Below are positions 1-64,000 of a stretch of 64,000 nucleotides of DNA, one piece after another. Position numbers and translations under genes: made by a program. A model generated the notes under the pieces. It did not search any database. It had not been told where the DNA came from and saw nothing but the letters and a program-made list of their open reading frames with translations. This stretch comes from an uncultured Gemmatimonadota bacterium (GTDB taxonomy: Bacteria; Gemmatimonadota; Gemmatimonadetes; Gemmatimonadales; Gemmatimonadaceae), in contig CAIVZZ010000018.1 in assembly GCA_903910555.1 (NCBI GenBank), positions 31,363-95,362 of the forward strand, given 5' to 3'. Position 1 is the first letter of the stretch; the number at the start of each line of letters is the position of its first letter.

Positions 1-19
1 ACTCAAAACTAGCGAGTTG

Positions 20-48
20 TTGACACCGCATGTTGATGCCGATACTAT
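20..48 (+). promoter_or_regulatory. sigma70-type promoter: TTGACA (20-25), 17 nt spacer, TACTAT (43-48). Predicted start near nt 55.
   Basis: Consensus -35 and near-consensus -10 with ideal spacing read directly. The ATG at 55 lies 7 nt after the -10, which implies a leaderless transcript. Confidence 0.5.
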
Positions 49-54
49 CTGATC

Positions 55-138
55 ATGACCCGCGCCCAACTCCCCGCAATGATGTGCTGCTGCATGTGCT
101 GCATGTGCCAACCGGCACATGGGGGAGCGGGAGCGTAG
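55..138 (+). CDS. 27-aa leader peptide candidate, MTRAQLPAMMCCCMCCMCQPAHGGAGA
   Basis: Hand translation ATG55 to TAG136-138. Ten consecutive Met/Cys codons at 79-108. Lies between a promoter and an intrinsic terminator. Below the 60-aa cut-off of the ORF track. Confidence 0.5.
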   Translation: MTRAQLPAMMCCCMCCMCQPAHGGAGA

Positions 139-182
139 GCGTCAACGCGGCCACCTGAAGCAGGCCACGATGCCTGAACCAA

Positions 183-222
183 CGCCTCCGATCCTCCAAG
201 GATCGGGGGCGCTTTTGTTTTC
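183..222 (+). terminator. Rho-independent terminator / attenuator hairpin
   Basis: 12-bp stem CGCCTCCGATCC (183-194) with GGATCGGGGGCG (200-211), one G-U pair, 5-nt loop, followed by CTTTTGTTTTC. Sits 25 nt upstream of the GTG at 247. Confidence 0.7.
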
Positions 223-246
223 TACCCTTTCTCTACGAGCGCCACC

Positions 247-1233
247 GTGACACAGCCCAAACCGATCGCCATCTATCACGAGCACCCTGACTGGTTCAAG
301 CCGCTATTCGAAGAGCTTGAACGTCGCGAGCTCCCGTACGTCCGGCTCGACGCCGCGGCGCATGTGTGGGATCCGTCCGAAACGGAATCGCCGTACTCGG
401 TGGTCGTGAATCGTGCCTCGCCGTCTGCGTATCTGCGCGGCCATGCACAGTCGACGTTCCATACCCTGCACTGGCTCAAGCATCTCGAGCGCATCGGCGT
501 CCCTGTCGTGAACGGCAGCGTGACGTACACGTCTGAACTCTCGAAGGCGCTGCAGCTCGATATTCTCGAAGAACTCGGCATTCTCTACCCCCGCGCCCGA
601 GTGATCAACAATGGATCGCAGGCGCCTGCCGCCGCGAAGGGACTCCGCTTTCCTGTTCTCGTGAAGGCGAACATCGGCGGCAGCGGAGCCGGCATCCTGC
701 GCTTCGATACGCCCGAACAGCTCGACGACGCGGCTCGTGACGGCGTCCTCGATTTGGGTGTCGATCACACCGCGCTCGTGCAGGAACTGCTGCCCCTCCG
801 CGATGGACATATCACGCGCGTTGAAGTGCTCGGCGGGAAATTCCTCTACGCCATCAACGTGTATCCGGCCGAGGGATCGTTCAATCTTTGCCCGGCCGAC
901 GTCTGCCAGACCACGGATGGAAAGGAACTCGAGCGCACCTTCTGCGCCGCCGATGCGAAGAAGAACGGAATGCGTGTTGAGGGGTTCACGCCGCCGCAGG
1001 AGATTATCGATACGGTCGAACGCATCGCCGAGCGCGTGCAGCTTGATATCGGCGGCATCGAGTATTTGATCGACGACCGCGATGGCAAGGCATACTACTA
1101 CGACATCAACGCGCTCTCGAACTTCGTCGCCGACGCGCCGAACGTGATCGGCTTCGATCCGTTCTCCCGCTTTGCCGATTACATCGAGTCGCGCGCCGGT
1201 ATCGTGTCGGCCGAACTGGCCGGAGCCCGCTGA
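247..1233 (+). CDS. ATP-grasp domain protein (RimK / glutathione-synthetase-like ligase fold), substrate unknown
   Basis: 328-aa ORF. Gly-rich loop KANIGGSGAGI and a C-terminal IEYLIDDRDGKAYYYDIN segment typical of ATP-grasp ligases. GTG start. Confidence 0.75.
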   Translation: MTQPKPIAIYHEHPDWFKPLFEELERRELPYVRLDAAAHVWDPSETESPYSVVVNRASPSAYLRGHAQSTFHTLHWLKHLERIGVPVVNGSVTYTSELSKALQLDILEELGILYPRARVINNGSQAPAAAKGLRFPVLVKANIGGSGAGILRFDTPEQLDDAARDGVLDLGVDHTALVQELLPLRDGHITRVEVLGGKFLYAINVYPAEGSFNLCPADVCQTTDGKELERTFCAADAKKNGMRVEGFTPPQEIIDTVERIAERVQLDIGGIEYLIDDRDGKAYYYDINALSNFVADAPNVIGFDPFSRFADYIESRAGIVSAELAGAR

Positions 1234-1235
1234 TC

Positions 1236-2270
1236 ATGCGGTACGGATATTGGATGCCCGTATTCGGCGGCTGGCTGCGGAACGTTCCCGACGAGGGGAT
1301 GGAAGCTTCGTGGGAATATGTGAAGAAGCTTGCGCAGCGCAGCGAACAGATCGGCTACGATCTCACGCTGATCGCCGAACTGTATCTGAACGACATCAAG
1401 GGAATCGAGGCGCCGTCGCTCGAGGCGTGGTCGACCGCCGCGGCGCTTGCGGCCGTCACGGAGCGTCTTGAGCTGATGGTGGCCGTGCGCCCCACCTTTC
1501 ACAATCCGGCGATTCTCGCGAAGCAGGTTGCGAATCTCGATCTGATTTCGAACGGGCGGATTTCCCTGAACGTCGTGTCGAGTTGGTGGGCCGACGAAGC
1601 CCGCCGCTATGGCGTGCAGTTCGACGCGCACGACGATCGCTACGCGCGCACGGAAGACTGGCTCAAGATCATCGCGGGCGCGTGGAAGGAAAAATCCTTC
1701 TCCCACGCGGGGAAATACTACCGGTCGGAGGACACGATTCTCTCGCCGAAGCCCGCAAAACGCCCGACGCTTTATGCGGGCGGAGAATCAGAGGCGGCAA
1801 AATCGTTGATCACGCGTGCCTGCGACGCGTACGTGATGCACGGTGATCCGCCGGAACGCATCGCGCCGAAAGTCGCAGACATCAAGCGACGTCGTGAGGA
1901 AACCGGACTTCCCGAGATGGAGTTCGGGATGGCGGCGTACGCAATCGTGCGGCCCACGGAGCGCGAGGCAAAAGAAGAACTCGCCCGCATCACGAATGTG
2001 AATCCGGGATCTGCCGGTTATAACAATTATCAGGACTGGATCTCACACACCAAGCTCGAGCAGCAGGTTTCGCTCGAGGATTACTCCGTGTCCAACCGCG
2101 GGTTGCGTGCGGGGCTCGTCGGAACTCCGGAACAGGTCGCCGAGCGCGTGAATGAATTCCAGGAAGCCGGCGTTGGCCTGCTTCTCCTGCAGAGCAGTCC
2201 TCAGCTGGAAGAGATGGAGCGGTTTGCGGCCGAGGTTATGCCTCTGACAGCGTCTATCGCAGTTGGCTGA
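1236..2270 (+). CDS. LLM-class (luciferase-like) FMNH2-dependent monooxygenase, SfnG/RutA-like (dimethylsulfone/sulfonate monooxygenase-type)
   Basis: 344 aa. N-terminus YGYWMPVFGGWLRN, RISLNVVSSWW, DDRYARTEDWL and LVGTPEQVAERV match my recollection of SfnG/RutA-type LLM enzymes. Starts 2 nt after the upstream stop. Confidence 0.8.
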   Translation: MRYGYWMPVFGGWLRNVPDEGMEASWEYVKKLAQRSEQIGYDLTLIAELYLNDIKGIEAPSLEAWSTAAALAAVTERLELMVAVRPTFHNPAILAKQVANLDLISNGRISLNVVSSWWADEARRYGVQFDAHDDRYARTEDWLKIIAGAWKEKSFSHAGKYYRSEDTILSPKPAKRPTLYAGGESEAAKSLITRACDAYVMHGDPPERIAPKVADIKRRREETGLPEMEFGMAAYAIVRPTEREAKEELARITNVNPGSAGYNNYQDWISHTKLEQQVSLEDYSVSNRGLRAGLVGTPEQVAERVNEFQEAGVGLLLLQSSPQLEEMERFAAEVMPLTASIAVG

Positions 2271-2769
2271 GATGGCGTTCCTCGTGCTGGCCGATCACTA
2301 GCACCCACTGGTAGCCGTTGAGCGCGCCGAAGACCGGATGCGGCGCGCTCACGGTGGAAAGGTCGCGGCCGTCGACCGTGGCGATCGCCCGGTGGAGCCG
2401 CTCGCGCACCGCCTGCAGCGACGCCCACGATGGCGAGAGCTCAGCATCCGGTTTCGGTTGCGCGCGCTCGGGCGCGTTGATCACGCGACTCCGGTCCAGG
2501 ACTCGGTACTGCTCGAGCGACTTCAGCCACGACGTCGTTGATTTCTCCATCGCGATACCGTCGGCCAGCGCTTTCGCAAAGAGCCCCTCAAGCATCTTGG
2601 TGGCCATCCCTTCCACTGCGCCGAGGTGCTGGATGATCCCGGTGCCGGTCCAGCCACCGTTCTTCGGTTTGTGATCGAACTTGGCCGGCGGAGTGCTCTC
2701 AACGAGCGAGGTGAGGTCCGCACGAATCCGCGCGAGATCAGCGGTCAGCTCTTCCATGATTGGATGCAT
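2254..2769 (-). CDS. DinB-family (DinB_2) metal-dependent protein
   Basis: 171 aa. GWTGTGIIQHLGAVEG and C-terminal HEERHLSQL are the His triad motifs of the DinB superfamily. Confidence 0.75.
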   Translation of the reverse strand: MHPIMEELTADLARIRADLTSLVESTPPAKFDHKPKNGGWTGTGIIQHLGAVEGMATKMLEGLFAKALADGIAMEKSTTSWLKSLEQYRVLDRSRVINAPERAQPKPDAELSPSWASLQAVRERLHRAIATVDGRDLSTVSAPHPVFGALNGYQWVLVIGQHEERHLSQLR

Positions 2770-2865
2770 GGGTCGAAACTAAACCACGGTTCTGGGCGGC
2801 CCGAAAGGGGTGAAACCGTGGCGAAGCGCGTATCGTAAGGAAGGAAGCAGACAACGGGAGGGAGT

Positions 2866-3174
2866 ATGTGGCCGATTATTGTGCTGGGCGTTTCGTTCGC
2901 AATTTCATGGGTGACTTATGGGACCGCTCGGCGGTTTGTGCGCGAGCGGCTCAGATATGTTGAGGCGGCGCTGACGCCAGGCGCGGCGATTGTCGCAGGG
3001 ATTGTCGCCGCAGTTGTGGCGTCGCCGGTGGTGGCGCTGTTGCACATTATTCCGCTGCTCGGCGCGCTCGTCGGCGGTGGGACTGCGCTGGTCTTTGGAT
3101 TGAGCGTAGGCCTTGGCGTGCGGTCCGGCGCTCTCGATGTGAAGCGCGGTTACGTCATCTCGTCGGGCAATTAG
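2866..3174 (+). CDS. small integral membrane protein (about 3 TM helices), hypothetical
   Basis: 102 aa, strongly hydrophobic, GGGAGGGAG-type SD upstream, followed by a terminator hairpin. Confidence 0.55.
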   Translation: MWPIIVLGVSFAISWVTYGTARRFVRERLRYVEAALTPGAAIVAGIVAAVVASPVVALLHIIPLLGALVGGGTALVFGLSVGLGVRSGALDVKRGYVISSGN

Positions 3175-3213
3175 ACAAAGGCGACGGAACCAATCGGTCC
3201 CGTCGCCTTTGTC
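3174..3213. terminator. bidirectional terminator hairpin between convergent genes
   Basis: GACAAAGGCGACGG ... CCGTCGCCTTTGTC, 14-bp perfect outer stem, directly after the TAG at 3172-3174. Confidence 0.6.
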
Positions 3214-3269
3214 GCAGAGCTATCAGCACATCGCGATCGGCCCACAGCGTTCAGTTCAACGCCGTCCGC

Positions 3270-3968
3270 TCACTGCTTAGCGAGCCCAGCGACGTGAACA
3301 CTGATCCCATGATTCACCCGAAACCCATAAATCCCCGACGACGGCGCCATCGGATTCTTTCCGTCGACCGCCGCGACTTCAACATCATTCACATAGAATC
3401 GAACTGAGTCAGCCGCGACTTTCACCGCGAGCTTGTTCGACGTTGCGCCATGATCTTTGTCGGCCGGCTTGATCGCAGCGTTCGCCGTCTGCGCAACAAC
3501 CGTGTGCACATCCGTCTTGTTGTTCGTGCCGCTGCGATGCTTCACCGCAAAGGTGCCGTTTCCATACACGAGGAAATAGCCGTAGGACTCTTTGTCGCCG
3601 CCGAGATCGCTGCCGCCCCAGACGAGGCCGATCGCGTCGTGCAATGGGATCTCGCGCACACCAAAGGTCCCGCTGATCGTGTAGGCTCCGGACGCGGTGT
3701 TAGCCGGATTCCAATAAATGGCGGCCGTGTTGCCCGACGTCACACGCATGCCCGGGCCCATCACGACGAAATTCACCGTCTCCGGTTTATTGGCCGCATT
3801 GTCCGGACGGATCATCCAGCCTGGCGGCGTCGGTCCTTCCTGCGTCACGGCCTTCTGGTCGTCGTGATCCATCTTCATCCCGGCCATGCCGCCGGCGGCC
3901 TGCGCCGATGCGGATGAAGCAATCGCCGCGATGGCGACGATACCAAATACTCCGAGAACTTTCTTCAT
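3270..3968 (-). CDS. secreted hypothetical protein (signal peptide, beta-rich, lectin/glucanase-like fold possible)
   Basis: 232 aa. N-terminus MKKVLGVFGIVAIAAIASSASAQA is a classical Sec signal. No catalytic motif recognised. Confidence 0.65.
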   Translation of the reverse strand: MKKVLGVFGIVAIAAIASSASAQAAGGMAGMKMDHDDQKAVTQEGPTPPGWMIRPDNAANKPETVNFVVMGPGMRVTSGNTAAIYWNPANTASGAYTISGTFGVREIPLHDAIGLVWGGSDLGGDKESYGYFLVYGNGTFAVKHRSGTNNKTDVHTVVAQTANAAIKPADKDHGATSNKLAVKVAADSVRFYVNDVEVAAVDGKNPMAPSSGIYGFRVNHGISVHVAGLAKQ

Positions 3969-3982
3969 ACCCTGCCTCCAGT

Positions 3983-4144
3983 TCAGTTATCCTGCCTGCC
4001 CTTCGCGAATCGCAGCAACAACGTCAGCGCCAGCAGACCGATTCCGGTCCAGCGCAGCAATGCATTGTCCATTCGTGCACCCAATCCCCAAACTACGATT
4101 CCCGCGCATGCGAGCGCGAGCCTCGCAATCAGCACCGGATTCAT
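3983..4144 (-). CDS. 53-aa small membrane protein candidate (MNPVLIARLALACAGIVVWGLGARMDNALLRWTGIGLLALTLLLRFAKGRQDN)
   Basis: Hand translation. Its ATG overlaps the TGA of the upstream gene (ATGA at 4141-4144). Two hydrophobic helices. Not in the ORF track because it is under 60 aa. Confidence 0.4.
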   Translation of the reverse strand: MNPVLIARLALACAGIVVWGLGARMDNALLRWTGIGLLALTLLLRFAKGRQDN

Positions 4145-5232
4145 GACGATCTCCCTGTTGAATCGATCACGTCTTCGCGTTCGGTACCGGCAATCTCCAG
4201 AATGAAATCTGCACCAAATGCCAGCGACGGAGTCTGGAATCCCGGCTTCGCTCCGCCGGCGAGCGCCTTCTCCGCGGCTGCGACGGCGGTAAGCGCAGTG
4301 AGTGTGTAACCGTCCGGCGTCTGGAGCCGCGATGTGACTCGGCGGCCGTCATCGTCCCACGCTTCGCCCCAAATGCGCGCCGTCGCGCCGGCCCGTTTTG
4401 CATCGCTCGGGCCGGCTGCACCAGCGCGGATTCGATCTTTGAGAAACGATTGCGCCGGTGCGGTCGCCAGAAGCCAGCCGATATACCGCGACGCGATCAT
4501 ACCGCGAATCGCACTCGCGGGCGCGGCCGTGTACACGTCGATGTTCGGAATGCCCGTGCTATGAAATGCCGTGGATACATCGCCCCACGGCAGCGTCACG
4601 ACATGCCGCACACGATCTCCGAAGTCGATATCGCGCTGGCGCCAACCCGCAGGCACGTGCGTAATTTTTCCACCGCGGCGAACCGCGCCGCCGCGCTGAA
4701 TGTTTTCGACCATCGTCGTCGCGGTACCGCGCGAAAGTCCGGTGCCGCCGGAAAACGCGAGCGTGAGCCAACTGGCGGTCGGGAGGCGGCGATAGAGGTG
4801 CGCAGCGAGACAGTCCGTTGGAGTGACGTCGAATCCAGCGCCCGGGAGCAGCATCACACCCGCTTCGCGCGCCTGCGCCGATCGCGCCTTTGACGCGAGC
4901 GTCTCGAATACGGAGATCTCGCCCGTGATATCCAGGTAGTGCGCGCGACTGCGAATACACGCGTCGACCATCGGCGCAGATGTACGCGAGAACGGGCCCG
5001 CTGCGTGGATCACCACCGCACATCCGGCGAGGATCGCATCGAGCGCGGCCGGATCGTCCAGCGCCGCGGGACGCGACTCGAGGCCATGCTCCTGCGCGAG
5101 CGCGTTCACGTCGGCCGTGTTGCGCCCCGAGAGAATCGGTCGCAGTCCTCGCTCTACCGCATGCTTTACGATGAGGCGGCCGGTATAGCCGTTCGCTCCA
5201 TAGACGAGCAGCGCGCCGCCGGGTGCCGTCAC
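4141..5232 (-). CDS. saccharopine dehydrogenase-family NAD(P)-binding oxidoreductase
   Basis: 363 aa. N-terminal Rossmann motif LLVYGANGYTGRLI and overall similarity to saccharopine dehydrogenase-like / trans-acting enoyl reductase proteins. Confidence 0.75.
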   Translation of the reverse strand: MTAPGGALLVYGANGYTGRLIVKHAVERGLRPILSGRNTADVNALAQEHGLESRPAALDDPAALDAILAGCAVVIHAAGPFSRTSAPMVDACIRSRAHYLDITGEISVFETLASKARSAQAREAGVMLLPGAGFDVTPTDCLAAHLYRRLPTASWLTLAFSGGTGLSRGTATTMVENIQRGGAVRRGGKITHVPAGWRQRDIDFGDRVRHVVTLPWGDVSTAFHSTGIPNIDVYTAAPASAIRGMIASRYIGWLLATAPAQSFLKDRIRAGAAGPSDAKRAGATARIWGEAWDDDGRRVTSRLQTPDGYTLTALTAVAAAEKALAGGAKPGFQTPSLAFGADFILEIAGTEREDVIDSTGRSS

Positions 5233-6002
5233 TGCGCCGGCTCGGAGCCTCGCGTGTGGCTGAGAATTCCAGTGCGGAACGCCTCGGTTTCGCGTGCCTC
5301 GACATTTGCCTCGATCCCCTCGGCAATGCCATCACGAAATGAAAGCAGATCGAGCCGATAGAACAGGCGTTTGGTCAGCCCCATCGACGACATCGGTGAG
5401 CTCGCGAGTCCGAGCACGTAGCGCTCGACCTCCGAATCGAACGCAGCCGCCGGAAGCACGCGGCTCACGAGTCCGATCCGCTCGGCCTCAATGGCATTGA
5501 TCGTGCGGCCAGAAGCGACGAGATCGAACGCATGTTTCTCACCCACCGATCGGCGGAGCATGTTCAACACCATCGCCGGAATGAATCCGATGCGAACCTC
5601 GGGATAGCCAAATTTTGCGTCGTCGCGCGCGAGCACCACGTCGCATGCAGTGGCGAGTCCGCAGCCGCCGGCAATCGCCCCGCCCTGCACCGCGGCGACA
5701 ATCGGCTTCTGCATTCCGCGCATCGTGGTGAATACGCGGCCGAGGTCGGCGGCATCGCGGCGATGTTCCTCGTGCGAGGCGTCGAGCATCTCTGCGAGCG
5801 CGTCGAGATCCACGCCGCCGCAAAAATCGTCGCCATCTCCTTTGATGAGGACGGCACGAACGGCATCGTCGCCCTCAAACTCCATCAATGCGTCGACGAG
5901 TTCGTGCACACACTGCGAGTCGAGCGCATTGCGTTTTTCCGGGCGCGCGAGAGCGATGCGTCCAACCGCACCAGCGATATCAACCCGGATTCGCGCGGTC
6001 AC
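5229..6002 (-). CDS. enoyl-CoA hydratase/isomerase (crotonase) family protein
   Basis: 257 aa. RPEKRNAL, FCGGVDL and AAVQGGAIAGGCGLA oxyanion-hole motifs. Confidence 0.9.
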   Translation of the reverse strand: MTARIRVDIAGAVGRIALARPEKRNALDSQCVHELVDALMEFEGDDAVRAVLIKGDGDDFCGGVDLDALAEMLDASHEEHRRDAADLGRVFTTMRGMQKPIVAAVQGGAIAGGCGLATACDVVLARDDAKFGYPEVRIGFIPAMVLNMLRRSVGEKHAFDLVASGRTINAIEAERIGLVSRVLPAAAFDSEVERYVLGLASSPMSSMGLTKRLFYRLDLLSFRDGIAEGIEANVEARETEAFRTGILSHTRGSEPAQ

Positions 6003-6361
6003 GGCGACTCGCCAGCGGGCGGAAGTTTGAGCGCGCTCGCTTCGGCATCGGGAATATCAACGACCATCCGGAGCAGCGCAGTCGAAAAGACTTTTCCCTG
6101 CGCATCGGTCTTGAGGGAGAGCGTCCCGCCGCCGTCGAGCGCGCCGTGCAAAAGAAAATTCAGCGCGTTCAGATTCGGCAGCTCGTAACGCTCCACTCCT
6201 CCGGTAATCACGCCGGTGAAGTGCGCGGCGACGCGATCGCGCGTCACGTACTTGGAAATCGGAGCATACCACTCCGGCTTCAGCGCGATGAGGCCGACGT
6301 TGGCCGTGTCGCCCTTGTCACCCGAGCGGGCATGTGCGATGTCGAGCAGGCGGACTTTCAT
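5999..6361 (-). CDS. AtuA-associated small protein (DUF4387-like)
   Basis: 120 aa. [14 protein letters not shown] motif. 4-nt overlaps with the DUF1446 gene upstream and the crotonase gene downstream. Family name is from memory. Confidence 0.6.
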
Positions 6362-7731
6362 TCGAGCACCGTCACTTGCGTTTGCACGACTGTTTTATCG
6401 ATGAGTGCGGGCCAGTACGCAACGATCTCTTCGGTCTTCGGTCGGCCGCCGGCAAAACCCGTCACGCTCGGCGGTCCGTTGAGAACCAACGGCACAATTT
6501 CACGGGTGAAACGCTCGACTTTCTTTTTGTCGGCGTCGCGCACGCCGATGCGATACTGCACCTCGGGTGCGTGCTTGCCGGCATCGGGTCCGGCGAGCGG
6601 GCCGTGCGTCGCGTTCGCGCCGACGAACTCCGAGAGGACCTGCTCGAACTTCAGGCCAAGTCTGTCGAGGCGTTCGCGCAACACGCGATCGGCGAGCTGC
6701 GCTTTCTCCAGCGCATCGGGCCAGGCGTACACGAGTGAGCCGACCGCTTTGTATCCCGAGCGGTACGCGATCGAGACCTTGAGTTTGTCTGTCGCGGGCT
6801 TTCCAGTGATGCCGTGCACACGCACGCGGTTCTTGCCGTCGGGCGCGATATGAATCGACGTGAAATCTGCGACAACATCGGGCGTGATGTACGCGTGCGG
6901 ATCGCCCATCTCATACACGAGCTGTTCGCTGACCGTCTGGACCGAGACGAGCCCGCCGGTATTCGGATGCTTCGTCACGACAAACGTGCCGTCAGCCTGA
7001 GCTTCAACGATCGGATAGCCGATATCGGCAAGATTTTCTATCGAGCGCCACTCGTACAAACAATTTCCACCCGAGCACTGCGCGCCACACTCAATGATAT
7101 GCCCGGCGATGATTCCAGCCGCGAGCTTGTCCCAGTCGTCTGCAGCCCAGCCGAACTCGTAGCGCAACGGCGCCATCGTGAGTGCGGTGTCGGTGGAGCG
7201 GCCGGTGATGACGACGTTCGCACCCTTCGTCAGCGCCTCAACAATCGGCACGCTGCCGATGTACGCGTTCGCGGCAATGACGCGATCGCGCACGATCGAG
7301 AGCGGCTCACCCGTGTCCATGTTCTTCAGTTCGTGCCCGGAGGCGAGCAACTCGTCGATACGCGGGAGAAGATTGTCGCCCGTGACGACGCCGACTTTCA
7401 GCTTGCCGGCTGCACCGCGCGCGCGCGCCATCTCGAGCACTGCGGCCGCGCACGCCTCAGGATTCACCCCGCCGGCATTTGCGATCACTTTGATTCCGCG
7501 CTCGGCGACTCCGCTCAGCACCGATTCCATTGCGCCGACAAAATCTTTCGCGTAGCCCGCCGACGGATCACGCTCCTTCTGCTTTTGCAGAATGGACATT
7601 GTGACTTCGGCGAGATAGTCGAGCATCAGATAATCAACGGGGCCGCCTTCGGCCTGGCGCCGCGGCGCCTCGAGCCAATCGCCCCAAAAGCCCTGGGCGC
7701 CGGCAACGCGCACTACTTTTTTTGCAGTCAT
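6358..7731 (-). CDS. acyclic terpene utilisation AtuA-family protein (DUF1446)
   Basis: 457 aa. N-terminus [25 protein letters not shown] and [11 protein letters not shown] are typical of DUF1446/AtuA. Confidence 0.75.
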
Positions 7732-9362
7732 TCGGTGGATGCTTCCATTCGAGCGGGGAGAACGAACGCGCCGAGGTGTGGTCCGGGATTCTGGAGCGCA
7801 CTGCGCAGCGCCATGCCGAGCGCCGTGCGCGTGTCCTCGGGGTAGACAATCGCGTCAATGAATCCGCGCGCGCCGGCGTAGCGCGCGTCGAGCTGTTCCT
7901 CATAGTCGGCGCGCATCTCGGCGGCCGAATCAGTTACCGCTTGTGAAACCGGCTCACCGGCTTTCTTTGCTGCGGCCATCGCCGGTCCGTGCACCGCCTC
8001 CACTGCGGCGGCGCCTTCCATCACACCCATGCGGCCCGATGGCCAGGAGAAAATGAAATCAGGATCAAACCCCTGCCCTGCCATCGCGTAGTATCCCGCG
8101 CCCGACGCGTGATTGACCGTCAGTACGATCTTGGGTGAGACTGCCGTCGCCATCGCTTCGACAAAGCGCGCGCCCGAGCGGATGATTCCCGAATGTTCGG
8201 CCTCGGGACCAACCATGAAGCCTGAGACATCCTGCACAAAAAGAATCGGCGTTCCCGCGCGGCTGCACCGGTCAATGAAATACGCCGCCTTCTCAGCGCT
8301 CTCGGCGTAAATGATTCCGCCGAAGCGCGGTTTTTCACCCGCGCGCCCTTTGATCAGGCCGCGCTGATTGGCGATGATCCCGACTTGAATACCTTCGATC
8401 CGCGCATCGGCGCAGATCATTTCTTTCGCCAGATGCTCTTGGAATTCATCAAGCGATCCTGCGTCAACCACGCAGTTGAGGATCGAGTGCATATCGTAGG
8501 ACATGCGGTGATCGGCGGGGAGCAGATCGTAAAGCGCCGACGGATCTGTCGCCGTCGCAGTGATCTCAGAACCGTAAGTCGACAGCTCTCGTCTGACGTC
8601 GCGCTGTTTAGGAAGTCGCCCAACCAGTTCCCTGATCTTTCGGATGCATTCGGCGTCGTTGTCCACCGCGTAGTGCGCCACCCCACTGACTTCGGTGTGG
8701 GTCACAGCTCCGCCGAGCGTCTCGCCGTCGATCGTCTCACCGGTCGCCCCCTTCACGAGATTCGGCCCGGCCAGTCCCATGAATGAGGTTCCCTTCACCA
8801 TGAGAATCACGTCCGATAGAGCTGGCAGGTAGGCGCCGCCGGCAACGCACTGTCCCATGACCGCCGCGATCTGCGGAATCCGCAGATAACGGCGCATAAG
8901 CGAGTTGTAATAGAAAATTCGCGCGGCGCCGTACTGTCCCGGAAAAACTCCGCCCTGATACGGAAGATTCACGCCGGCGGAATCCACCATATAGATGATC
9001 GGAATGCGGCACCGCATCGCGATTTCCTGCGCACGCAGAATCTTCGTGATCGTCTCGGGCCACCACGAACCAGCTTTCACTGTGGCATCGTTGGCCACAA
9101 CGACGCACTCGCGCCCGTCGACCATCGCGATTCCGGTGACGACTCCCGCGCCCGGCGCCTGGCCGTCGTAGCGATCGTACGCGACCAGCAGCCCGATCTC
9201 GAGGAAATGCGAATCCGCGTCCATGAGCTGCGTGACGCGCTCCCGGGCGGTGAGCTTTCCCTGTTTGTGCTGCTTGGATGCTTTGTCTGGGCCGCCGCCT
9301 TCGCGGAGTCGGGCTTCGAGTTCGCGCGTAATCGCGCTGAGCTCACTGAGTCTTGAGGTCAC
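7728..9362 (-). CDS. acyl-CoA carboxylase carboxyltransferase (beta) subunit, methylcrotonoyl/propionyl-CoA carboxylase-like
   Basis: Carboxyl-transferase motifs [23 protein letters not shown] and [12 protein letters not shown]. The ORF track starts at 9401. The GTG at 9362 gives a GTGA overlap with the upstream stop and a typical length of about 544 aa. Confidence 0.85.
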
Positions 9363-9781
9363 ACTTCCTGCGCGCGTCGCGATTCGTTTGCCACAAACCA
9401 ATCCTTGATGTATTGCACGAGGTCAGCGGTGGAAGTCCCTGGGCCAAATAGCTTTCCGACGCCAAGCGTTTGGAGCATCTCCATGTCTTCCTTGGGGATG
9501 ATTCCGCCGCCGGTCACGAGGATATCGCCGCGCCCCTCGGCCTTGAGCAGCTCGTAGACGCGGGGGAACAGCGTCATGTGGGCGCCGGAGAGGATCGACA
9601 GGCCAACCACGTCGACGTCCTCCTGTACGGCCGCACTCGCGATCATTTCCGGAGTCTGGTGGAGGCCTGTGTAAATGACCTCCATGCCAGCGTCACGCAG
9701 CGCAGCGGCGACGACCTTGGCACCACGGTCGTGACCGTCGAGACCGGGTTTGGCTACGAGCACTCGGATGGGGCGTGTCAT
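9359..9781 (-). CDS. acyl-CoA mutase small subunit, cobalamin (B12)-binding domain protein
   Basis: 140 aa. [19 protein letters not shown] contains the DxHxxG B12-binding motif, followed by SILSGAH. Confidence 0.9.
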
Positions 9782-9843
9782 TCATTGAATTTGGCCGCCT
9801 GCAGTAGTCGGGGCAACTGCGCGACCACATAAAAAAACGCCTG

Positions 9844-9913
9844 CCGCAGGTCTACGCGGGTTGGCGCGGGTGACCTGCTGTCTCCGACCCGCGAATACCC
9901 GCGTCAACCCGCG
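9844..9913. repeat. REP-like compound palindrome built from CGCGGGT units. Likely terminator of the ars operon.
   Basis: ACGCGGGTTGGCGCGGGT (9854-9871) pairs with ACCCGCGAATACCCGCGT (9887-9904), plus a degenerate third unit on each side. A7 run at 9833-9839 gives a T-run on the minus strand. Same unit architecture at 16034-16108. Confidence 0.6.
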
Positions 9914-10356
9914 GCGGCGGCGTTGTTGTTGATGAACGAGTCGATTCGTGCCGCGAGTTTGTCGCGGGCGTCAGCGAACGCGAGAGTTCGTTCGCGATCT
10001 GTCCCCTCGATTTCGGCTGGATCGTGCATCCCCCAATGCAGCGTGGCAGCCGCGCCCGGGAAAATCGGACACGCATCGCGTGCGTTGTCGCAGACGGTAA
10101 TCACGAAATCGAATTTCTGTCCCATGAGATCGTCGACGCTTTGTGGCTCATGGCCGGCCCAGTCGATGCCGATCGCGTTGAGCGCGGAGATCGCGAAGGG
10201 GTTCACGCGTGCGGCGGGACGCGATCCGGCGCTCGACGCAATGAACTTTCCGCGCGCCTTTTTATTCATCAGCGCTTCGGCGATCTGGCTGCGCGCGGAA
10301 TTTCCGGTGCAGAGGAAGAGGACGCTACGCGGGCGTGTTGGCGATTCGGTGGTCAT
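9904..10356 (-). CDS. arsC: arsenate reductase, thioredoxin-coupled LMW-PTPase type
   Basis: 150 aa. CTGNSARS (CX5R) P-loop and downstream Cys in VCDNARDACP. Confidence 0.9.
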   Translation of the reverse strand: MTTESPTRPRSVLFLCTGNSARSQIAEALMNKKARGKFIASSAGSRPAARVNPFAISALNAIGIDWAGHEPQSVDDLMGQKFDFVITVCDNARDACPIFPGAAATLHWGMHDPAEIEGTDRERTLAFADARDKLAARIDSFINNNAAAAG

Positions 10357-11008
10357 GGGAGAATCCGCGGCGAAGGTATTCGTAGGTGAGCACGGCGACG
10401 GCCATCCCGATCAGCGGGCCGACCCAATAGATCCAGTGCGAAGCCCACTGCCCTGTCGCGAGCGCCGGACCGAACGATCGCGCAGGGTTCATGCTCGCAC
10501 CGGTGAGCGGGCCGCCCATCAGTGCGTCGACCATTACGATGAATCCGACGGCGAGTCCGGCGACTTCGCCTGCAACGCGCCCGTCGGTCGCGACTGCCAT
10601 CACGACGAGCATCAAAAAGAACGAGAGCGCGATTTCGACGGCGAGCGCGGAGAAGACGGGAATCGCAGGTCGTGTGGTCGCGAACACGGCAAACGATCCG
10701 ACGGCGGCGCGCACCGCGAACGCGCCGGACGTGGCGCCTGCGAGCTGGGCGATTACATATGGAGCGACTTCACTGCCGGGAAATCTCCGCGCGACCCAAA
10801 ACCCGAACGTGACCGCCGGGTTGAGGTGTGCGCCGGAGATGTGGCCGAGCGCGTACACGGCAACGAGAATGATGCCTCCGAACGCGAGCGAGATTCCGAC
10901 GTGCGAGACGGCGCCGTTCGACCACGCGTTGACCGCGGCGGATCCTGCGCCGATGAAAACAAGGCCGAACGTCCCGATAAACTCAGACGCGAGCCGCGGT
11001 CCCCTCAT
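10325..11008 (-). CDS. MIP-family aquaporin/aquaglyceroporin (probable arsenite channel, AqpS-like context)
   Basis: Two NPA boxes (HLNPAVTFG, SMNPARSFG). The ATG at 11008 forms an ATGA overlap with the arsM stop. The ORF track alternative start is 11023. Confidence 0.85.
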   Translation of the reverse strand: MRGPRLASEFIGTFGLVFIGAGSAAVNAWSNGAVSHVGISLAFGGIILVAVYALGHISGAHLNPAVTFGFWVARRFPGSEVAPYVIAQLAGATSGAFAVRAAVGSFAVFATTRPAIPVFSALAVEIALSFFLMLVVMAVATDGRVAGEVAGLAVGFIVMVDALMGGPLTGASMNPARSFGPALATGQWASHWIYWVGPLIGMAVAVLTYEYLRRGFSHDHRIANTPA

Positions 11009-11916
11009 GCGTCGGAGCAGCAATCAGGACCACAGCATGATTTCGCAGCGGGAAGTGAACGCGAGTCCACCGTCGGTTTCGTGCCGCGCACGAACGCGCT
11101 GATAAACTTTCCTTCGATCTGCGGAGTGATTGTCGTGACGTCGAGGCCGGTGCCCGCGAGAAACGCCGCAGCGTCCTTCGCTTCGTATACCCGCGTGGGC
11201 TCGATCGACGGGTTGTCGAACCCGGCTTCGGCGAGAAGCGAGATGAACTCTTTTTCCTCGAGCGCGCCGGCGACGCAGCCGATCCACAGCTCCATGTTCT
11301 TGCGAATGGCATCGGGTACTTCGCCGCGCACGACAACATCCGATATCGCGAAACGGCCACCCGGCTTCAGCACACGGAACGATTCCTTCAATACCGCACG
11401 TTTGTCGCCTGAGAGATTCACGACGCAGTTGGAGATGATCACGTCGACCGAGTTGTCCGGGAGCGGGATGTGTTCGATCTCGCCCTTGAGGAATTCGACG
11501 TTCGTCGCGCCGGCTTTGAGTCTGTTCTCATTGGCGAGCGCGAGCATCTCGTCGGTCATGTCGAGACCGTACGCTTTGCCGGTTGGCCCGACGCGCTTGG
11601 CCGAGAGCAGGACGTCGATGCCGCCGCCGGATCCGAGGTCGAGCACGACTTCGCCCGCTTGCAGCGCGGCGAGCATGGTCGGGTTGCCGCAGCCGAGCGA
11701 CGCGAGCAGCGCTTCGGCGGGGATGCCATTCGTTTGCCCGGCTTCGTAGAGATCGGAGGTGATCGGATCCCATGATGCGGTGGTCGAGCCGCAGCATCCG
11801 GTCGATCCGCACGCGGATACTGCGGTATCGCCGTCGGCGACGCGAGTGGCGGCTGCGCCGTATTTCTCGCGCACGACTTCGCGGAGTGCTTCGCCCTGGT
11901 TGCTCGTCATCGTCAT
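11005..11916 (-). CDS. arsM: arsenite S-adenosylmethionine methyltransferase
   Basis: 303 aa. SAM motif VLDLGSGGGID, conserved Cys pairs (CGSTGCCG, GCGNP, WIGCVAG), and ars operon context. Confidence 0.9.
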   Translation of the reverse strand: MTMTSNQGEALREVVREKYGAAATRVADGDTAVSACGSTGCCGSTTASWDPITSDLYEAGQTNGIPAEALLASLGCGNPTMLAALQAGEVVLDLGSGGGIDVLLSAKRVGPTGKAYGLDMTDEMLALANENRLKAGATNVEFLKGEIEHIPLPDNSVDVIISNCVVNLSGDKRAVLKESFRVLKPGGRFAISDVVVRGEVPDAIRKNMELWIGCVAGALEEKEFISLLAEAGFDNPSIEPTRVYEAKDAAAFLAGTGLDVTTITPQIEGKFISAFVRGTKPTVDSRSLPAAKSCCGPDCCSDA

Positions 11917-11928
11917 TGCCTCAGAGTG

Positions 11929-11946
11929 AACAAGAAATGTTGATGT
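11929..11946 (-). promoter_or_regulatory. second copy of the ACATCAACATTTnTTGTT box, 12 nt upstream of the arsM ATG (candidate ArsR operator)
   Basis: Minus-strand ACATCAACATTTCTTGTT matches the box upstream of arsR (12302-12319) at 17 of 18 positions. Confidence 0.4.
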
Positions 11947-11963
11947 ATTAGATCAAAAAAATG

Positions 11964-12290
11964 TCAGTCGCAGCATTTGATCGAGCGAGCCGCCGTGCGA
12001 TCGGTACGCCTGAGCGAGCCGACCAGCGTCTCGATTTCGTCGAGCGTGTCGCGATTGAGCGTGTAATACACCCAGCGCCCTTCGCGGCGGTCGGTCACGA
12101 TGTTGGCGTCCTTGAGCGTCTTGAGATGAAATGAGAGACGGCTCTGCGCGGCGTCCATGATATCGGTCAGCTCGCACACGCAGCGCTCGCCGCCGATCAG
12201 TCGTTCGACGATCTCGAGACGGGTTTCGTCTGAGAGGGCGTGGAACCAGGCCGCTGCTTGGGTGGTGTTGAGGGAGGTCGAGGGGGGCAT
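11964..12290 (-). CDS. arsR: ArsR/SmtB-family metalloregulator
   Basis: 108 aa. Winged-helix ELCVCEL-type motif (ERCVCELTDI) and its position at the head of the ars operon. Confidence 0.9.
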   Translation of the reverse strand: MPPSTSLNTTQAAAWFHALSDETRLEIVERLIGGERCVCELTDIMDAAQSRLSFHLKTLKDANIVTDRREGRWVYYTLNRDTLDEIETLVGSLRRTDRTAARSIKCCD

Positions 12291-12296
12291 GGGGTC

Positions 12297-12324
12297 AATA
12301 TAACAATAAATGTTGATGTGGCAA
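12297..12324 (-). promoter_or_regulatory. arsR promoter (TTGCCA, 16 nt, TATATT) with an embedded ACATCAACATTTATTGTT box. Predicts a leaderless arsR mRNA.
   Basis: -35 at 12324-12319 and -10 at 12302-12297 on the minus strand. Only 6 nt separate the -10 from the ATG at 12290. The box lies in the spacer. Confidence 0.45.
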
Positions 12325-12348
12325 GCTGTGAGCTATCAGTCTTTGAAC

Positions 12349-12392
12349 GGCCGACGTCAGACGTTAGCTGTGAGCTGCTAGCTGTGAGATAA
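12349..12392. repeat. left arm of the 44-bp inverted repeat flanking the four-helix-bundle gene
   Basis: GGCCGACGTCAGACGTTAGCTGTGAGCTGCTAGCTGTGAGATAA. Its reverse complement matches 12853-12897 at about 40 of 44 positions with one 1-nt indel. Confidence 0.8.
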
Positions 12393-12481
12393 ACGGCCGA
12401 GTTACAGGACCGCGCGTAGAATTGTCGCGAAGTGCGTTCGATGGATCACGGATCGGGCGATCGGACGTCGTAGCTTGGGAG

Positions 12482-12844
12482 ATGCAGAACTACCGACGGC
12501 TTTCGGTTTGGAAAAAGGCGCATGCGATCGCGCTAAATGTTCGCGCGCTGACGGAGCGGATTCCGCCAGACGGCAACCGGGGACTCATCGATCAACTCCG
12601 GCGCGCATCGCTCTCGATTCCGGCTAACATTGCCGAAGGCAGCAGCCGGCAGACCGACAAGGATTTCGTGAAGTTCCTGAACATCGCCCTCGCATCAACT
12701 ACAGAGGTGGAGTACCACCTGGAGTACGCAGGTGATGCCGCGATCGTCCCGCAATCCGAATGCAATCTCCGCCGGCAGGAACTAATTGAAATACGCAGAA
12801 TGCTAGCTGGCCTGATCAACTACCTTCGTGGCGCAAATCGGTGA
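12482..12844 (+). CDS. four-helix-bundle protein (23S rRNA intervening-sequence protein family, Avd-like fold)
   Basis: MQNYRRLSVWKKAHAIAL..., IPANIAEGSSR and STTEVEYHLEYA are hallmark motifs. The ATG at 12482 gives the typical 120 aa. The ORF track TTG at 12422 is probably an over-extension. Confidence 0.85.
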   Translation: MQNYRRLSVWKKAHAIALNVRALTERIPPDGNRGLIDQLRRASLSIPANIAEGSSRQTDKDFVKFLNIALASTTEVEYHLEYAGDAAIVPQSECNLRRQELIEIRRMLAGLINYLRGANR

Positions 12845-12852
12845 TGAAGTCG

Positions 12853-12897
12853 TTATCTCGCAGCTAACAACCCACAGCTAACGTCTGACGTCGGGCC
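12853..12897. repeat. right arm of the inverted repeat flanking the four-helix-bundle gene
   Basis: TTATCTCGCAGCTAACAACCCACAGCTAACGTCTGACGTCGGGCC, complementary to 12349-12392. Confidence 0.8.
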
Positions 12898-12998
12898 TTT
12901 CAGAGCTCTCAGCTCCCCGTTCCGATGACGCCTGCCGTCCGGCGGCTTTGCCCTTCGCCCTGCCCTTCCTAAACCATTTGCCCTTCGCCATTGTCCTA

Positions 12999-13017
12999 CC
13001 TTCAGACAATCTGAAGG
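12999..13017 (+). promoter_or_regulatory. palindrome CCTTCAGA-caa-TCTGAAGG overlapping the padR ribosome-binding site (candidate PadR operator)
   Basis: 8-bp perfect arms, 7 nt upstream of the ATG at 13025. PadR regulators typically autoregulate through dyads. Confidence 0.35.
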
Positions 13018-13024
13018 AGTCACC

Positions 13025-13381
13025 ATGTCAGACCCGCGCAGCGATCTGCTCCAAGGCACCCTCGAAATGCTGGTCCTCAAAACGATCGCATTCGAGCCGA
13101 TGCACGGCTGGGGAATCTCTCAGCGCATTCAGCAGCTGTCGCGCGATGTCTTTCTCGTGACCCAGGGTTCGCTCTACCCCGCGCTGATTCGCATGAAGCG
13201 TCGCGGTCTGGTGAAAACATCGTGGCGCGTGACGGAGAACAATCGTCGTGCCCGCTACTACGAAATCACTGTGGCCGGCGAACGTGAGCTCGCCGCGGAG
13301 CGCGTGAGCTGGGAGCGCGCTTCGTCCGCGGTGAACTGGATCATGGGCGCGCAACGGTTTGCTGCGGGAGGCGCCGCATGA
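13025..13381 (+). CDS. PadR-family transcriptional regulator
   Basis: 118 aa. LEMLVLKTI..PMHGWGI.QRI and GSLYPALIRMKRRGLV are winged-helix PadR motifs. Confidence 0.9.
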   Translation: MSDPRSDLLQGTLEMLVLKTIAFEPMHGWGISQRIQQLSRDVFLVTQGSLYPALIRMKRRGLVKTSWRVTENNRRARYYEITVAGERELAAERVSWERASSAVNWIMGAQRFAAGGAA

Positions 13382-16014
13382 GCGCGTTCTCCGACTTCAT
13401 CGAGCGCGCCCGCGCCCTGCTCTTCCGCTCGCGTGAAGAACGCGAGCTGCAGGAAGAGCTCCGCTTTCATCTGGACATGGAGGCCGAGCAAAACCGACGC
13501 GCCGGCATGAGCGACGACGAAGCACGCCGGCGCGGCCACATCGCGCTCGGCGGTGTCGAGCGCACGAAGGAGGACGTTCGCGACGCGCGCGGCACACGAT
13601 ATCTCGAAGACATTGCCGGCGACGTCTCGTTCGCGCGTCGCACGCTTGCGCGCAGCCCCGGGTTCGCGATTGTCGCGATTCTTACGCTGGCGATAGGGAT
13701 CGGCGGCACGACGGCGGTTTACAGCGCGGTCGACGCGGTGCTCGTCCAGCCACTGCCCTATCAAGAGCCCGGCCGGCTCGTCCGCTTGTATCAGTACTTC
13801 AACCAGAAGATAGATCAGCACAATTTCGTCTCGCCGGTTCAGTTTTTCGACTATCGATCCAAGCTGGCCGCGTTCGACGGTGCCGCCGCCCTATTCACCT
13901 ATAGCGAGGCCGGTGCGGATGTCGGCACGGGCGACCGCGTGCGCCGGATACGCATCCTTCATGTCAGCTCCGACTATTTCGACGTCGTGCGCACGCGGCC
14001 CAGGCTCGGCGCACCATTCGGGAGAGAGAGTGAGAACGGCGCGCCGCTCGCAATCGTGAGCGACGGCTTTTGGAAAACGGAACTCCAAGGCGATCCTGCT
14101 GCAGTCGGCCGAACCGTCATGCTCAGCGGGGTCGCGTACACCGTCGTCGGCGTGATGCCGGCGGGCTACGCGGATCCGCTTGTCCCCGCGGTCGACGCGT
14201 GGCTGCCCGGCGATCTTCGCGAAGGGCTGGACATCACTCAGGCGAACAATCACTACCTGTCCGTCATCGCGCGCCTGCGCTCCGGCGTGACCATCGAGCA
14301 GGCGCAGGGCGAACTCGACATCCTCAGCGCGCAACTCTCAGAGCGATATCCTCAAGGCCGCGACATTCACGCGCGAATCTATCCCCTCAAGGACGATATC
14401 GTCGGCTCCGCGAGCCGCGCGCTTGAGATCATGCTCGGCGCCGTTGCTCTCGTGCTGGTGCTGGTGTGCGTGAACGTCGCGAATCTCTTACTGGTGCGTG
14501 GATCGGACCGGGCGCGCGAGTTTGCGGTGCGCTCTGCGCTCGGCGCCGAGCGGTCGAGGCTTGTGCGGCAAATGCTGATCGAGAGTCTTACGCTCGCGCT
14601 GGCCGGTGATCTGGCGGGCCTCGTGTTTGCGCGCGTTGCAATGTCCGGGATCGTCGCGCTCGGTTCCGGTTCGATTCCGCGACTGGCAACACTGGATCTC
14701 GATCCGCGCCTGCTCGCCTTTTCCGTCGTAATCGCGACGTTGTGCGCCGTCGGATTTGGAATGGCTCCCGCGTTGCGCGCGGCACGCACACAGCCCGGCG
14801 ACGTGCTGCGCGATGAGTCGCGCGGCTCCACTGGAGGCGCAGGGCAGATCCGGCTCCGCGAATGGCTCGTGGTGTCGCAGGTCGCACTCGCATTCGTGCT
14901 GCTCGCCGGCGCAGGGCTGTTGCTTGCGAGCGCGCGGCAGATCGGTCAGGTGGAGCTCGGAGTGAACACGGGCAGCGCGCTCGTATTCGATCTCAGTCTT
15001 CCGTATGCGCGATACGATTCAACCGCGCGCGCACGAACGTACGAAGAGATTGCGAAGAACGTCGAGACGATTCCAGGCGTCATCGCGGCGGGCGGCGTGT
15101 CGAAGCTTCCGGCGACCGGTAATTACAACTCGTGGGGCATGACCGTTCACAGCGGTCCGCTGAACGGCACGAAAAATGGCAACGGTGAGGCGGAGAACCG
15201 CATCGTCTCCGGCGACTACTTCAAGGCGGCGGGGATCCCGGTGCTCGAAGGGCGCGTGTTCGATGCCCGCGACGACAACGCGGCGCCAAATCGCGTGGTT
15301 GTCAGCGCGAACCTCGCCAAGCGCATGTATCCCGGAATAAGTGCGCTGGGCCAGCGGCTGGAGACAGGTAATCACCAGAGCGAGATCATTGGCGTGGTCG
15401 GCGATGTCGCGACAAACGCCGAGGGAGCGGATGCGCAGTATATCTACCATGCGCACACGCAGTTCGCGGGAGACCGCGTCTGGTCGCTCACGCAAATCGT
15501 GCGCACCGTCAGAGCGCCTGACGCGATGATCGCGAACGTACGGCGCCTGATTTCCGGCGTCGACCCGCTTCTCGTGATGCACCGGCCGTCGAGCTTCGCC
15601 GATGCGGTTGGGCGCGGTGAGGCGCAGCGCGCGTTCACGCTGCGCATCCTGGCGAGTTTCGCGCTCGTCGCGCTCGCGCTTTCTGCCTTGGGAATATTCG
15701 GCGTGCTCTCCTACGGCGTGCGACTGCGGTCGAAGGAGTTCGGCATTCGCATGGCGCTCGGGGCCGGCGCCGGCGAGATCAGGCGAATGGTTTTGCGACA
15801 GGGACTCACCGTGACCGCGATCGGAATCGGCGCGGGATTGGTTGGGGCGCTGATGCTGTCGCGCCTGATGGCGTCGCTCGTATTTCGGGTGAGCACGCTT
15901 GATCCGGCAGTGCTTGCGGCGGCTGCTTTGTTTATGGTCGCCATTGCATCAGTGGCGGCGTATCTGCCCGCAAGACGCGCGACGGCGGTCGATCCTCGAG
16001 CGGTGTTGCAGTAA
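13378..16014 (+). CDS. ADOP-family permease (duplicated FtsX/MacB-like ABC permease)
   Basis: 878 aa. Conserved N-terminus LFRSREERELQEELRFHLDMEAE, two FtsX-type 4-TM modules, and a 4-nt overlap with padR. Confidence 0.85.
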   Translation: MSAFSDFIERARALLFRSREERELQEELRFHLDMEAEQNRRAGMSDDEARRRGHIALGGVERTKEDVRDARGTRYLEDIAGDVSFARRTLARSPGFAIVAILTLAIGIGGTTAVYSAVDAVLVQPLPYQEPGRLVRLYQYFNQKIDQHNFVSPVQFFDYRSKLAAFDGAAALFTYSEAGADVGTGDRVRRIRILHVSSDYFDVVRTRPRLGAPFGRESENGAPLAIVSDGFWKTELQGDPAAVGRTVMLSGVAYTVVGVMPAGYADPLVPAVDAWLPGDLREGLDITQANNHYLSVIARLRSGVTIEQAQGELDILSAQLSERYPQGRDIHARIYPLKDDIVGSASRALEIMLGAVALVLVLVCVNVANLLLVRGSDRAREFAVRSALGAERSRLVRQMLIESLTLALAGDLAGLVFARVAMSGIVALGSGSIPRLATLDLDPRLLAFSVVIATLCAVGFGMAPALRAARTQPGDVLRDESRGSTGGAGQIRLREWLVVSQVALAFVLLAGAGLLLASARQIGQVELGVNTGSALVFDLSLPYARYDSTARARTYEEIAKNVETIPGVIAAGGVSKLPATGNYNSWGMTVHSGPLNGTKNGNGEAENRIVSGDYFKAAGIPVLEGRVFDARDDNAAPNRVVVSANLAKRMYPGISALGQRLETGNHQSEIIGVVGDVATNAEGADAQYIYHAHTQFAGDRVWSLTQIVRTVRAPDAMIANVRRLISGVDPLLVMHRPSSFADAVGRGEAQRAFTLRILASFALVALALSALGIFGVLSYGVRLRSKEFGIRMALGAGAGEIRRMVLRQGLTVTAIGIGAGLVGALMLSRLMASLVFRVSTLDPAVLAAAALFMVAIASVAAYLPARRATAVDPRAVLQ

Positions 16015-16033
16015 GAGAAGAAGAGAAAACCTT

Positions 16034-16108
16034 TTGCCACGGGTCTTCGCGGGTTCACGCGGGTTTGTAAATGTTTGACCCGCGATTACCCGCGTAAACC
16101 CGTGGCAA
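16034..16108. repeat. REP-like compound palindrome of CGCGGGT units between convergent genes (bidirectional terminator candidate)
   Basis: TTGCCACGGGTCTTCGCGGGTTCACGCGGGT (16034-16064), 13-nt loop, ACCCGCGATTACCCGCGTAAACCCGTGGCAA (16078-16108). Same unit structure as 9844-9913. Confidence 0.65.
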
Positions 16109-16113
16109 ATATT

Positions 16114-16857
16114 TTATTCTTTTCTTGCAAGCACGAGCATCTCGCTGGACTTCCGGGAGAGCGCCCGATCCTTCCAGCCGTCCCATGCCTGCTCGACAAT
16201 CAACCCCGCATCCGCGCAGAGCTCGGCAACGCGCGTCGCCGTATACAGTCGGATTTTGTGTTCCCGTTCGACGGCCCTCTTCTTTCCCTTCACGGTCGTG
16301 CGAACGGTCAGCACTCCGGAAAGCGGATCGAAGCTCCGCTCATGCCCGATCATCGTTCCATCGTTCGACGTCCACCAATCCCGCGTGATGAACGCGCGCA
16401 CGACGCCATCTCGGCTCCCGCCATGCCAGAGCAGTACTCCGCCCGGCTTAAGCACTCGGGCGAATTCGCGAATGACTTTTGCATCGTCGGTTGGATGCGT
16501 AAAAAACCCAAAGCTCGTGAAGAGATTCAGAACCGCATCGAACCGGCCACTCCATTTCTTCGGCAGCGTGCGCATATCGCCGCGCTCATATCGCAGATGC
16601 GTTCCCGTGCCGCGCGCCTTGGCGCGCTTCAGCAACTCGAGCGAGTAGTCGAGGCCGGTAACGTCGAATCCAGCTTCGGCGAGCAAATGCGCGTGCCGTC
16701 CCTGGCCGCACGGGACATCGAGAATGCGCGATTCCGACGGGAGTTCGAGCACTTCCATAATCCGCGCGACATCGCGCCGGTCGTTTTCGAGCGCAAAGAT
16801 CGGCTCGTATTCGAGCAGATACTGTGCGTCAAAATAGTCACGCCACCATTCGCTCAA
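16114..16857 (-). CDS. class I SAM-dependent methyltransferase
   Basis: Motif I ILDVPCGQGRH and post-I/II LKPGGVLL. The TTG at 16857 overlaps the TGA of the mutase gene (TTGA). The ORF-track start at 17214 would overlap the mutase by 360 nt. Confidence 0.75.
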   Translation of the reverse strand: MSEWWRDYFDAQYLLEYEPIFALENDRRDVARIMEVLELPSESRILDVPCGQGRHAHLLAEAGFDVTGLDYSLELLKRAKARGTGTHLRYERGDMRTLPKKWSGRFDAVLNLFTSFGFFTHPTDDAKVIREFARVLKPGGVLLWHGGSRDGVVRAFITRDWWTSNDGTMIGHERSFDPLSGVLTVRTTVKGKKRAVEREHKIRLYTATRVAELCADAGLIVEQAWDGWKDRALSRKSSEMLVLARKE

Positions 16858-18548
16858 AAAAATACCGGTTCGCGATAGGCCCCAAAGACGCTCTCGAGCG
16901 CCGCGCGAATCTCGTACAGCGTGCAGTACGAACGCGCACACTCCAGAATGAACGGCACGACGTTCGTCTTGCTTGCGGCAGCCTCTCGCAAGGCCGCGAT
17001 ATTCTTCTCGCAGAGCGCGTTGTCGCGTGTGGTGCGCAGCTTGGCGAGTGCGGCCGCCTGATCTTTCGCAGCCTGCTCGTCGATCTTCAGCAGCGGAATC
17101 GAGAGCGCGTCCTCTTCGGTCACGAAGTCGTTCACGCCGACGATCAGCCGGCGGTGCTGCTCGATCTCCCACTGCTGGCGTGCGGCGGCTTCGGCGATCT
17201 TGCGCTGGAACCACCCCGTCTCAAGTCCGCGCACCACACCGTTCTGCTCCTCGATCTCGACGAACATCGCCTCGGCTTCCTGCTCCAGCCTGTCGGTCAA
17301 GTGCTCGACATAGTACGACCCGCCGAGCGGATCGATCACGTTCGGCACGCCGCTCTCGAACGCGAGCACCTGCTGCGTGCGCAGCGCGACCTGCACCGCG
17401 TGCTCCGTCGGCAGCGCGAGCGTTTCGTCCATGGAGTTCGTGTGCAGCGACTGCGTTCCGCCGAGCACCGCCGCCATCGCCTGATACGCGACGCGGACGA
17501 TGTTGTTCATGGGCTGCTGGGCGGTGAGCGTCACACCCGCCGTCTGCGAGTGAAAGCGCATCATCCACGACTTCGGATCTTTCGCGCCGTACCGTTCTTT
17601 CAAATGGCGCGCCCAGATGCGGCGCGCCGCGCGGAGCTTGGCGATCTCTTCGAAGAAATCGTTGTGGATGTCCCAGAAGAATGAGAGTCGCGGTGCGAAG
17701 TCGTCGACTTTCAATCCGCGTGCGATGCCGCGCTCGACATAGGTGAAGCCGTCGGCCAGCGTGAATGCGAGTTCCTGCGCCGCGGTCGAGCCGGCTTCGC
17801 GAATGTGGTAACCCGAAATGGAAATCGTATTCCACTGCGGCGCGTGCGTGGACCCCCACTCGAACATGTCGACGATCAGACGCAGTGCGGGCTCGATTGG
17901 GAAGCACCAGGCATGCTGCGCCATGTACTCTTTCAGGATGTCGTTCTGCACCGTGCCGCGGAGTTTTTCCGCGCTGACGCCCTGCTTTTCAGCTGCAGCT
18001 ATATAGAAGCACCATAGGATGATCGCGGGGCCGTTGATCGTCATCGATGTCGAGACGTCGCCGAGCGGAATTCCTTCGAACAGCGTTTCCATGTCGGCAA
18101 GCGAACTGATCGCGACGCCGCACTTCCCCACTTCGCCTTCCGAGCGCACATGATCGGAGTCGTATCCCATCAGCGTCGGAAAATCGAACGCGACGGAGAG
18201 GCCGGTCGTGCCGTGCGCGAGCAGGAATTTGTAGCGCTCGTTTGTTTCTTTGGCGGACCCGAAGCCGGCGAACTGACGCATCGTCCAGAGGCGGCCGCGA
18301 TATCCGGTCGCGTGAATGCCGCGGGTGAACGGATAGGTGCCCGGCATTTCGAAGGCCGTGCCGGCCGATCCTTCGAGATCCATGGCCGAGTAGAGCGGAG
18401 CGATCTCGCCGGCGGAGTTCGTGAAGGCGATGTCGCGCTTGGGCGATTTATCGAACGCTTTACGCCAGCCGGCAACTTCAAGGCGGAGCCGGTCGAGCTC
18501 CTCCTGCATTTGCGCGAGTGTGGCGTCTACGTCGCTTATTCCCGTCAT
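16854..18548 (-). CDS. acyl-CoA (methylmalonyl/isobutyryl-CoA-type) mutase large catalytic subunit
   Basis: 564 aa. YPFTRGIH, WTMRQFAGFG, GLSVAFD and TQSLHTNS.DE motifs of the MCM catalytic TIM-barrel domain. It has no B12 domain. Confidence 0.9.
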   Translation of the reverse strand: MTGISDVDATLAQMQEELDRLRLEVAGWRKAFDKSPKRDIAFTNSAGEIAPLYSAMDLEGSAGTAFEMPGTYPFTRGIHATGYRGRLWTMRQFAGFGSAKETNERYKFLLAHGTTGLSVAFDFPTLMGYDSDHVRSEGEVGKCGVAISSLADMETLFEGIPLGDVSTSMTINGPAIILWCFYIAAAEKQGVSAEKLRGTVQNDILKEYMAQHAWCFPIEPALRLIVDMFEWGSTHAPQWNTISISGYHIREAGSTAAQELAFTLADGFTYVERGIARGLKVDDFAPRLSFFWDIHNDFFEEIAKLRAARRIWARHLKERYGAKDPKSWMMRFHSQTAGVTLTAQQPMNNIVRVAYQAMAAVLGGTQSLHTNSMDETLALPTEHAVQVALRTQQVLAFESGVPNVIDPLGGSYYVEHLTDRLEQEAEAMFVEIEEQNGVVRGLETGWFQRKIAEAAARQQWEIEQHRRLIVGVNDFVTEEDALSIPLLKIDEQAAKDQAAALAKLRTTRDNALCEKNIAALREAAASKTNVVPFILECARSYCTLYEIRAALESVFGAYREPVFF

Positions 18549-19645
18549 AGCTTTTTCGCTCCAGCGAGGAGTTCGGTGCTGCGCGCCAGCAGGGCGTCAG
18601 CAACGGCATACGGCGTAGTCGCGCCGGATTCTAGCTCCGGAATCCGTTCGTCAATCCATGCGGCGGTTGCGGCATCGGTCCAGAGCCGGCGACGCACCCG
18701 CTGTTCCGCAACATCAACCACACGTTCACGAAGCCGTGCACGGCGCCTCGATGTGAGCGAACCGCTCCTCTCAAGATAGCCAAAATGCCGGTCGAGGGCG
18801 GTCAATAGCTCCGGCACCCCCTCTCCTGTCGTTCCCACACAGCGCAGAACTGACGGCGTCCACTTTGCCTCGTCATCACTCTTGGCGAGCGCGCGCGCCG
18901 CCTTGGCCGGATTCATCGCCGCTTTGAAATCGACGCCGTGATGACCGCTCGCGTCACCGGTCACGGCGCCGCTGCGCAGACCGAGCATCAACTCGAGGTC
19001 GTTGCGCAGCCGATCCGCACCGGGGCGGTCGGCCTTGTTCACCACGAACAAATCGGCGATCTCCATCAGTCCCGCCTTCAGCGTCTGTATCGAATCACCC
19101 GATTCCGGTGTGAGCACCACGACGCTCGAGTCGACCGTGCGCGCGATGTCGAGTTCACTCTGCCCCACGCCGACGGTCTCAACAATGATCCGGTCGACGC
19201 CAAACGCGTCGAGCACATCGCAGACTTCACGCGTCGCCGCGGCCAGGCCGCCGAGCGAGCCGCGTGTTGCCATCGACCGGATGAACACACCCGGATCGAG
19301 CGCGACCGATTCCATGCGCACACGATCGCCGAGCAGCGCGCCGCCGGTGAATGGCGAGGTCGGATCAACCGCGATGATGCCGACCGTCAATCCCGCTTTG
19401 CGAAGCTCCGCCGCCAGGAGAGTCGTGAGCGTGCTCTTCCCTGCACCCGGCGGACCGGTGATGCCGATGCGATGCGCGCGTCCGATGTGTGGATGCATCG
19501 CGGCGAGGAGGAGGTCGCTCCCGTCGCGCTGATTCTCGACGATGCTCACGGCGCGAGCGAGCGCGGCCTTTCTTCCGGCTGCAAAATCCGCGCTCAGCGC
19601 GCGCAGGCCAACGGACGCGGAAGCTGGAAGCTCGAGTGCGCTCAC
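18545..19645 (-). CDS. meaB: methylmalonyl-CoA mutase-associated G-protein chaperone (MeaB/ArgK)
   Basis: 366 aa. P-loop GITGPPGAGKST, VETVGVGQSE and VNKAD. Confidence 0.9.
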   Translation of the reverse strand: MSALELPASASVGLRALSADFAAGRKAALARAVSIVENQRDGSDLLLAAMHPHIGRAHRIGITGPPGAGKSTLTTLLAAELRKAGLTVGIIAVDPTSPFTGGALLGDRVRMESVALDPGVFIRSMATRGSLGGLAAATREVCDVLDAFGVDRIIVETVGVGQSELDIARTVDSSVVVLTPESGDSIQTLKAGLMEIADLFVVNKADRPGADRLRNDLELMLGLRSGAVTGDASGHHGVDFKAAMNPAKAARALAKSDDEAKWTPSVLRCVGTTGEGVPELLTALDRHFGYLERSGSLTSRRRARLRERVVDVAEQRVRRRLWTDAATAAWIDERIPELESGATTPYAVADALLARSTELLAGAKKL

Positions 19646-19663
19646 GGTGTGTTCATCATGTTT

Positions 19664-20620
19664 TTACGGCGTCGCCGCGTGTGGTTCGTCGTGCTCGTCG
19701 CTGATGTCGCCGACGAGTTCTTCGACAAGATCTTCGAGCGTCACCACCCCAAGCGTGTCGCCCGCGACTCCCTGAATGATCGCGAGGTGAACGTGTTCGC
19801 GCAGCATGCTTCGCATCAGTTCGTGGCACGGCGTTGCCGCGCGCACGAGAGCGACGCGTCGCAGCGATGCCACGGGCGTTTCGGGATGCGCGAGCACGTC
19901 GAACGAATGCACGAGCCCCGCGACGTGGTCGAGATCGCGATCGTACACCGGAATGCGGCTGTATTTCGACTGCGATACGATGCGCGCAATCTCGACGGCG
20001 GGCATCGAGCGCTCGACGGCGATGATATCCTCGCGCAGCGTCATCACTTCGAGTGCGAGCTTCTCGCCGAACTCGACGACGCCGCTGATGATCGCGCTCT
20101 CTGATGCTTCGCCCACGCCGGCAAGTTCACCCTCGCGCAGGAGGTCTTCGAGTGCTTCGCGATCGTCTTCGGCTTCTGTGAGCGGCGCGCGCGGCGCCCT
20201 CGCGAACAGGTTCGCGAACGCAAACAGCGGCGTGCATATCCACGTGAGCACGCGCAGCACCGGCATCAAGAACGGGACGAGCGGCGCCGGCCACCGCCGC
20301 GCGACCGCGCGCGGCACGAGCTGACCGACGATCATCAGCGTGATGAGTGCCACGACGATCTCCTCAAGCGCGCCGGCCGGCGATTCGCGGAGTCCGATCA
20401 CCGCGCCCGTCGCGAAGACTGCCGCGGCCACGCCGGTTCCTGCGGAGAAAAGCCAGCGCTGAGGACTGTCGAGAAACAATTCCGCCGCCGCCGAACCCGC
20501 GAACTTCTGCTCGACCCAATGGCGCAGCCAGATACGACTGACACACCGCACAGCCGTCGCGGCTGCGGTCAGCCACGCGACGACCAGGGCGAGCAGGACG
20601 ATCGATGCGTACGTGGTCAC
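19664..20620 (-). CDS. CNNM/DUF21 transmembrane domain protein with a CBS pair (no CorC_HlyC domain)
   Basis: 318 aa. N-terminal 4-TM DUF21-like region followed by a CBS-type region (VMTLREDIIAV ... VVTLEDLVEELVGDI). Confidence 0.75.
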   Translation of the reverse strand: MTTYASIVLLALVVAWLTAAATAVRCVSRIWLRHWVEQKFAGSAAAELFLDSPQRWLFSAGTGVAAAVFATGAVIGLRESPAGALEEIVVALITLMIVGQLVPRAVARRWPAPLVPFLMPVLRVLTWICTPLFAFANLFARAPRAPLTEAEDDREALEDLLREGELAGVGEASESAIISGVVEFGEKLALEVMTLREDIIAVERSMPAVEIARIVSQSKYSRIPVYDRDLDHVAGLVHSFDVLAHPETPVASLRRVALVRAATPCHELMRSMLREHVHLAIIQGVAGDTLGVVTLEDLVEELVGDISDEHDEPHAATP

Positions 20621-21858
20621 GGCGCACCTTCGGCGGCGGCGTGCAGCCGCTCGAGATACACGCGCTCGACGCGCCGTCGTACGACCCGCTCGACGACGAG
20701 TTTGAAGTTGCCGACCACAAGCGCCTCGCCCGCGCGCGGTACGCGGCCGACCAGCTCGTACACGAGGCCGCCAATGGTCTGGACGTCGTCATGCGTGAAG
20801 TCCTGACCCGTCAACTCACTGAGATCTTCCAGCGATACGCGCGCGGAGACCCAGAACTTATCGTCGTCTTCGCGCTCGATCTCGGGTTCCTCGACGTCGT
20901 TCTCGTCGCGGATCTCGCCGACGATCAACTCGAGCGCGTCTTCGAGCGTCACGAGTCCCGCCGTTCCGCCGTATTCGTCGACGACGATCGCGATATGCCG
21001 GTGGCTCACTTTGAAATCGCGCAGCTGTGCGTCCACATGTTTGGCAGCCGGGATAAACGTTCCCGGACGCACGAGCGACAACCACCCGGCCGATGGCTCG
21101 GTGTCCGCAATCACCGCGGGGAGCAAGTCTTTCGCGTAGAGAATCCCGACGACTTCATCGAGCGTACCGTCGAACACCACCAGGCGCGCATGCCGCGCGC
21201 TCCGCACCCGGTCGACAACCTCCGACCAGGTCGTTTCGCGATCGATTCCGACGATGTCCACCCGCGGCACCATGATTTCCTGCACCGCCGTATGGCCGAG
21301 CGAGAAAACGCCGCGCAGCAGAACCGCCTCGTCGCGCGTGACATCGGCCTCGGCCTCGACCACTTCGCGGAACTGTTCCAGTGTGGCTTCGCGGGCTTCT
21401 TCATCGGGCGGCGCGGACGGCATGAGGTGATGCACGAGCGCATCGCACCAGGTTCCGAACGCGACCACCGGCCGCATGATCCACTCGATCCCGCCGATGA
21501 ACTGCGCGAGGGATCGAACCGCGTCCACACCACGCGAATCGCCGGACGTCCTCGCCACGCTCTCCGCGACGACAACAATCACGAAGCCCGCAGCGAGCAT
21601 GACCGGTCCGATCTCCCGTGGCGGCAGCCCGCTCATCACCAGTGCGGCGGCCGTGAACACCCCCGCGAGCAATTGCGTGACGATCCGGCCGAACGCGAGC
21701 GCGCGATGCGCGGATTCGCGGCGGGCGATGAGCGCGCCGACACGCGGCGACGGAGCCGTTGCGTCCTCATCAACGCAGAGCAGCGCGCCGTCAGCGAACG
21801 CGCAGAGTGCTGCAATCGCGGCTGCCAGCGTTGCGAGCAGTGCGGCAACGAAGGTCAC
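20617..21858 (-). CDS. hemolysin-family / CorC-type protein (DUF21, CBS pair, CorC_HlyC)
   Basis: IMVPRVDIV, GLVTLEDALELIVGEIRDE and a C-terminal transporter-associated domain. The GTG at 21858 gives a GTGA overlap with the ybeY stop. The track start at 21939 overlaps ybeY by 85 nt. Confidence 0.8.
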   Translation of the reverse strand: MTFVAALLATLAAAIAALCAFADGALLCVDEDATAPSPRVGALIARRESAHRALAFGRIVTQLLAGVFTAAALVMSGLPPREIGPVMLAAGFVIVVVAESVARTSGDSRGVDAVRSLAQFIGGIEWIMRPVVAFGTWCDALVHHLMPSAPPDEEAREATLEQFREVVEAEADVTRDEAVLLRGVFSLGHTAVQEIMVPRVDIVGIDRETTWSEVVDRVRSARHARLVVFDGTLDEVVGILYAKDLLPAVIADTEPSAGWLSLVRPGTFIPAAKHVDAQLRDFKVSHRHIAIVVDEYGGTAGLVTLEDALELIVGEIRDENDVEEPEIEREDDDKFWVSARVSLEDLSELTGQDFTHDDVQTIGGLVYELVGRVPRAGEALVVGNFKLVVERVVRRRVERVYLERLHAAAEGAP

Positions 21859-22334
21859 TTCGGCGGCCCTTTGGCCTGGCGTTTGGACTTTGCTCCGGAT
21901 CGCATCGCGCGCTTGAGCAGCACTTCCTGACGCCGCCACATCGGCGATTCAAATCGCGCCTCACCTTCCGGATGGTCGTGGCCGAGCGCGTGCAGGATGC
22001 CGTGCACGACAAGCCGCATGAGTTCTTCGCGGAATCCCACGCCATGCCGCCGTGCGTTCTCTCGCGCGACCGTCGGCGCGATATAAATATCCGCGACCAC
22101 AGGGCCGCCCCGTTCGCGCACGAAGCCGAACGAAATCACATCCGTCGGACCGCGATGCTTCAGGTGCTCTGCGTTGATGGCGGCAATGCGCGGAGAGGTC
22201 ACGAGCGTGATCGAGATCAGGGCATGCGCGACCTTCTCGCCGCGCAGCACGTTGCGTGCGACCTCGGCCAGCGTGGCAGCGGCCACCGGCGACGTCACGC
22301 CCTCCCTCGATAACGCGACGACGAGCGAGTTCAC
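21855..22334 (-). CDS. ybeY: rRNA maturation endoribonuclease YbeY
   Basis: 159 aa. Zinc motif HGILHALGHDH. Confidence 0.9.
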   Translation of the reverse strand: MNSLVVALSREGVTSPVAAATLAEVARNVLRGEKVAHALISITLVTSPRIAAINAEHLKHRGPTDVISFGFVRERGGPVVADIYIAPTVARENARRHGVGFREELMRLVVHGILHALGHDHPEGEARFESPMWRRQEVLLKRAMRSGAKSKRQAKGPPK

Positions 22335-23302
22335 CCCGCCGCCTCTGCCTCTGCCGTGTACGCCCTGATGATGTCGCGCACCAAACGGTGACGGACGACG
22401 TCAGCTTCCTGGAAGTAGTGAAACGCAATTCCCTCGATGCCGGGCAGTATCCGCTCGATCTGCACGAGGCCGCTCTCTTCACGCTTCGGAAGATCGATCT
22501 GCGTTTTGTCGCCGGTGATGACGGCGCGCGAGTTCACGCCGAGGCGCGTGAGAAACATCTTCATTTGAAGTGCCGTCGCGTTTTGCGCTTCGTCCAGAAT
22601 CACGAACGCGTCGGAGAGCGTCCGGCCGCGCATGTATGCGAGCGGTGCGATCTCGATCACGCGCGTCTCGAGCGACTTCACCACGCGTTCCGCGGGCATC
22701 ATGTCTTCGAGCGCGTCGTACAGCGGACGCAGATACGGGTCGACCTTCGCCTGCATGTCGCCCGGCAAAAATCCGAGTGACTCGCCGGCTTCTACCGCAG
22801 GCCGGGCCAGCACGATGCGCTTCACACGTTTGCGCGAGAGCGCGTCGACGGCGGCGGCCACGGCGAGATACGTCTTTCCCGTGCCGGCCGGACCGATGCC
22901 GACGACGATGTCGTTGTCGGCGATCGCCTGCAGATACTCCGCCTGCCCCGAGGTCTTCGGCTGGATGATTTTTCGCACGCCCGGCAGCACGATGCGATCA
23001 CCGGTGCTGATGTCGCGGCCGTGCTCCATCGACATACGCAGCACGTCATCGGGCTCGAGCGGCGCGCGCTGCTTTGCGGCATCAATCATTCGCTGCGCGA
23101 CGACAGCGGCCTTTTGTACTGCATCGGCGGTGCCCGTGATCGCCATCGCATCCCCGCGCAGTGTGACGCGCACCGGATACAGTTTCTGCAGCTCGGTAAG
23201 GTTTCCGTCTGCAACTCCCGCGAGCGTGAGCAGATCCGCGCCTTCCGTTGAAAGACGGGTGGTGACGGATTCGGTCGTCGACATCGTACCGTCTGCCATC
23301 AC
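22331..23302 (-). CDS. phoH: PhoH-family ATPase
   Basis: 323 aa. Walker A GPAGTGKTYLA and FVILDEAQN. Conserved phoH-ybeY-corC neighbourhood. Confidence 0.9.
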   Translation of the reverse strand: MMADGTMSTTESVTTRLSTEGADLLTLAGVADGNLTELQKLYPVRVTLRGDAMAITGTADAVQKAAVVAQRMIDAAKQRAPLEPDDVLRMSMEHGRDISTGDRIVLPGVRKIIQPKTSGQAEYLQAIADNDIVVGIGPAGTGKTYLAVAAAVDALSRKRVKRIVLARPAVEAGESLGFLPGDMQAKVDPYLRPLYDALEDMMPAERVVKSLETRVIEIAPLAYMRGRTLSDAFVILDEAQNATALQMKMFLTRLGVNSRAVITGDKTQIDLPKREESGLVQIERILPGIEGIAFHYFQEADVVRHRLVRDIIRAYTAEAEAAG

Positions 23303-25095
23303 GCGCTCTCCGGCCGCAGATGCAGTGCGCGCATTTCATCTGCCGACACCTGCGTCGGCGCACCTTCAAACAGCGCGCGTGCCGTTGTCGTTTTTGGAAA
23401 CGCGATCACATCGCGCAATGATGTCGCGCCGGAAAGGAGCATGGCGATGCGATCGACGCCGAACGCAATGCCTCCGTGCGGCGGCGCACCCGCGCGCAAT
23501 CCTTCGAGCAAGAATCCGAAACGGCGCTCCTGCTCATCCCGATCGCCAATGCCAAGCAATGCGAACATTCGTGACTGAGTCGCGTAGTCGTGCGTACGGA
23601 TGCTCCCGCCGCCGAGCTCGAGGCCGTTGAGCACGATGTCGTACGCGAGCGCGCGCCAACGATGCGGCTCGTCTGGAAAGGCCGTCATGTCGGCCGGGTT
23701 CGGCGCGGTGAACGGATGGTGCACGGCGCCGAGCGCTCCGGATTCCGGATCGCGATCGAACATCGGGAAATCGGTGACGATCAAGAAACGCCGCGCGGTC
23801 TCGTCGACGAGCCCAAGTCGAATCGCACATTCCTGCCGGACGCGATCCAGAGCCGGGCTCGTGATCCGGTCTGCGCCGGCAACAAAAAGCGCGAGGCTGC
23901 CTTCTTCGAGCGCGAGCGAGCTCTGCGCTTCCGGCGTCAGGAACTTCGCAATCGGACCGTCGTATTTCCCTTCTGCCTTCTTCACGCGGAGCAGCCCGAG
24001 CGCGCCGGCACCCTTCGCGATCGCCTCGAGTTCATCGACTTGCTTCCGGCTCCACGTGGACGCGCCCGGCACGACGATGCCGCGCACCCGGCCACCCGCG
24101 GCGAGCGCCGACTGTGTGATGCCGAATTCGATCCCGCGGAACGTCTCGGTGTAGTCCTTAATCTCCAATCCGTAGCGCAGGTCGGGACGGTCGCAGCCGT
24201 ACTTCTCCATCGCGACTTGATACGTCATCCGCTCGAAGTGAGCAGGAATCTCGTGCCCCGCCTCACGCCAGAGCGCGCCGATCAGCCCTTGGGCGAGCGC
24301 GAGAATGTCATCACTGCGCACGAACGACGCTTCGATGTCGATCTGCGTGAACTCGGGTTGACGGTCGGCGCGGAGATCTTCATCGCGAAAGCAGCGCGCG
24401 ATTTGGAAATACCGATCGAAGCCGCTCACCATAAACAGCTGTTTGTATATCTGCGGCGACTGCGGCAGCGCGTAAAACTCGCCGGGATGCACGCGGCTTG
24501 GCACGAGATAATCGCGCGCGCCTTCCGGCGTTGGCTTCGTGAGAATCGGCGTCTCGAGTTCGAGATAGCCGCGCTCACTCAAGTGCCGGCGTGTCACCTG
24601 CATCAGGCGATGGCGCAGGATCAAGCTCTGCTGGAGTTCGGGCCTGCGCAGATCGAGATAGCGGTGGCGCAGGCGCAGCTCTTCGGACGGAAGTTTCTCT
24701 CCCTTTCCGCGCGCCACTGGAAGGGCCGGCGTCTCCGCGGGACCGACGACTTCGATCACCGTCGCGCGCACCTCGACATCGCCGCTCCCCATTTCCGAGT
24801 TGCGGGTCTCGCCTGTGCGTGCCACGACCATCCCCTCGATCATCACGACGCTCTCTACGCCAACCGCCGCGGCCTGCGCGATGCACTCAGCCGTCGACCA
24901 ATCCGTGCCGAACGACACCTGCACGATTCCCTCGCGGTCACGGAGATCGATAAAGACAATTCCGCCGAGGTTTCTCGAACGATGCACCCAGCCGCCGAGG
25001 CGGACCTTCGTGCCCGCATCGGCAACGCGGAGCGAGCCCGCGAGGTGAGAGCGCAGTGATGTGGTGAACGGCGACGTGCTGTGTGGAACGGTCAC
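23299..25095 (-). CDS. aspS: aspartate--tRNA ligase
   Basis: 598 aa. OB-fold N-terminus, class II motifs FRDEDLRADRQPEFTQID and GGGSIR, and the GAD insertion. Confidence 0.95.
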   Translation of the reverse strand: MTVPHSTSPFTTSLRSHLAGSLRVADAGTKVRLGGWVHRSRNLGGIVFIDLRDREGIVQVSFGTDWSTAECIAQAAAVGVESVVMIEGMVVARTGETRNSEMGSGDVEVRATVIEVVGPAETPALPVARGKGEKLPSEELRLRHRYLDLRRPELQQSLILRHRLMQVTRRHLSERGYLELETPILTKPTPEGARDYLVPSRVHPGEFYALPQSPQIYKQLFMVSGFDRYFQIARCFRDEDLRADRQPEFTQIDIEASFVRSDDILALAQGLIGALWREAGHEIPAHFERMTYQVAMEKYGCDRPDLRYGLEIKDYTETFRGIEFGITQSALAAGGRVRGIVVPGASTWSRKQVDELEAIAKGAGALGLLRVKKAEGKYDGPIAKFLTPEAQSSLALEEGSLALFVAGADRITSPALDRVRQECAIRLGLVDETARRFLIVTDFPMFDRDPESGALGAVHHPFTAPNPADMTAFPDEPHRWRALAYDIVLNGLELGGGSIRTHDYATQSRMFALLGIGDRDEQERRFGFLLEGLRAGAPPHGGIAFGVDRIAMLLSGATSLRDVIAFPKTTTARALFEGAPTQVSADEMRALHLRPESA

Positions 25096-25538
25096 GATGA
25101 GGCCTCAGACGAATGGATCACGTGCATGAAATCAGCTGGCGACGACGAGGCCAAAAGCGCCTCGCGCGATTCGGGGTTGTGCATGAGTCGCGCGATGCGC
25201 GACAGGAGCTTTACGTGCTGAGCGCTCGCCACCGACGGGGTGAGCACGAGAAACGCGACTTGAACCGGTGAATCATCGAGCGCGATATAGTCGGGTACAT
25301 CGCGGACGATCCCCGCCGCGAGGCACACTTCGGGAACGAGATCTGTGCGGCCGTGCGGAACGGCCAATCCTCCGCCAAGCGCCGTGCTCACCTGCGCTTC
25401 GCGCGCTTCCACGGCGTCGAAAATGCCGGTCACGACGCTTTCGTCAGCGTTGCCGATGGCGAGACGAACGAGTTCGCGCAGAAGACCGGCTTTGGAGTGG
25501 CTGCCGAGCGGAACGCGTATACGTTCCGTTGAAAGCAA
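25092..25538 (-). CDS. PTS EIIA(Ntr)-type (PtsN-like) regulatory protein
   Basis: 148 aa. Phosphorylatable His context GGGLAVPHGR. Confidence 0.75.
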   Translation of the reverse strand: MLSTERIRVPLGSHSKAGLLRELVRLAIGNADESVVTGIFDAVEAREAQVSTALGGGLAVPHGRTDLVPEVCLAAGIVRDVPDYIALDDSPVQVAFLVLTPSVASAQHVKLLSRIARLMHNPESREALLASSSPADFMHVIHSSEASS

Positions 25539-25658
25539 CTCGCTGAGCAGCAGAAAGAACTCCGGTGATGTGAAAGTGAGTTAAATATAAGCAGGACAGG
25601 CACTTGGTGGTAGTCGAAAGGGTTGCCCAAGCTACTGTAGACCAGCTAAGTTAAGTCA

Positions 25659-26555
25659 ATGCGGCGTATAGTGTTCACTCTTCTGACCGTCAGCCCTCTG
25701 GCCGCATGGGCGCAGTCCGGTGAAATCCCCGGACGCGACCTCCTTTCGTTCCCGATCGGCCTGTCCGCCGAGGCCGCGGCGCTCGGTACCACGGCAGGTT
25801 CGGGACTGTGGAATCCGGCGACGGCTCTCTTACCGGATGGGTTCAACTGGCGTCTGTCGGTTGCTGCGATGAACGCACCGTCCGACATCGCAGTTTCCGC
25901 GCAGCTGTTCTCGATCACCGGCCAATGGCGTGGCACGACTCTGGGGCTGAGTGTCACACGAGCGTCGGTGTCGAACATTCTCCGAACCGATACGGACCCG
26001 GAGAGCATTGGTGATCCCGTACCGTACGGGACAACGCTCGTTTCGCTCGTAGCGGCACGACGCCTCACGCCGCATTTGACTGTTGGGTTTGCCGTCCGCC
26101 AGCGCAGCGGATCGCTCGACGACGTGAGCAAGAGCGGCTTCTCGGCCGATTTTGGTGTGCTCGCCGAACAGCTCACTCCGTTTGATCTGCGAATAGGCGC
26201 GTCGAGTTTCCTTCTGACTCCCGGTGGCGCGGCGAGCGAGCGTGCGAGCTGGCTGTTCGGCCTCGACGGACGCGTGATCGGCGCTGATAGCACGCACAGT
26301 GTTCGCGTCGGCTACTCGCTGCAGGTCGCGCAGAGTTTGTTCACCGAGCACTACGTTTTTGCGAGCGCGCGCTGGGCGGGACTGGAAGTGCGCGGCGGTC
26401 CGGTGCAAACCGACATCTTTGGCAGCGCGAACCTGCGCATGCGTCTCGGGATTATTCTGCACTACGGCGGATACAACATCGGCGTCGCGCGCGAAGATGG
26501 CGTGAACGGCCTCGCCCCAACCTACCAGTTTTCGCTGACGTCGCTGCTGAAATGA
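25659..26555 (+). CDS. secreted hypothetical protein, probable outer-membrane beta-barrel
   Basis: 298 aa. Signal peptide MRRIVFTLLTVSPLAAWAQS, alternating beta-strand pattern, ends with an aromatic-rich YQFSLTSLLK. ATGA coupling to rlmN. Confidence 0.55.
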   Translation: MRRIVFTLLTVSPLAAWAQSGEIPGRDLLSFPIGLSAEAAALGTTAGSGLWNPATALLPDGFNWRLSVAAMNAPSDIAVSAQLFSITGQWRGTTLGLSVTRASVSNILRTDTDPESIGDPVPYGTTLVSLVAARRLTPHLTVGFAVRQRSGSLDDVSKSGFSADFGVLAEQLTPFDLRIGASSFLLTPGGAASERASWLFGLDGRVIGADSTHSVRVGYSLQVAQSLFTEHYVFASARWAGLEVRGGPVQTDIFGSANLRMRLGIILHYGGYNIGVAREDGVNGLAPTYQFSLTSLLK

Positions 26556-27616
26556 ATATCACGAGAACGAATCTTCTCGATCTGACGCCCGCGGAATCTG
26601 AATCCGCACTTCGCGCGTTCGCGGAATCGCACGGCGTTCCGGCGTACCGCGGGAGTCAGGCCGCCCGCCATTTGTGGGGTGCGGCCCCCGCTGCCGCGTT
26701 TGAGGACATGACCGATCTGCCGAAAGAATTCAGGGCGCTGCTTGCGGAGCACTTTGAAATCCCGCGCCTCGCGCTCGCAACGGAGCAGGAGTCGACGGAC
26801 GGCACGCGGAAGTTTCTGTTCACGATGCACGACGGACAGGCGATTGAGACCGTGGCGATCCCCGATGGTGACCGCATGACGTTCTGTGTGTCGTCCCAGG
26901 CCGGCTGCGCGCTGAAGTGTTCGTTCTGTGCGACCGGCGCGATGGGATTCGCACGCAATCTCGCGCCGCACGAAATCGCGGGACAGGTCCGCGAACTCGC
27001 GATGCTCAACCCGCCCCTCTTCGCGACGAACATCGTTTTCATGGGAATGGGCGAGCCGCTCATGAACTGGGAAGCAGTCGACAAGACACTCACGATTCTC
27101 AACGATCCGAAAGGATTTGAGATCGGCGCGCGCCATATCACCGTATCGACGGTGGGATGGCTGCCGGGAATCGAAGCGCTCGCGGCGCGAAAAGAGCAGT
27201 TTCGTCTCGCGATTTCCGTGCACGCGCCGACCGACGGACTGCGCGCGACGCTGATGCCCGTGAATACGAAGTTCCCGCTCGCCGATGTCATTGACGCCGC
27301 TGCCGCGTTCGATCGCCGCGTGACGTTCGAATATGTCATGCTTGGCGGCGTGAACGACACGCCTGCCATTGCAAATGAGCTCGCAATGCTCGCGCGCCGC
27401 TGCAAGGCGTTCGTAAATTTGATTCCGCTGCATCCGGGCGGCTCGATGGGATTCGTCCCTACCGAGCGTCAGGCCATTGGCGCGTTCGCGCGACAGCTGC
27501 GCGTGCACGGTGTGGAAGTGGCGATCCGAAAAAGCCGCGGTATTGATATCGCGGCAGCGTGCGGCCAGCTACGGGTTGAGCGGCTGGAGCGGCGGCGTCC
27601 AGTTGCGGCCGACTAG
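26552..27616 (+). CDS. rlmN: 23S rRNA/tRNA (adenine-C2)-methyltransferase, radical SAM
   Basis: 354 aa. CxxxCxxC in SSQAGCALKCSFCATG, MGMGEPL and C-terminal DIAAACGQL. Confidence 0.95.
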   Translation: MNITRTNLLDLTPAESESALRAFAESHGVPAYRGSQAARHLWGAAPAAAFEDMTDLPKEFRALLAEHFEIPRLALATEQESTDGTRKFLFTMHDGQAIETVAIPDGDRMTFCVSSQAGCALKCSFCATGAMGFARNLAPHEIAGQVRELAMLNPPLFATNIVFMGMGEPLMNWEAVDKTLTILNDPKGFEIGARHITVSTVGWLPGIEALAARKEQFRLAISVHAPTDGLRATLMPVNTKFPLADVIDAAAAFDRRVTFEYVMLGGVNDTPAIANELAMLARRCKAFVNLIPLHPGGSMGFVPTERQAIGAFARQLRVHGVEVAIRKSRGIDIAAACGQLRVERLERRRPVAAD

Positions 27617-28018
27617 AATCGTCAGGTCGAGAAAACGCGAACTGTCCGGCACCTCTTCCACATGTGCGCGTCCCAGCGCACGCGCCGCGAGCGTCGCCCA
27701 CTCCGCGTGACCTGAGCGATCGATCACCCGCGTCGTATCCGCGCGCTCGGTTGAGTTGCCAAAGAAAACGACGTCGAATCCCGCGTCCCGCATGGCGAGC
27801 ATCGCGCGACGGGCGAGTCCTTTGGTGTCAGTCGCGTTGAGCACTTCAACCTTGATATGCGTGCCCGACGGGACGACATGCTCCACCGCGCCGCTCGCTC
27901 CGCGCATGCGCGGACCGGAGCGGAGGTAGAGCCTCGCGATCGCGCCGCACGTGAGCAGCAGCACTCCGATGATCAGGATCCAGCGGCCGATTTTCTTTCG
28001 GTCCCTGATAGTCATCAT
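27569..28018 (-). CDS. LytR_C (cell-envelope-related transcriptional attenuator C-terminal) domain protein with one TM helix
   Basis: 149 aa. N-terminal TM anchor, then IKVEVLNATDTKGLARR...GFDVV..GN. Confidence 0.7.
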   Translation of the reverse strand: MMTIRDRKKIGRWILIIGVLLLTCGAIARLYLRSGPRMRGASGAVEHVVPSGTHIKVEVLNATDTKGLARRAMLAMRDAGFDVVFFGNSTERADTTRVIDRSGHAEWATLAARALGRAHVEEVPDSSRFLDLTILVGRNWTPPLQPLNP

Positions 28019-28019
28019 G

Positions 28020-28577
28020 CTATTGTCCGCTCACTGAGTTCCAGAGCACGATGCTCTCGGGAAAGAGCGGCTTCCCTTCCCGCAGCGTCCACTCGAGGCG
28101 CATGCGCACGACCTGCCGGAACACGCCGTCGAAATCGCGTGGCAGCAGCGACGCGAGAAAGGCACGGTCTTCGCGCGCGAACGCCCGCCCTGGTTCCAGA
28201 AAGTCTGCCATGAACAGTGCGCGGCCGGTATGGTCCCATGCCGCGTTGCCCACGGTATGCCAGCGCACGGCAAGGAGAACCGCGGCGCGTTTCTCGCCGT
28301 CGAGCTCGAGCCGGGCCGCTGCCGCCGGACCGTGCAGCACACCAACAGGTGAGTCCGCAAATGATGTGCCGCGCAGCTGTTCGCGCAGGTCGGTCTCCGA
28401 TGCATCGCGAAGCGCGTCGTGCCAGCGGCCCGCGTCGTGCCACGCGGCCGCTTCGGCGGAAGCGATCGACATCTCCGATGCCCAGCGATCGAGCAGCGCC
28501 GTGACGCGGGTGATATGCGCGCGGCGCTTTTCGCCAACCTGCGCCCAAGATGGAAGCTCCGGCTCGGCGGATGTCAT
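28020..28577 (-). CDS. HD-superfamily hydrolase (YqeK-like)
   Basis: RRAHITRVTALL..., WHDALRD and ADFLEPGR resemble YqeK-type HD phosphohydrolases. The ATG at 28577 avoids overlap with the upstream gene. The ORF track starts at 28661. Confidence 0.55.
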   Translation of the reverse strand: MTSAEPELPSWAQVGEKRRAHITRVTALLDRWASEMSIASAEAAAWHDAGRWHDALRDASETDLREQLRGTSFADSPVGVLHGPAAAARLELDGEKRAAVLLAVRWHTVGNAAWDHTGRALFMADFLEPGRAFAREDRAFLASLLPRDFDGVFRQVVRMRLEWTLREGKPLFPESIVLWNSVSGQ

Positions 28578-28587
28578 ATGCGCACTC

Positions 28588-30687
28588 TCACGCAACGTTC
28601 GTGATGCGGTGCGCGAGATCGTTGAGGCTCGTGACGACCTCGCGCAATCCGTTGATCGCACCCTCGAGTCCGCGCAACGCCTCGGCCTGATCGACCGCGC
28701 TCATCGTCACGTCCTCAGCGCCAATGCGATTGCGCCCCGCGATCTCCGAAACGCGGGCAACGCGATCGAGCAGCACCGTGAACTCACCCTGCTGCTCGCT
28801 CGACGTGACGGCAATTCGCTGCGCGCTCCGGGCGCTCTGCGCCGTCGACTGCACGATCTGCTCGAGCGCGCCGCGCGATGATTCCGAAAGCTGCTCCACG
28901 TCCGACACGAGCGCCTGACCGCTCGACATCTGGTGCGCGACGCTGCGCATCTGCGCCTCGAATCGGAGCAGGATTTCGCCGGCTTCGTCGCTCGCGCGCC
29001 GGCTCTCTTCCGCGAGCGCGCGCACTTCCTCAGCGACGACCGCAAAGCCGCGTCCTTCGACCCCGGCGCGCGCTGCTTCGATCGCAGCGTTCAGCGCGAG
29101 CAGGTTTGTTTGATCGGCGATCTGCGAGATGATCGAAATAAAATCCGTGATACGCCGCGTGCTCTTGGCGAGCGCGTCGATCTGCTCCGCGCTCTCGCCG
29201 ACGAACTTCTTTGCCGACACAAGGCGCTCGATGGCCGTGCCGATCTTTTCGCGGTTTGACGTCGCGATGTCCGTCGCGCCGCGGCTCGCGCTCGCGGCAT
29301 CGCGCGCGTCGCTCACGACCCGTCCCGTTGCTTCGAGCAGCGCCTGCGTCATTTCGAGGCTCGACTGCACCTGCTCCGCTTCCTCGGAAATGCCGCGCGT
29401 GATTCCGGCCACCGTGCGCGCCACCGCCTCGCCGCCCCCGCGAAGCGTGCGTGCCGATTCGGTCAGCGTTTCGAGTTCGCGCGTGATGCGCGAAACGGTG
29501 TCGAGCAGCGGGTTGCGCAAGTCATGGATGTGCAGCGTCGTCGCCAGCTGATTGGCGAACCGCCGCACGAGCATCGCTTCCTTGGGACCGTACGCGTTCG
29601 GCTTGTGATGTTCCAGTTCAAGCACTCCCATCACGCGATCCCCAAAGCGCAGACGGATCGTGACGGCCGAGCGCACGTCGGCGCGAGGTTTGTCGATGCG
29701 CGCGTCGCGCGTTGCATCGAGAACGATTACCGGTTCGCCGTCCGAGAGCGCGAGCGCGCGCAGCGTTGCGCTCCCCGGATCGGCCGGCAGCGGAAGCGGG
29801 AGCAGCCCCTCGCCTCCGCGGTAGATCACGAGCTCACGGTCTCCCTCGACGCGCGTGATGCGCAGCGCGCGCCAATCCACCAGGCGGTGCGCGAGCGATT
29901 CAATGCGCCGTATTGCCTCTGCCAATCCGCGATCGCTCGAGACCACCTGCTCCATCGCCAGAATCGTGTTCAGTTCTTCGGCGGCGATCGACTCTTCAAT
30001 GATACGCTTGAACAAAAGACCGCCGAATCCGAGCACAAGCGCGACGACTGCGCTGCTCGCGAGCCCGACCAGCTGGAGCGCGCCAACCAGCACCGCCACG
30101 CCCGCGGCACCGGCGCCGTATGTGAGCACTTCATAGCGCAGCAACAGCGAGCGTTCGTCCGGGAGCAGCTTCCCGCGGATCAGCAGCGAGAAGTAGAGCA
30201 GCCCGCGGCTCATCACGAAATGCACGAGGAAGAACAGCGTCATCGCCGGGATGAACTCCGGTCCGGTCGCCGCCGGGTTCGACGGGTCGATCGCCACCGC
30301 TGCGGCCGCGTAAAATCCGTATGCCGCGAACAGTGCGAGCGCTTCGCGTCCCGCGTTGATCCACGCGACGTTTACGCTCTTTCCGAGCAGCAGCGTGTCG
30401 CACACAATCAGTCCGGCGAAAAGCGAGATCGCCGTGGTTGATGCGCCCGCGACCAGCGCGCCGCCGGTGGCGACGATGCCGAGCAGATTGACCGCGCCGT
30501 ACTTCGTAATCGGCAGCTGGAAGCGGCGGAACGAGATCGTCGCGCCGAACAAGGCAACAAGAACTGCAGCGTGAAACTCCCAGCTGTGTCCCCGCCACGC
30601 CGTGTCGTAATACGCTGCCACGAACAGCAGCACTGTACCGGCCAGCGGCATTACCCGCGCGTACAGTGCCACCAGACGGGAGATCAT
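28588..30687 (-). CDS. membrane receptor: about 7-8 TM helices, GAF domain, methyl-accepting chemotaxis protein signalling domain (no HAMP seen)
   Basis: 699 aa. The first 230 aa or so are hydrophobic. Highly conserved MCP hairpin tip [37 protein letters not shown]. Confidence 0.8.
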
Positions 30688-31454
30688 TTCACTTCGTCCA
30701 AAGCGGCGCGCAATGAGCGCGTGAGCACAACGGCTTCATTCACGCTCCGCCCGGCAGCCTGCACGATCGCGCTTCCAACGACGATTCCATCGGCCAGTGC
30801 GCCGACAGTCTTTGCCTGCTCGGGCGTCGATATCCCGAAGCCGACGCAAATCGGAAGCGAGCACACCGAACGAAGCGTCTCAATCGATGCCGGCAGCGAT
30901 TTCGCGAGCTCCGCCTGCATTCCGGTCACGCCAAGCCGGCTGATGAGATAGACAAAGCCGCGCCCGTGCTTCGCAATGAGTTCCATTCGATCGCGCGGCG
31001 TGGTCGGCGCTACGAGGCGCACAAAGTCGAGCGGACCAGCACCGAACCAGGCTTCGCGCTCAGGGTCCGCGCCCACGGGCAGATCGGTCACGAGCACGCC
31101 GCTGACTCCAGCACGCTTCGCGCGCACGAGTACGTCCGGTCCGGCCGCGATAATCGGATTGAGATACGAAAACAGCACGACCGGGATCCGCAGTTTCGCT
31201 TCCGCAATCAGTTCAAGGGCGCCATCAAGCGTCATCCCCTGTTCGAGCGCAGTTTGCGAACTCGATTGAATCACCGGTCCATCAGCCACAGGATCGGAAA
31301 ATGGAACGCCGATTTCCAGCACGTCGGCGCCCGCGTCTTCGAGGCCGCGAATGAGTTCGAGGCTGCGCGCGCGATCCGGATGACCCGCGGTCACGTAGCA
31401 CACCAGCGCCCGGCGGCCCGCCGCGCGCAATGAGGAAAATCGTTCGTTCAGCAC
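30684..31454 (-). CDS. trpA: tryptophan synthase alpha chain
   Basis: [25 protein letters not shown] and GFGIS motifs. The GTG at 31454 is 1 nt after the HD-GYP stop and gives 256 aa aligned to the E. coli TrpA N-terminus. The track start at 31589 is an over-extension. Confidence 0.9.
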
Positions 31455-31455
31455 G

Positions 31456-32943
31456 TCAGAGAAAATAATCGCCGATGCGAATGCCGTAGCGATCGGGGTC
31501 CGCCGTCTTGATGATCGTGCGCCGGAAGGTCCCGGTCTCATCCTGTTCGGCGAGATCGACGAGCTCACCGGGATGACGCACGTTGCCAAGATCGTCGCTC
31601 ACGACGAGCGCATTCGGCCGCGAAACCATTTCCGGATTCGCGTTGGCCGAGTGGATGATCGCCAGCTCAAAGGTGTCGAGCACGACGAACGTGCCGACCG
31701 GATAAATGCCGAGAAGATTTACGAACGCCTTTACGATGACCGGATCCATACCGCGGCGTGCGTTGTCGCGCATCTCGCCGAGGACGGCCGCCGGGTTCAT
31801 CGGTTCGTTCTGATACGAACGCCGCGATGTTGCCGCGTCAAACCCATCGGCAACCGCAACGATCTTGCTGTAGAAACCAATCGCCTTCGTCCGCAGCGAA
31901 CGCGGATATCCCGTGACGTCGCGCTTCATATGGTGCTCGTACGCCACGACCATCGCGCGGTACGGGAACTCCTGCTGCTCTTTCACCTGAAATAGCGCGA
32001 GCAGTCCAAGCCACGGATGTGCGGCGATTGCGCGCCACTCCTCGTCGCTCAGCAGGTCAGGCTTGTTGAGAATGTCGACCGGCACGCGCGACTTGCCGAT
32101 GTCGTGAAAGAGCGCGGCAAAGCCGATGTCGTACAGCTGCAGTCTCGTGAGCCCAAGCCGGCGCCCGAGCGCAACCGAGAAAATGCACACGTTTACCGAG
32201 TGCGTGAACGTGTAGTCGTCATAGTCGCGAATGGTGGTCAATCCCATCAGCGATGTTTCATCGGCAAGGATCTGATCGACGATCCCCTGCACCACGCGTT
32301 TGATCTTCTTGATGTTGGGGCTCTGTCCCATGCGGACAGAGTTCATGACGTCCTTCGTCGCCGACACAGACTGCGTGAAGGTCGCGATCGCGGCCTCCTT
32401 CGATTTCACGCGAACTTTCTGATCGTCTTCGGACTCCACCGGCGGTGAAACCTCGAACGCGATCACGCCGGTCGTATCGAGGCGCTTCTGCAGCGCCTCA
32501 AAGCGAACTTCCGCACCATCGCCCTGCGGCGCGAGCAGGAAGTTGAGGAACACGGTCCAGTCACGCGCGACCGGCTTCGACTTCACGCGCAGGACGCCAA
32601 CGCCGCACGCGCGGCAGAGCGCCAGCAGATAGCTGAACGTGGTGTAGTTGTCGAGGTCGAGACGAAGCCGGGTGGAATTCACAAAAATGAATTCGCCCGA
32701 GACACGAAACTCGAGATCGCCTTCCGCGTCGCGCAGCTCTTCGGTCACCGCGATCAGTTCTTCGAGTCCCTTCTGCACCACCGGATTTTCCGGCGGATAC
32801 ATCCGGATGCTGCGCAGCGACCCGTACAGCGCCATGATGAAGTTGCGCCCGACGGAACGCGTGTACGCCTCACCGCCCTTCTCGCCGAGCGCCTGCTGTG
32901 CGGTCGTGGTGCGCGGACGGATGACCTGCGACGGGCGGTTCAT
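31456..32943 (-). CDS. HD-GYP domain phosphohydrolase (candidate c-di-GMP phosphodiesterase) with an uncharacterised N-terminal domain
   Basis: 495 aa. HDIGK and HHMKRDVTGYP (HHExxDGxGYP-type) motifs. Confidence 0.85.
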   Translation of the reverse strand: MNRPSQVIRPRTTTAQQALGEKGGEAYTRSVGRNFIMALYGSLRSIRMYPPENPVVQKGLEELIAVTEELRDAEGDLEFRVSGEFIFVNSTRLRLDLDNYTTFSYLLALCRACGVGVLRVKSKPVARDWTVFLNFLLAPQGDGAEVRFEALQKRLDTTGVIAFEVSPPVESEDDQKVRVKSKEAAIATFTQSVSATKDVMNSVRMGQSPNIKKIKRVVQGIVDQILADETSLMGLTTIRDYDDYTFTHSVNVCIFSVALGRRLGLTRLQLYDIGFAALFHDIGKSRVPVDILNKPDLLSDEEWRAIAAHPWLGLLALFQVKEQQEFPYRAMVVAYEHHMKRDVTGYPRSLRTKAIGFYSKIVAVADGFDAATSRRSYQNEPMNPAAVLGEMRDNARRGMDPVIVKAFVNLLGIYPVGTFVVLDTFELAIIHSANANPEMVSRPNALVVSDDLGNVRHPGELVDLAEQDETGTFRRTIIKTADPDRYGIRIGDYFL

Positions 32944-34751
32944 GCGGCGCCTCCCTTCAACGCGCGGTTCACGGCGTTGCGTACGACCACGTCTTTTTCA
33001 GCGAGCGCCTTCTGAAGGGATTGCGATGAACGCGTCGTGCCGATGCGACCGAGTGCGATCGCAGCGCAGGCGCGGAGTTCGGGATCTTCCTTCTTCGAGA
33101 ACAGCCCGCCTTTCGGGTTCAGCAGTTCGTCGAGCCACGGCACGCCGCCGTCACCGCACAGCGTGCCGTAAAGCTCGAACATCGCGAGGCGTTCGGTGCG
33201 GTCCGCTTCGCGAATCTGCGCAGCCTTCACGAGCGTCGTGACTTTCGAGAGCGCCGGCTTGTACGTCTTGCTGGCGAGCGCCTTGATGGCGGCAACGCGG
33301 ACGTCGCGATCGACATCTTCGAGCGCTTTCTCCAGCGCCTGCATCGCGCCGGGTGTCCCGATTTCTACGAGGGCCGTCACGGCGGCGAGGCGCAGTTCGC
33401 GATACGGTTCGCTCAGCACTTTGCCGAGCGCGGGAACAGCCGCCGCTGTTTTCAAGCCACCGGCGCGCTTCACTGCTTCCATCGCGACGCCGCCTTCCGC
33501 CGACGAGATCAGCTTCACGAGCTCGCCGGTGTTCGATTGGGCGAGGCGTTCAGCCGCGCCCTCGAGAAGTGGTCGCAGCTTGACGTTCTGCATCGCGCCA
33601 AGCCAGCCGAGCACTGTTCCGAGCGCAGCCGGACGCAGCTGGGAAAACAGTTCCTCGAGATCGGCGCGTGGCGGCAGCGTCTCCGCCTCATCCATCGCCT
33701 GGATGAGCTGAGAGAGAGCGCCCGGATCGCTCAGGCGATCTGGAAGGCTTGCGAGGCGGTCACGCAGCTCAGGGGTCAGATCCTTCGCGCGTTCGAGAAC
33801 CGTGCTGATTTCACGCAGCAGGAACGCGACGTTCGAAAACTGACGGCCCGCGAGCAAATGCAGCGTGAGCGCGTCGAGGTTCTGCGTGACTTCCTGACGG
33901 ATCGTCTTGTCCGTCTGCAGTTCGAACACGTCGAGCAATCCGGTGAGCACCGTGCGGCGAAGATCGGTCGCGTACTCACGCTCGGTCTCGAGTCTCAGAT
34001 ACGCGACTTCATCGGCGTCGAGGAAATACAGCGTGGAATCGAAGTCTTCCATCTTCACGATTCCGCTCGGCGATTGCTTCATTTCCTCCTGAGCGGCGCC
34101 GGATCCGGGTGGGCCCTTCCCCTGCTCGCCCTCGCCGCCAGCGGCCGCGGCAGCCGCCGCCTCGCGACGCGCCTCTTCAATCGCGAGTCGCGGATCGTCG
34201 ACGACCTCGCCGGCCTCGACCGGCCAGCGGCCGGGCTCGGCGGACGGATCGATCGGCACTCCGCCGTCCGCCGCGACTTCGACGTAACGATATGTGAGAT
34301 GCGCGAACTCCTGCTCCCAGAGGAGCGTGATCAGATCATCCTCGTGCGATGCCGCTTTGCGAACGCGCGGGATGATGTCGAGCAGAAGCTCGAGCTCCGG
34401 GCCTTCGAATCCGGGTGTCAGGGTGATCTCGCGGAGCCCGTCTTTGTAAAACGTCCAGGGCAGCGAGTCCGACGCGCGCTCGTTCTGTTCGTGCACGGCA
34501 ACGCCGGACCAGACGAATTTGAGATCCGCCACCGACAACGAGAGCGAATCTGTCTCAGCCCACAGCGGCGCAAACAATGCGCGCAACCCGTCGACCGCCT
34601 TCAGATAGGTCGGGTTGTTGTGCATGTAGAGCTGGTGCGCGCGCACGGTTTTGTCGAGCTGGCGCAACAATTCTTCCACGATCGCCGGACTGAAGGGCGG
34701 CTCGTGCTTTTCCGGCTCGTCCGTCGGCGGCGGTGCGGCGTTCGACATCAC
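32940..34751 (-). CDS. HEAT-repeat protein with an uncharacterised N-terminal domain and an acidic/Gly-rich linker
   Basis: 603 aa. The C-terminal half has repeated A.ALG.IG...A...L..AL.D.D..VR..A motifs (PBS-lyase-type HEAT repeats). Confidence 0.75.
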
Positions 34752-35947
34752 TCTGTCAAGATACGCGTTTCCGCGACCTGCGCCACGTCTTTATCGCCGC
34801 GCCCGCTGACGCACAAAAGGACCGGCTCGTCGCTCTTCCAGCGACCGGCATTTGCATCGATCCAGGCAATCGCGTGAGCCGTTTCCAGCGCCGGGATCAC
34901 CCCCTCCAACCGGGCGAGCATGTGGAAGGCCCGCAGTGCTTGATCGTCGGTGATCGAGACGTACGTCGCGCGGCCGCTGTCGCGGAGATGGGAGTGCTCC
35001 GGACCAACGCCCGGATAGTCGAGGCCGGCGGAGATCGAATGAGCCGGGTGAATCTGGCCGTGCTCGTCCTGAAGGAGATAGCTCATCGCCCCGTGCAGCA
35101 CGCCGGGCCTTCCCTTTGAAAGCGAGGCTGCGTGCTGGGGCGTGTCGAGCCCGTGCCCTGCGGCCTCGACTCCAACGAGCTCGACGTTCTTGTCGCCGAC
35201 GAACGCGTGGAAAATTCCAATGGCGTTCGATCCCCCTCCGACGCATGCGACGACCGTGCGCGGCAACGCGCCCGCACGTTCGAGCATTTGCGCGCGCGCT
35301 TCAGTGCCGATGATCGCCTGAAAATCCCTGACCATGCGCGGGTACGGCGCCGGTCCGACCACAGATCCAATGATGTAATAGCTCTCTTCGCAGGTGCCAA
35401 CCCAGTCGCGAATCGCTTCGCTCGTGGCGTCCTTGAGCGTGCGCGTGCCCGACGTCACGGCAACAACGGTCGCGCCCATCATGCGCATGCGGAACACGTT
35501 GAGCGTCTGGCGGCGCATGTCCTCTTCGCCCATGTAGACGACGCACTCGAGTCCGAGCCGCGCGCAGACCGTTGCCGTCGCGACGCCGTGCTGGCCCGCG
35601 CCGGTCTCTGCGATGATCCGCTTTTTTCCCATGCGCTGCGCCAGCAACCCTTGCGCGAGCGCATTGTTGATTTTGTGCGCACCCGTGTGATTCAAATCTT
35701 CGCGCTTCAGCCAGATAGGCGCGCCGATTTTCTCGGACCAACGCGGTGCGTCGCTGAGCGGCGATGGGCGCCCGGCGTAGTGCGTCAGCGCGTCGTGCAG
35801 CGATTTCGTGAACGCAGGATCACGCATCGCGTCGGCGTAGGCCTCGGTCAGCGCGTCGAGCGCCGGAATGAGCGTCTCCGGCACATACTGGCCGCCAAAC
35901 GCGCCAAAGCGATCTGAAATTTCGGCTGCTGCGCTTACGGTGCTCAC
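34748..35947 (-). CDS. trpB: tryptophan synthase beta chain
   Basis: 399 aa. PLP-lysine motif HTGAHKINN and [12 protein letters not shown]. Confidence 0.95.
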
Positions 35948-36588
35948 GGTGTGCTCCCCTGTGCCGCGTCGAAAAACGCGCGCATTTTTGCATGATCCTT
36001 GATGCCCGGCGATGACTCCACTCCGGATGATACGTCGACGACATCAGGCGCGAGCAGACGGACTGCTTCCGCCACATTTCCCGGGTTGAGCCCGCCGGCA
36101 AGGACCACCGGCGTGCGTCCCCGCAGCGCTGCGACAGAATCGGCGAGCGCACCCCATTCGAGTGCGACACCCGTGCCACCCAGTTTTCCCTTCACGCGCG
36201 CGTCGAGTACTACGGCATCGGCCTCGTGAAAAAGCTCTTCGGTCGATTCCGGCAGCACAGATCCGTCCGCGCGCGCGACGGCCCAAACGCGCGCGCCAAA
36301 TCGTCTCCGCATGGCACGGACGTCCGCAGCGCGCGGGTCGCCGTGCAGCTGAATCACTTCAATACCTGCCGCGATCGCACTCGCTGCAATCGCGTCGACG
36401 TCATCCGCACCGAATACGCCCACGGCAACAGGTCCGCCTGTTGCCGCGTTGAAGATTTCTTTTGCCTGCAACGCGGTGAGGTTTCGCGGTCCGCCGGCGA
36501 ATATCGTTCCGACATACGCCGCACCGAGCCGCGCCGCCTCGGCCGCGTCTCCGGTTCGCATCAGTCCGCAAAATTTTACACTAGCCAC
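35944..36588 (-). CDS. trpF: phosphoribosylanthranilate isomerase
   Basis: 214 aa. N-terminus [14 protein letters not shown] and AGGLNPGNV. Confidence 0.9.
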
Positions 36589-37420
36589 GCACCCGCCGTG
36601 CTACACCGACAAGATTTGCGGCGGCTGATCTGCCATCCTGCGATGACGAAAGCGACGATCCAACCAGCACGGCGTCCGCACCGAGTGCCGCCGCGCGTTC
36701 GACATCCGCGCGACTGGCGATGCCGCTCTCATACACCGCAGTGCGCCCGGCGGGCACGAGGGGGAGCAGGCGCGCACTGACGGCGTCGTCGATCACCAGC
36801 GTTTCGAGATTGCGGTTGTTAATTCCGATGACCGCGTGATCCACACGCAGCGCATGCTCCAGCTCGCGCTCGTCTCGCACTTCGAGCAGCACGTCGAGGC
36901 CGAGTTCGCGCGCATCCGCCGCGAGCGCGCTGCGGCGCTCTGCCGGGAGCGCTCGCGCAATGATCAGAATTGCCGATGCGCCGGCCGCGCGCGCCTCGAG
37001 CAGCTGCACGCGGTGCACGATGAAATCCTTTCGCAGCAGCGGAATGCTCACGGCGGCGCGCGCAGCACGAAGATCGCCGAGCGATCCGCCGAATCGAACG
37101 GGCTCAGTGAGCACCGAAAGAGCCGCCGCACCGGCAGCCGCATACTCTGCGGCGCGTGCCGGAATATCCAACGTTTCGTTAATCGCGCCTTTGCTCGGAC
37201 TCCGCCGCTTCAGCTCGGCAATCACCGCAACCGTGCTGCCGCGGAGTGCCGCGGCGAACGACGGCACTGCGCCGGCTGTTTTCGCTGCGCGCTCCAGCTC
37301 AGCTCCGCCCGACGCCAAGGCCTGCGCGCGCAGCTCCGCGGCCGCCGTGAGTTCTCCCAGCGGACCCAGCGGAAATGTCCACGCGGTTTCGACTGCGGCG
37401 TTGCCTTGCGTTTCGGGCAC
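36581..37420 (-). CDS. trpC: indole-3-glycerol phosphate synthase
   Basis: IAELKRRSPSKG, LRKDF, IGINNRNL and ESGI motifs. Start uncertain: the GTG at 37420 gives 279 aa. The ATGs at 37510 and 37576 would add a non-conserved 30-52 aa extension running into the lexA promoter region. Confidence 0.85.
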   Translation of the reverse strand: MPETQGNAAVETAWTFPLGPLGELTAAAELRAQALASGGAELERAAKTAGAVPSFAAALRGSTVAVIAELKRRSPSKGAINETLDIPARAAEYAAAGAAALSVLTEPVRFGGSLGDLRAARAAVSIPLLRKDFIVHRVQLLEARAAGASAILIIARALPAERRSALAADARELGLDVLLEVRDERELEHALRVDHAVIGINNRNLETLVIDDAVSARLLPLVPAGRTAVYESGIASRADVERAAALGADAVLVGSSLSSSQDGRSAAANLVGVARRVRG

Positions 37421-37446
37421 TGTTCGGGTAGTTTCTCGATTCGTGA

Positions 37447-37472
37447 CTTCGGGTGTTGTTCGGGCGTCATTC
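37447..37472 (+). promoter_or_regulatory. candidate LexA (SOS) box of the direct-repeat GTTC-N7-GTTC type: CTTC-N7-GTTC-N7-ATTC
   Basis: Read directly, about 80-90 nt upstream of lexA. The GTTC-N7-GTTC motif is the published box of Alphaproteobacteria and of Acidobacterium capsulatum (from memory). Match is imperfect. Confidence 0.3.
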
Positions 37473-37550
37473 GCACAGGCAACAGAACCGTTTCTCGTCA
37501 CGGGCAGCATGCCGGCCGCCCGTTCACTTCCTTCCGAGCGCTTCGCGCGC

Positions 37551-38171
37551 ATGGACGACGTTATGCCGCTCACCAAGCGCCAGCGCCAGATCCTCGACTA
37601 CCTCACGAATTACGGTTCGATCAACGGCTATGCTCCGAGCTTTGAGGAGATCGCCGAACAGTTTAACTATAACTCTCTGGCGACGGTCCACGAACACCTG
37701 AGCAATCTCGAACGAAAGGGTTACATCAAACGCAGTTACAATGAGAGTCGCGCGATCGAGATCCTCACGTCGGATGTCACGCCCCAGGCCGTCGAGCTCG
37801 AACTGCTGGGCGCTGTGGCCGCGGGTGTTCCAATCGAAGAGATGACGGTCGGCGAGACGGTCGCCGTGCCTCAGGACTTCGTCCGCCGCGCCGGCAGGCA
37901 CTATGTGCTAAAGGTTCGCGGAAACTCCATGATCGAAGACCATATCAGCGATGGCGATATGGTAGTGGTCCACGATCGCCAGGCTGCCGACAATGGCGAC
38001 ATGGTCATCGCCATGCTTGACGGTGATTCAGCGACGGTGAAGCGGTATTACAGAGAGAAAGACGGGCGGATCCGTCTACAGCCGGCCAATGATCAGCTTC
38101 AGCCGATCTATGTGCAGGAGAGTCAGATGCGGGTTCAGGGGATTGTTGTTGGGGTCATGCGGAGGTACTGA
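37551..38171 (+). CDS. lexA: LexA repressor (SOS regulator, S24 peptidase)
   Basis: LTKRQRQILDYL winged-helix N-terminus, cleavage site VAAGVP, catalytic GNSM and K in MVIAMLDGDSATVKRY. Start is the ATG at 37551 or 37563. The track ORF from 36960 is an antisense over-extension. Confidence 0.9.
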   Translation: MDDVMPLTKRQRQILDYLTNYGSINGYAPSFEEIAEQFNYNSLATVHEHLSNLERKGYIKRSYNESRAIEILTSDVTPQAVELELLGAVAAGVPIEEMTVGETVAVPQDFVRRAGRHYVLKVRGNSMIEDHISDGDMVVVHDRQAADNGDMVIAMLDGDSATVKRYYREKDGRIRLQPANDQLQPIYVQESQMRVQGIVVGVMRRY

Positions 38172-38179
38172 AAAAAACC

Positions 38180-38275
38180 GCGAGTTAAATCGTTATTTGT
38201 TGGTTAGTTAACCGACGTTTCTAGTCATTCCAATTTTCTACTATTAACCAACCAACAAGAAACGAATTAACTCGC
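38180..38275. terminator. long AT-rich palindrome (32-bp arms, 32-nt loop) flanked by A7 and T4. Bidirectional terminator or MITE-like element.
   Basis: GCGAGTTAAATCGTTATTTGTTGGTTAGTTAA (38180-38211) pairs with TTAACCAACCAACAAGAAACGAATTAACTCGC (38244-38275), 28 of 32 complementary. Lies between the convergent lexA and trpD genes. Confidence 0.6.
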
Positions 38276-38277
38276 TT

Positions 38278-39321
38278 TTAGTGCTTGTGCGGTGCAGCAG
38301 CCCGAAGCGCGGCGAGCGCCACAGTCCCCTTCCCGGCTTTTAACGCATCGCGCGCCACATCAACCGCCGCCGCGTACGTCGGCGCCATTCCGCTGACATA
38401 GATCGCGCCCGCCGCATTCAATAGAACAGCGGCCTCGGCGGTTGCCGGCGCGGTTCCGGCAAGAACGCGCTCGATCAACGCCGCGTTCTCCGATGGTTCG
38501 CCGCCGCCGAGATCGGCCGCAGTCATGCCAACGAACCCGTAGTCGGCTGGATTCAGCGTCCAGCGCGTTGTCTTGCCGCCTTGAATCTCAAGCACTGTCG
38601 TCAGTCCGATCGGCGAGATCTCGTCCATCCCTGGCTCGCCATGCACGACCAGCGAATGCGTCGTCCCAAGTCGCTCGAGTGCGCCCGCAATAATTTCGAT
38701 CCGCTTCATCGACGCCACGCCGATCACCTGCCGCCCTGCACCCGCAGGATTCGCGAGCGGTCCAACGAGATTCATCAGCGTTTCGATCGCCATCTCCCGA
38801 CGTGCCGGCCCGACGTGCCGCATCGCCGGATGCATCGTCGGCGCGAACATGAATACAATGCCGGCGCTATCGAGCACTGCGCCCATATGATCGACTGGAA
38901 CGTCGATCGCGACGCCGAGCGCTTCGAGAACATCGGCGCTGCCGGATTTCGTCGTGAAGGATCGATTGCCGTGCTTCGCGACGCGCACTCCGGCACCGGC
39001 TGCGAGAATCGCCGCCGCGGTGGAGATGTTGAACGTCGTCATCGCGCCGCCGCCGGTGCCGCACGTATCAACCAGTTCGGTGGGGCGCGCTGTGTTGAGC
39101 GCGGTCATCGCGCTGCGAAGTGCGCGCGCCGCGCCTGCGAGTTCATCGGGTGTTTCGCCCTTCACGCGCAAACCCATCAGCAGCGCGCCGAGCTGCGCCG
39201 CCGTGCCATCTCCGGCCATGACCGCGTTGAACGCCGCTCCCGCCTGTTCTGCAGAGAGCGATTCGCCGTTGGCCAGCTGTTTCAGCGCGGCTTGCAGCGG
39301 CGCAGAAGGAGCGATCGTCAC
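38278..39321 (-). CDS. trpD: anthranilate phosphoribosyltransferase
   Basis: 347 aa. VDTCGTGGG, KHGNRS and SGSADVLEALG motifs. Confidence 0.95.
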   Translation of the reverse strand: MTIAPSAPLQAALKQLANGESLSAEQAGAAFNAVMAGDGTAAQLGALLMGLRVKGETPDELAGAARALRSAMTALNTARPTELVDTCGTGGGAMTTFNISTAAAILAAGAGVRVAKHGNRSFTTKSGSADVLEALGVAIDVPVDHMGAVLDSAGIVFMFAPTMHPAMRHVGPARREMAIETLMNLVGPLANPAGAGRQVIGVASMKRIEIIAGALERLGTTHSLVVHGEPGMDEISPIGLTTVLEIQGGKTTRWTLNPADYGFVGMTAADLGGGEPSENAALIERVLAGTAPATAEAAVLLNAAGAIYVSGMAPTYAAAVDVARDALKAGKGTVALAALRAAAPHKH

Positions 39322-39330
39322 GTGTCTCTT

Positions 39331-40722
39331 CTAACTCTCGCTCATGGAGCCGTGGAGGCGCTCAGGGAGCGCTGCCTCACACGCGATAAGCGAGATGACC
39401 ATACCGAGCAAGCGCACGCGCTCGACGTCTTCTTCGACGAACATGCCGTGCTGCGCGCGGTTCGTGAGATTGACGACCCCGAGCAGCTCATCGTGCAGCA
39501 CGAGCGGAAAACTGATGAACGAGCCGGTGGTGAGATATTCGTCGCCGAGGAGTGGATGCGGAATCGCGTCTTCGCCGGCGTCCATCACGAGGAGCGGCTC
39601 GCGCGACTCGGCGACTTTTCCCGCGACGCCCTGTCCCACCGTGATGTGCGATCCCTCCTTCACATGCGGCGCGAGGCCGCGCCCCGCGGCGAGATAGAGC
39701 GTGGTCGGATCACCGGGGACGCGCAGAAAGAGCGAGCAGCGGTGAGCCTGCATGTCGTCGCCGACAAGTGCGAGGAGGCCGTCGGCGAGCCGGCGCGGTT
39801 CTTCGCGTGCGGCGGCGAGCGTCAGCACGCGATCAAGCAGGTAGAGCGTACGCGTACGCTGGCGGAGCGCCTCGCTGGGACGATGCAGCTCGATGTGCGC
39901 CTGTTCGAGCGCGCCGACGGACGCGGTGAGCTGCTGCTCGAGAACGACCAGCTTTCTCGTGGCGCGGCGCGTCTCTTCGGCGACGCGCGCATCATCGCGC
40001 TCGCGTGAAAGCAGCACGGCGGCCTGCGACGCATCCGGTTTCGGCGTACTGCGCGCCTGACGCAGCTGCTCTTCGGTTGCCGCGAGCCGCGCGAGATAGT
40101 CGCCGTGAACCTTTTGCGTAACATCTTCGAGCGTCTGAACAGCTTCGAGGCGCGCTTCGCGCTCGGCAAAACGCAGAAACGCCATTTCGAACAGCGCGAC
40201 CATTGGTGCGAACCGCTCGGACACGCGGGTCCCGAACACACGTTTCGGTTCGAGCAGCGCGATGAGTCCCGCCAGCTGACCGTCGACACGCAATCCGATC
40301 ACCGACAACCAACCGCCATCACTGACACGCGGCATGGCGAGCATGCGCGCAAAGCCCGGTGACTCCTCTGCGAGATCGGCGAACAAACCGCCATCTGCGA
40401 TGGTCCTGCCGACGGTCTTCGGAAACTGATCGAGCGAAGCCTCCAATGCGACGCGCTCGATGGCGCCGTCGACCACAAGCGCCCGTTCGCGCAGCATCGA
40501 GCGCTTCGCGTCGAGGCGGAAGAGCGCGACACTCGCGCCGCGATCGGTCTCGGCGAGACCCTCCGCGAGCGCGACGAAGGCCGCATCGAGATCGGTCGCA
40601 GCACTCAGGGCGTGCGCGAGCGAACCGAGGGTATGTGGAGGCATTTTTCCGGGTGAGTCCGCGCGCGCCAATCGACGTGCGGCGGAAGTCGAAAGGTTGC
40701 GGCGGATGTCCGGTAAAGTCAA
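39331..40722 (-). CDS. GAF, coiled-coil, GAF protein with no recognisable output domain
   Basis: 463 aa. The C-terminal GAF is clear (GQGVAGKVAESREPLLV ... SFISFPLVLHDELLGVVNLTN). The central region is heptad-like and Arg/Glu-rich. Confidence 0.65.
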   Translation of the reverse strand: MTLPDIRRNLSTSAARRLARADSPGKMPPHTLGSLAHALSAATDLDAAFVALAEGLAETDRGASVALFRLDAKRSMLRERALVVDGAIERVALEASLDQFPKTVGRTIADGGLFADLAEESPGFARMLAMPRVSDGGWLSVIGLRVDGQLAGLIALLEPKRVFGTRVSERFAPMVALFEMAFLRFAEREARLEAVQTLEDVTQKVHGDYLARLAATEEQLRQARSTPKPDASQAAVLLSRERDDARVAEETRRATRKLVVLEQQLTASVGALEQAHIELHRPSEALRQRTRTLYLLDRVLTLAAAREEPRRLADGLLALVGDDMQAHRCSLFLRVPGDPTTLYLAAGRGLAPHVKEGSHITVGQGVAGKVAESREPLLVMDAGEDAIPHPLLGDEYLTTGSFISFPLVLHDELLGVVNLTNRAQHGMFVEEDVERVRLLGMVISLIACEAALPERLHGSMSES

Positions 40723-40839
40723 TGCGTTTTCGCTTTTTGCTCAGAGTGAATAGCACGCGGCTGTCGGCGCAGAGCTTCAGCCTCGCAGCTGTTAGCTCTC
40801 AGCTTGAAGTCGCCTGTGCACGCGGCTACTTTTCTCAAG

Positions 40840-41634
40840 ATGGCGGGACGGACGCTACAGCTCGTTTTGCACTACGATGGCAGCGACTTCGCGGGTTGGC
40901 AGGTCCAACCGGCGCAGCGAACGGTGCAAGGCGTTCTTGAAGCGGCACTTTCCCGATTGCTCGACGAGCCGGTGCGCATAGCGGGCGCCGGACGGACGGA
41001 TGCCGGGGTGCATGCGCGCGGCCAGGCGGCCAGCGTTGAGGTGCCTTTGCATTGGACGGTGGAGAAGCTGCATAAGGCGCTGAACAGCCAACTCCCCGAC
41101 GACGTCTGGGTGGCGCGGACCTTCGAAATGAAGCCCGGCTTCCATGCCCGTTTCAGCGCGACCGGACGTCGATACAGCTACGCGGTGGGGCTCGACGAGG
41201 CAACGCACTCTCCTTTTCGCCGGCGATGGGAATACGCCTGGACGAAGGCAGACCGGGCCCTCAGCCGCGAAGCGCTCGACTGGTGTGCAGAGCGGACGAT
41301 GGGTCAGCATCGGTTTTTCGGATTCGCGGTGCGCGGAACGGCGCCCGCGACAGACGATCACCGGTGCGAAGTGCGGTGCTGCCGTTGGCGCGATTTGCCG
41401 GAAGTTTTGCACGGCGGGCTGGTGCTCGACATCGAAGCGAACCGGTTTCTGCATCACATGGTGCGCTTTCTCGTTGGCACGATGCTCGACGTGGCAGGTG
41501 GCCGGCGGCCGCGCGAGGACTTCGAAGCGCTCCTCACGGCAACGACGAACGACGAAGTGTCGCCGCCGGCACCGCCGCAGGGACTGTGTCTCGAGAAAGT
41601 CACCTACCCCGACGACCTCTACCTCACCGCCTGA
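40840..41634 (+). CDS. truA: tRNA pseudouridine(38-40) synthase
   Basis: YDGSDFAGWQVQ and catalytic GAGRTDAGVHA motif. The ATG at 40840 is preferred over the TTG at 40804. Confidence 0.9.
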   Translation: MAGRTLQLVLHYDGSDFAGWQVQPAQRTVQGVLEAALSRLLDEPVRIAGAGRTDAGVHARGQAASVEVPLHWTVEKLHKALNSQLPDDVWVARTFEMKPGFHARFSATGRRYSYAVGLDEATHSPFRRRWEYAWTKADRALSREALDWCAERTMGQHRFFGFAVRGTAPATDDHRCEVRCCRWRDLPEVLHGGLVLDIEANRFLHHMVRFLVGTMLDVAGGRRPREDFEALLTATTNDEVSPPAPPQGLCLEKVTYPDDLYLTA

Positions 41635-41657
41635 TTCGCGAGCGACGACACCGATCA

Positions 41658-42323
41658 ATGAGAATCTTCCTCGCCACCACTTCGCTCGACGAAATCCGTT
41701 GGGCCACTGCCGCCTCGCTGATCGACGGCGTCGTCGCGACTCCGACCGTCATCGCGACCGAACTGCCCACCGCGGATGCGCGTGAGGTCGTCACCGAGAT
41801 CGCGCGCGGCACGAAACTTCCGATTTGCGCCAGCGTCCCGGCGATCGGCGCGAGCGACATTTACAAAGGTGCGAAAGAACTCGCGAAGTCGGTCGATCAT
41901 CTGATCGTCGCCGTCCCGTTCATTGAAGACGCGGTACCGGCGATCAGGAAACTCGCGAACGACGGCGTGAAGGTCGCTGCGACGCTCATCTACTCAACCG
42001 CGCAGGGGATTCTCGCGGCGAAAGCTGGTGCGTCGCTCGTCACAGTCGCGATCGACACGCTGGAGTCAGTCGGACAGAGCGGACCGGACTTGATTTACGA
42101 ACTTCGCTCGGCGTTCGACCACGCCTCCACGGAATGCGATATCGCCGCAGCCGGGCCGTCGAGTGCGTCGAGCTTCGCCGCGTGCGCCGCGGCCGGCGCG
42201 GACGTTGCGATCGTAACGCCCGCCGTGCTTCGCGCGCTGCTCCAGCATCCGCTCACGGATCGCGGACTCGACCGATTCCTCGGCGACATCAGCCGTCGCT
42301 CCAAACCACGCCGAGCGCGATGA
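41658..42323 (+). CDS. transaldolase/Fsa-fold protein lacking the canonical catalytic residues (probable pseudoenzyme)
   Basis: 221 aa from the ATG at 41658. Aligns by eye along its full length to TalC/Fsa-type transaldolases (LDEI, DGV..P, AAKAGA, HPLTDRGLDRFL). However, K is A in IVAVP, N is T in VATPT, and the N-terminal D is A. Confidence 0.7.
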   Translation: MRIFLATTSLDEIRWATAASLIDGVVATPTVIATELPTADAREVVTEIARGTKLPICASVPAIGASDIYKGAKELAKSVDHLIVAVPFIEDAVPAIRKLANDGVKVAATLIYSTAQGILAAKAGASLVTVAIDTLESVGQSGPDLIYELRSAFDHASTECDIAAAGPSSASSFAACAAAGADVAIVTPAVLRALLQHPLTDRGLDRFLGDISRRSKPRRAR

Positions 42324-43732
42324 GATTTCGTCCGCTGGTACTCGTCTGCGCCGCGCCCATTTTGGTCGCGTGTGAAGGCGCGTCGCCTGCGCCGTCGAAT
42401 GCGCAGACACTGCATGCGCCGGCGCCGTCGTCCAACGCCATCAGCAGCCAGCGCCGCAACGCGATCACCGATGCTGTGCAGAAAGTCGCGCCATCGGTCG
42501 TTACCGTGCAAACGGAAATGGTGCAGCACGTGGCCGCATCGCCTGCGGACTTCTTTTTCGGGACACAGAGCGGCCAGCAGGTTCAGGCCGGCCTCGGTTC
42601 CGGCTTCATCGTCCGCGAGGACGGCGTCATCGTCACCAACGCGCACGTCGTCAGCGGCGCGACAAAAATCAGTGTCGCGCTGCGCGATGGAACGTCGTAT
42701 CCTGCGAAACTCATCGGCATCGACGACCAAAACGATCTCGCCGTTCTGAAGATCGACGCCAGGAAACTTCCTGTCGCCGCGCTGGGCACGTCGCGTGATC
42801 TGATGATCGGCGAATGGGCGATCGCGATCGGGAATCCGTTCGGTTTCATCCTCGGCAACACCGAACCGAGCGTAACCGCCGGTGTGATCAGTGCCACCGG
42901 CAGAAATCTTACGGCACGCGCCGAAGGTCAGGGCGTGTATGTCGACATGATCCAAACGGACGCCGCGATCAATCAGGGCAACTCCGGCGGACCGCTCGTG
43001 AACGCGCTCGGTGAAGTCATCGGCGTCAACAGCTCGATCTATTCGCCGAGTGCGAGTGGCGGCAACGTCGGGTTGGGTTTCGCCATTCCGATCGATCGCG
43101 CACGCCGCGTCGCCGACGACCTTCTCATTCACGGCAAAGTTCGCAAGCCCTGGATCGGTGTGAAGATGGAGTACCCGCAGCAGACGGCGCTGACGCGTGA
43201 TGCGCTGAACTCCGGCGCGCCGATTCATGAGGTCGTTCCGGGCTCGCCAGCCGCCGAAGCAGGGCTCGTCGCCGGGGATGTGCTCGTGCGTGCAAGCGAT
43301 CGCGTGATCAAGAACACGTACGATTGGGACGCAGAGCTACTGGAACTTCACGTCGACGATGTCGTCCCCGTGACCGTGCGGCGTGCCGGCAGAGAGATCC
43401 AGTCGAAGGTGAAAGTCGCGGACTTCCCAGAGGTGAACGCGCAGCGCGTTGCGGTCCTCAAAGAACTCGAACTGATCTCGCTGACGCCCGCGATCCGCGC
43501 AGAGCGAAGCATCAGGAACACACAGGGTGCGCTGATCGCAACCGTGTCGCAAACGGTATCGAGCAGTCTTGGAATTCAGACCGGCGATGTGATCGTGCGC
43601 ATCAACGACTCGCCTGTTGCCGATGCACAGCAGGCGAAGCGCATGCTTGAATCGCTGTCTGGCAAAGGGCAGTCGCGGATGATTTTCGAACGCGGCGGTC
43701 GCCTCCTCTACACCGACTTCTCGATCCGATGA
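42320..43732 (+). CDS. htrA: S1C (HtrA/DegP-type) serine protease with PDZ domains
   Basis: The ATG at 42320 overlaps the upstream TGA. Signal/lipobox-like N-terminus (LVACEG). Catalytic motifs TNAHVV, DLAVLK and GNSGGPL. Confidence 0.9.
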   Translation: MRFRPLVLVCAAPILVACEGASPAPSNAQTLHAPAPSSNAISSQRRNAITDAVQKVAPSVVTVQTEMVQHVAASPADFFFGTQSGQQVQAGLGSGFIVREDGVIVTNAHVVSGATKISVALRDGTSYPAKLIGIDDQNDLAVLKIDARKLPVAALGTSRDLMIGEWAIAIGNPFGFILGNTEPSVTAGVISATGRNLTARAEGQGVYVDMIQTDAAINQGNSGGPLVNALGEVIGVNSSIYSPSASGGNVGLGFAIPIDRARRVADDLLIHGKVRKPWIGVKMEYPQQTALTRDALNSGAPIHEVVPGSPAAEAGLVAGDVLVRASDRVIKNTYDWDAELLELHVDDVVPVTVRRAGREIQSKVKVADFPEVNAQRVAVLKELELISLTPAIRAERSIRNTQGALIATVSQTVSSSLGIQTGDVIVRINDSPVADAQQAKRMLESLSGKGQSRMIFERGGRLLYTDFSIR

Positions 43733-45162
43733 CACATGATCGATACAGCTCTCCGCTCGCCGAGCGTTACGCGTCGGCCGCGATGCTGTCGCTCTGGTCG
43801 GCGCAGACGCGTCATGGCCTCTGGCGGCGACTGTGGCTGGCGCTCGCTGAAGCCGAGCGCGATCTCGGCGTTGATATTTCCGCGGCGGCGATCGCCGAGA
43901 TGAAGCTGCATCTCGATGACATCGACTTCGCGAAAGTTGCCGAATTCGAGAAGCGATTCCGGCATGATGTGATGGCGCACGTGCACGCGTTTGGTGAGGT
44001 CGCGCCCGCTGCACGCGGTGTAATCCACCTCGGTGCGACGAGCGCGTACGTCACCGACAACGGCGACCTGATTCAGATGTATCGCGGGCTGGGGCTGCTG
44101 CGTGCGCGCGTGATTTCCGTGCTGCGGACGCTCGGCGGATTCGCCGCGAAGTGGAAATCAGAACCGACGCTTGGCTATACACACCTGCAGCCGGCGCAGC
44201 TCACGACCGTCGGAAAGCGCGCGACGCTCTGGATGCAGGATCTCGTACTCGACCTTGCCGACATCGACTTCCGCCTCGCGAATCTCCCGCTGCGTGGCGT
44301 GAAGGGAACGACCGGCACGCAGGCGAGTTTTCTGGAAATGTTCAAGGGTGATCACGCCAAAGTTCGTGAGCTCGACCGCCGCGTGACGCAGGCGATGGGC
44401 TTTCAGACTTCCCTTCCCGTCACCGGCCAGACCTACTCGCGCAAGATCGACGCGCAGGTGCTTGGCGTTGTGGCGGGGATCGCGGCGAGCGCGGCGAAAT
44501 TCGCGAGCGACATGCGCGTACTGCAGGCCTTTGGAGAAATCGAAGAGCCATTCGAGAAAGAGCAGATCGGGTCGAGCGCGATGGCGTACAAGCGAAACCC
44601 GATGCGTTCCGAACGGATCAACTCGCTCTCGCGCTTTGTGCTGTCGCTCGAGCCAAACGCGAATCAGACGCACAGCGTGCAGTTCTTCGAGCGCACGCTG
44701 GACGACAGCGCCAATCGCCGCCTCTCGATTCCCGAGGCGTTTCTCGCGACCGATGCCGTGCTGATCCTGATGGAGAACATCGCGGCCGGTCTCGAAGTGC
44801 ATCCGGCGCGCATCCGCGCGCGCATCGCCGACGAACTGCCTTTCATGGCGACCGAGTCGCTCATCGTCCGCGCGGTAGAGGCGGGCGGCGACCGGCAGGT
44901 GGCGCACGAAGTCATCCGCAAGCACAGCATCGCCGCCGCCCGCGCGATGAAAGACGAAGGGGCAAAGAACGACATGCTCGAACGCCTCGCGAAGGACGAC
45001 GCGTTTGGCGTTCCGATGAGTGACCTGCACGCCGCTGCTGACCCCGCGCGATTCATTGGCCGTGCGTCCGCGCAGGTCGACGATTTTCTCTCTGAAGTTA
45101 TTCATCCCATCCTGCAACGCGCTGGGAGCGATACCCGGGCGCTCGAAGAGGTTCGTGTATGA
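43729..45162 (+). CDS. purB: adenylosuccinate lyase
   Basis: 477 aa. Fumarate-lyase signature [11 protein letters not shown]. Confidence 0.95.
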
Positions 45163-46082
45163 CGGTTGTCGGCCTGACAGATCTCCCCCTCGAACGCGTG
45201 CGTCGCGGCAAAGTGCGCGACGTGTACGCCGTTGACGCGAATCGTCTGCTGCTCGTCGCGAGCGATCGCGTGAGCGCGTTCGACGTGGTGATGAACGAAC
45301 TTCTGCCGCACAAAGGTGCGGTGCTCACGCAGATCACCGCTTGGTGGCTGAAGCAATTCGAAGGTGACCTCGCCCATCATATGCTGAGTGCGGACGCCGG
45401 CGAGATCGTGAAGGAAGTCCCGGTGCTTGCGCCGCATCGCGCGATGCTCGAAGGACGCGCGATGCTCTGCCGCCGCACGGAAGTCTTCCCCGTGGAATGC
45501 GTCGTACGCGGCTACATCTCCGGATCTGCCTGGAAGGAGTACAAGGCCTCGGGTACGCTTGCCGGCGAGAAACTTCCGGACGGGATGGTCGAGAGCGATC
45601 GTTTTGCGAATCCGATCTTCAGCCCGGCGACCAAGGCTGAGACCGGCCACGACGAGAACATCACGATCCCGCAAATGCGCAAAGAACTCGGCGATGCGAA
45701 CACGGCCGAGCTCGAGCGCCTGAGCCGTCACATTTACTCGCGCGGCCGGGACATCGCGGCAACGCGCGGAATTATCATTGCCGATACGAAGTTCGAGTTC
45801 GGCCATGTCGACGGAAAGATCATTCTCATCGACGAAGTACTGACCCCCGACAGCTCACGTTTCTGGGCCGCCGATCAGTTCAAGCCGGGCAAATCCCAGC
45901 CGAGCTTCGACAAGCAGCCGCTGCGCGACTGGCTGGACGTCGAGAAGAAGGCGGGACGCTGGGACGGCAACGTGCCGCCGCCGACGCTCCCGAACGAAGT
46001 CGTGATGGAGACGAGCCGCCGCTATCTCAACGCGTTCGAGCGCGTCACCGGTGCGCCGCTCTCCATCGCCGGAGCAAAATGA
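45159..46082 (+). CDS. purC: phosphoribosylaminoimidazole-succinocarboxamide (SAICAR) synthase
   Basis: 307 aa. [19 protein letters not shown] and ADTKFEFG motifs. Confidence 0.95.
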
Positions 46083-46726
46083 ACGTCGCCCGTGAAGGGA
46101 TTCCCTTTATCCTGATTGCCGCGGCGCTCGCGGCGGGCAGTTTCGGCATGGCGCTCCTGCGTCGGTCGTGGCCGCTCTGGCTGCTGGCGTTTGTGCTGAC
46201 GGTTGTCGCGCTCTGGGTTGCCTATTTCTTCCGCGATCCCGAGCGCACGGGCGAGCGAGGCGATGCGCTCGTCGTCTCGCCGGCCGACGGTCGGGTCGTG
46301 ATGATCACCGATGTCGACGAGCCGTCGTTCGTGCACGGCAAAGCAACACGGATCTCGATCTTCATGAACATTTTCAACGTGCACGTGAACCGGTATCCGG
46401 TGACGGGCGCGGTGAAATACGTGCACTACAATCCCGGCAAGTTCATGAACGCCGCCGCGGATAAGGCGAGCCTCGACAACGAACAGATGTCGGTCGGACT
46501 CGAGACGAATGGAAAGCTCATTCTGGTCCGGCAGATCGCGGGCGCAGTGGCCCGGCGCATCGTGACGTACAGCAAAGTTGGCGACGCGGCCGCACAGGGC
46601 GAACGCTTTGGACTGATCCGTTTCGGATCGCGCGTGGATGTCTTCGTGCCGACTAACAGCAAGGTGCGCGTGAAGATCGGCGACAAGCCGGTTGCGGGCA
46701 CGACGGTACTGGCTGAGCTGCCCTGA
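46079..46726 (+). CDS. psd: phosphatidylserine decarboxylase family protein (short, archaeal-type proenzyme)
   Basis: 215 aa. Two N-terminal TM helices and self-cleavage region [11 protein letters not shown]. Confidence 0.85.
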
Positions 46727-47619
46727 TGCGACGTCCGCGGCTCCCGCGCCCATCAGTGGTGATGCTGCCCAACGGCTTCACCTTGATGAATCTGTTTTTC
46801 GGCGTGTTTGCCATTGTCACGGCCGCGCGCGGCGATCATGAGCGCGCGGTGTGGTACATCATCATCGGCGCCGTATGCGACGCGATCGACGGCCGCGTTG
46901 CGCGCGCTACGGGGACTGGCAGCCGTTTCGGTGAAGAGCTGGACTCGCTGGTCGACGCGATCTCATTCGGGTTCGCTCCGGCGATCCTGATTTATTTTGC
47001 CGTCCTGCGCAAAGACGGACTCGACTGGGTCTTTGTGTTCCTGTTCTCCGCGTGCGCCGTGATGCGGCTCGCGCGGTTCAACGTCGAGCAGGCGGGCCGA
47101 AAAAAGACTTACTATCGCGGTCTTCCGAGTCCGGTCGCGGGCGGTGTGCTCGCCACGTACTTCTGGTTCAGCCAGACGCCGCTCTACAACGAGACGGTCA
47201 TTAGCGATTTGCCGTGGCACACCATGGTCCGTTTTCTCATGGCGGGCCTCGCGTTCCTGATGATCAGCAACGTCCCATACCCGACCGTTCCGACATTCAG
47301 TATCCGCACGATTCGCGGTGTGCTTGGACTCGTAATTTTCATCGGGCTGATTTTTGGAATGATCTTCCTGCCGAAGGATTTCTTCTTCCCGGTGGGAATG
47401 TTGTACGTCGCGCTTGGCGTCGTCTCATCGTTCCTCAAGGGACTGCTCGACCGCCCGCAGGCCGGTGAGGGGCCCGAGTCCACCGAGGAACCGAACTTGT
47501 TCGGCGAGCAGGACGATGACTTGGCGGCTGACGACGACGCTCCACGACAGCGCCGTCGTCGATTCCGCGGAGCCCGGCGCAAGCCCGATCGCATCCCCCC
47601 AGAGGAACCTTCTGCATGA
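46726..47619 (+). CDS. pssA: CDP-diacylglycerol--serine O-phosphatidyltransferase
   Basis: 297 aa. CDP-alcohol phosphatidyltransferase motif DAIDGRVARATGTGSRFGEELDSLVD. Confidence 0.9.
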   Translation: MRRPRLPRPSVVMLPNGFTLMNLFFGVFAIVTAARGDHERAVWYIIIGAVCDAIDGRVARATGTGSRFGEELDSLVDAISFGFAPAILIYFAVLRKDGLDWVFVFLFSACAVMRLARFNVEQAGRKKTYYRGLPSPVAGGVLATYFWFSQTPLYNETVISDLPWHTMVRFLMAGLAFLMISNVPYPTVPTFSIRTIRGVLGLVIFIGLIFGMIFLPKDFFFPVGMLYVALGVVSSFLKGLLDRPQAGEGPESTEEPNLFGEQDDDLAADDDAPRQRRRRFRGARRKPDRIPPEEPSA

Positions 47620-47626
47620 TTTCCGC

Positions 47627-47884
47627 ATGACGCGATTCAGAGTATCCGTTCACATCATTCCGCGCCGCGGCCTCCTCGATCCTCAGGGAAAGGCCGTTAC
47701 GGACGCACTGCATACCCTCGGCTTTGCCGCAGTCGGCGAAGTGCACGTTGGACGCCATCTCGTGATCGAGACCGGCGCGAAAGACGCTGCCGCAGCTGAA
47801 GCGAGCGTGCGCACGATGTGCGAGCGACTGCTCGCGAACCCGGTCACCGAAGATTTTGAAATTGCCGGAGTAGTCAAAGAATGA
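47627..47884 (+). CDS. purS: phosphoribosylformylglycinamidine synthase subunit PurS
   Basis: 85 aa from the ATG at 47627 (V.I.PRRGLLDPQGKAV..AL..LGF). The track ORF from 47414 over-extends into pssA. Confidence 0.9.
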   Translation: MTRFRVSVHIIPRRGLLDPQGKAVTDALHTLGFAAVGEVHVGRHLVIETGAKDAAAAEASVRTMCERLLANPVTEDFEIAGVVKE

Positions 47885-48570
47885 AGGTCGGCATTGTGAC
47901 TTTTCCTGGTTCGAACTGCGAAGGCGATGCATTCCACGCAGTCGTCGATCAGCTCGGTGAACAGGCTGTGATGCTTTGGCACAAGGATCACGATCTTCAG
48001 GGCAGCGACGTCGTGATTCTGCCGGGCGGATTCGCATACGGTGACTACCTCCGCGCCGGCGCGATTGCGCGGTTTAGCCCGATTATGAAAGAGGTCGCCG
48101 CGCACGCGGCGAAGGGTGGCGTCGTGCTCGGCATCTGCAACGGATTCCAGATCGCATGCGAAGCCGGTTTGCTGCCCGGCGCCCTGCTGCGGAACGACGT
48201 CGGGTATCGCTCGATGCCGGTGACGATTCGGGTCGAGCATACCAACACGACGTTCACATCGGTCGCGAAAGTCGGACAGTGCCTCACGATGCCTATCGCG
48301 CACGGTGAAGGGCGCTACGCTGCCAGTGACGACGTTCTCGATCAGCTGGAGTCCGACGGCCAGGTGCTCTTCCGCTACGTGAACGCCGCAGGTGAAACGA
48401 CCGTCGATGCAAATCCCAACGGCGCGATGCGCAACATCGCCGGCGTTTGCAATGCGGCGCGCAATGTGATCGGCTTGATGCCGCATCCGGAGCGCGCCGT
48501 TGATCTGCTGCTCGGTTCGATTGACGGGCTCGTGTTGTTTGAATCGCTGCTGGTTGCCGCTCACGCCTGA
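47881..48570 (+). CDS. purQ: phosphoribosylformylglycinamidine synthase, glutaminase subunit PurQ
   Basis: 229 aa. PGGFAYGDYLR, catalytic GICNGFQ and MPHPER. Confidence 0.95.
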   Translation: MKVGIVTFPGSNCEGDAFHAVVDQLGEQAVMLWHKDHDLQGSDVVILPGGFAYGDYLRAGAIARFSPIMKEVAAHAAKGGVVLGICNGFQIACEAGLLPGALLRNDVGYRSMPVTIRVEHTNTTFTSVAKVGQCLTMPIAHGEGRYAASDDVLDQLESDGQVLFRYVNAAGETTVDANPNGAMRNIAGVCNAARNVIGLMPHPERAVDLLLGSIDGLVLFESLLVAAHA

Positions 48571-48583
48571 CCGGAGATCGTTC

Positions 48584-49195
48584 ATGCGCAATATCCGATT
48601 GGTTGCATTTCTATTGGCCGCCGTCGCAGGCAGCGCGAGCGCGCAGTCGTCGATCGATCCGGGGATGACGAAGGATCAGGTCATCGCGAAGCTCGGCAAG
48701 CCGGCGTCGGAGCACACGAGCGGCAACTCGACCTATCTCTATTACGCGAATGGCGAAGAGAAGAAAGTCGGCATGAGTGACATGGTCGCACTCGAAGACG
48801 GAAAAGTTGTCGACGCCGTATTTCGCTCGCCGAACCGCAAATACAGCGGGAAGAGTTCGTCGCCTGCGCCGGTGTCGACAGACGCAGCGATCGCGAAAGG
48901 AAACGGCGGCAAGATGCCGGTGCACGCGGCGGCGCCAATGAAGCTGCCTGCCGCAGCGACCAAGAAGCCTGCGGAAACGAAGAAGGCCGCGCCGCCAGCC
49001 AAAGCGCCTGAAGCCAAGAAGGCCGCCGCGCCCACGTCAAAAGTGCCAGAAACAAAGAAAGCGGCTCCGCCGACCTCAAAGACCCCGGAACCGAAAACGA
49101 AAGTCGACACGAAGAAGATCGCCGCTCCGCCTGCAAAAACCGCCAAGCCCGATACATCCAAGAAGTCCGCACCCGCACCAGCCAAAAAACCTTGA
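48584..49195 (+). CDS. secreted BamE/SmpA_OmlA-like domain protein with a Lys/Ala/Pro-rich repetitive tail
   Basis: The ATG at 48584 gives signal peptide [35 protein letters not shown] is the SmpA/OmlA signature. The C-terminal 90 aa or so are KKAAPP/TKK repeats. Confidence 0.7.
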
Positions 49196-51498
49196 CTCCA
49201 ACTCCCCGCCCCGGCGATCCCACAATCACGCCGGCGCTTGTCGCCGAGCACGGGCTCACGCGGGACGAGTACGATCGATTGGTGAACATGCTGGGCCGCA
49301 CGCCGACCTTCACCGAACTCGGAATCGTCAGCGCGCTCTGGAGCGAACACTGCTCCTACAAGCATTCGCGTCCTCTGCTCAAGAAACTTCCGACCACGGC
49401 GCCGTATGTCCTGCAGGGGCCGGGCGAGAACGCAGGCGTGATCTCGATCGGCGATGGTCTTGCCGTCGCGTTCAAAATTGAATCGCACAACCATCCGTCT
49501 GCGGTCGAGCCATATCAGGGCGCTGCGACCGGAGTCGGCGGCATCCTGCGCGACGTCTTCACGATGGGCGCGCGGCCGATCGCGATGCTCAACTCGCTGC
49601 GGTTTGGATCGCTCGACAACGCGCGTGTGCGCTATCTCGTGGCCGGCGTCGTTCGTGGAATCGGCGACTATGGCAACTGTATGGGCGTTCCAACCATCGC
49701 CGGCGATGTAATGTTCGACGCCGCGTATGAGGGGAATCCACTGGTAAACGCGATGTGCGTTGGCATTCTGCGCGAGGATGAACTGATTCGCGCGAAGGCC
49801 GAGGGTATCGGGAACTCGATCATGGCCGTCGGCGCCCGCACCGGCCGTGATGGCATCCACGGTGCGTCCTTCGCGTCCGAAGACCTGTCTCACAACAGCG
49901 ACGCCAAGCGTCCGCGCGTTCAGGTCGGCGATCCGTTCACGGAAAAGTTGCTGCTCGAAGCGACGCTCGAACTGATTGCGTCAGGCCACTGCGTAGCCGT
50001 TCAGGACATGGGCGCCGCAGGTCTGACTTCATCGAGCGCCGAGATGGCAGAGCGCGGCGACGTCGGCGTAACGATCGATACGCTGAAGGTTCCCGTGCGC
50101 GAATCAGGGATGACGCCGTATGAGATTCTGCTGAGCGAATCGCAGGAGCGCATGTTGGTGGTGGTGATCAAGGGCCGCGAAGAGAAAGTTCGCGCGATCC
50201 TCGCGAAGTGGGACCTGACCGCCGAGGTGATCGGACAGGTAATTGCCGAACCGGTGTACCGCGTGACCGAGGGGAAAAAGGTCGTTGCAGAGTTTCCGGG
50301 AAACCGGCTCGTTACCGACTGCCCGCAATACCATCCGGCTGCCAAAGAGAGCGACGCGATTGTCGCCCTTCGCGCGCAGGATGTCCACGCGATCCCGTCG
50401 CTGCCGCTGGAACGGAATTCTGCGTGGACGCTCCGCCGCCTCCTTGAATCGCCGACGATCGCGAGCAAGCGCTGGCTCTATCGTCAGTATGACTCCACCG
50501 TGCGCACCAACACGGTGCTCGGCCCCGGCAGCGGCGACGCCGCCGTGCTGCGCATTCGCGGCACGAAGAAGGGGCTCGCGCTCAAGACGGACTGCAACGG
50601 ACGCTATGTCTATCTCGACCCGCGCGTCGGTGGACGCATTGCGGTTGCCGAGGCTGCACGCAACGTCGCGTGCGTTGGCGCGCGACCGATGGCAATCACC
50701 AACTGTCTCAATTTCGGCAACCCGACCCGCCCCGACATCTTCTTCCAGTTCCGCGAAGCACTCGCCGGAATGGGCGAAGCGTGTGTCGCGCTGGGCACGC
50801 CGGTCACGGGCGGAAATGTTTCGCTGTATAACGAGAGCCCGATCGGCGCCGTGTATCCCACGCCGACGATCGGCATGGTCGGGCTCCTTGAGGACGTCAC
50901 GAATGCAACAGGGATGACGTTTCGCGAAGCCGAAGACGAAATCATCCTCCTCGGCGAACCGACCGACGAACTGGGCGCCAGCGAATACCTCTCGTGGATT
51001 CACGGCGTCGTCGCGGGCGCGCCGCCTGCATGCGATCTCAAGCGCGAACGTGCGCTGATCGAGACGCTGCACGAGTCGATCAACAAGCGTCTGCTGCATT
51101 CAGCGCACGACTGCAGCGAAGGCGGATTTGCCGTCGCAATCGCCGAATGCTGCATTGGCGACCAGCTCAAGATGCGCGGCGCGATGGTCGACCTCACGGC
51201 ATGGAAAGCGATTCCTTCCCGCGCGCTGTTGTTTGGAGAGGCACAAGGCCGCGCGATTGTCTCCACGAGCGATTCTGCAGCAGTCCTTGCGATTGCGAAG
51301 AAGCACGGGATCCCGGCGCGCATGATCGGTCATGTGAAGCCGACCGGTGAAGGTCTCGTGATTGGGGTATCAGGTCACAGTATGCGCGCGCCGCTCTTGG
51401 ACCTCAGCTCCGCATATCACGATGCGATCCCCAAAGCGATGCAGCGCGCACCAGCCGAAGAAGTTTCTGCCGAACTTGCAACCGGAGCACCGTCCTGA
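49192..51498 (+). CDS. purL: phosphoribosylformylglycinamidine synthase subunit PurL
   Basis: 768 aa. [31 protein letters not shown] and duplicated AIRS domains. TTG start overlaps the upstream TGA. Confidence 0.95.
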
Positions 51499-52871
51499 TG
51501 TGCGGCGTGTTTGGAGTGAGCGGGAATGCATCGGCGGCGGAGCTCGTCCACCTCGGGCTCTATTCGCTGCAGCACCGCGGACAAGAATCGGCGGGCATTG
51601 TCGCTGTGCGGGACGGCGAGGCGCACGGACTGCGCGCAATGGGACTCGTTGGCGAGAAGTTCGGGCCGGAAGCAATCCGGGGATTGCAGGGGTCGACGGC
51701 AATCGGCCACACGCGATATTCGACGGCCGGTTCATCGACGCTCGAAAATGCGCAGCCTGCCCTGGTGAACTTCAAGGGCGGTCATATTGCGCTCGCACAC
51801 AACGGCAATCTGGTGAACGCGACCGAAATCCGCGTTCAACTCGAAGCTGCGGGCTCGATCTTCAGCTCGACGATGGATTCCGAAGTCATCGTGCACCGTC
51901 TCGCGCGGTCGTCCGCGGTAAAGCCGGAAGACCAGCTCGCCGAAGCGCTGCAGGGCCTTGAGGGTGCGTATTCGCTGCTCGTGCTCATCAACGACACACT
52001 GCTTGCCGCGCGCGATCCCAACGGCTGGCGTCCGCTGGTCATGGGAAAGCTGGGTGACACGTACATCTTCGCATCCGAGACGTGCGCGCTCGATATCGTC
52101 GGAGCCACACTGGTGCGCGAAGTGCTGCCCGGCGAAATAATTGCGATCGACAAGAACGGCGAGATGCGCACCGTTCAGCTCGGCGCGGCACCGGTGCTGC
52201 ACCGCTGCGTATTCGAGCATGTGTACTTCGCGCGCCCCGATAGCAGCGTGTTCGGCGGATCGGTTGATCGTGCACGTCGCGCGCTCGGACGGCGTCTCGC
52301 GGTCGAGCATCCCGCGCCCGGTGCGGATCTCGTTTTTGCAGTTCCGGATTCGTCCAACGCAGCGGCGCTCGGATTCTCAGAGGAGAGCGGACTCGCGCTC
52401 GAGCATGCGCTGATTCGCAATCACTACGTCGGCCGCACGTTCATTCAGCCTACGCAGGCCGGCCGCGATGCGAAGGTGAAGGTGAAGTACAATCCCGTCA
52501 AAGAAATCTTGAAGGGGAAAAGCGTGGTGATGGTCGACGATTCGATCGTGCGCGGGACGACGACGAAAGGAATCGTCGCCCTCGTGCGCGCCGCGGGTGC
52601 GCGCGAAGTGCACATGCGGGTTTCATCACCGCCGATCACAGGCCCGTGCTGGTACGGCATCGACACGCCAGACAAGGCGCAGCTCATCGCCGCGAACATG
52701 GGGCTCAAGGAAATCGCAGATAAGATCGGTGTCGATTCCCTCGGCTACATCTCACTCGACGGAATGCTCGGCGCCGTTCCGAGCGGCCCGACCGGATTTT
52801 GCCATGCGTGTTTCTCCGGACAGTACCCTACACGAGCACCGAGTGTGATTTCGAAGAATCGTATGGGGTGA
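51498..52871 (+). CDS. purF: amidophosphoribosyltransferase
   Basis: 457 aa. N-terminal MCGVFG (Ntn Cys), LQHRGQESAGI and PRT motif VVMVDDSIVRGTT. Confidence 0.95.
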   Translation: MCGVFGVSGNASAAELVHLGLYSLQHRGQESAGIVAVRDGEAHGLRAMGLVGEKFGPEAIRGLQGSTAIGHTRYSTAGSSTLENAQPALVNFKGGHIALAHNGNLVNATEIRVQLEAAGSIFSSTMDSEVIVHRLARSSAVKPEDQLAEALQGLEGAYSLLVLINDTLLAARDPNGWRPLVMGKLGDTYIFASETCALDIVGATLVREVLPGEIIAIDKNGEMRTVQLGAAPVLHRCVFEHVYFARPDSSVFGGSVDRARRALGRRLAVEHPAPGADLVFAVPDSSNAAALGFSEESGLALEHALIRNHYVGRTFIQPTQAGRDAKVKVKYNPVKEILKGKSVVMVDDSIVRGTTTKGIVALVRAAGAREVHMRVSSPPITGPCWYGIDTPDKAQLIAANMGLKEIADKIGVDSLGYISLDGMLGAVPSGPTGFCHACFSGQYPTRAPSVISKNRMG

Positions 52872-54696
52872 CGGCGGCTGCTTCCTCGACGTGAATCGGA
52901 AATGAGAGCGTAAACGTCGCGCCGTCGTCGGGGAGACTGCAGACGCAGACCGTGCCGCCGATGCTCTCCATCATTGCCCGCACTGACGCCAGTCCGATGC
53001 CGGTGCCGTTCTTCGCTTTGGTCGTGAAGAACGTCTCGAAAATTGTTTCGTGAAGCTCAGGTGGTATTCCGGTTCCCGTGTCGGAAACTTCGACTAGGAG
53101 GCGGGGCGTCTCGTCGCTGTGTTCCTCTCGCACGCGCACCGTCACGTTGCCGCCGTCCGGCATCGCGTCGCGCGCATTCGAAACGAGATTTACCAGCGAC
53201 TGCTCGATGACGGTCGGCGGCACCAGCACGCGGCTGGACGAAACTTCCAGCAGCAGATGGAACCCGATCGTGCGCGGAAGAATCATCCGCAGAAAATCTT
53301 CCTGCGCTGCAACGGCGGCGCGCAACTCAACGAGCCTCGGCTCTACCGCGTCGGTTTCACCGCGCGCAAACATCATCAGCCGCTTGGTAAGCCGTCCGGA
53401 TTCGGTGGTGGCTTTTGAGATCTGGCCCAATAGTTCGGCGCGCGCCGGCTTTCCGGCTTCCCCCTCGCGCCGCAGCATCTCGACCGACAGCGAGGTCGTG
53501 AACAGAAGATTGTTGAGATCGTGTGCGAGCCCGGCGCCCAGCATCGCGAGCGTGTTGAGCCGCTCCGTTCGCAGCATCACCGACTGAAGTTTCTCCAGGC
53601 GCTGCGTGCGCTCTACAACACGGTGTTCGAGCGTGCGCTGCGTATCGTGGATCTGCGCGGCCATTGAATTGAACGCGACGGCGAGCTGCCCAAGTTCATC
53701 GGTCCTCGATGTGTCGGCAAGCTGACTAAAGTCGCCGGCGGCAATCGCGCTGGAAGCGTGAGTCAGCCGGTCCAGCGGCCGCGTAATTTCTTTGCTCACG
53801 GTCCACGCCACAACAAACCCGAGCCCCAACAGGACCAAGCCGATGAGCACGGCGCGTGTCACGAAGCGATCGGCCGCACCCATCAGAGTGGCCTTCGGCA
53901 GCTCGACGAGCACGGTCCACGGCGCACCTGCGATCGGGCGCGCGGTGCCGAGCACTTCGGTGCCGTCGGCGAGCGTATAATCCGCGATGTCTGTCGCGTG
54001 CCGCACGTCCGCAGGCGGCCCTGCCACAGTGCGAGCGAGATCGGTCCAAACCGTTCCGCTGTCGTTGCCAAGGAGCAGCGACGCGTTGGGGCCGATGAGG
54101 TGCAGCAATTGGTCACGGGCCTGCGGAGTCGACGCAATCCGGCGCCACTCCACGTAGTAGCCGATCGGCTTGCCACTGGCCATGACGGCACCGACGATCG
54201 GCAGCACGACGGTGTCGTTTTCGACACGCAGCCTGCCGACCGCTGTGTGGTGCGGGCCTGCCGATGCCACGTCAAATTCGAGCGTCGCGGGGCCATGTAA
54301 CGCCGTCACACCGGGGGCAGTAGTAAGCGCCAACTCACGCTTCGCGTTCCACAGCTCAACGGAGAGGCGCTGCGAGCTGGAGGCCGATGGCCTGCGCATG
54401 TAGGTCATCGCAGCAGCCTTGTTTCTCTCGCTCGGCGATTCGAGAAATCGCACGACGGCGTTGTCGGCCGCGGCAACGCGCAGAACGCTGTCGGTCTTCG
54501 TCGCCGATACCGCGAGGAGCTCCGCGATCTGATCGCTGACGCTGCGCAAGCGCTCGCGGCCTACAGCGAGAGAGGCGGTTCGTACGGATCCGTACGACGC
54601 GGCGGAATCGAGCGCGACGACGCCGAGAACGAGCCCACAGATGAGGAGTGGAAGTTTCTGCTTAAGCGAGAGGCGACGGGGGGGCGTCGGCGACAT
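52828..54696 (-). CDS. sensor histidine kinase (periplasmic sensor domain, HAMP, HisKA, HATPase_c)
   Basis: 622 aa. Two TM segments flank an extracytoplasmic domain of about 250 aa. H-box GAGLAHDLNNLL. N/G boxes NLVSNARDAM and DTGTGIP..., GTGIGL. Confidence 0.85.
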   Translation of the reverse strand: MSPTPPRRLSLKQKLPLLICGLVLGVVALDSAASYGSVRTASLAVGRERLRSVSDQIAELLAVSATKTDSVLRVAAADNAVVRFLESPSERNKAAAMTYMRRPSASSSQRLSVELWNAKRELALTTAPGVTALHGPATLEFDVASAGPHHTAVGRLRVENDTVVLPIVGAVMASGKPIGYYVEWRRIASTPQARDQLLHLIGPNASLLLGNDSGTVWTDLARTVAGPPADVRHATDIADYTLADGTEVLGTARPIAGAPWTVLVELPKATLMGAADRFVTRAVLIGLVLLGLGFVVAWTVSKEITRPLDRLTHASSAIAAGDFSQLADTSRTDELGQLAVAFNSMAAQIHDTQRTLEHRVVERTQRLEKLQSVMLRTERLNTLAMLGAGLAHDLNNLLFTTSLSVEMLRREGEAGKPARAELLGQISKATTESGRLTKRLMMFARGETDAVEPRLVELRAAVAAQEDFLRMILPRTIGFHLLLEVSSSRVLVPPTVIEQSLVNLVSNARDAMPDGGNVTVRVREEHSDETPRLLVEVSDTGTGIPPELHETIFETFFTTKAKNGTGIGLASVRAMMESIGGTVCVCSLPDDGATFTLSFPIHVEEAAAVTPYDSSKSHSVLV

Positions 54697-54844
54697 GGCA
54701 CGCGGTCGGCAGGTTGAACTGCGAAATCCCGTCGGCGGGCCATCGTTCCCGGCACTTCTTCCTCTGACAAATAGGTTACATCTGACCTACATCTGCAATA
54801 CTGCATGAAAAGAAAAACGACGCCAGTTGTTCCGCGCTATCCTT

Positions 54845-54860
54845 TGTGATCAAGATCACA
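54845..54860. promoter_or_regulatory. perfect CRP/FNR-type palindrome TGTGATCAAGATCACA
   Basis: Exact TGTGA-N6-TCACA, 112 nt upstream of the GTG at 54972, in the divergent intergenic region shared with the histidine kinase gene. Confidence 0.45.
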
Positions 54861-54971
54861 CCGTGCTAGCGGGATGACGATCGGATGACAGCTGACAAAT
54901 GAACAGCTGCGCGCGCTCATACGTTTAGCTCCGAAGAAGCCGTCACCCACCGGAAACAGGAGATTCATCAC

Positions 54972-57900
54972 GTGCGCAGCGCCCCTCGCTCCGCCGCATT
55001 CGCCGCGTTGTTTGTTCTGTGCGCATTCGAACCGCTCCGCGCGCAGTCGCCGTTCGATTCGCTGCACTTTCGCTCGATCGGCCCCGCCGCAACGGGCGGC
55101 CGTATCCACGATTTGCAGATCGATCCGAGGAATCCGGCGATCCTATATGTGGGCGCCGCAAGCGGCGGAATATTCAAGAGCACCAACAACGGCGTCACGT
55201 GGCGCGACATTTTCGGCGACCAGCCCGACAACACATTCGGGTCGCTCGCGATTTTCGCCGGCAACTCGAGCATTATTTGGGCCGGCACCGGCGAGAACAA
55301 CAACCGGCAGAGTTCGTCGTGGGGTGGCGGCGTGTATCGCTCGACGGACGCGGGCGAACACTGGAGCTACCTCGGACTGCACGACACGCGCTCCATTGGA
55401 CGCGTCGTCCTCCACCCCACGAATCCGAACGTCGCGTATATCGCCGCAGTCGGAAATCTTTGGCGCGGGAATCCCGAGCGCGGCGTGTTCAAGACGACTG
55501 ACGGCGGGAAATCGTGGTCGAAAATTCTGTATGTGGACACACTCACGGGCGCGACGGATCTCGTGATGGATCCGCGCGACCCGAACGTGCTCTATGCGGC
55601 GATGTATCAGCGTCTTCGAAAAGCGTGGGGCTTCGACGGCGGCGGCCCGGGCAGCGCCATCTACAAGACGACAGACGGCGGCGCGACGTGGAAGAAGCTT
55701 GAGAACGGCATCCCCGCGGGAGACAAAGGCCGCATCGGGTTGGCGCTCGCGCTCTCGAAGCCCGACGTGCTGATCGCGACGATCGAGCACGCGATCCAGG
55801 GCGGCACCTACCGCACCGAAGACGCGGGCGCGACGTGGAAGCGCATGAGCGCGACAAATCCGCGGCCGATGTATTACAGCAAGCCGACGATCGACCCAAA
55901 CAACGACAAGCGGATCTGGCTGCCGGGCACGTACATCGTAAAGAGCGAAGACGGCGGCGCCACGTTCGAAGAAGAGCCGACCTCTCCCACCTACGACGTC
56001 GGCCTCAAGACCGACCATCACGTAATCCGCGTCGACCCCGCCAACTCCGCGCACATTTATGTCGTTGGCGATGGCGGCCTGCACGAAAGTTTCGACATGG
56101 GCAAGACGTACATCCGTGTCAACAATATTCCGGTCGGGCAGATCTATCGCATCGCAGTGGACAATCGCGACCCGTACTGGATCTACGCCGGATTTCAGGA
56201 CAATCACTCGTGGGGCGGCCCGAGCGCGACGCGTCACTGGCTCGGCATTCTCAATCAGGATTGGGTCGAGATCGGCTTCAGCGACGGCACGGGCAAAGCC
56301 GTCGATCTCACCAACTGGCGCAAAGTGTATTCGTCGTCAAGCGGAGGAAATCTCTCGCTTGTCGATCCGGTCACCGGCGACGTACAGCCGCTGAATCCGC
56401 GCCCGCCCGCCGGTGAGCCGCCGTACCGCTATGCGTGGGACGCGCCGGTGATGGCGTCGCAGCACACTTCGGGCACGGTGTATCTCGGCGCGAATCGACT
56501 GTTGACGTCGCACGACTTTGGCTCCACGTGGACCCGCAGCAATGATCTCACGCGCTCGATCAATCGCGACACGCTCATGATGATGGGCATTTTGAACAGC
56601 GCGATTCGCCTTTCGCGAAACGATGGCGACGGCGTCAGCCAGATTTCGAACTTCGCGGAGTCCCCGATAGACGCGAAGATTCTCTGGGTCGGCACAGACG
56701 ATGGCAACGTGCAGCTCAGCGTTGATGGCGGTCTCACGTTTGCCGAGCTGAGCAAGAACATTCACGGCGTGCGTGACGGTGCGTTCGTCGGCAAGATCGT
56801 CGCGTCGGCCGCATCGCGCGGCACGGCGTATGTGACGTTCGATGAACACCGTGACGGTGATTTTGCCCCGTACATCATGCGCACGACCGATTTTGGAAAA
56901 ACCTGGAAGGCGGTCGTCGACGGCCTTCCCGCTGACGACGCATCGGTGCGCAGCATTGCGGAATATCCGGGGCACGCAAACGTGCTGTTCGCTGGCACGG
57001 AACGCGCGATGTACGTCACACTCGACAGCGGCGCCCACTGGAACAAACTCAAGGCGAACCTGCCGACCACACGGTACGACGACATCGTGATCCATCCGCG
57101 CACAAAAGATCTCGTGCTCGGAACGCACGGCCGGAGCATTTGGATTCTCGACGATGCCTCGCCGATTGCGAACTGGACTCCCGCCGTCGCCGCGGCAAAA
57201 GCGCATTTGTTCAGCGTGCCGCGCGCGACGATCCTGTTGTACTGGGAAGATGTCTCGAATATGAACCACTACTTCTACACGGCGGAGAACCCGGCAGAGG
57301 GGGCGACGTTCACCTATTCGCTCGGTGCACCCGCGCAGAAAGTGCGGCTGATCGTGAGCAGCATCGGTCCCACGGGCCGCGTGATCAAGGAGATCAATGG
57401 CCCCGCTGCGACCGGGGTGATCAATCGCGTGAACTGGGACCTTCGCTTTCCGCTGCCGCCGGGAATGGGTGGACGTGGCGGCGGTGGCGGCGACGAGGGC
57501 GGCGGCGGCGGCGGTCCCGGCAGTCAAAAGGCTGGCGTGATTCAACTGCCGATTCCTGCGCACGACATAGCACAACGCGGCATCTTCGTCGCGCCCGGTA
57601 CGTTCAAGGTGGCGCTCGAAGTCGACGGTGCGGTCGTCGAATCGAAGACGTTTGAAGTCCGTGGCGATCCTGCGTCGAGCGTCACACTCGCACAGCAAAA
57701 GTCACGGGAGGCGTTTGCGATCGAAGTGTCCGATCTGCTCGTGAAGATCGAAAAGTTGAACGCCGATATCAGCGCGAGGAAAGCGGCCGCGACCGGTGAT
57801 CCCGCCGACAAGTTTACGGCATTGCAGACGCGCCTCGTCGGCGGTGCAGGCGGCGGGCGCGGACGAGGCGGCGGTGGCGGCGGACGCGGGGGCGGACCCC

Positions 57901-58061
57901 AGCCCGTCCGTCAGCAGCTCACCGGAATCGTCAGTGCGATGACGATCTCGGGGTCGCAGACGGGCACGGTCAGTCCGCCCACCGGTACGTTGCGGGCTGT
58001 GCTCGCGGCGGCGAAAATAGAACTTGCCGCCATCGAGAAGGAGCTGAAGGCGCTCAAGTAA
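54972..58061 (+). CDS. secreted BNR/Asp-box repeat protein, VPS10/sortilin-like or GH74-like double beta-propeller
   Basis: 1029 aa. Signal peptide. Many Asp-boxes (STNNGVTW, STDAGEHW, TTDGGKSW, TTDGGATW, TEDAGATW, SEDGGATF, SHDFGSTW, TTDFGKTW). Two Gly/Arg-rich inserts in the C-terminal 200 aa. Confidence 0.8.
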   Translation: MRSAPRSAAFAALFVLCAFEPLRAQSPFDSLHFRSIGPAATGGRIHDLQIDPRNPAILYVGAASGGIFKSTNNGVTWRDIFGDQPDNTFGSLAIFAGNSSIIWAGTGENNNRQSSSWGGGVYRSTDAGEHWSYLGLHDTRSIGRVVLHPTNPNVAYIAAVGNLWRGNPERGVFKTTDGGKSWSKILYVDTLTGATDLVMDPRDPNVLYAAMYQRLRKAWGFDGGGPGSAIYKTTDGGATWKKLENGIPAGDKGRIGLALALSKPDVLIATIEHAIQGGTYRTEDAGATWKRMSATNPRPMYYSKPTIDPNNDKRIWLPGTYIVKSEDGGATFEEEPTSPTYDVGLKTDHHVIRVDPANSAHIYVVGDGGLHESFDMGKTYIRVNNIPVGQIYRIAVDNRDPYWIYAGFQDNHSWGGPSATRHWLGILNQDWVEIGFSDGTGKAVDLTNWRKVYSSSSGGNLSLVDPVTGDVQPLNPRPPAGEPPYRYAWDAPVMASQHTSGTVYLGANRLLTSHDFGSTWTRSNDLTRSINRDTLMMMGILNSAIRLSRNDGDGVSQISNFAESPIDAKILWVGTDDGNVQLSVDGGLTFAELSKNIHGVRDGAFVGKIVASAASRGTAYVTFDEHRDGDFAPYIMRTTDFGKTWKAVVDGLPADDASVRSIAEYPGHANVLFAGTERAMYVTLDSGAHWNKLKANLPTTRYDDIVIHPRTKDLVLGTHGRSIWILDDASPIANWTPAVAAAKAHLFSVPRATILLYWEDVSNMNHYFYTAENPAEGATFTYSLGAPAQKVRLIVSSIGPTGRVIKEINGPAATGVINRVNWDLRFPLPPGMGGRGGGGGDEGGGGGGPGSQKAGVIQLPIPAHDIAQRGIFVAPGTFKVALEVDGAVVESKTFEVRGDPASSVTLAQQKSREAFAIEVSDLLVKIEKLNADISARKAAATGDPADKFTALQTRLVGGAGGGRGRGGGGGGRGGGPQPVRQQLTGIVSAMTISGSQTGTVSPPTGTLRAVLAAAKIELAAIEKELKALK

Positions 58062-58088
58062 GAGTCGGCGGGGAAAAATCGGCTGAAA

Positions 58089-58136
58089 ACGGAAACGGCG
58101 GCTCACTGCGCGATTGCAGTGATCCGCCGTTTCCGT
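58089..58136 (+). terminator. terminator hairpin after the BNR gene
   Basis: ACGGAAACGGCGG (58089-58101) pairs with CCGCCGTTTCCGT (58124-58136), with an inner CACTGC/GCAGTG stem. Confidence 0.6.
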
Positions 58137-58155
58137 TCTGCCGTCTCGAAAAACG

Positions 58156-58514
58156 TGGAGGCGGGGAGATTCGAACTCCCGTCTTGCATAAGATCTTCCG
58201 CAGCGTCTACGTGCGTATCCCGGCGATTGATGTTTCCAACGGCTGGCCGCCAGGCCGCCCACCGCTGGATGAGCCTTCTAGATTTTCGCGAGACGACGGA
58301 AGGCGCACCGCCCCGCTAGCCCAGATTTGCGTTACGTGAGGATCGCCCCGGGCGGGCTACCGTTCACGCACTGCTACGGTAAAGCCGAAGCTTTACGCAG
58401 CGAGAGCGAAGTTTGAGTTCGCAGTTGAGAATTTCCCGAGTGTTTTACGAGGAGCCCGAGTACCTCGGCACGCTGCTACGGGGCCACTCACACAATCGAT
58501 ACCAGGTCGCCCCC
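58156..58514 (-). ncRNA. ssrA: tmRNA (SsrA), predicted tag (A)NSNFALAA
   Basis: Minus strand starts GGGGGCGACCTGGTATCGA and ends GGGAGTTCGAATCTCCCCGCCTCCA. The acceptor stem has the G3-U pair and a T-arm. In-frame GCG AAC TCA AAC TTC GCT CTC GCT GCG TAA lies at 58422-58393. CCA is not fully encoded. Confidence 0.9.
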
Positions 58515-58584
58515 TCTATCGGTGTAACTACGCTCTTTAATATAACACGCTTGTGGGTCGAAGTGTGCCCGCGGATCGCACTCC

Positions 58585-60246
58585 TCACCCCTCACTCGTC
58601 CTCACGCAGTTCCGCCCCGCCCCCTTCGCCTTGTACAGCGCGCCATCGGCGGCCGCGAACAACTGGCCACGCTTCACCGCCCCGCCGCCGGCATCATATA
58701 TCGCGACGCCAAAACTCGACGTCACATTGATATTGCGGTCGGGCAGCCGCACCGTCTTCCCCTCGATGCTCGCGCGAAGTCGCTCCGCAAGTTCCATCGC
58801 GCCCTGTTGGCCCGTCTGCGGCAGAATCACCGCAAACTCTTCGCCGCCGACGCGTGCGCCGCAGTCGGTGGTCCGCAGCTCAGCCTTGATCGCCTGCCCG
58901 ACTGTCTCGAGTACCCGGTCACCAGAGGCATGTCCGTACTCGTCGTTCACTCGCTTGAAATGATCGACGTCCGCAATCACTAATGCGCACGAGCCGCCAA
59001 ACCGGTCGGTTTGATCGAGCATGAATTTCAGCTGATCGTCGAACTCGCGCCGATTTCCGAGTCCGGTGAGCTGGTCGACGCGCGCGCTGCGCCCCGCTTT
59101 CTCGATCCCCCACGCAGCTTCGAGCGCTGAACCGGCGAGATGTGCAAACAGCCCGACGCTGCGCAGATCGCTCTCGCGCAAGGCGCGGGGATCATTCGAC
59201 CCGAGCACGATCGCTCCGATAATCTCTTTCGCCCGAGCCATCGGAAGAATGGCAATTGCACCCGCGTCCGGCGCGTGCAGACCCGGCCCGTACAGCGTGG
59301 TCTTTGTCGCGCGACGCGTCTCGTTCTCCCAGCGAAGCGGAGTGCGCATCGCGCACACATCACCCACCATCGAAGACTCCGAGACCGCGCTGCCGACCGC
59401 CGTCTGCGAATCCGGATACATCCCTGACACATAGCGAACCGTACCGGCGCGCTCGACGGAGTTCCATTGAACGAGCGCGGCGAACGTCGCGTCGGTCGCT
59501 TCAAGCATCGCGTCCGAGATATGCCTTTCGAGGCTCCGTTTTTCCGTCGATGGGTCGAGCTCGCGCACTCGCCGCACGAGAAAACGCATTTTCTTATTTG
59601 CCTTCGCGCTTTCATTCCGGGTGACCTGAAGATTGATCGCCTGCGCGAGCCGCTCGGCGTGGCGCGGAAGCCAAAGCTTGAGCTCGCCGCGAATCGACCT
59701 GATCCCTCCCGCTGCCGTTGCGACGAGCGCACCTTCGACTTCACCCGGCGTTCCCATCCCTCCGACGGCCTCCAACGGGACGCGCGCCGCCACGAAACGC
59801 GGCTGCCCTTCGGTGGCATCGAAATTCACGATGCCTTGCGCTGCAGCCCAGGCGATCAGCGCCCTGTCTTGCGAGATATCGGCGGGCGGTGCCCCTGGAT
59901 GATTCCACGCTATGGGGACGAAGTCAGTGCGCGCGTCGCGTCGCACCCAAAACACCACATCATCGGCTCCGTGCTGCGCGAAGATATCGCCCAAATAACC
60001 ACGCAGGTCGTCAGCGAGTTCACGCGCGCGCAGCTCCGCGCTTTCACTCGGATCCGCTGGCTCGCGGATCGATCCGAACTCCGATGCACGCTGTGCGCGT
60101 CCCAATGGACCGCCCTCCCCCAACGTCTCATACGGCACGCCGCGCGGAAGGTCTATCGGATGACTCTGCTGCCAGCGCACGCGCCAGTATCTCGCGACGA
60201 GTGCGAAAATCGCGCCGGCGACGAACGCCGCCAAGGTCTTGATCAC
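58585..60246 (-). CDS. diguanylate cyclase (TM anchor, GAF-like sensor regions, GGDEF)
   Basis: DQLTGLGNRREF, DHFKRVNDEYGH and active-site GGEEF. The GTG at 60246 gives a GTGA overlap with the larB stop. The track start at 60306 overlaps larB by 64 nt. Confidence 0.85.
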   Translation of the reverse strand: MIKTLAAFVAGAIFALVARYWRVRWQQSHPIDLPRGVPYETLGEGGPLGRAQRASEFGSIREPADPSESAELRARELADDLRGYLGDIFAQHGADDVVFWVRRDARTDFVPIAWNHPGAPPADISQDRALIAWAAAQGIVNFDATEGQPRFVAARVPLEAVGGMGTPGEVEGALVATAAGGIRSIRGELKLWLPRHAERLAQAINLQVTRNESAKANKKMRFLVRRVRELDPSTEKRSLERHISDAMLEATDATFAALVQWNSVERAGTVRYVSGMYPDSQTAVGSAVSESSMVGDVCAMRTPLRWENETRRATKTTLYGPGLHAPDAGAIAILPMARAKEIIGAIVLGSNDPRALRESDLRSVGLFAHLAGSALEAAWGIEKAGRSARVDQLTGLGNRREFDDQLKFMLDQTDRFGGSCALVIADVDHFKRVNDEYGHASGDRVLETVGQAIKAELRTTDCGARVGGEEFAVILPQTGQQGAMELAERLRASIEGKTVRLPDRNINVTSSFGVAIYDAGGGAVKRGQLFAAADGALYKAKGAGRNCVRTSEG

Positions 60247-61001
60247 TGCGTATTTAGAATTCTTGCCGCCGCCATCGCCGCGCCAAATCCATTGTCGATA
60301 TTGCACACCACCACACCCGCCGCGCAGCTGTTCAGCATCGCGAGCAGCGCCGACAGCCCGTGGAAACTCGCGCCGTAGCCGACACTCGTCGGCACCGCGA
60401 TCACCGGAACGCGCACGAGACCGCCAACCACGGACGGCAGCGCGCCGTCCATTCCCGCAACGACAATCACGACGGCTGCATCGCGGAGCGCATCGTGCTG
60501 TGCGAGCAGGCGGTGAATCCCCGCGACGCCAACGTCGGTGAGGCGCGCCGCCGTGAATCCCATCGCCGCGAGCGTTTCTGCGGCCTCCTCCGCGACGGGC
60601 AGATCGCTCGTGCCCGCCGTGACGATCAGCGCGGTTTTCGTGCTGCGATTCGATGACGCGCCCGACGAGCCTTCGAGCCGAACGGTTCGAGCGAGTGCGT
60701 TGATCGTCGCCGAGGGATACGCCTCCGCGAGCGCGGCGCGCTGCGCATCGTTCGTTCGCGTGACGAGGAATCCATCGCCCTTCGCTGCGAGGTGCGCGCA
60801 GATCGTGACGGTGTGCCCGGTTGTCTTTCCTTCGCCGAACACGACTTCAGGATATCCGGACCGAAGCGCGCGGTGATGATCTATGGTGGCGAAGCCGAGT
60901 GACTCCACCGGCTCGACGTCGAGATGCGCGAGCGCCTGATCGATCGTGGCCCGCCCCGCCGCAACTTCTTCGAGCAGCGTGCGAACCCGCTCGCGTTTCA
61001 C
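60243..61001 (-). CDS. larB: nickel-pincer cofactor biosynthesis protein LarB (PurE-like NaAD carboxylase/hydrolase)
   Basis: 252 aa. GFATIDHHRALRSGYPEVVFGEGK N-terminal region and PurE-like IVTAGTSDLPVAEEA ... VAGMDGALPSVVGG. Confidence 0.8.
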   Translation of the reverse strand: MKRERVRTLLEEVAAGRATIDQALAHLDVEPVESLGFATIDHHRALRSGYPEVVFGEGKTTGHTVTICAHLAAKGDGFLVTRTNDAQRAALAEAYPSATINALARTVRLEGSSGASSNRSTKTALIVTAGTSDLPVAEEAAETLAAMGFTAARLTDVGVAGIHRLLAQHDALRDAAVVIVVAGMDGALPSVVGGLVRVPVIAVPTSVGYGASFHGLSALLAMLNSCAAGVVVCNIDNGFGAAMAAARILNTQ

Positions 61002-61019
61002 GGAGCAGCTATGCGCGGG

Positions 61020-62075
61020 TCACGCATGTTCAGCCTCGAGCAGTTCGGCGTCGAGGTCGGCGTCGGTATCGCGTGAGGATGAGGGCGCGAAATCGCCGCG
61101 TTTGTCACGGGCGAGGTAATCATCGAAGATTCCTTCTACCTCACCGAAGCCGTTCACCTGATGAAGTTTCTTGCGAAGGTCTGCTGATCCCGGCAGTCCT
61201 TTCACATACCACCCGAGGTGCTTGCGGAACTCAAGCGCGGCACCGGTGGGGTCGATTTCATATTCCTGCACCATGCGCGCGTGCTGAAGTGCCGTCTCAA
61301 AGCGCACCGCAACCGGCGGCGGTGGCGGCAGCTCTTTTCCAGCGAGCAGTGCGCGCGTTTGATCGAAAATCCACGGCTGGCCGAACGAGCCGCGCGCGAT
61401 CATCACCCCGGCACACTTTGTCTCGCGATACATGCGGAATGCATCGTGTGCAGTTTTTATATCGCCATTGCCGATCACGGGGATATCGAGCGCGTCTACC
61501 AGTTTCGCGATTTCTTCCCAGCGGGCGGCGCCGGTATACATCTGCGTGCGCGTGCGCGGATGGAGCGCGATCGCGCCGACGCCCGCGTCCTGACAGCGAA
61601 GGCCGATGGTGACCGGGTCGCGCATCTCTTCGTTCCAGCCGCTGCGGATCTTGCACGTCACCGGCAGGTGCGTCGAGCTGCGCACCGCGCGAATGACTTC
61701 CTGAACCAGATTGAGATCCTTCAGACAGCCTGAGCCGCCATTGCGCCGCACGACCTTTTTGACCGGGCAGCCGAAGTTGATATCGATGAACTCCGGCTGA
61801 AACACATCTGTAACGAGTGCGGCCGCTTCACCCATCGGCCCGGGTTCGCCCCCGAAGATCTGCACTCCTATCGGACGCTCATCCGGCCCAAACCTGAGTT
61901 TACTGAGCGTTGCCTCATTCTCCCGGCGGATTCCTTCGGCCGACAGGAACTCCGTGACCACTACGTCCGCGCCAAAGCGGCGGCAGAGACGCCGAAATGG
62001 CGACTCCGACACCCCGGCCATGGGCGCCAAAAAGAGCGGCACCTCGTGCGCGACGGAATAGGGGAAAGTGGGCAT
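61020..62075 (-). CDS. dusB: tRNA-dihydrouridine synthase (DusB-like)
   Basis: LAPMAGVSESPFRRL, DINFGCPVKKV and IGNGDI motifs. The ATG at 62075 is preferred over 62129. Confidence 0.9.
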   Translation of the reverse strand: MPTFPYSVAHEVPLFLAPMAGVSESPFRRLCRRFGADVVVTEFLSAEGIRRENEATLSKLRFGPDERPIGVQIFGGEPGPMGEAAALVTDVFQPEFIDINFGCPVKKVVRRNGGSGCLKDLNLVQEVIRAVRSSTHLPVTCKIRSGWNEEMRDPVTIGLRCQDAGVGAIALHPRTRTQMYTGAARWEEIAKLVDALDIPVIGNGDIKTAHDAFRMYRETKCAGVMIARGSFGQPWIFDQTRALLAGKELPPPPPVAVRFETALQHARMVQEYEIDPTGAALEFRKHLGWYVKGLPGSADLRKKLHQVNGFGEVEGIFDDYLARDKRGDFAPSSSRDTDADLDAELLEAEHA

Positions 62076-62211
62076 GAATCGGAAGCTAAGGCACTCGGCA
62101 AATGCTTGCAACATCACGATTTGACGCATATTGGCGCGAGCGTTAGGTTAGCCTCATACCAACCGACCAGCCGGCGCGGCTACGCCACGCGCCTGAAACA
62201 CGAGGAGCTGC

Positions 62212-62664
62212 ATGGAACTGCGCGAGTTTTTCTCTGAAGACGCCGTCAAACTCGACCTTCAGGGAACCACAAAAGATGACGTCCTCAAGGAGCTCATCGC
62301 GCTCGTCGGCCTCGATGAAAAGAACGAGGCGATGCTGTTCAAGATGCTCAAGCGCCGCGAGAACCTGGGCTCAACAGGCATCGGACGCGGAATCGCGATT
62401 CCCCACTGCCGTTCACTCGTCGTGAACAAGTTGCGCGTTGCGTTCGGCAGGAAGCGGGAAGGCGTCGACTTCAAAGCGATCGATGAAAAGCCAGTCTTCT
62501 TTTTCTTCTTGATCGTCGCGCCGCCGCTCGAAGTTTCGAATCAGTATCTCCCCGTGCTCGGCAAGATCGCGCAGTTCTCCAAAGAGGCGGATGTCCCGGA
62601 GCGTTTGTTAAGCATCACGCAGCCCGGCGAGTTCATGAAGCTTCTCGAGGAGAAGGGCGTATAG
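62212..62664 (+). CDS. PTS EIIA(Ntr)-type (PtsN-like) regulatory protein, second copy
   Basis: 150 aa. RENLGSTGIGRGIAIPHCR phospho-His context. Confidence 0.8.
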   Translation: MELREFFSEDAVKLDLQGTTKDDVLKELIALVGLDEKNEAMLFKMLKRRENLGSTGIGRGIAIPHCRSLVVNKLRVAFGRKREGVDFKAIDEKPVFFFFLIVAPPLEVSNQYLPVLGKIAQFSKEADVPERLLSITQPGEFMKLLEEKGV

Positions 62665-63752
62665 TTCGCCACCTGATTGTCGCGTGCCTCGCCGTTGCGC
62701 CGGTTGTTTCAGCCGGTGCGCAGAGCGCTGACCCACACGCGACAGTCACCGTAGGAACCGCCACCGCAAGGCGCGGCGAGCGTGCGTACGGAGCGCTGAT
62801 CGTTCCAGCCGGCACTGATTCCGGCACCACAATTCAGGTCGCGGTCATCAACGGCGCGAAGCCCGGGCGCGTCGTGTCGTTCGTGTCTGGTGCACACGGC
62901 ACGGAATACACGTCGGTTGTTGCGCTGACGAAACTGATCGAACGCATCAATCCAACGAAACTTTCCGGCACCGTGATCATCGTGCCGCTGCTGAACGTCG
63001 CTTCGTTCGAGCAGATGGTGCCGCATGTGAATCCCGTCGATAAGAAAGGGATGAACGCGCAGTATCCAGGAAGCCCGTCGGGAACGCAGACGGAGCGCGC
63101 GCTTGGGATGGTGGCCGAACAGGTCGTGAAACCCGCAGATGTGATTGTCGATTTGCACGGCGGCGATCTTGATGAAGACCTGCGCCCGTACAGCTATTGG
63201 ATGCGCAGCGGCAACAGCGCGCAGGACAGCGCGAGCCGTGCGCTCGATGTCGCATTCGGACTCGACATGGTGATCGTCAATGACATCGACGTCACCAATC
63301 CGGCTCGCACACGCAGTCTGAGCGGCTTTGCGCTGTCGCTCGGCAAGACGACTTTCGTTGCAGAAGCCGGACGATCCGGACTCGTGACCGCTGAAGAAAC
63401 GGGTCTACTGGTGAGCGGATCGCTGAACGTCCTCGCATCGCTCAAGATGATCGATCGTGCCGTGCCGCCGTCGCCGAAAATCAGCTGGGTCGGCCACGAC
63501 ATGCGTGTTCGCGCCGACAGCGGCGGGATGTTCTACGCGACTGCGCTTAGAGGAAGTCGCGTGCTGAAGGGCGCGAAGGTCGGCTATATCACCGACTACG
63601 TTGGACGAAAGACGAGTGACGTGCTCGCCCCGCAGGCAGGCGTCGTGAGCTTCATTCGTGGTGTGCCGTCACTCGCGAAAGGTTCGACAATCGTAACGAT
63701 TGTCGAAGTCTTCGAGGGCGGTCCGCAGCCGTGGACCAAGCCCGCGCCCTGA
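62661..63752 (+). CDS. succinylglutamate desuccinylase/aspartoacylase (AstE/AspA, M14-like) family zinc hydrolase, probably secreted. Start codon unresolved.
   Basis: Zn ligands in SGAHGTEY and VDLHGGD. The first canonical start is the GTG at 62874. In-frame upstream codons (62661-62873) encode a signal peptide (VRHLIVACLAVAPVVSAGAQS) and the conserved N-terminal strand (GALIVPAG...IQVAVINGAKPGRVV). The minimal call is 62874..63752. Confidence 0.6.
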   Translation: MVRHLIVACLAVAPVVSAGAQSADPHATVTVGTATARRGERAYGALIVPAGTDSGTTIQVAVINGAKPGRVVSFVSGAHGTEYTSVVALTKLIERINPTKLSGTVIIVPLLNVASFEQMVPHVNPVDKKGMNAQYPGSPSGTQTERALGMVAEQVVKPADVIVDLHGGDLDEDLRPYSYWMRSGNSAQDSASRALDVAFGLDMVIVNDIDVTNPARTRSLSGFALSLGKTTFVAEAGRSGLVTAEETGLLVSGSLNVLASLKMIDRAVPPSPKISWVGHDMRVRADSGGMFYATALRGSRVLKGAKVGYITDYVGRKTSDVLAPQAGVVSFIRGVPSLAKGSTIVTIVEVFEGGPQPWTKPAP

Positions 63753-63768
63753 GCGAGCAGGCGCGCGG

Positions 63769-64000
63769 CTACTGCCCCGGTGCGGCGACGATCACCGGCA
63801 TCTCTTGGACGACTGGCGCCGGTGTGTGGAGCCACTTGGGTACTCCGCTGGCAGTCGCGCGGAGGATCGCCGGCCCCGGCTGAAATTGCGCCAGGAACTC
63901 GGTCGTGAAAGAAGGCATCATCGAGCCCTGGCGCGTGCGAGGGTTGTAGAACCCGTTGCGAGTCGGTGCGATCCGCAAGTCCGCGAGCGTGACGGCGTGC
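63769..64000 (-). CDS. C-terminal part of a hypothetical protein. The reading frame stays open to the window edge.
   Basis: The reading frame continues upstream of the TTG at 63978 to nt 64000 without a stop. No motif recognised. Confidence 0.35.
   Translation of the reverse strand, partial: HAVTLADLRIAPTRNGFYNPRTRQGSMMPSFTTEFLAQFQPGPAILRATASGVPKWLHTPAPVVQEMPVIVAAPGQ

Follow-up and report, generated by a model that had tools for sequence, protein, structure and literature searches.

A candidate leaderless Met/Cys leader-peptide attenuator ahead of a conserved ATP-grasp/monooxygenase operon in Gemmatimonadota

The window analysed here, meaning the whole 64-kb stretch of DNA, derives from a Gemmatimonadaceae genome, and both it and its orthologues come from Gemmatimonadota MAGs. 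Near its beginning lies a two-gene operon which, like all features described below, is on the plus strand. Gene 1 (247..1233), starting with GTG at 247, encodes an ATP-grasp ligase of an uncharacterised family with a LysX/ArgX/RimK-like fold and three invariant Cys residues. Gene 2 (1236..2270) encodes an FMNH2-dependent luciferase-like monooxygenase of the 3RAO type, assigned to the SsuD/MsuD/SfnG group; SsuD, MsuD and SfnG, its nearest characterised relatives, cleave C–S bonds in sulfonates or sulfones. In 79 of 81 orthologous loci, the ATP-grasp gene is directly followed by that of the monooxygenase. Foldseek places the model of the ATP-grasp protein nearest to LysX/ArgX (which act on LysW), RimK (which acts on S6) and the graspetide ligase PsnB. 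Searching the PDB by sequence returned weak, RimK-like matches alone, so the ATP-grasp protein receives no functional assignment, and a literature search for the pairing of an ATP-grasp protein with a luciferase-like monooxygenase returned nothing relevant.

Upstream of the operon, a promoter scan identified a −35 hexamer, TTGACA (20..25), and a −10 hexamer, TACTAT (43..48), separated by 17 nt and together matching the consensus at 10 of 12 positions; in 3.4 kb, the scan found 3 promoter-like sites where 0.6 were expected. The ATG at 55–57 stands 6 nt past the −10 hexamer, a position at which a Shine-Dalgarno sequence is impossible. Spacing alone suggests that transcription would start at or next to the A of this ATG and that the open reading frame beginning there would be translated by ribosomes. 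Window-wide, leaderless gene starts give a weak signal, with TANNNT found 5–7 nt before a long ORF 13 times, compared with about 9 at other spacings, a difference too small to be of use.

The putatively leaderless short ORF (sORF; 55..138) comprises 27 codons and a TAG stop codon, encodes the peptide MTRAQLPAMMCCCMCCMCQPAHGGAGA and ends 108 nt ahead of the GTG at 247, on the same strand as the operon. Its codons 9–18 form an uninterrupted run of ten Met/Cys codons (79..108; ATG ATG TGC TGC TGC ATG TGC TGC ATG TGC), read as MMCCCMCCMC, with CCC and CC stretches. This density of 10 Cys/Met per 10 residues compares with at most 5 in all other sORFs of the 64-kb window, both strands included. The last Met-Cys codons of the run are spanned by a perfect 8-bp hairpin, CAUGUGCC-AACC-GGCACAUG (102..121), a possible pause or structure element that is kept in three orthologues (L005, L006 and L008) and is weaker in the others. 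The promoter coordinates, the absence of a Shine-Dalgarno sequence at nt 55 and the 27-codon frame with its ten consecutive Met/Cys codons had all been given correctly in an initial annotation of this DNA.

Between the start of the sORF and the operon, folding predicts a set of alternative pairings. An intrinsic terminator hairpin (183..211; 13 bp, 9 of them G-C; 3-nt loop; −24.9 kcal/mol) is directly followed by a U-tract, CTTTTGTTTT (212..221). Its 5′ arm and loop edge belong to region 3 (182..197), which also serves as the 3′ strand of a predicted antiterminator. The 5′ strand of that antiterminator is the G-rich region 2 (121..136), which overlaps the last five sense codons of the sORF and the first base of its stop codon; a spacer hairpin (136..176) brings the two regions together. 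Regions 2 and 3 pair at 14 of 16 positions (121–136 with 197–182), with an energy of −19.3 kcal/mol for the antiterminator alone. Region 1 (61..75), a potential anti-antiterminator, pairs with 122–135 in the minimum-free-energy structure of the untranslated RNA in the window and close relatives only. The initial annotation had described the terminator stem as 12 bp, one short of the actual 13; it had also paired a G-rich stretch at 121–142 with 182–189, which is right as to the pairing but not as to its extent, since the duplex is longer and joins 121–136 to 182–197. RNA 55–225 as a whole folds with a z-score of −4.77 relative to dinucleotide shuffles. An Rfam scan of the window's leader (positions 1–3000, E ≤ 10) matched no family, SAM-II (RF00521) included.

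We compared 81 species-level Gemmatimonadota loci of the ATP-grasp/monooxygenase operon, of which 40 share the same layout: promoter, start codon 5–9 nt past the −10 hexamer, Cys/Met-rich sORF and terminator. Most of these sORF-type (class A) orthologues have a TTGAC[ACGT]-like −35 hexamer at equal distance, and their −10 hexamers read TACTAT, TAGCTT or TAGGTT. The start codon is GTG at the same position in seven loci (L006, L024, L039, L043, L054, L056 and L057) and ATG elsewhere. The Cys/Met cluster begins at about codon 7–12, as in MTSAQTMCCCMCMCCLCCQPATEALGVRM, MMTRARMLMCVCPCCPMCCMGERATG.., MCTMCMCHLMWHQPQG.. and MCMCYWHHPHLHGG..., and some peptides hold only 2–4 Cys/Met, with Trp, Tyr or His within the cluster. 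Peptide and nucleotide sequences, lengths and C-termini diverge widely among the sORF loci; what is kept is the Cys/Met composition. Both TGC and TGT are used for Cys, and the run varies in length by whole codons. Counted over both strands of the 81 loci, sORFs reaching 6 or more Cys/Met per 10 amino acids number 12 in the 330-nt leader position and 0 in the other ~1 Mb. In 25 of the 25 loci examined in detail, the sORF is succeeded by a strong hairpin and then a T-run. The initial annotation had counted a lack of any conserved short ORF or terminator at orthologous loci as evidence against its proposal; the comparison shows the sORF at 40 of 81 loci and the terminator at all 25.

The sORF is absent from the other 41 loci. 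At 21 of the 81, as called by nhmmer (with Rfam RF00521 above the gathering threshold in 4: L083, L040, L022 and L033), its place is taken by a SAM-II riboswitch, followed by a terminator-like hairpin; the remaining 20 carry neither element, and an Rfam scan of 20 unclassified orthologous loci found no known RNA family. The two leader types interchange several times on the protein tree. The presence of SAM-II at 21 orthologous loci ties the operon to Met/SAM status and, along with the kinship of the monooxygenase to SsuD, MsuD and SfnG, strengthens the link to sulfur that had been drawn at first from an SfnG-like monooxygenase. Most likely, the operon would serve sulfur acquisition or recycling for Cys/Met synthesis.

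Covariation, scored on a MAFFT alignment that was not fitted to structure, supports both the antiterminator and the terminator. For the antiterminator, 79.4% of cells are paired, compared with 72.7% in shuffles (0/500) and with 41–63% when the strands are slid; for the terminator, the corresponding value is 88.7%, compared with 76.4%. Three-way changes run across regions 2, 3 and 4, from G-C-G to C-G-C and from C-G-C to U-A-U. The 1:2 pairing, present in the window's minimum-free-energy structure (61–75 with 122–135), has no such covariation support across orthologues (60.3% paired compared with 62.3% in shuffles) and does not appear to be conserved. Duplex energies of region 2 with cognate and non-cognate terminator arms (−19.9 and −18.3 kcal/mol) lie only 1.6 kcal/mol apart because all region 2 segments are G-rich, which makes duplex energy unhelpful as a measure of specificity.

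We folded the full-length leader at equilibrium with and without ribosome masks. In the free full-length RNA the terminator always forms, and its energy is lower than that of the antiterminator (−24.9 versus −19.3 kcal/mol). In the absence of a ribosome, the balance tips by 12.5 kcal/mol towards the terminator state. A ribosome covering 55–105 makes the two states equal (−50.2 versus −51.0), and a stall at the last Cys codon, which puts the ribosome edge at about 120, leaves the terminator thermodynamically favoured. Because the terminator dominates every full-length fold, equilibrium folding cannot discriminate between the outcomes, and we used transcripts ending before the terminator 3′ arm instead. 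In these, the pairing probability of the terminator 5′ arm is 0.31 in the free RNA, rises to 0.82 when the ribosome stalls in the run and is 0.09 when it sits at the stop codon. The resulting stall-minus-stop contrast of 0.73 compares with 0.09 in shuffles, none of 60 of which reached 0.73; averaged over 25 loci, the contrast is 0.38 compared with 0.11, with about half of the orthologues doing no better than shuffles. These predictions agree with the stall-dependent antiterminator originally proposed, and that model is still supported overall with the terminator as the stronger structure; a kinetic competition between terminator and antiterminator must be assumed, as for trp.

We consider it probable, with good but not full confidence, that the leader is a trp/his-type ribosome-mediated transcription attenuator on a leaderless transcript, sensing charged tRNA-Cys and elongator tRNA-Met. 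The promoter at 20–48 would start the transcript at or beside the A of ATG-55, and a 70S ribosome would initiate at the transcript's 5′ end. Given ample Cys and Met, the ribosome would reach the UAG at 136–138 and cover 121–136, upon which the hairpin at 183–211 would form and transcription would end at the U-tract. A shortage of Cys-tRNA or Met-tRNA would instead stall the ribosome within 79–108, leaving 121–136 free to pair with 182–197 as the latter emerges; this antiterminator would block the terminator and allow RNA polymerase into the ATP-grasp/monooxygenase operon. On computational grounds, the initial reading of this leader as an attenuator holds up, through the conservation of its layout, the switch predictions, the covariation and the replacement by SAM-II.

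The same sORF could sense Cys- and Met-tRNA while acting mainly on how translation of the ATP-grasp gene is initiated, or via Rho (compare mycobacterial Ms5788A), with the hairpin serving chiefly in RNA stabilisation or processing instead of as a regulated intrinsic terminator. Sequestration of a ribosome-binding site is the mechanism of the sole experimentally dissected polycysteine leaderless sORF (10.1101/834739), and the thermodynamic dominance of the terminator in every full-length fold also speaks for this reading. We nevertheless regard it as unlikely: the hairpin is followed by a canonical U-tract, the combination of hairpin and T-run recurs in every locus examined in detail, and the antiterminator shares bases with the terminator arm and shows covariation with the terminator. 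Further, the predicted folds leave the start region of the ATP-grasp gene (222–246) unpaired, and no clear Shine-Dalgarno sequence is present there to be sequestered. A different reading would dispense with translation, taking the leader as a structured non-coding element, either an unrecognised riboswitch or a site bound by a protein in RNA or DNA, whose Met/Cys frame is incidental to an ATG/TGC-rich sequence. The strong predicted structure, the 8-bp palindrome CATGTGCC/GGCACATG inside the run and the use of a riboswitch at orthologous loci are points in its favour. It is made very unlikely by the lack of an Rfam match, by length changes in whole codons and by the variation in the run's nucleotides while codon composition, frame and distance from the −10 hexamer to the start are kept; moreover, the covarying pairing is that of a terminator and antiterminator, not of an aptamer-like fold.

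The Cys/Met-rich peptide might also be a product in its own right, either a RiPP precursor or carrier modified by the ATP-grasp protein and the monooxygenase, or a small peptide that binds metal. The usual place of a RiPP precursor gene is immediately ahead of the gene for its ATP-grasp enzyme, and the closest structural matches of the ATP-grasp model are ligases that act on peptides or proteins; it was these matches (PsnB, LysX and RimK) that prompted the idea of a RiPP or carrier peptide. Yet, whereas a graspetide core has conserved Thr/Ser and Asp/Glu (or Lys) residues, the window's peptide lacks Asp, Glu and Lys altogether and contains a single Thr, which makes graspetide-type cross-links impossible, and we rejected the idea on this composition and because the sORF is missing from half of the loci, where the enzyme pair persists without it and often behind SAM-II instead. 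The variability of the peptide in everything except Cys/Met composition, the terminator standing between the sORF and the enzymes, and the occurrence of similar sORFs ahead of metY and methyltransferase genes elsewhere likewise argue against a peptide product, which we rank as the least probable of the readings considered.

Attenuation keyed to Met and Cys may extend beyond this operon. Elsewhere, sORFs of the MCCCMC type, each with an intrinsic terminator behind it, stand ahead of several genes: metY (O-acetylhomoserine sulfhydrylase) in two unrelated lineages; the gene of an LCM-family SAM-dependent methyltransferase in a lineage of low GC content, with a Shine-Dalgarno-led sORF; and a TonB-dependent receptor gene on an AT-rich, Bacteroidota-like contig. 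The metY cases also count in favour of the attenuator reading at the ATP-grasp operon. An Rfam scan of 10 metagenomic loci detected no known RNA family, a literature search for leader peptides at metY returned nothing relevant, and a full-text literature search found no experimental report of Met-tRNA sensing through leader peptides. We hold it to be an evenly balanced question whether mixed Met/Cys leader peptides make up a widespread, multi-phylum and unrecognised class of attenuators (a Met/Cys 'ribulon') that senses Met-tRNA and is evolutionarily interchangeable with SAM riboswitches. The recurrence of this codon signature ahead of metY points to a simple rule by which sulfur regulons could be sought in uncultured bacteria.

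For the soil bacterium studied here, the leader very probably serves to induce an operon for sulfur scavenging under a shortage of sulfur amino acids. An attenuator of this kind would extend amino-acid-sensing leader peptides to methionine and cysteine and to the little-studied Gemmatimonadota, with a fully classical terminator/antiterminator design on a transcript predicted to be leaderless. It would also place an uncharacterised but highly conserved ATP-grasp/monooxygenase pair in the sulfur-amino-acid starvation regulon, offering a handle for finding the substrate. The alternation of sORF and SAM-II at one operon amounts to a natural experiment, in which a ribosome-based sensor and a metabolite-binding RNA appear mutually substitutable.

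In the classical trp, his, leu and thr attenuators of Proteobacteria, a leader ORF contains regulatory codons and the position of the ribosome chooses between 2:3 and 3:4 pairing. The Gemmatimonadota leader resembles these in its clustered regulatory codons, in a stop codon beside region 2 and in the exclusive choice between a 2:3 antiterminator and a 3:4 terminator; by sequence and prediction it has the leader ORF, the cognate codon cluster, the intrinsic terminator and the antiterminator strand covered by a ribosome at the stop codon that characterise the trp/his type. It differs in that Met and Cys would be sensed, the leader ORF is predicted to lack a 5′ UTR and has no Shine-Dalgarno sequence, the 1:2 pairing does not appear to be conserved and the operon under control is no canonical biosynthetic one.

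Attenuation by Cys codons in a leaderless sORF has experimental precedent in the mycobacterial polycysteine sORFs, the 'Cys ribulon' (Canestrari et al. 2020, bioRxiv 10.1101/834739), and Cys leader peptides have been described in Actinobacteria (PMC1262725). The mycobacterial sORFs share with ours a leaderless first-cistron position and a Cys run as a sensor of tRNA charging (both predicted here), sulfur- or cysteine-related targets and the lack of a protein regulator; the mark of the mycobacterial type, at least two consecutive Cys codons within the sORF, is present in the window. The Gemmatimonadota element belongs to another phylum than these actinobacterial sORFs, has no sequence homology to them and is an analogue, not a homologue. 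Its codons are mixed Met and Cys, up to 10–13 in a row, its target operon differs, and an intrinsic terminator with a covarying antiterminator stands where the dissected mycobacterial case sequesters a ribosome-binding site.

The uORFC-8-2 motif at cysS in Rhodobacterales (Brewer et al. 2021, PMC8632094), proposed as a Cys-tRNA-sensing attenuator, similarly places a tandem-Cys uORF within a stem, followed by a terminator with a U-run. Unlike the present leader, it has two Cys codons and no Met, controls a tRNA synthetase gene, belongs to Alphaproteobacteria and is not described as leaderless. Closer in codon content is metL, a leaderless mixed Met/Cys leader peptide upstream of the methionine-related operon metNIQ in Streptomyces lividans TK24 (Droste et al. 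2021, PMC8079986), in which Met and Cys codons are interleaved near the end (..GARCMCRRMCAF). This actinobacterial cluster is limited to 3 Cys and 2 Met and came without a clear terminator; metL was annotated from RNA-seq without comparative or functional analysis.

Finally, SAM-II (RF00521) occupies the same position at the same operon in the related genomes described above and likewise reports on the Met/SAM pool; unlike the sORF, its RNA aptamer binds SAM directly and does not need translation. The initial annotation knew of no described mixed Met+Cys attenuator for this gene pair. The principle has precedents and is not new; the phylum, the mixed Met and Cys codons and the target operon are.

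Upstream of the operon formed by the ATP-grasp gene (247..1233) and the monooxygenase gene (1236..2270) lies a compact leader. The window starts one base past the start codon of a divergent peptidase-U32 gene, as seen in its own contig (L001), so that the 246-nt intergenic region is the whole regulatory space. On its + strand, a −35 hexamer, TTGACA (20–25), is separated by 17 nt from a −10 hexamer, TACTAT (43–48), and an ATG (55–57) follows six bases past the −10, leaving no space for a 5′ UTR or Shine–Dalgarno sequence. This promoter, located identically in the initial annotation, matches 10 of 12 consensus positions; over 3.4 kb the promoter scan picked out 3 promoter-like sites where 0.6 were expected. 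The ATG opens a short ORF (sORF; 55..138, + strand), MTRAQLPAMMCCCMCCMCQPAHGGAGA*, in which codons 9–18 (nt 79–108) are Met or Cys throughout; the 27-codon frame and its ten-codon run thus lie exactly where they had been placed. A terminator hairpin (183–211, + strand) has the predicted T-rich tail, with the U-tract CTTTTGTTTT directly 3′ of it, and measures 13 bp, nine of them G–C, with a 3-nt loop, rather than the 12 bp first reported. The ATP-grasp gene begins with GTG at 247 on the same strand. RNA 55–225 folds to −82 kcal/mol, compared with −62.8 kcal/mol in shuffles (z = −4.77), and an Rfam scan of window positions 1–3000 gave no family match even at E ≤ 10. Other sORFs in the 64-kb window, on either strand, never exceed five Cys/Met per ten residues, and the Cys/Met run is therefore no compositional accident.

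Independent lines of comparative and structural evidence support the following reading: this leader is likely to be a transcription attenuator of the trp/his type that responds to Cys-tRNA and elongator Met-tRNA and lies on a leaderless mRNA. We infer a transcription start, translation of the sORF and a stalling response that would operate as follows. With Cys and Met plentiful, the ribosome would get to the UAG and cover 121–136, the terminator would form and transcription would end. With Cys or Met scarce, the ribosome would stall within 79–108, 121–136 would pair with 182–197, and RNA polymerase would enter the operon.

The competing pairings are evident in the RNA. The segment 121–136, GGGGGAGCGGGAGCGU, runs through the final five sense codons into the U of the UAG, and pairs at 14 of 16 positions with 197–182, the terminator 5′ arm and loop edge. 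The proposal that the G-rich end of the ORF pairs with this arm thus stands, with a duplex extending to 182–197 rather than the left arm (182–189). Taken alone, the antiterminator duplex (−19.3 kcal/mol) is weaker than the terminator (−24.9 kcal/mol); a 136–176 hairpin brings the antiterminator strands close, and in untranslated RNA 122–135 pairs with 61–75 instead. In transcripts cut just short of the emergence of the terminator 3′ arm, the 5′ arm has a pairing probability of 0.31 when no ribosome is present; a ribosome stalled in the run raises this to 0.82, and one at the stop codon lowers it to 0.09, in line with the earlier proposal that the antiterminator forms on stalling and not when the stop codon is reached. 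When the intervening segment was shuffled (60 dinucleotide shuffles, mean 0.09), the stall-minus-stop contrast never came up to the observed 0.73. Across 25 loci the contrast averages 0.38, against 0.11 in shuffles, and for 13 of the 25 the observed contrast is attained in no more than 5% of shuffles. When the transcript extends to 211, the terminator state is ahead by 12.5 kcal/mol without a ribosome, and the two states are equal (−50.2 versus −51.0) with a ribosome on 55–105. Every equilibrium fold of the complete leader contains the terminator, so the decision would be kinetic, as in the trp operon. For a stall at the last Cys codon the ribosome edge lies at about 120 and the antiterminator is not favoured, and the G-rich segment pairs almost equally well with non-cognate arms.

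The comparison drew on 80 orthologous loci, almost all of them Gemmatimonadota and each from a species-representative genome (81 with the window's own contig); at every locus it covered the 330 nt that precede a conserved protein anchor. The anticipated short ORF recurs in 40 of the 81, the window's contig counted. These leaders share a sigma-70-like promoter, an ATG or GTG 5–9 nt (mostly 6–7) past the −10 and a 13–35-codon ORF whose Cys/Met-rich cluster sets in at about codon 7–12. Their peptides are highly diverse (MIRAQVSMMMCCCCMCQSAHGG.., MTSAQTMCCCMCMCCLCCQPATEALGVRM, MMTRARMLMCVCPCCPMCCMGERATG.., M..LMCTMCMCHLMWHQPQGTG.., M..SMCMCYWHHPHLHGGLAISRISA and MPRMLMCCWTDLPTERS, for example): only composition, frame and position are kept, TGC and TGT alternate as Cys codons, and lengths differ by whole codons. 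In several, only 2–4 Cys/Met remain and the cluster also includes Trp, Tyr or His. In the fetched loci, sORFs with at least six Cys/Met per ten residues number 12 in leader position and 0 in the remaining ~1 Mb, both strands included. Between sORF and ATP-grasp gene, all 25 loci studied closely have a stable hairpin (−17 to −33 kcal/mol) with a T-run behind it. No leader is recognisable at twenty loci. At four of these (L010, L011, L025 and L032) a promoter (TTGACC..TAGGTT) and terminator hairpin, with the Cys/Met sORF missing, lie ~100–230 nt upstream of the ATP-grasp gene and look like remnants of a decayed or remodelled leader.

Covariation was assessed in a MAFFT alignment (A2) of 13 leaders, unfitted to any structure. 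Antiterminator cells form standard pairs in 79.4% of cases, against 72.7 ± 1.5% in shuffles (0/500) and 41–63% with the partner slid, and six pairs are altered on both sides; the terminator reaches 88.7% against 76.4% (0/500). At one position all three strands change together: read in the order 121–136, terminator 5′ arm and terminator 3′ arm, the bases go from G-C-G in the window group to C-G-C in L084, L035, L036 and L044, and at the adjoining position C-G-C becomes U-A-U in L052 and L071. On the aligned sequences, this is the pattern expected if the terminator 5′ arm alternates between the two partners. Covariation in the 13 leaders does not support the pairing of 61–75 with the ORF end (60.3% paired versus 62.3% shuffled), and we regard this pairing as confined to the window and its nearest relatives.

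At four orthologous loci a SAM-II riboswitch (RF00521) scores above the Rfam gathering score where the sORF would sit (L083:2545–2619, L040:2796–2869, L022:2326–2400 and L033:1056–1127), and a profile built from these four is present in 21 of 80 loci with E-values of 1e-18 to 1e-25. In related species, then, Met/SAM status controls the operon. When the ATP-grasp proteins are placed on a neighbour-joining tree, the SAM-II loci fall into one large clade and two small groups, with one sORF locus sitting within the SAM-II clade, and the three leader states (sORF 40, SAM-II 21, neither 20) require at least 15 changes. The sORF and the riboswitch have thus been swapped more than once in evolution, and this replacement is the strongest independent support for Met/Cys codons as sulfur-amino-acid sensors. 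SAM-II control is usually translational. In many Gemmatimonadota SAM-II leaders, a GCCCGG(G)CGGC... hairpin and T-run lie downstream, and the aptamer match extends at its 3′ end into the hairpin 5′ arm, which suggests transcriptional, not translational, control upstream of this operon.

The two enzyme genes adjoin in 79 of 81 loci. The sulfur link drawn initially from the monooxygenase gains from the 21 SAM-II loci and from the enzyme's own relatives: it is a luciferase-like FMNH2 monooxygenase scoring 240 bits to the SfnG model, under that model's cut-off of 383, and in a PDB comparison is closest to 3RAO (447 bits), alkanesulfonate monooxygenase 8VW6, SfnG, SsuD and MsuD. Its partner, whose nearest relatives come from Gemmatimonadaceae MAGs, is an ATP-grasp ligase with weak RimK/LysX profile matches; the AlphaFold model (pLDDT 81) has LysX/ArgX, PsnB and RimK as nearest structures in Foldseek. 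The roles of both enzymes are presumptive. An insertion in the ATP-grasp family (residues 213–235 of the protein encoded at 247..1233), modelled with low confidence, carries three invariant Cys (C215, C220 and C233; NLCPADVCQTTDG..ERTFCA) and may be a metal or redox site. In L066 and L080 the operon lies directly 3′ of a gene ending ..FCYDTGERYLSV(D/E)GLFVA*, which by this C-terminal peptide looks like cysK (CysK/CysM cysteine synthase); the intergenic motif GCGGAATGGCAACCGCCGCGGCGCC common to both has no Rfam match in either locus. The monooxygenase (+) and DinB-family (−) genes are convergent and share 17 nt at their 3′ ends (2254–2270), and the convergent ORFs 2866..3174 (+) and 3270..3968 (−) flank an inverted repeat of ~15–17 bp (ACAAAGGCGACGG..CCGTCGCCTTTGT, 3175–3215) that probably terminates transcription in both directions. 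TAGTTT ends 5–6 nt ahead of the ATG in the peptidase-U32 gene (1–11, − strand) and in the DinB-family gene (2254..2769, − strand; element 2770–2785, − strand), and both may also be leaderless; window-wide, the enrichment signal for leaderless starts is weak (13 versus about 9).

Similar sORFs precede other genes. A metagenome-contig scan for ATGTGYTGYTGYATGTGY (MCCCMC) found at least 80 loci. Among the matches listed are four more ATP-grasp leaders (L092, L094, L117 and L140) and several loci at which a motif-bearing short ORF and a strong terminator precede a gene. Two contigs unrelated to each other, L113 (GC 0.68; sORF 514–606, gene 735–2057) and L150 (GC 0.51; motif ~3282–3299, − strand), carry sORFs MKHQTATARVPACMCCCMCMGIHPRGDRPV and MKINYANINPCTFGNAVCCMCCCMCPATARPS.., each followed by a strong intrinsic terminator and a gene for a MetY-like (O-acetylhomoserine-sulfhydrylase-like) PLP enzyme of Cys/Met metabolism (457 and 446 bits, respectively, to PF01053). 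In three related low-GC contigs (L091:928–945, L122:3723–3740 (−) and L148:5307–5324), homologous sORFs with a GGAGG Shine–Dalgarno, MR(T/N)(M/N)..MMCCCMC..RTYAQRCC.F, and a terminator precede an LCM-family SAM-dependent methyltransferase. On an AT-rich Bacteroidota-like contig (L118:2288–2305), MNKYFFPIAGTNKNTVSMMCCCMCMSIRRSPIG and a terminator precede a TonB-dependent receptor. An Rfam scan covering ten of the metagenomic loci gave no family match. From this small sample, mixed Met/Cys leader peptides may form a wider class.

The same sensor could act through translational or Rho-dependent control, the mode demonstrated in mycobacteria being translational; we regard this as unlikely here, where a canonical U-tract terminator is kept and there is no Shine–Dalgarno sequence to sequester. 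That the leader is a structured non-coding RNA with an incidental reading frame is very improbable, given that frame, start-codon position and codon composition are kept while the nucleotide sequence varies. The Foldseek neighbours of the ATP-grasp model raise the idea that the peptide is a RiPP or carrier substrate of that enzyme, to which we give the least credence: half of the loci have no sORF, the peptide is unconserved and has no acidic or Lys residues, a terminator stands between sORF and enzyme genes, and sORFs of this kind also precede unrelated genes. Although an attenuator is unsurprising in principle, this one has good support, can be exchanged for a riboswitch, lends itself to direct testing and sheds light on a sulfur-regulated pair of enzymes that is as yet uncharacterised.

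Related systems are known. Mycobacterial polycysteine leaderless sORFs attenuate Cys-related operons by a translational mechanism with experimental support (10.1101/834739); Cys-run leader peptides have been predicted ahead of cys and cbs operons in Actinobacteria (PMC1262725); a Cys-Cys uORF and intrinsic terminator precede cysS in Rhodobacterales (PMC8632094); and a leaderless peptide, metL (..GARCMCRRMCAF), is annotated ahead of metNIQ in Streptomyces lividans (PMC8079986). A survey table of anti-SD types by class gives Gemmatimonadetes a value of 22, among the lowest (PMC10783764). If this figure is the share of genes, in per cent, that have an SD match, as we presume, it would agree with frequent non-SD initiation. 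In our literature search, which covered few subscription-journal papers, we came across no such element described in Gemmatimonadota, no report of this operon as the target of one and no experimentally tested Met-codon leader peptide. The window element would work like classical attenuators and the mycobacterial Cys ribulon, without homology to either, and unlike in the mycobacterial case no RBS sequestration is predicted. The attenuation principle is already established; new here are the phylum, the proposed Met-with-Cys specificity, the target operon and the classical terminator design on a probably leaderless transcript.

Follow-up and report, generated by a model that had tools for sequence, protein, structure and literature searches.

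The gene under study lies in a window of 64 kb (the whole stretch of DNA that was analysed) from the 3.2-Mb genome of a member of the Gemmatimonadota, estimated to be 100% complete. On its left the minus strand encodes arsR-arsM-MIP-arsC and on its right padR and a MacB/FtsX permease follow on the plus strand; the position between ars genes and padR agrees with the preliminary description of the locus. The gene is enclosed by two arms of 47 nt each (12346-12392 and 12853-12899), which are 87% complementary, are separated by 460 nt and form the strongest inverted repeat of the whole window. The arms match each other over 50-53 nt with 87-88% identity (E = 4.5e-12). Around 360-nt intervals drawn at random from this genome (n = 300), the best flanking inverted repeat reached 18.6 bits on average and 30.7 bits at most, so that the repeat described earlier around the gene is well above chance level. 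In the minimum-free-energy fold of the RNA the arms pair, and pairing extends outward to about 12324/12915 (z = -4.1 versus shuffles), with the outer left extension (12321-12345) pairing with 12900-12915. The locus comprises the following features:

12297..12324, minus strand: promoter-like site of the ars operon, TTGCCA-16-TATATT with extended TG, abutting the insert
12326..12960, plus strand: whole inserted segment relative to the empty arsR/padR site of sister species G031, ~635 bp
12321..12345, plus strand: outer extension of the left arm with one further AGCTGTGAGCT word, direct-repeat family D1
12346..12392, plus strand: left (5') arm, GACGTCAGACG terminus followed by 7-nt words
12393..12416, plus strand: inner left arm up to the GCGCG apex, from the alignment of the gene-bearing master with gene-less copies
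12417..12481, plus strand: leader within the loop, with a GATGGATCAC box at 12440-12449 and TAGCTT at 12471-12476, 5 nt before the ATG
12482..12844, plus strand: gene for a four-helix-bundle protein of 120 aa, matching PF05635, TIGR02436 and PDB 2GSC
12831..12852, plus strand: inner right arm, GGCGCAAATCGGTGATGAAGTC, kept in gene-less copies
12853..12899, plus strand: right (3') arm, reverse complement of the left arm
12900..12960, plus strand: outer right part of the insert (TTCAGAGCTCTCAGCTCC...), the first 16 nt of which pair with 12321-12345

The 7-nt words of the left arm read TTAGCTG, TGAGCTG, CTAGCTG and TGAGATA. An extra unit reported just outside this arm proved to be real (AGCTGTGAGCT at 12321-12335, family D1). 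A string at 40776-40798 that had been related to it does exist but is not counted as a family member, because it has no partner arm and is not matched by the arms in BLAST. The inner left arm is common to gene-less copies of the hairpin that occur elsewhere in the genome, and its pairing with the inner right arm has been lost in the window copy. The stop codon of the gene (TGA, 12842-12844) falls within the inner right arm, where the gene-less copies carry CGGTGATGAAGTCGTT or a compensated variant. The ars promoter-like site belongs to the context and lies outside the element; the empty site in G031 has an equivalent one (TTGACG...TATGTT). Terminator prediction at the cassette gave none on the plus strand, and searches against Rfam, PADLOC and PHROGs gave no match in any of the three.

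The only open reading frame of the cassette, starting at ATG 12482, encodes the four-helix bundle; a catalytic domain is absent. Its assignment is confirmed by matches to PF05635 (E = 1.1e-31, 109.6 bits, cut-off 33.8), TIGR02436 (E = 4.9e-33, 113.6 bits, cut-off 24) and the solved pentameric XCC0516 protein (PDB 2GSC, E = 8e-15). The protein is homologous to the Avd/S23p proteins, which form rings and bind nucleic acid. The family itself (PF05635/TIGR02436) is very large and an orphan. With dN/dS values of 0.12-0.17 for the window gene against its relatives and an overall range of 0.06-0.17, the protein is under strong purifying selection. The GC content at third codon positions (GC3) of the PF05635 genes falls short of the genome mean by about 2 SD, suggesting foreign or poorly adapted genes. 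Twenty-five relatives have boxes related to GATGGATCAC and TAGCTT at these distances, and two classes of leader occur among them, one with TAnnTT 5-8 nt before the ATG and one with a GGAGG Shine-Dalgarno site. The in-loop leader may therefore contain an internal promoter for a leaderless mRNA; since a sigma-70 scan gave no plus-strand promoter at the cassette, we treat it as a candidate.

The inverted repeat is by no means unique to this copy of the gene family. Inverted repeats enclose every one of the 11 PF05635 genes in the genome, with arms of 45-170 nt whose sequences differ among the cassettes and are specific to each copy; together with the empty site in G031 described below, this supports the early suggestion of a mobile module. 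A genome-wide census of inverted repeats revealed a bimodal distribution of loop lengths, about 115 repeats having loops of 0-80 nt and 10-11 having loops of 428-594 nt, and the long-loop group consists of exactly the PF05635 cassettes. In total, the genome contains ~134 gene-less hairpins in ~18 families, mostly just 3' of stop codons, with a loop of ~10 nt where the masters have the gene. When the arms were clustered, the nine largest families had 37, 18, 16, 9, 9, 8, 8, 8 and 5 members (sizes are those of single-linkage BLAST clusters, including a few nested entries), and in each of the nine exactly one member bears the gene (P = 6e-5 when 10 genes are placed at random). A master is present in 9/9 families with at least five members versus 1/9 families with two or three (hypergeometric P ~2e-4 by our own arithmetic). 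Ten PF05635 genes are each paired with their own hairpin family in this one genome. Two masters have only one other arm copy.

For the window cassette, eight full gene-less copies with left arms homologous to 12346-12392 were found elsewhere in the genome, and there are ~23 BLAST places in all. When seven of the gene-less copies were folded together, compensatory double changes appeared in 12 of the 55 stem pairs. In an alignment of the master with its gene-less copies, the gene segment falls precisely on the apex of the hairpin, with GCGCG microhomologies on either side.

The gene-less hairpins are overwhelmingly intergenic (127/134) and 44% of them lie between convergent genes versus 15.5% of all intergenic gaps (p = 2e-14), at a median distance of 23-24 nt from the gene end, the gene contexts being taken from our own crude gene caller. 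A run of at least four T residues within 25 nt follows only 25 of 135 hairpins; the hairpins are therefore not classical terminators, and we have discarded a reading as intrinsic terminators. G-rich 5' arms occur in 72% of the hairpins and in 9/10 masters, which is a real polarity. Use of G-C skew as a signal for the direction of transcription was rejected, because this property is identical on both strands of a palindrome. The Y1/RAYT transposase (PF01797) and reverse transcriptase (PF00078) are both absent from the genome, and interpretations as a RAYT, a reverse transcriptase or a diversity-generating retroelement (DGR) system were rejected on these grounds.

Comparison with related species, most of the relatives being metagenome-assembled genomes, reveals filled and empty sites. 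In contig C50 of sister species G031, sequences matching window positions 11074-12317 (83%) and 12958-14498 (80%) lie 8 bp apart and represent an empty site. The boundaries of the insert were set by eye, and MAFFT failed to place the right flank. Only G031 shares the ars/padR junction, so that the difference between the filled and the empty state may reflect either an insertion or a deletion. A target-site duplication is not visible at the window's insert in this comparison, again by eye, nor was a conserved target sequence seen there or at the empty sites of gene-less copies. Such empty sites are present in G007 and G008; by eye, one gene-less copy is inserted 1-3 nt behind a stop codon, with no duplication seen (three empty sites, MAFFT alignments too poor for exact junctions).

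The closest relative of the window gene (77% nucleotide identity) resides at another locus in G031 and G006, where the genome studied here has a gene-less hairpin of a different family. One orthologous site between convergent genes is occupied by hairpins of four families across six species. The presence of unrelated families at one site in different species points to turnover at such insertion hot spots and not to a conserved regulatory site. At orthologous sites, hairpins are also retained from species to species. Family 1 is rich in hairpins only in genomes that have a master with its arms, and G007, G038 and G031 encode the cognate protein at 80-86% identity; in G008 the orthologous gene has other arms and it is these other arms that the gene-less copies carry. 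Gene-less copies thus follow the arms of the resident master. G037 has ~57 family-1 arm matches and no cognate orthologue (best match 47% identical) in an assembly that is only 72% complete. The sister genomes G009 and G016 contain no PF05635 gene and 0 hairpins in 686 kb versus 5.3 per 100 kb in the genome studied here, by an inverted-repeat census whose score threshold was set at 18-26 so as to include the short arms of 4 x 7 nt that other genera have and that a threshold of 28 misses. G021 has 13 PF05635 genes and just 1-2 hairpins in 238 kb; the presence of genes alone therefore does not yield gene-less copies. Within one genus the copy number of PF05635 genes varies from 0 to 22, several healthy genomes having none.

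Synteny of one cassette extends over 10 or more species and points to long vertical retention. Across 10 species, mean nucleotide identity at this locus is 0.65 for the ORF and 0.34 for the arms (0.22 for shuffled arms), while within each element the arms are complementary to a mean of 0.82. Arm complementarity is maintained while arm sequence diverges fast. Flanking inverted repeats occur in 54 of the 78 testable among the 80 closest relatives, which span at least 10 phyla, versus 1/72 shifted controls. Of 46 periodic arms of relatives 44 have a period of 7, and their words share the core (T/A)(C/A)AG(C/T), which resembles nnAGCTn in the window.

Several known systems share traits with these elements. 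REPIN-RAYT systems (PMC3116915, PMC3337134) likewise consist of dispersed intergenic palindromes and a single-copy gene flanked by an inverted repeat, with several parallel gene/repeat pairs per genome and repeats at gene 3' ends. The protein encoded here is, however, a 120-aa four-helix bundle without known catalytic activity and not a Y1/HUH transposase, PF01797 being absent, and the stems are much longer (50-170 nt) and built of 7-nt words. As with transposons and their MITEs, a gene-bearing copy stands beside many short copies that have only the inverted ends, and filled and empty sites occur between species. In contrast to transposons, the cassette has no transposase and no visible target-site duplication, the ends vary from one paralogous element to another and change more quickly than the gene does, and the gene-bearing form is single-copy. 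The DGR accessory protein Avd, which binds nucleic acid and the reverse transcriptase of the retroelement (PMC10053308), has a homologous fold, but the genome contains neither a reverse transcriptase nor a template/variable repeat pair. Finally, dispersed heptamer repeat arrays have been described in Xanthomonas and Nostoc (PMC4692102) and in Geobacter metallireducens (PMC2700814). They share with our elements tandem 7-nt units, often about four and often in convergent inverted pairs, as well as an intergenic and transcribed location. PMC4692102 and PMC2700814 name no gene family, whereas a cognate PF05635 gene accompanies each array family here. In the literature we found no paper linking a PF05635 gene in a hairpin to gene-less copies of that hairpin.

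One hairpin family per gene together with gene-less copies makes the gene and its repeats resemble a paired, mobile system. We therefore favour, with roughly an even chance of being right, the view of the locus as the master copy, equipped with the gene, in a REPIN/RAYT-like foldback (hairpin) repeat family. Such an element is a long imperfect palindrome of 7-nt words with a PF05635 gene at its apex that would be expressed from its own signals. The ring-forming protein would recognise the word arrays of its own arm family, and through such cognate binding each hairpin family would be linked to a single gene and could be propagated or maintained. Since there is no transposase, host replication or repair enzymes would have to supply catalysis. 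The protein probably binds its own 7-nt-word arms; the dependence of the gene-less copies on it, the mechanism of insertion or means of spread, and the action of the stem as DNA or as RNA are points that we infer. We count against the view of a master copy that G021 is rich in genes and poor in hairpins, that G037 has hairpins without a cognate gene, that two masters have only a single further arm copy each, and that neither a target-site duplication nor a conserved target sequence was seen. One gene per family would also be expected if the gene-less hairpins were deletion derivatives of a rarely duplicating master, and words common across phyla may reflect shared descent of whole cassettes instead of recognition.

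Two other explanations appear equally unlikely to us. The hairpins could be host-useful elements at gene 3' ends, for instance protectors of mRNA 3' ends, transcription barriers or DNA structural sites, which the four-helix-bundle protein regulates in trans; the arms around its own gene would then serve autoregulation and mobility would be incidental. Their intergenic position, preference for convergent genes and short distance to gene ends, their preservation at orthologous sites across species, the purifying selection on the protein and the long vertical retention of one cassette would all fit such a regulon, and because the class has no RNase III (see below), long RNA stems would be stable. 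The variation in gene number within a genus, including healthy genomes without any copy, the occurrence of unrelated families at the same site in different species, the scarcity of T-runs and the low GC3 of the genes speak against it. Alternatively, REP-like hairpins may be spread by host processes or another enzyme while the gene merely rides along, its product functionally unlinked to the arms; in a variant of this idea, the gene-less copies are simple deletion derivatives. Because the gene sits exactly at the apex between GCGCG microhomologies, one deletion or insertion could interconvert the two forms, and the missing catalytic domain and target duplication, the many hairpins of G037, where no cognate gene was detected, and the many genes and few hairpins of G021 agree with a passenger gene. 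Such a gene would not be expected to occur exactly once in each of the nine largest families or to be present in all families with five or more members versus one of nine small ones, nor does the idea sit well with strong purifying selection on the protein and with arms of distant homologues in other phyla that share the period-7 word core.

Far less probable than either is a third possibility, namely that the arms pair in the transcript and an RNase III-type cut frees the ORF loop or fragments a host transcript. This proposal goes back to the preliminary description and to the 23S rRNA intervening sequences (IVS) of Coxiella burnetii (S23p) and Leptospira, which are excised by RNase III, contain tandem heptamers in their stems and, where they bear an ORF, have long been suspected to be mobile (PMC4990558). 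The likeness as such is genuine: both comprise a short-word stem of ~28-47 bp and a loop of ~400-460 nt holding an ORF of the PF05635/S23p family (PMC4990558), the arms pair in the predicted RNA fold, and antisense read-through of the whole element from neighbouring genes is expected in 4-5 of 11 cassettes. Unlike the 23S IVS, however, the cassette lies in an intergenic promoter region and not in 23S helix 25 or 45, as had been recognised from the outset; the sole 23S gene (2954 nt versus a 2925-position model) has no ORF-bearing insert. Also unlike them, it appears to have its own expression signals, which lie inside the loop, it has gene-less arm copies elsewhere, and its host is without detectable RNase III. 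Three RNase III models had no match in this genome, the best E in tblastn with a real RNase III was 0.67, and the six frames of the genome contain no signature of the ERLEFLGD type; RNase III was found in 0/66 genomes of the same class versus 14/15 in other classes of the phylum. Because the upstream gene is divergent, the downstream one being co-directional, no read-through transcript would contain the 5' arm, and no known transcript spans both arms. Among arm mismatches of the masters there are 38 sense and 22 antisense G-U and 71 transversions (54%), and among those of gene-less copies 240 sense, 206 antisense and 545 transversions. This test revealed no excess of G-U wobbles and no clear RNA signature, and DNA-level function and recent copying look alike in it. 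Excision by RNase III is thus unsupported.

To our knowledge, the rRNA intervening sequences that named the PF05635 family have been unexplained since the early 1990s. If the locus is indeed a master copy, it would provide a second, non-transposase example of the relation between a gene and a repeat population that is known from RAYT and REPIN. The genome is an unusually clean natural experiment, with ten gene/family pairs, filled and empty sites in sister species, and gene-lacking sister genomes that are also without hairpins. It also raises the question of how double-stranded RNA is handled in a class that lacks RNase III and whose genomes bear more than 100 long, perfect stems within transcribed DNA. 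For an orphan family a testable function is now on offer, namely that the protein binds its cognate arms by reading their 7-nt words. More tentatively, and with somewhat less conviction than for the locus itself, we suggest that PF05635 proteins in general may be the sequence-specific partners of widespread, hitherto undescribed foldback repeats, each ring-shaped protein reading the period-7 word array of its own arms and thereby licensing persistence and transposase-free spread of that hairpin family. The 23S IVS and the heptamer arrays of Xanthomonas, Nostoc and Geobacter would then be special cases, the system would thrive without RNase III in this class, and dispersed heptamer repeats in many phyla may find an explanation.

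The gene of the cassette, with its ATG at 12482, encodes a protein of 120 aa that is a clear member of PF05635/TIGR02436 and matches 2GSC, a pentameric protein from Xanthomonas. It is enclosed by a 47-nt inverted repeat (arms 12346-12392 and 12853-12899, 87% complementary, 460 nt between them), the strongest of the whole 64-kb window. With E = 4.5e-12, the arms stand far above the best flanking inverted repeats of 300 random 360-nt intervals of the genome (mean 18.6 bits, maximum 30.7 bits). Folded as RNA, they pair with each other and pairing extends outward to about 12324/12915 (z = -4.1). The preliminary description of a four-helix-bundle gene bracketed by an inverted repeat is thus confirmed, as is its placement between an ars operon and padR; kinship of the arms to the string at 40776-40798, also proposed there, could not be demonstrated. 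The neighbourhood is arranged as follows:

left of the cassette, minus strand: arsR-arsM-MIP-arsC
right of the cassette, plus strand: padR and a MacB-type permease gene

The genome containing the window (G000; 3.2 Mb, 32 contigs, 62.6% G+C, window on contig C18) harbors eleven PF05635 genes, among them a divergent subfamily with proteins of about 160 aa, and each of the eleven lies within an inverted repeat of 45-170 nt. The arms are built of short repeated words and differ in sequence from copy to copy. Among 29 PF05635 copies from 30 related genomes the majority has such arms, often as tidy arrays of four 7-8-nt units (e.g. GGAGTCA, GGGTGTA, TAGGGGC, ACGCACAG). The closest relatives of the cassette protein occur in Gemmatimonadaceae and Gemmatimonadales genomes, its paralogues in G000 are 38-65% identical to it, and copy number within the genus ranges from 0 to 22.

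A genome-wide census of inverted repeats (11-mer seeds, then local alignment of the left arm with the reverse-complemented right arm) revealed a bimodal distribution of loop lengths. In one class, of about 115 elements, the loop measures 0-80 nt and the stem 50-170 nt; a second class with loops of 428-594 nt consists of ten or eleven elements, which are exactly the PF05635 cassettes. BLAST clustering of the arms yielded about 18 families, and exactly one gene-bearing copy is present in each of the nine largest (37, 18, 16, 9, 9, 8, 8, 8 and 5 members); the arms of a tenth gene have one gene-less copy, i.e. a palindrome with a short loop instead of the gene, and small families of two or three members are mostly devoid of a gene. 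When ten genes were dropped at random on 150 elements, they fell into ten different families in 1.4% of the trials, and into ten different families including all nine largest in 0.006%.

The arms of the window's cassette are not unique: by BLAST they match about 23 other places in G000, among them partial copies and the following:

full gene-less copies of the window cassette's family (n = 8): C13:186890, C13:35651, C15:301340, C2:36856, C3:161658, C4:122377, C5:31396, C6:159634

The gene-bearing copy can be aligned with the gene-less ones over about 70 nt per side, as far as a GCGCG apex, and the gene segment (approximately 12417-12830) is placed exactly at this apex. The stop codon of the open reading frame lies inside the inner right arm, and this arm (CGGTGATGAAGTCGTT) is still present in the gene-less copies. 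Seven gene-less copies fold jointly into an uninterrupted stem; compensatory double changes are seen at 12 of its 55 pairs.

We consider the cassette to be the master copy in a family of foldback repeats that is linked to a four-helix-bundle protein of its own; this is the best-supported reading, and we hold it with even confidence. Binding of the protein to the arms, dependence on the protein and the mechanism of insertion are all elements that we infer. The cassette would work in the manner of a RAYT gene and the REPIN population that belongs to it. G000 contains no Y1 transposase, so that membership in the REPIN-RAYT systems is ruled out, and a diversity-generating retroelement is likewise dismissed because there is no reverse transcriptase.

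A rival reading, in which the gene is a passenger without functional tie to its arms, we regard as rather unlikely. From genome to genome, gene-less copies tend to go with the resident master. Arm matches of family 1 number 64 in G000, 55 in G007 and 57 in G037, and are few in G031 and G038; masters with family-1 arms occur in G007, G038 and G031, the cognate proteins being 80-86% identical. In the related genomes G006, G008 and G002 the orthologous gene is flanked by other arms and family-1 hairpins are lacking; G008 instead carries gene-less versions of the arms of its own master. Four more remote members of the order likewise have many gene-less copies of the arms of their resident cassettes, and two sister genomes without a PF05635 gene lack hairpins altogether (0 in 686 kb vs 5.3 per 100 kb in G000). 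Two cases are contrary: G021 has 13 genes, yet 1-2 hairpins in 238 kb, and G037 has many family-1 hairpins without a cognate orthologue having been found in its assembly, which is 72% complete.

According to gene contexts from a rough codon-usage gene caller (2503 genes, 88% coding), 127 of 134 gene-less hairpins are intergenic. Fifty-six (44%) lie between convergent genes, a setting that makes up 15.5% of intergenic gaps as a whole (p = 2e-14), and in co-directional contexts they closely follow the stop codon of the upstream gene; at the median, gene ends are 23-24 nt away. In 72% of the hairpins and nine of ten masters the 5' arm is rich in G and the 3' arm rich in C, with identical polarity on both strands. 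Classical terminators can be discounted since a T-run follows only 25 of 135 hairpins. Such positions at gene ends would suit a regulon in which 3'-end hairpins are useful to the host and bound by a trans-acting protein, a possibility to which we assign a low probability. The orthologous gap between convergent genes at C15:301340 is occupied by a hairpin in six of six species examined, yet these hairpins stem from four unrelated families.

Within the window, a hairpin at 38180-38275 has 32-nt arms (GCGAGTTAAATCGTTATTTGTTGGTTAGTTAA and its reverse complement, with 88% complementarity); since its words are similar to those of family 1 (CGAGTGAACTGTTAACCACTAACTGTTGGTCGGTTAAC), it may be a diverged gene-less copy. 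Two smaller hairpins, 9844-9913 and 16021-16121, flank the ars-cassette-padR-permease block, one directly behind the stop codon of arsC, the other behind that of the MacB permease gene. They consist of (A/T)CGCGGGT words recurring about every 10 nt and represent a different, shorter repeat type for which no four-helix-bundle gene was identified.

Turnover of the master copies and their hairpins is apparent between species. In G031, a sister species, the flanks on the arsR and padR sides (83% and 80% identical to those of the window) are 8 bp apart, such that about 635 bp (12326-12960) are present here and absent there, with no target duplication visible in this comparison. As the arsR/padR junction is shared with G031 only, the difference may be either an insertion or a deletion. 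An ars promoter-like site (12297-12324, minus strand) directly adjoins the insert on the side of its -35 element. As a result, the cassette stands between the control regions of ars and padR; in G031 the distance from one to the other is only about 105 bp. The gene most closely related to that of the window (77% nt and 69% aa identity) resides in G031 and G006 at another locus; in G006 (L056, G006:C192) it has a frameshift after about 14 codons, reflecting either decay or an assembly error. In G000 this locus (C5:100631-100818) is occupied by a gene-less hairpin that belongs to a different family. For three gene-less copies, empty counterparts were seen in G007 and G008, and in one of these comparisons the insertion starts 1-3 nt after a stop codon. 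Insertion hot spots in G000 are C5:100631-100818, C15:301340-301465 and C29:72221-72392; the orthologous gaps hold a cassette in some species and a gene-less hairpin of another family elsewhere, or unrelated families in each species. Old, vertically inherited cassettes exist as well. The one at C11:21050 is syntenic in at least ten species with a mean nucleotide identity of 0.65 for the reading frame, an arm identity of 0.34 (shuffled arms 0.22) and a mean complementarity within the element of 0.82, that is, the arms evolve faster than the gene and remain complementary.

The association extends to other phyla. The 80 closest relatives of the cassette protein examined (36-56% identity) stem from Chloroflexota, Acidobacteriota, Bacteroidota, Planctomycetota, Verrucomicrobiota, Nitrospirota, Cyanobacteriota, Proteobacteria, Actinomycetota and others, plasmid-borne homologues being mostly cyanobacterial. 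Flanking inverted repeats (score ≥16) were present at 54 of 78 testable loci vs 1 of 72 shifted controls, and the period was 7 in 44 of 46 periodic arms. Many words have a core (T/A)(C/A)AG(C/T) in common (e.g. TCAGCnn, TTAGCnn, TAAGCnn, TAAGTnn), similar to TTAGCTG/TGAGCTG/CTAGCTG in the window; this fits word recognition by the protein and would also be compatible with common descent.

Compared with its relatives, the gene has a dN/dS of 0.06-0.17 at saturated dS, and its GC3 is 0.66 (genome mean 0.75, SD 0.04). Two classes of conserved boxes precede the ATG within the loop: TAnnTT, 5-8 nt ahead of the ATG, in the class including the window's copy (TAGCTT, 12471-12476), which could indicate a leaderless mRNA, and a GGAGG Shine-Dalgarno site in the other. 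Four or five of the 11 genes are antisense to both neighbors and that of the window has a divergent gene upstream. Given these orientations and the boxes inside the loop, the gene is probably expressed from inside the hairpin, with its own mRNA lacking the 5' arm.

Intervening sequences of 23S rRNA that bear an open reading frame combine a stem, heptamers and an S23p reading frame, are excised by RNase III and have long been suspected of mobility (PMC4990558). Despite this resemblance, excision of the cassette in the same manner, as originally proposed, is highly improbable in this organism. G000, with an estimated completeness of 100%, yielded no match with PF14622, PF00636 or TIGR02191, a best tblastn E value of 0.67 with genuine RNase III and no ERLEFLGD-type signature in any frame; furthermore, arm mismatches exhibit no wobble excess and no transcript spanning both arms is known. 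RNase III is nearly universal in bacteria. The canonical enzyme was detected in none of 66 genomes of the window's class vs 14 of 15 from other classes of the phylum, which looks like a class-wide loss in genomes whose transcribed regions hold more than 100 long stems. The single match among 41 relatives (L250, G043:C294), on a 1.5-kb contig, is very similar to the enterobacterial type (ERLEFLGDSVLSFVV...) and probably represents contamination of this metagenome-assembled genome.

REPIN-RAYT systems are well described, and dispersed heptamer arrays have been reported from Xanthomonas and Nostoc (PMC4692102) and from Geobacter (PMC2700814), in each case with no gene link given. We found no paper connecting PF05635 genes with dispersed hairpin families. 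What this genome newly contributes are ten parallel pairings of gene and repeat family within a single genome, reciprocal filled and empty sites, and the absence of hairpins from gene-free sister genomes, all in an organism without detectable RNase III.
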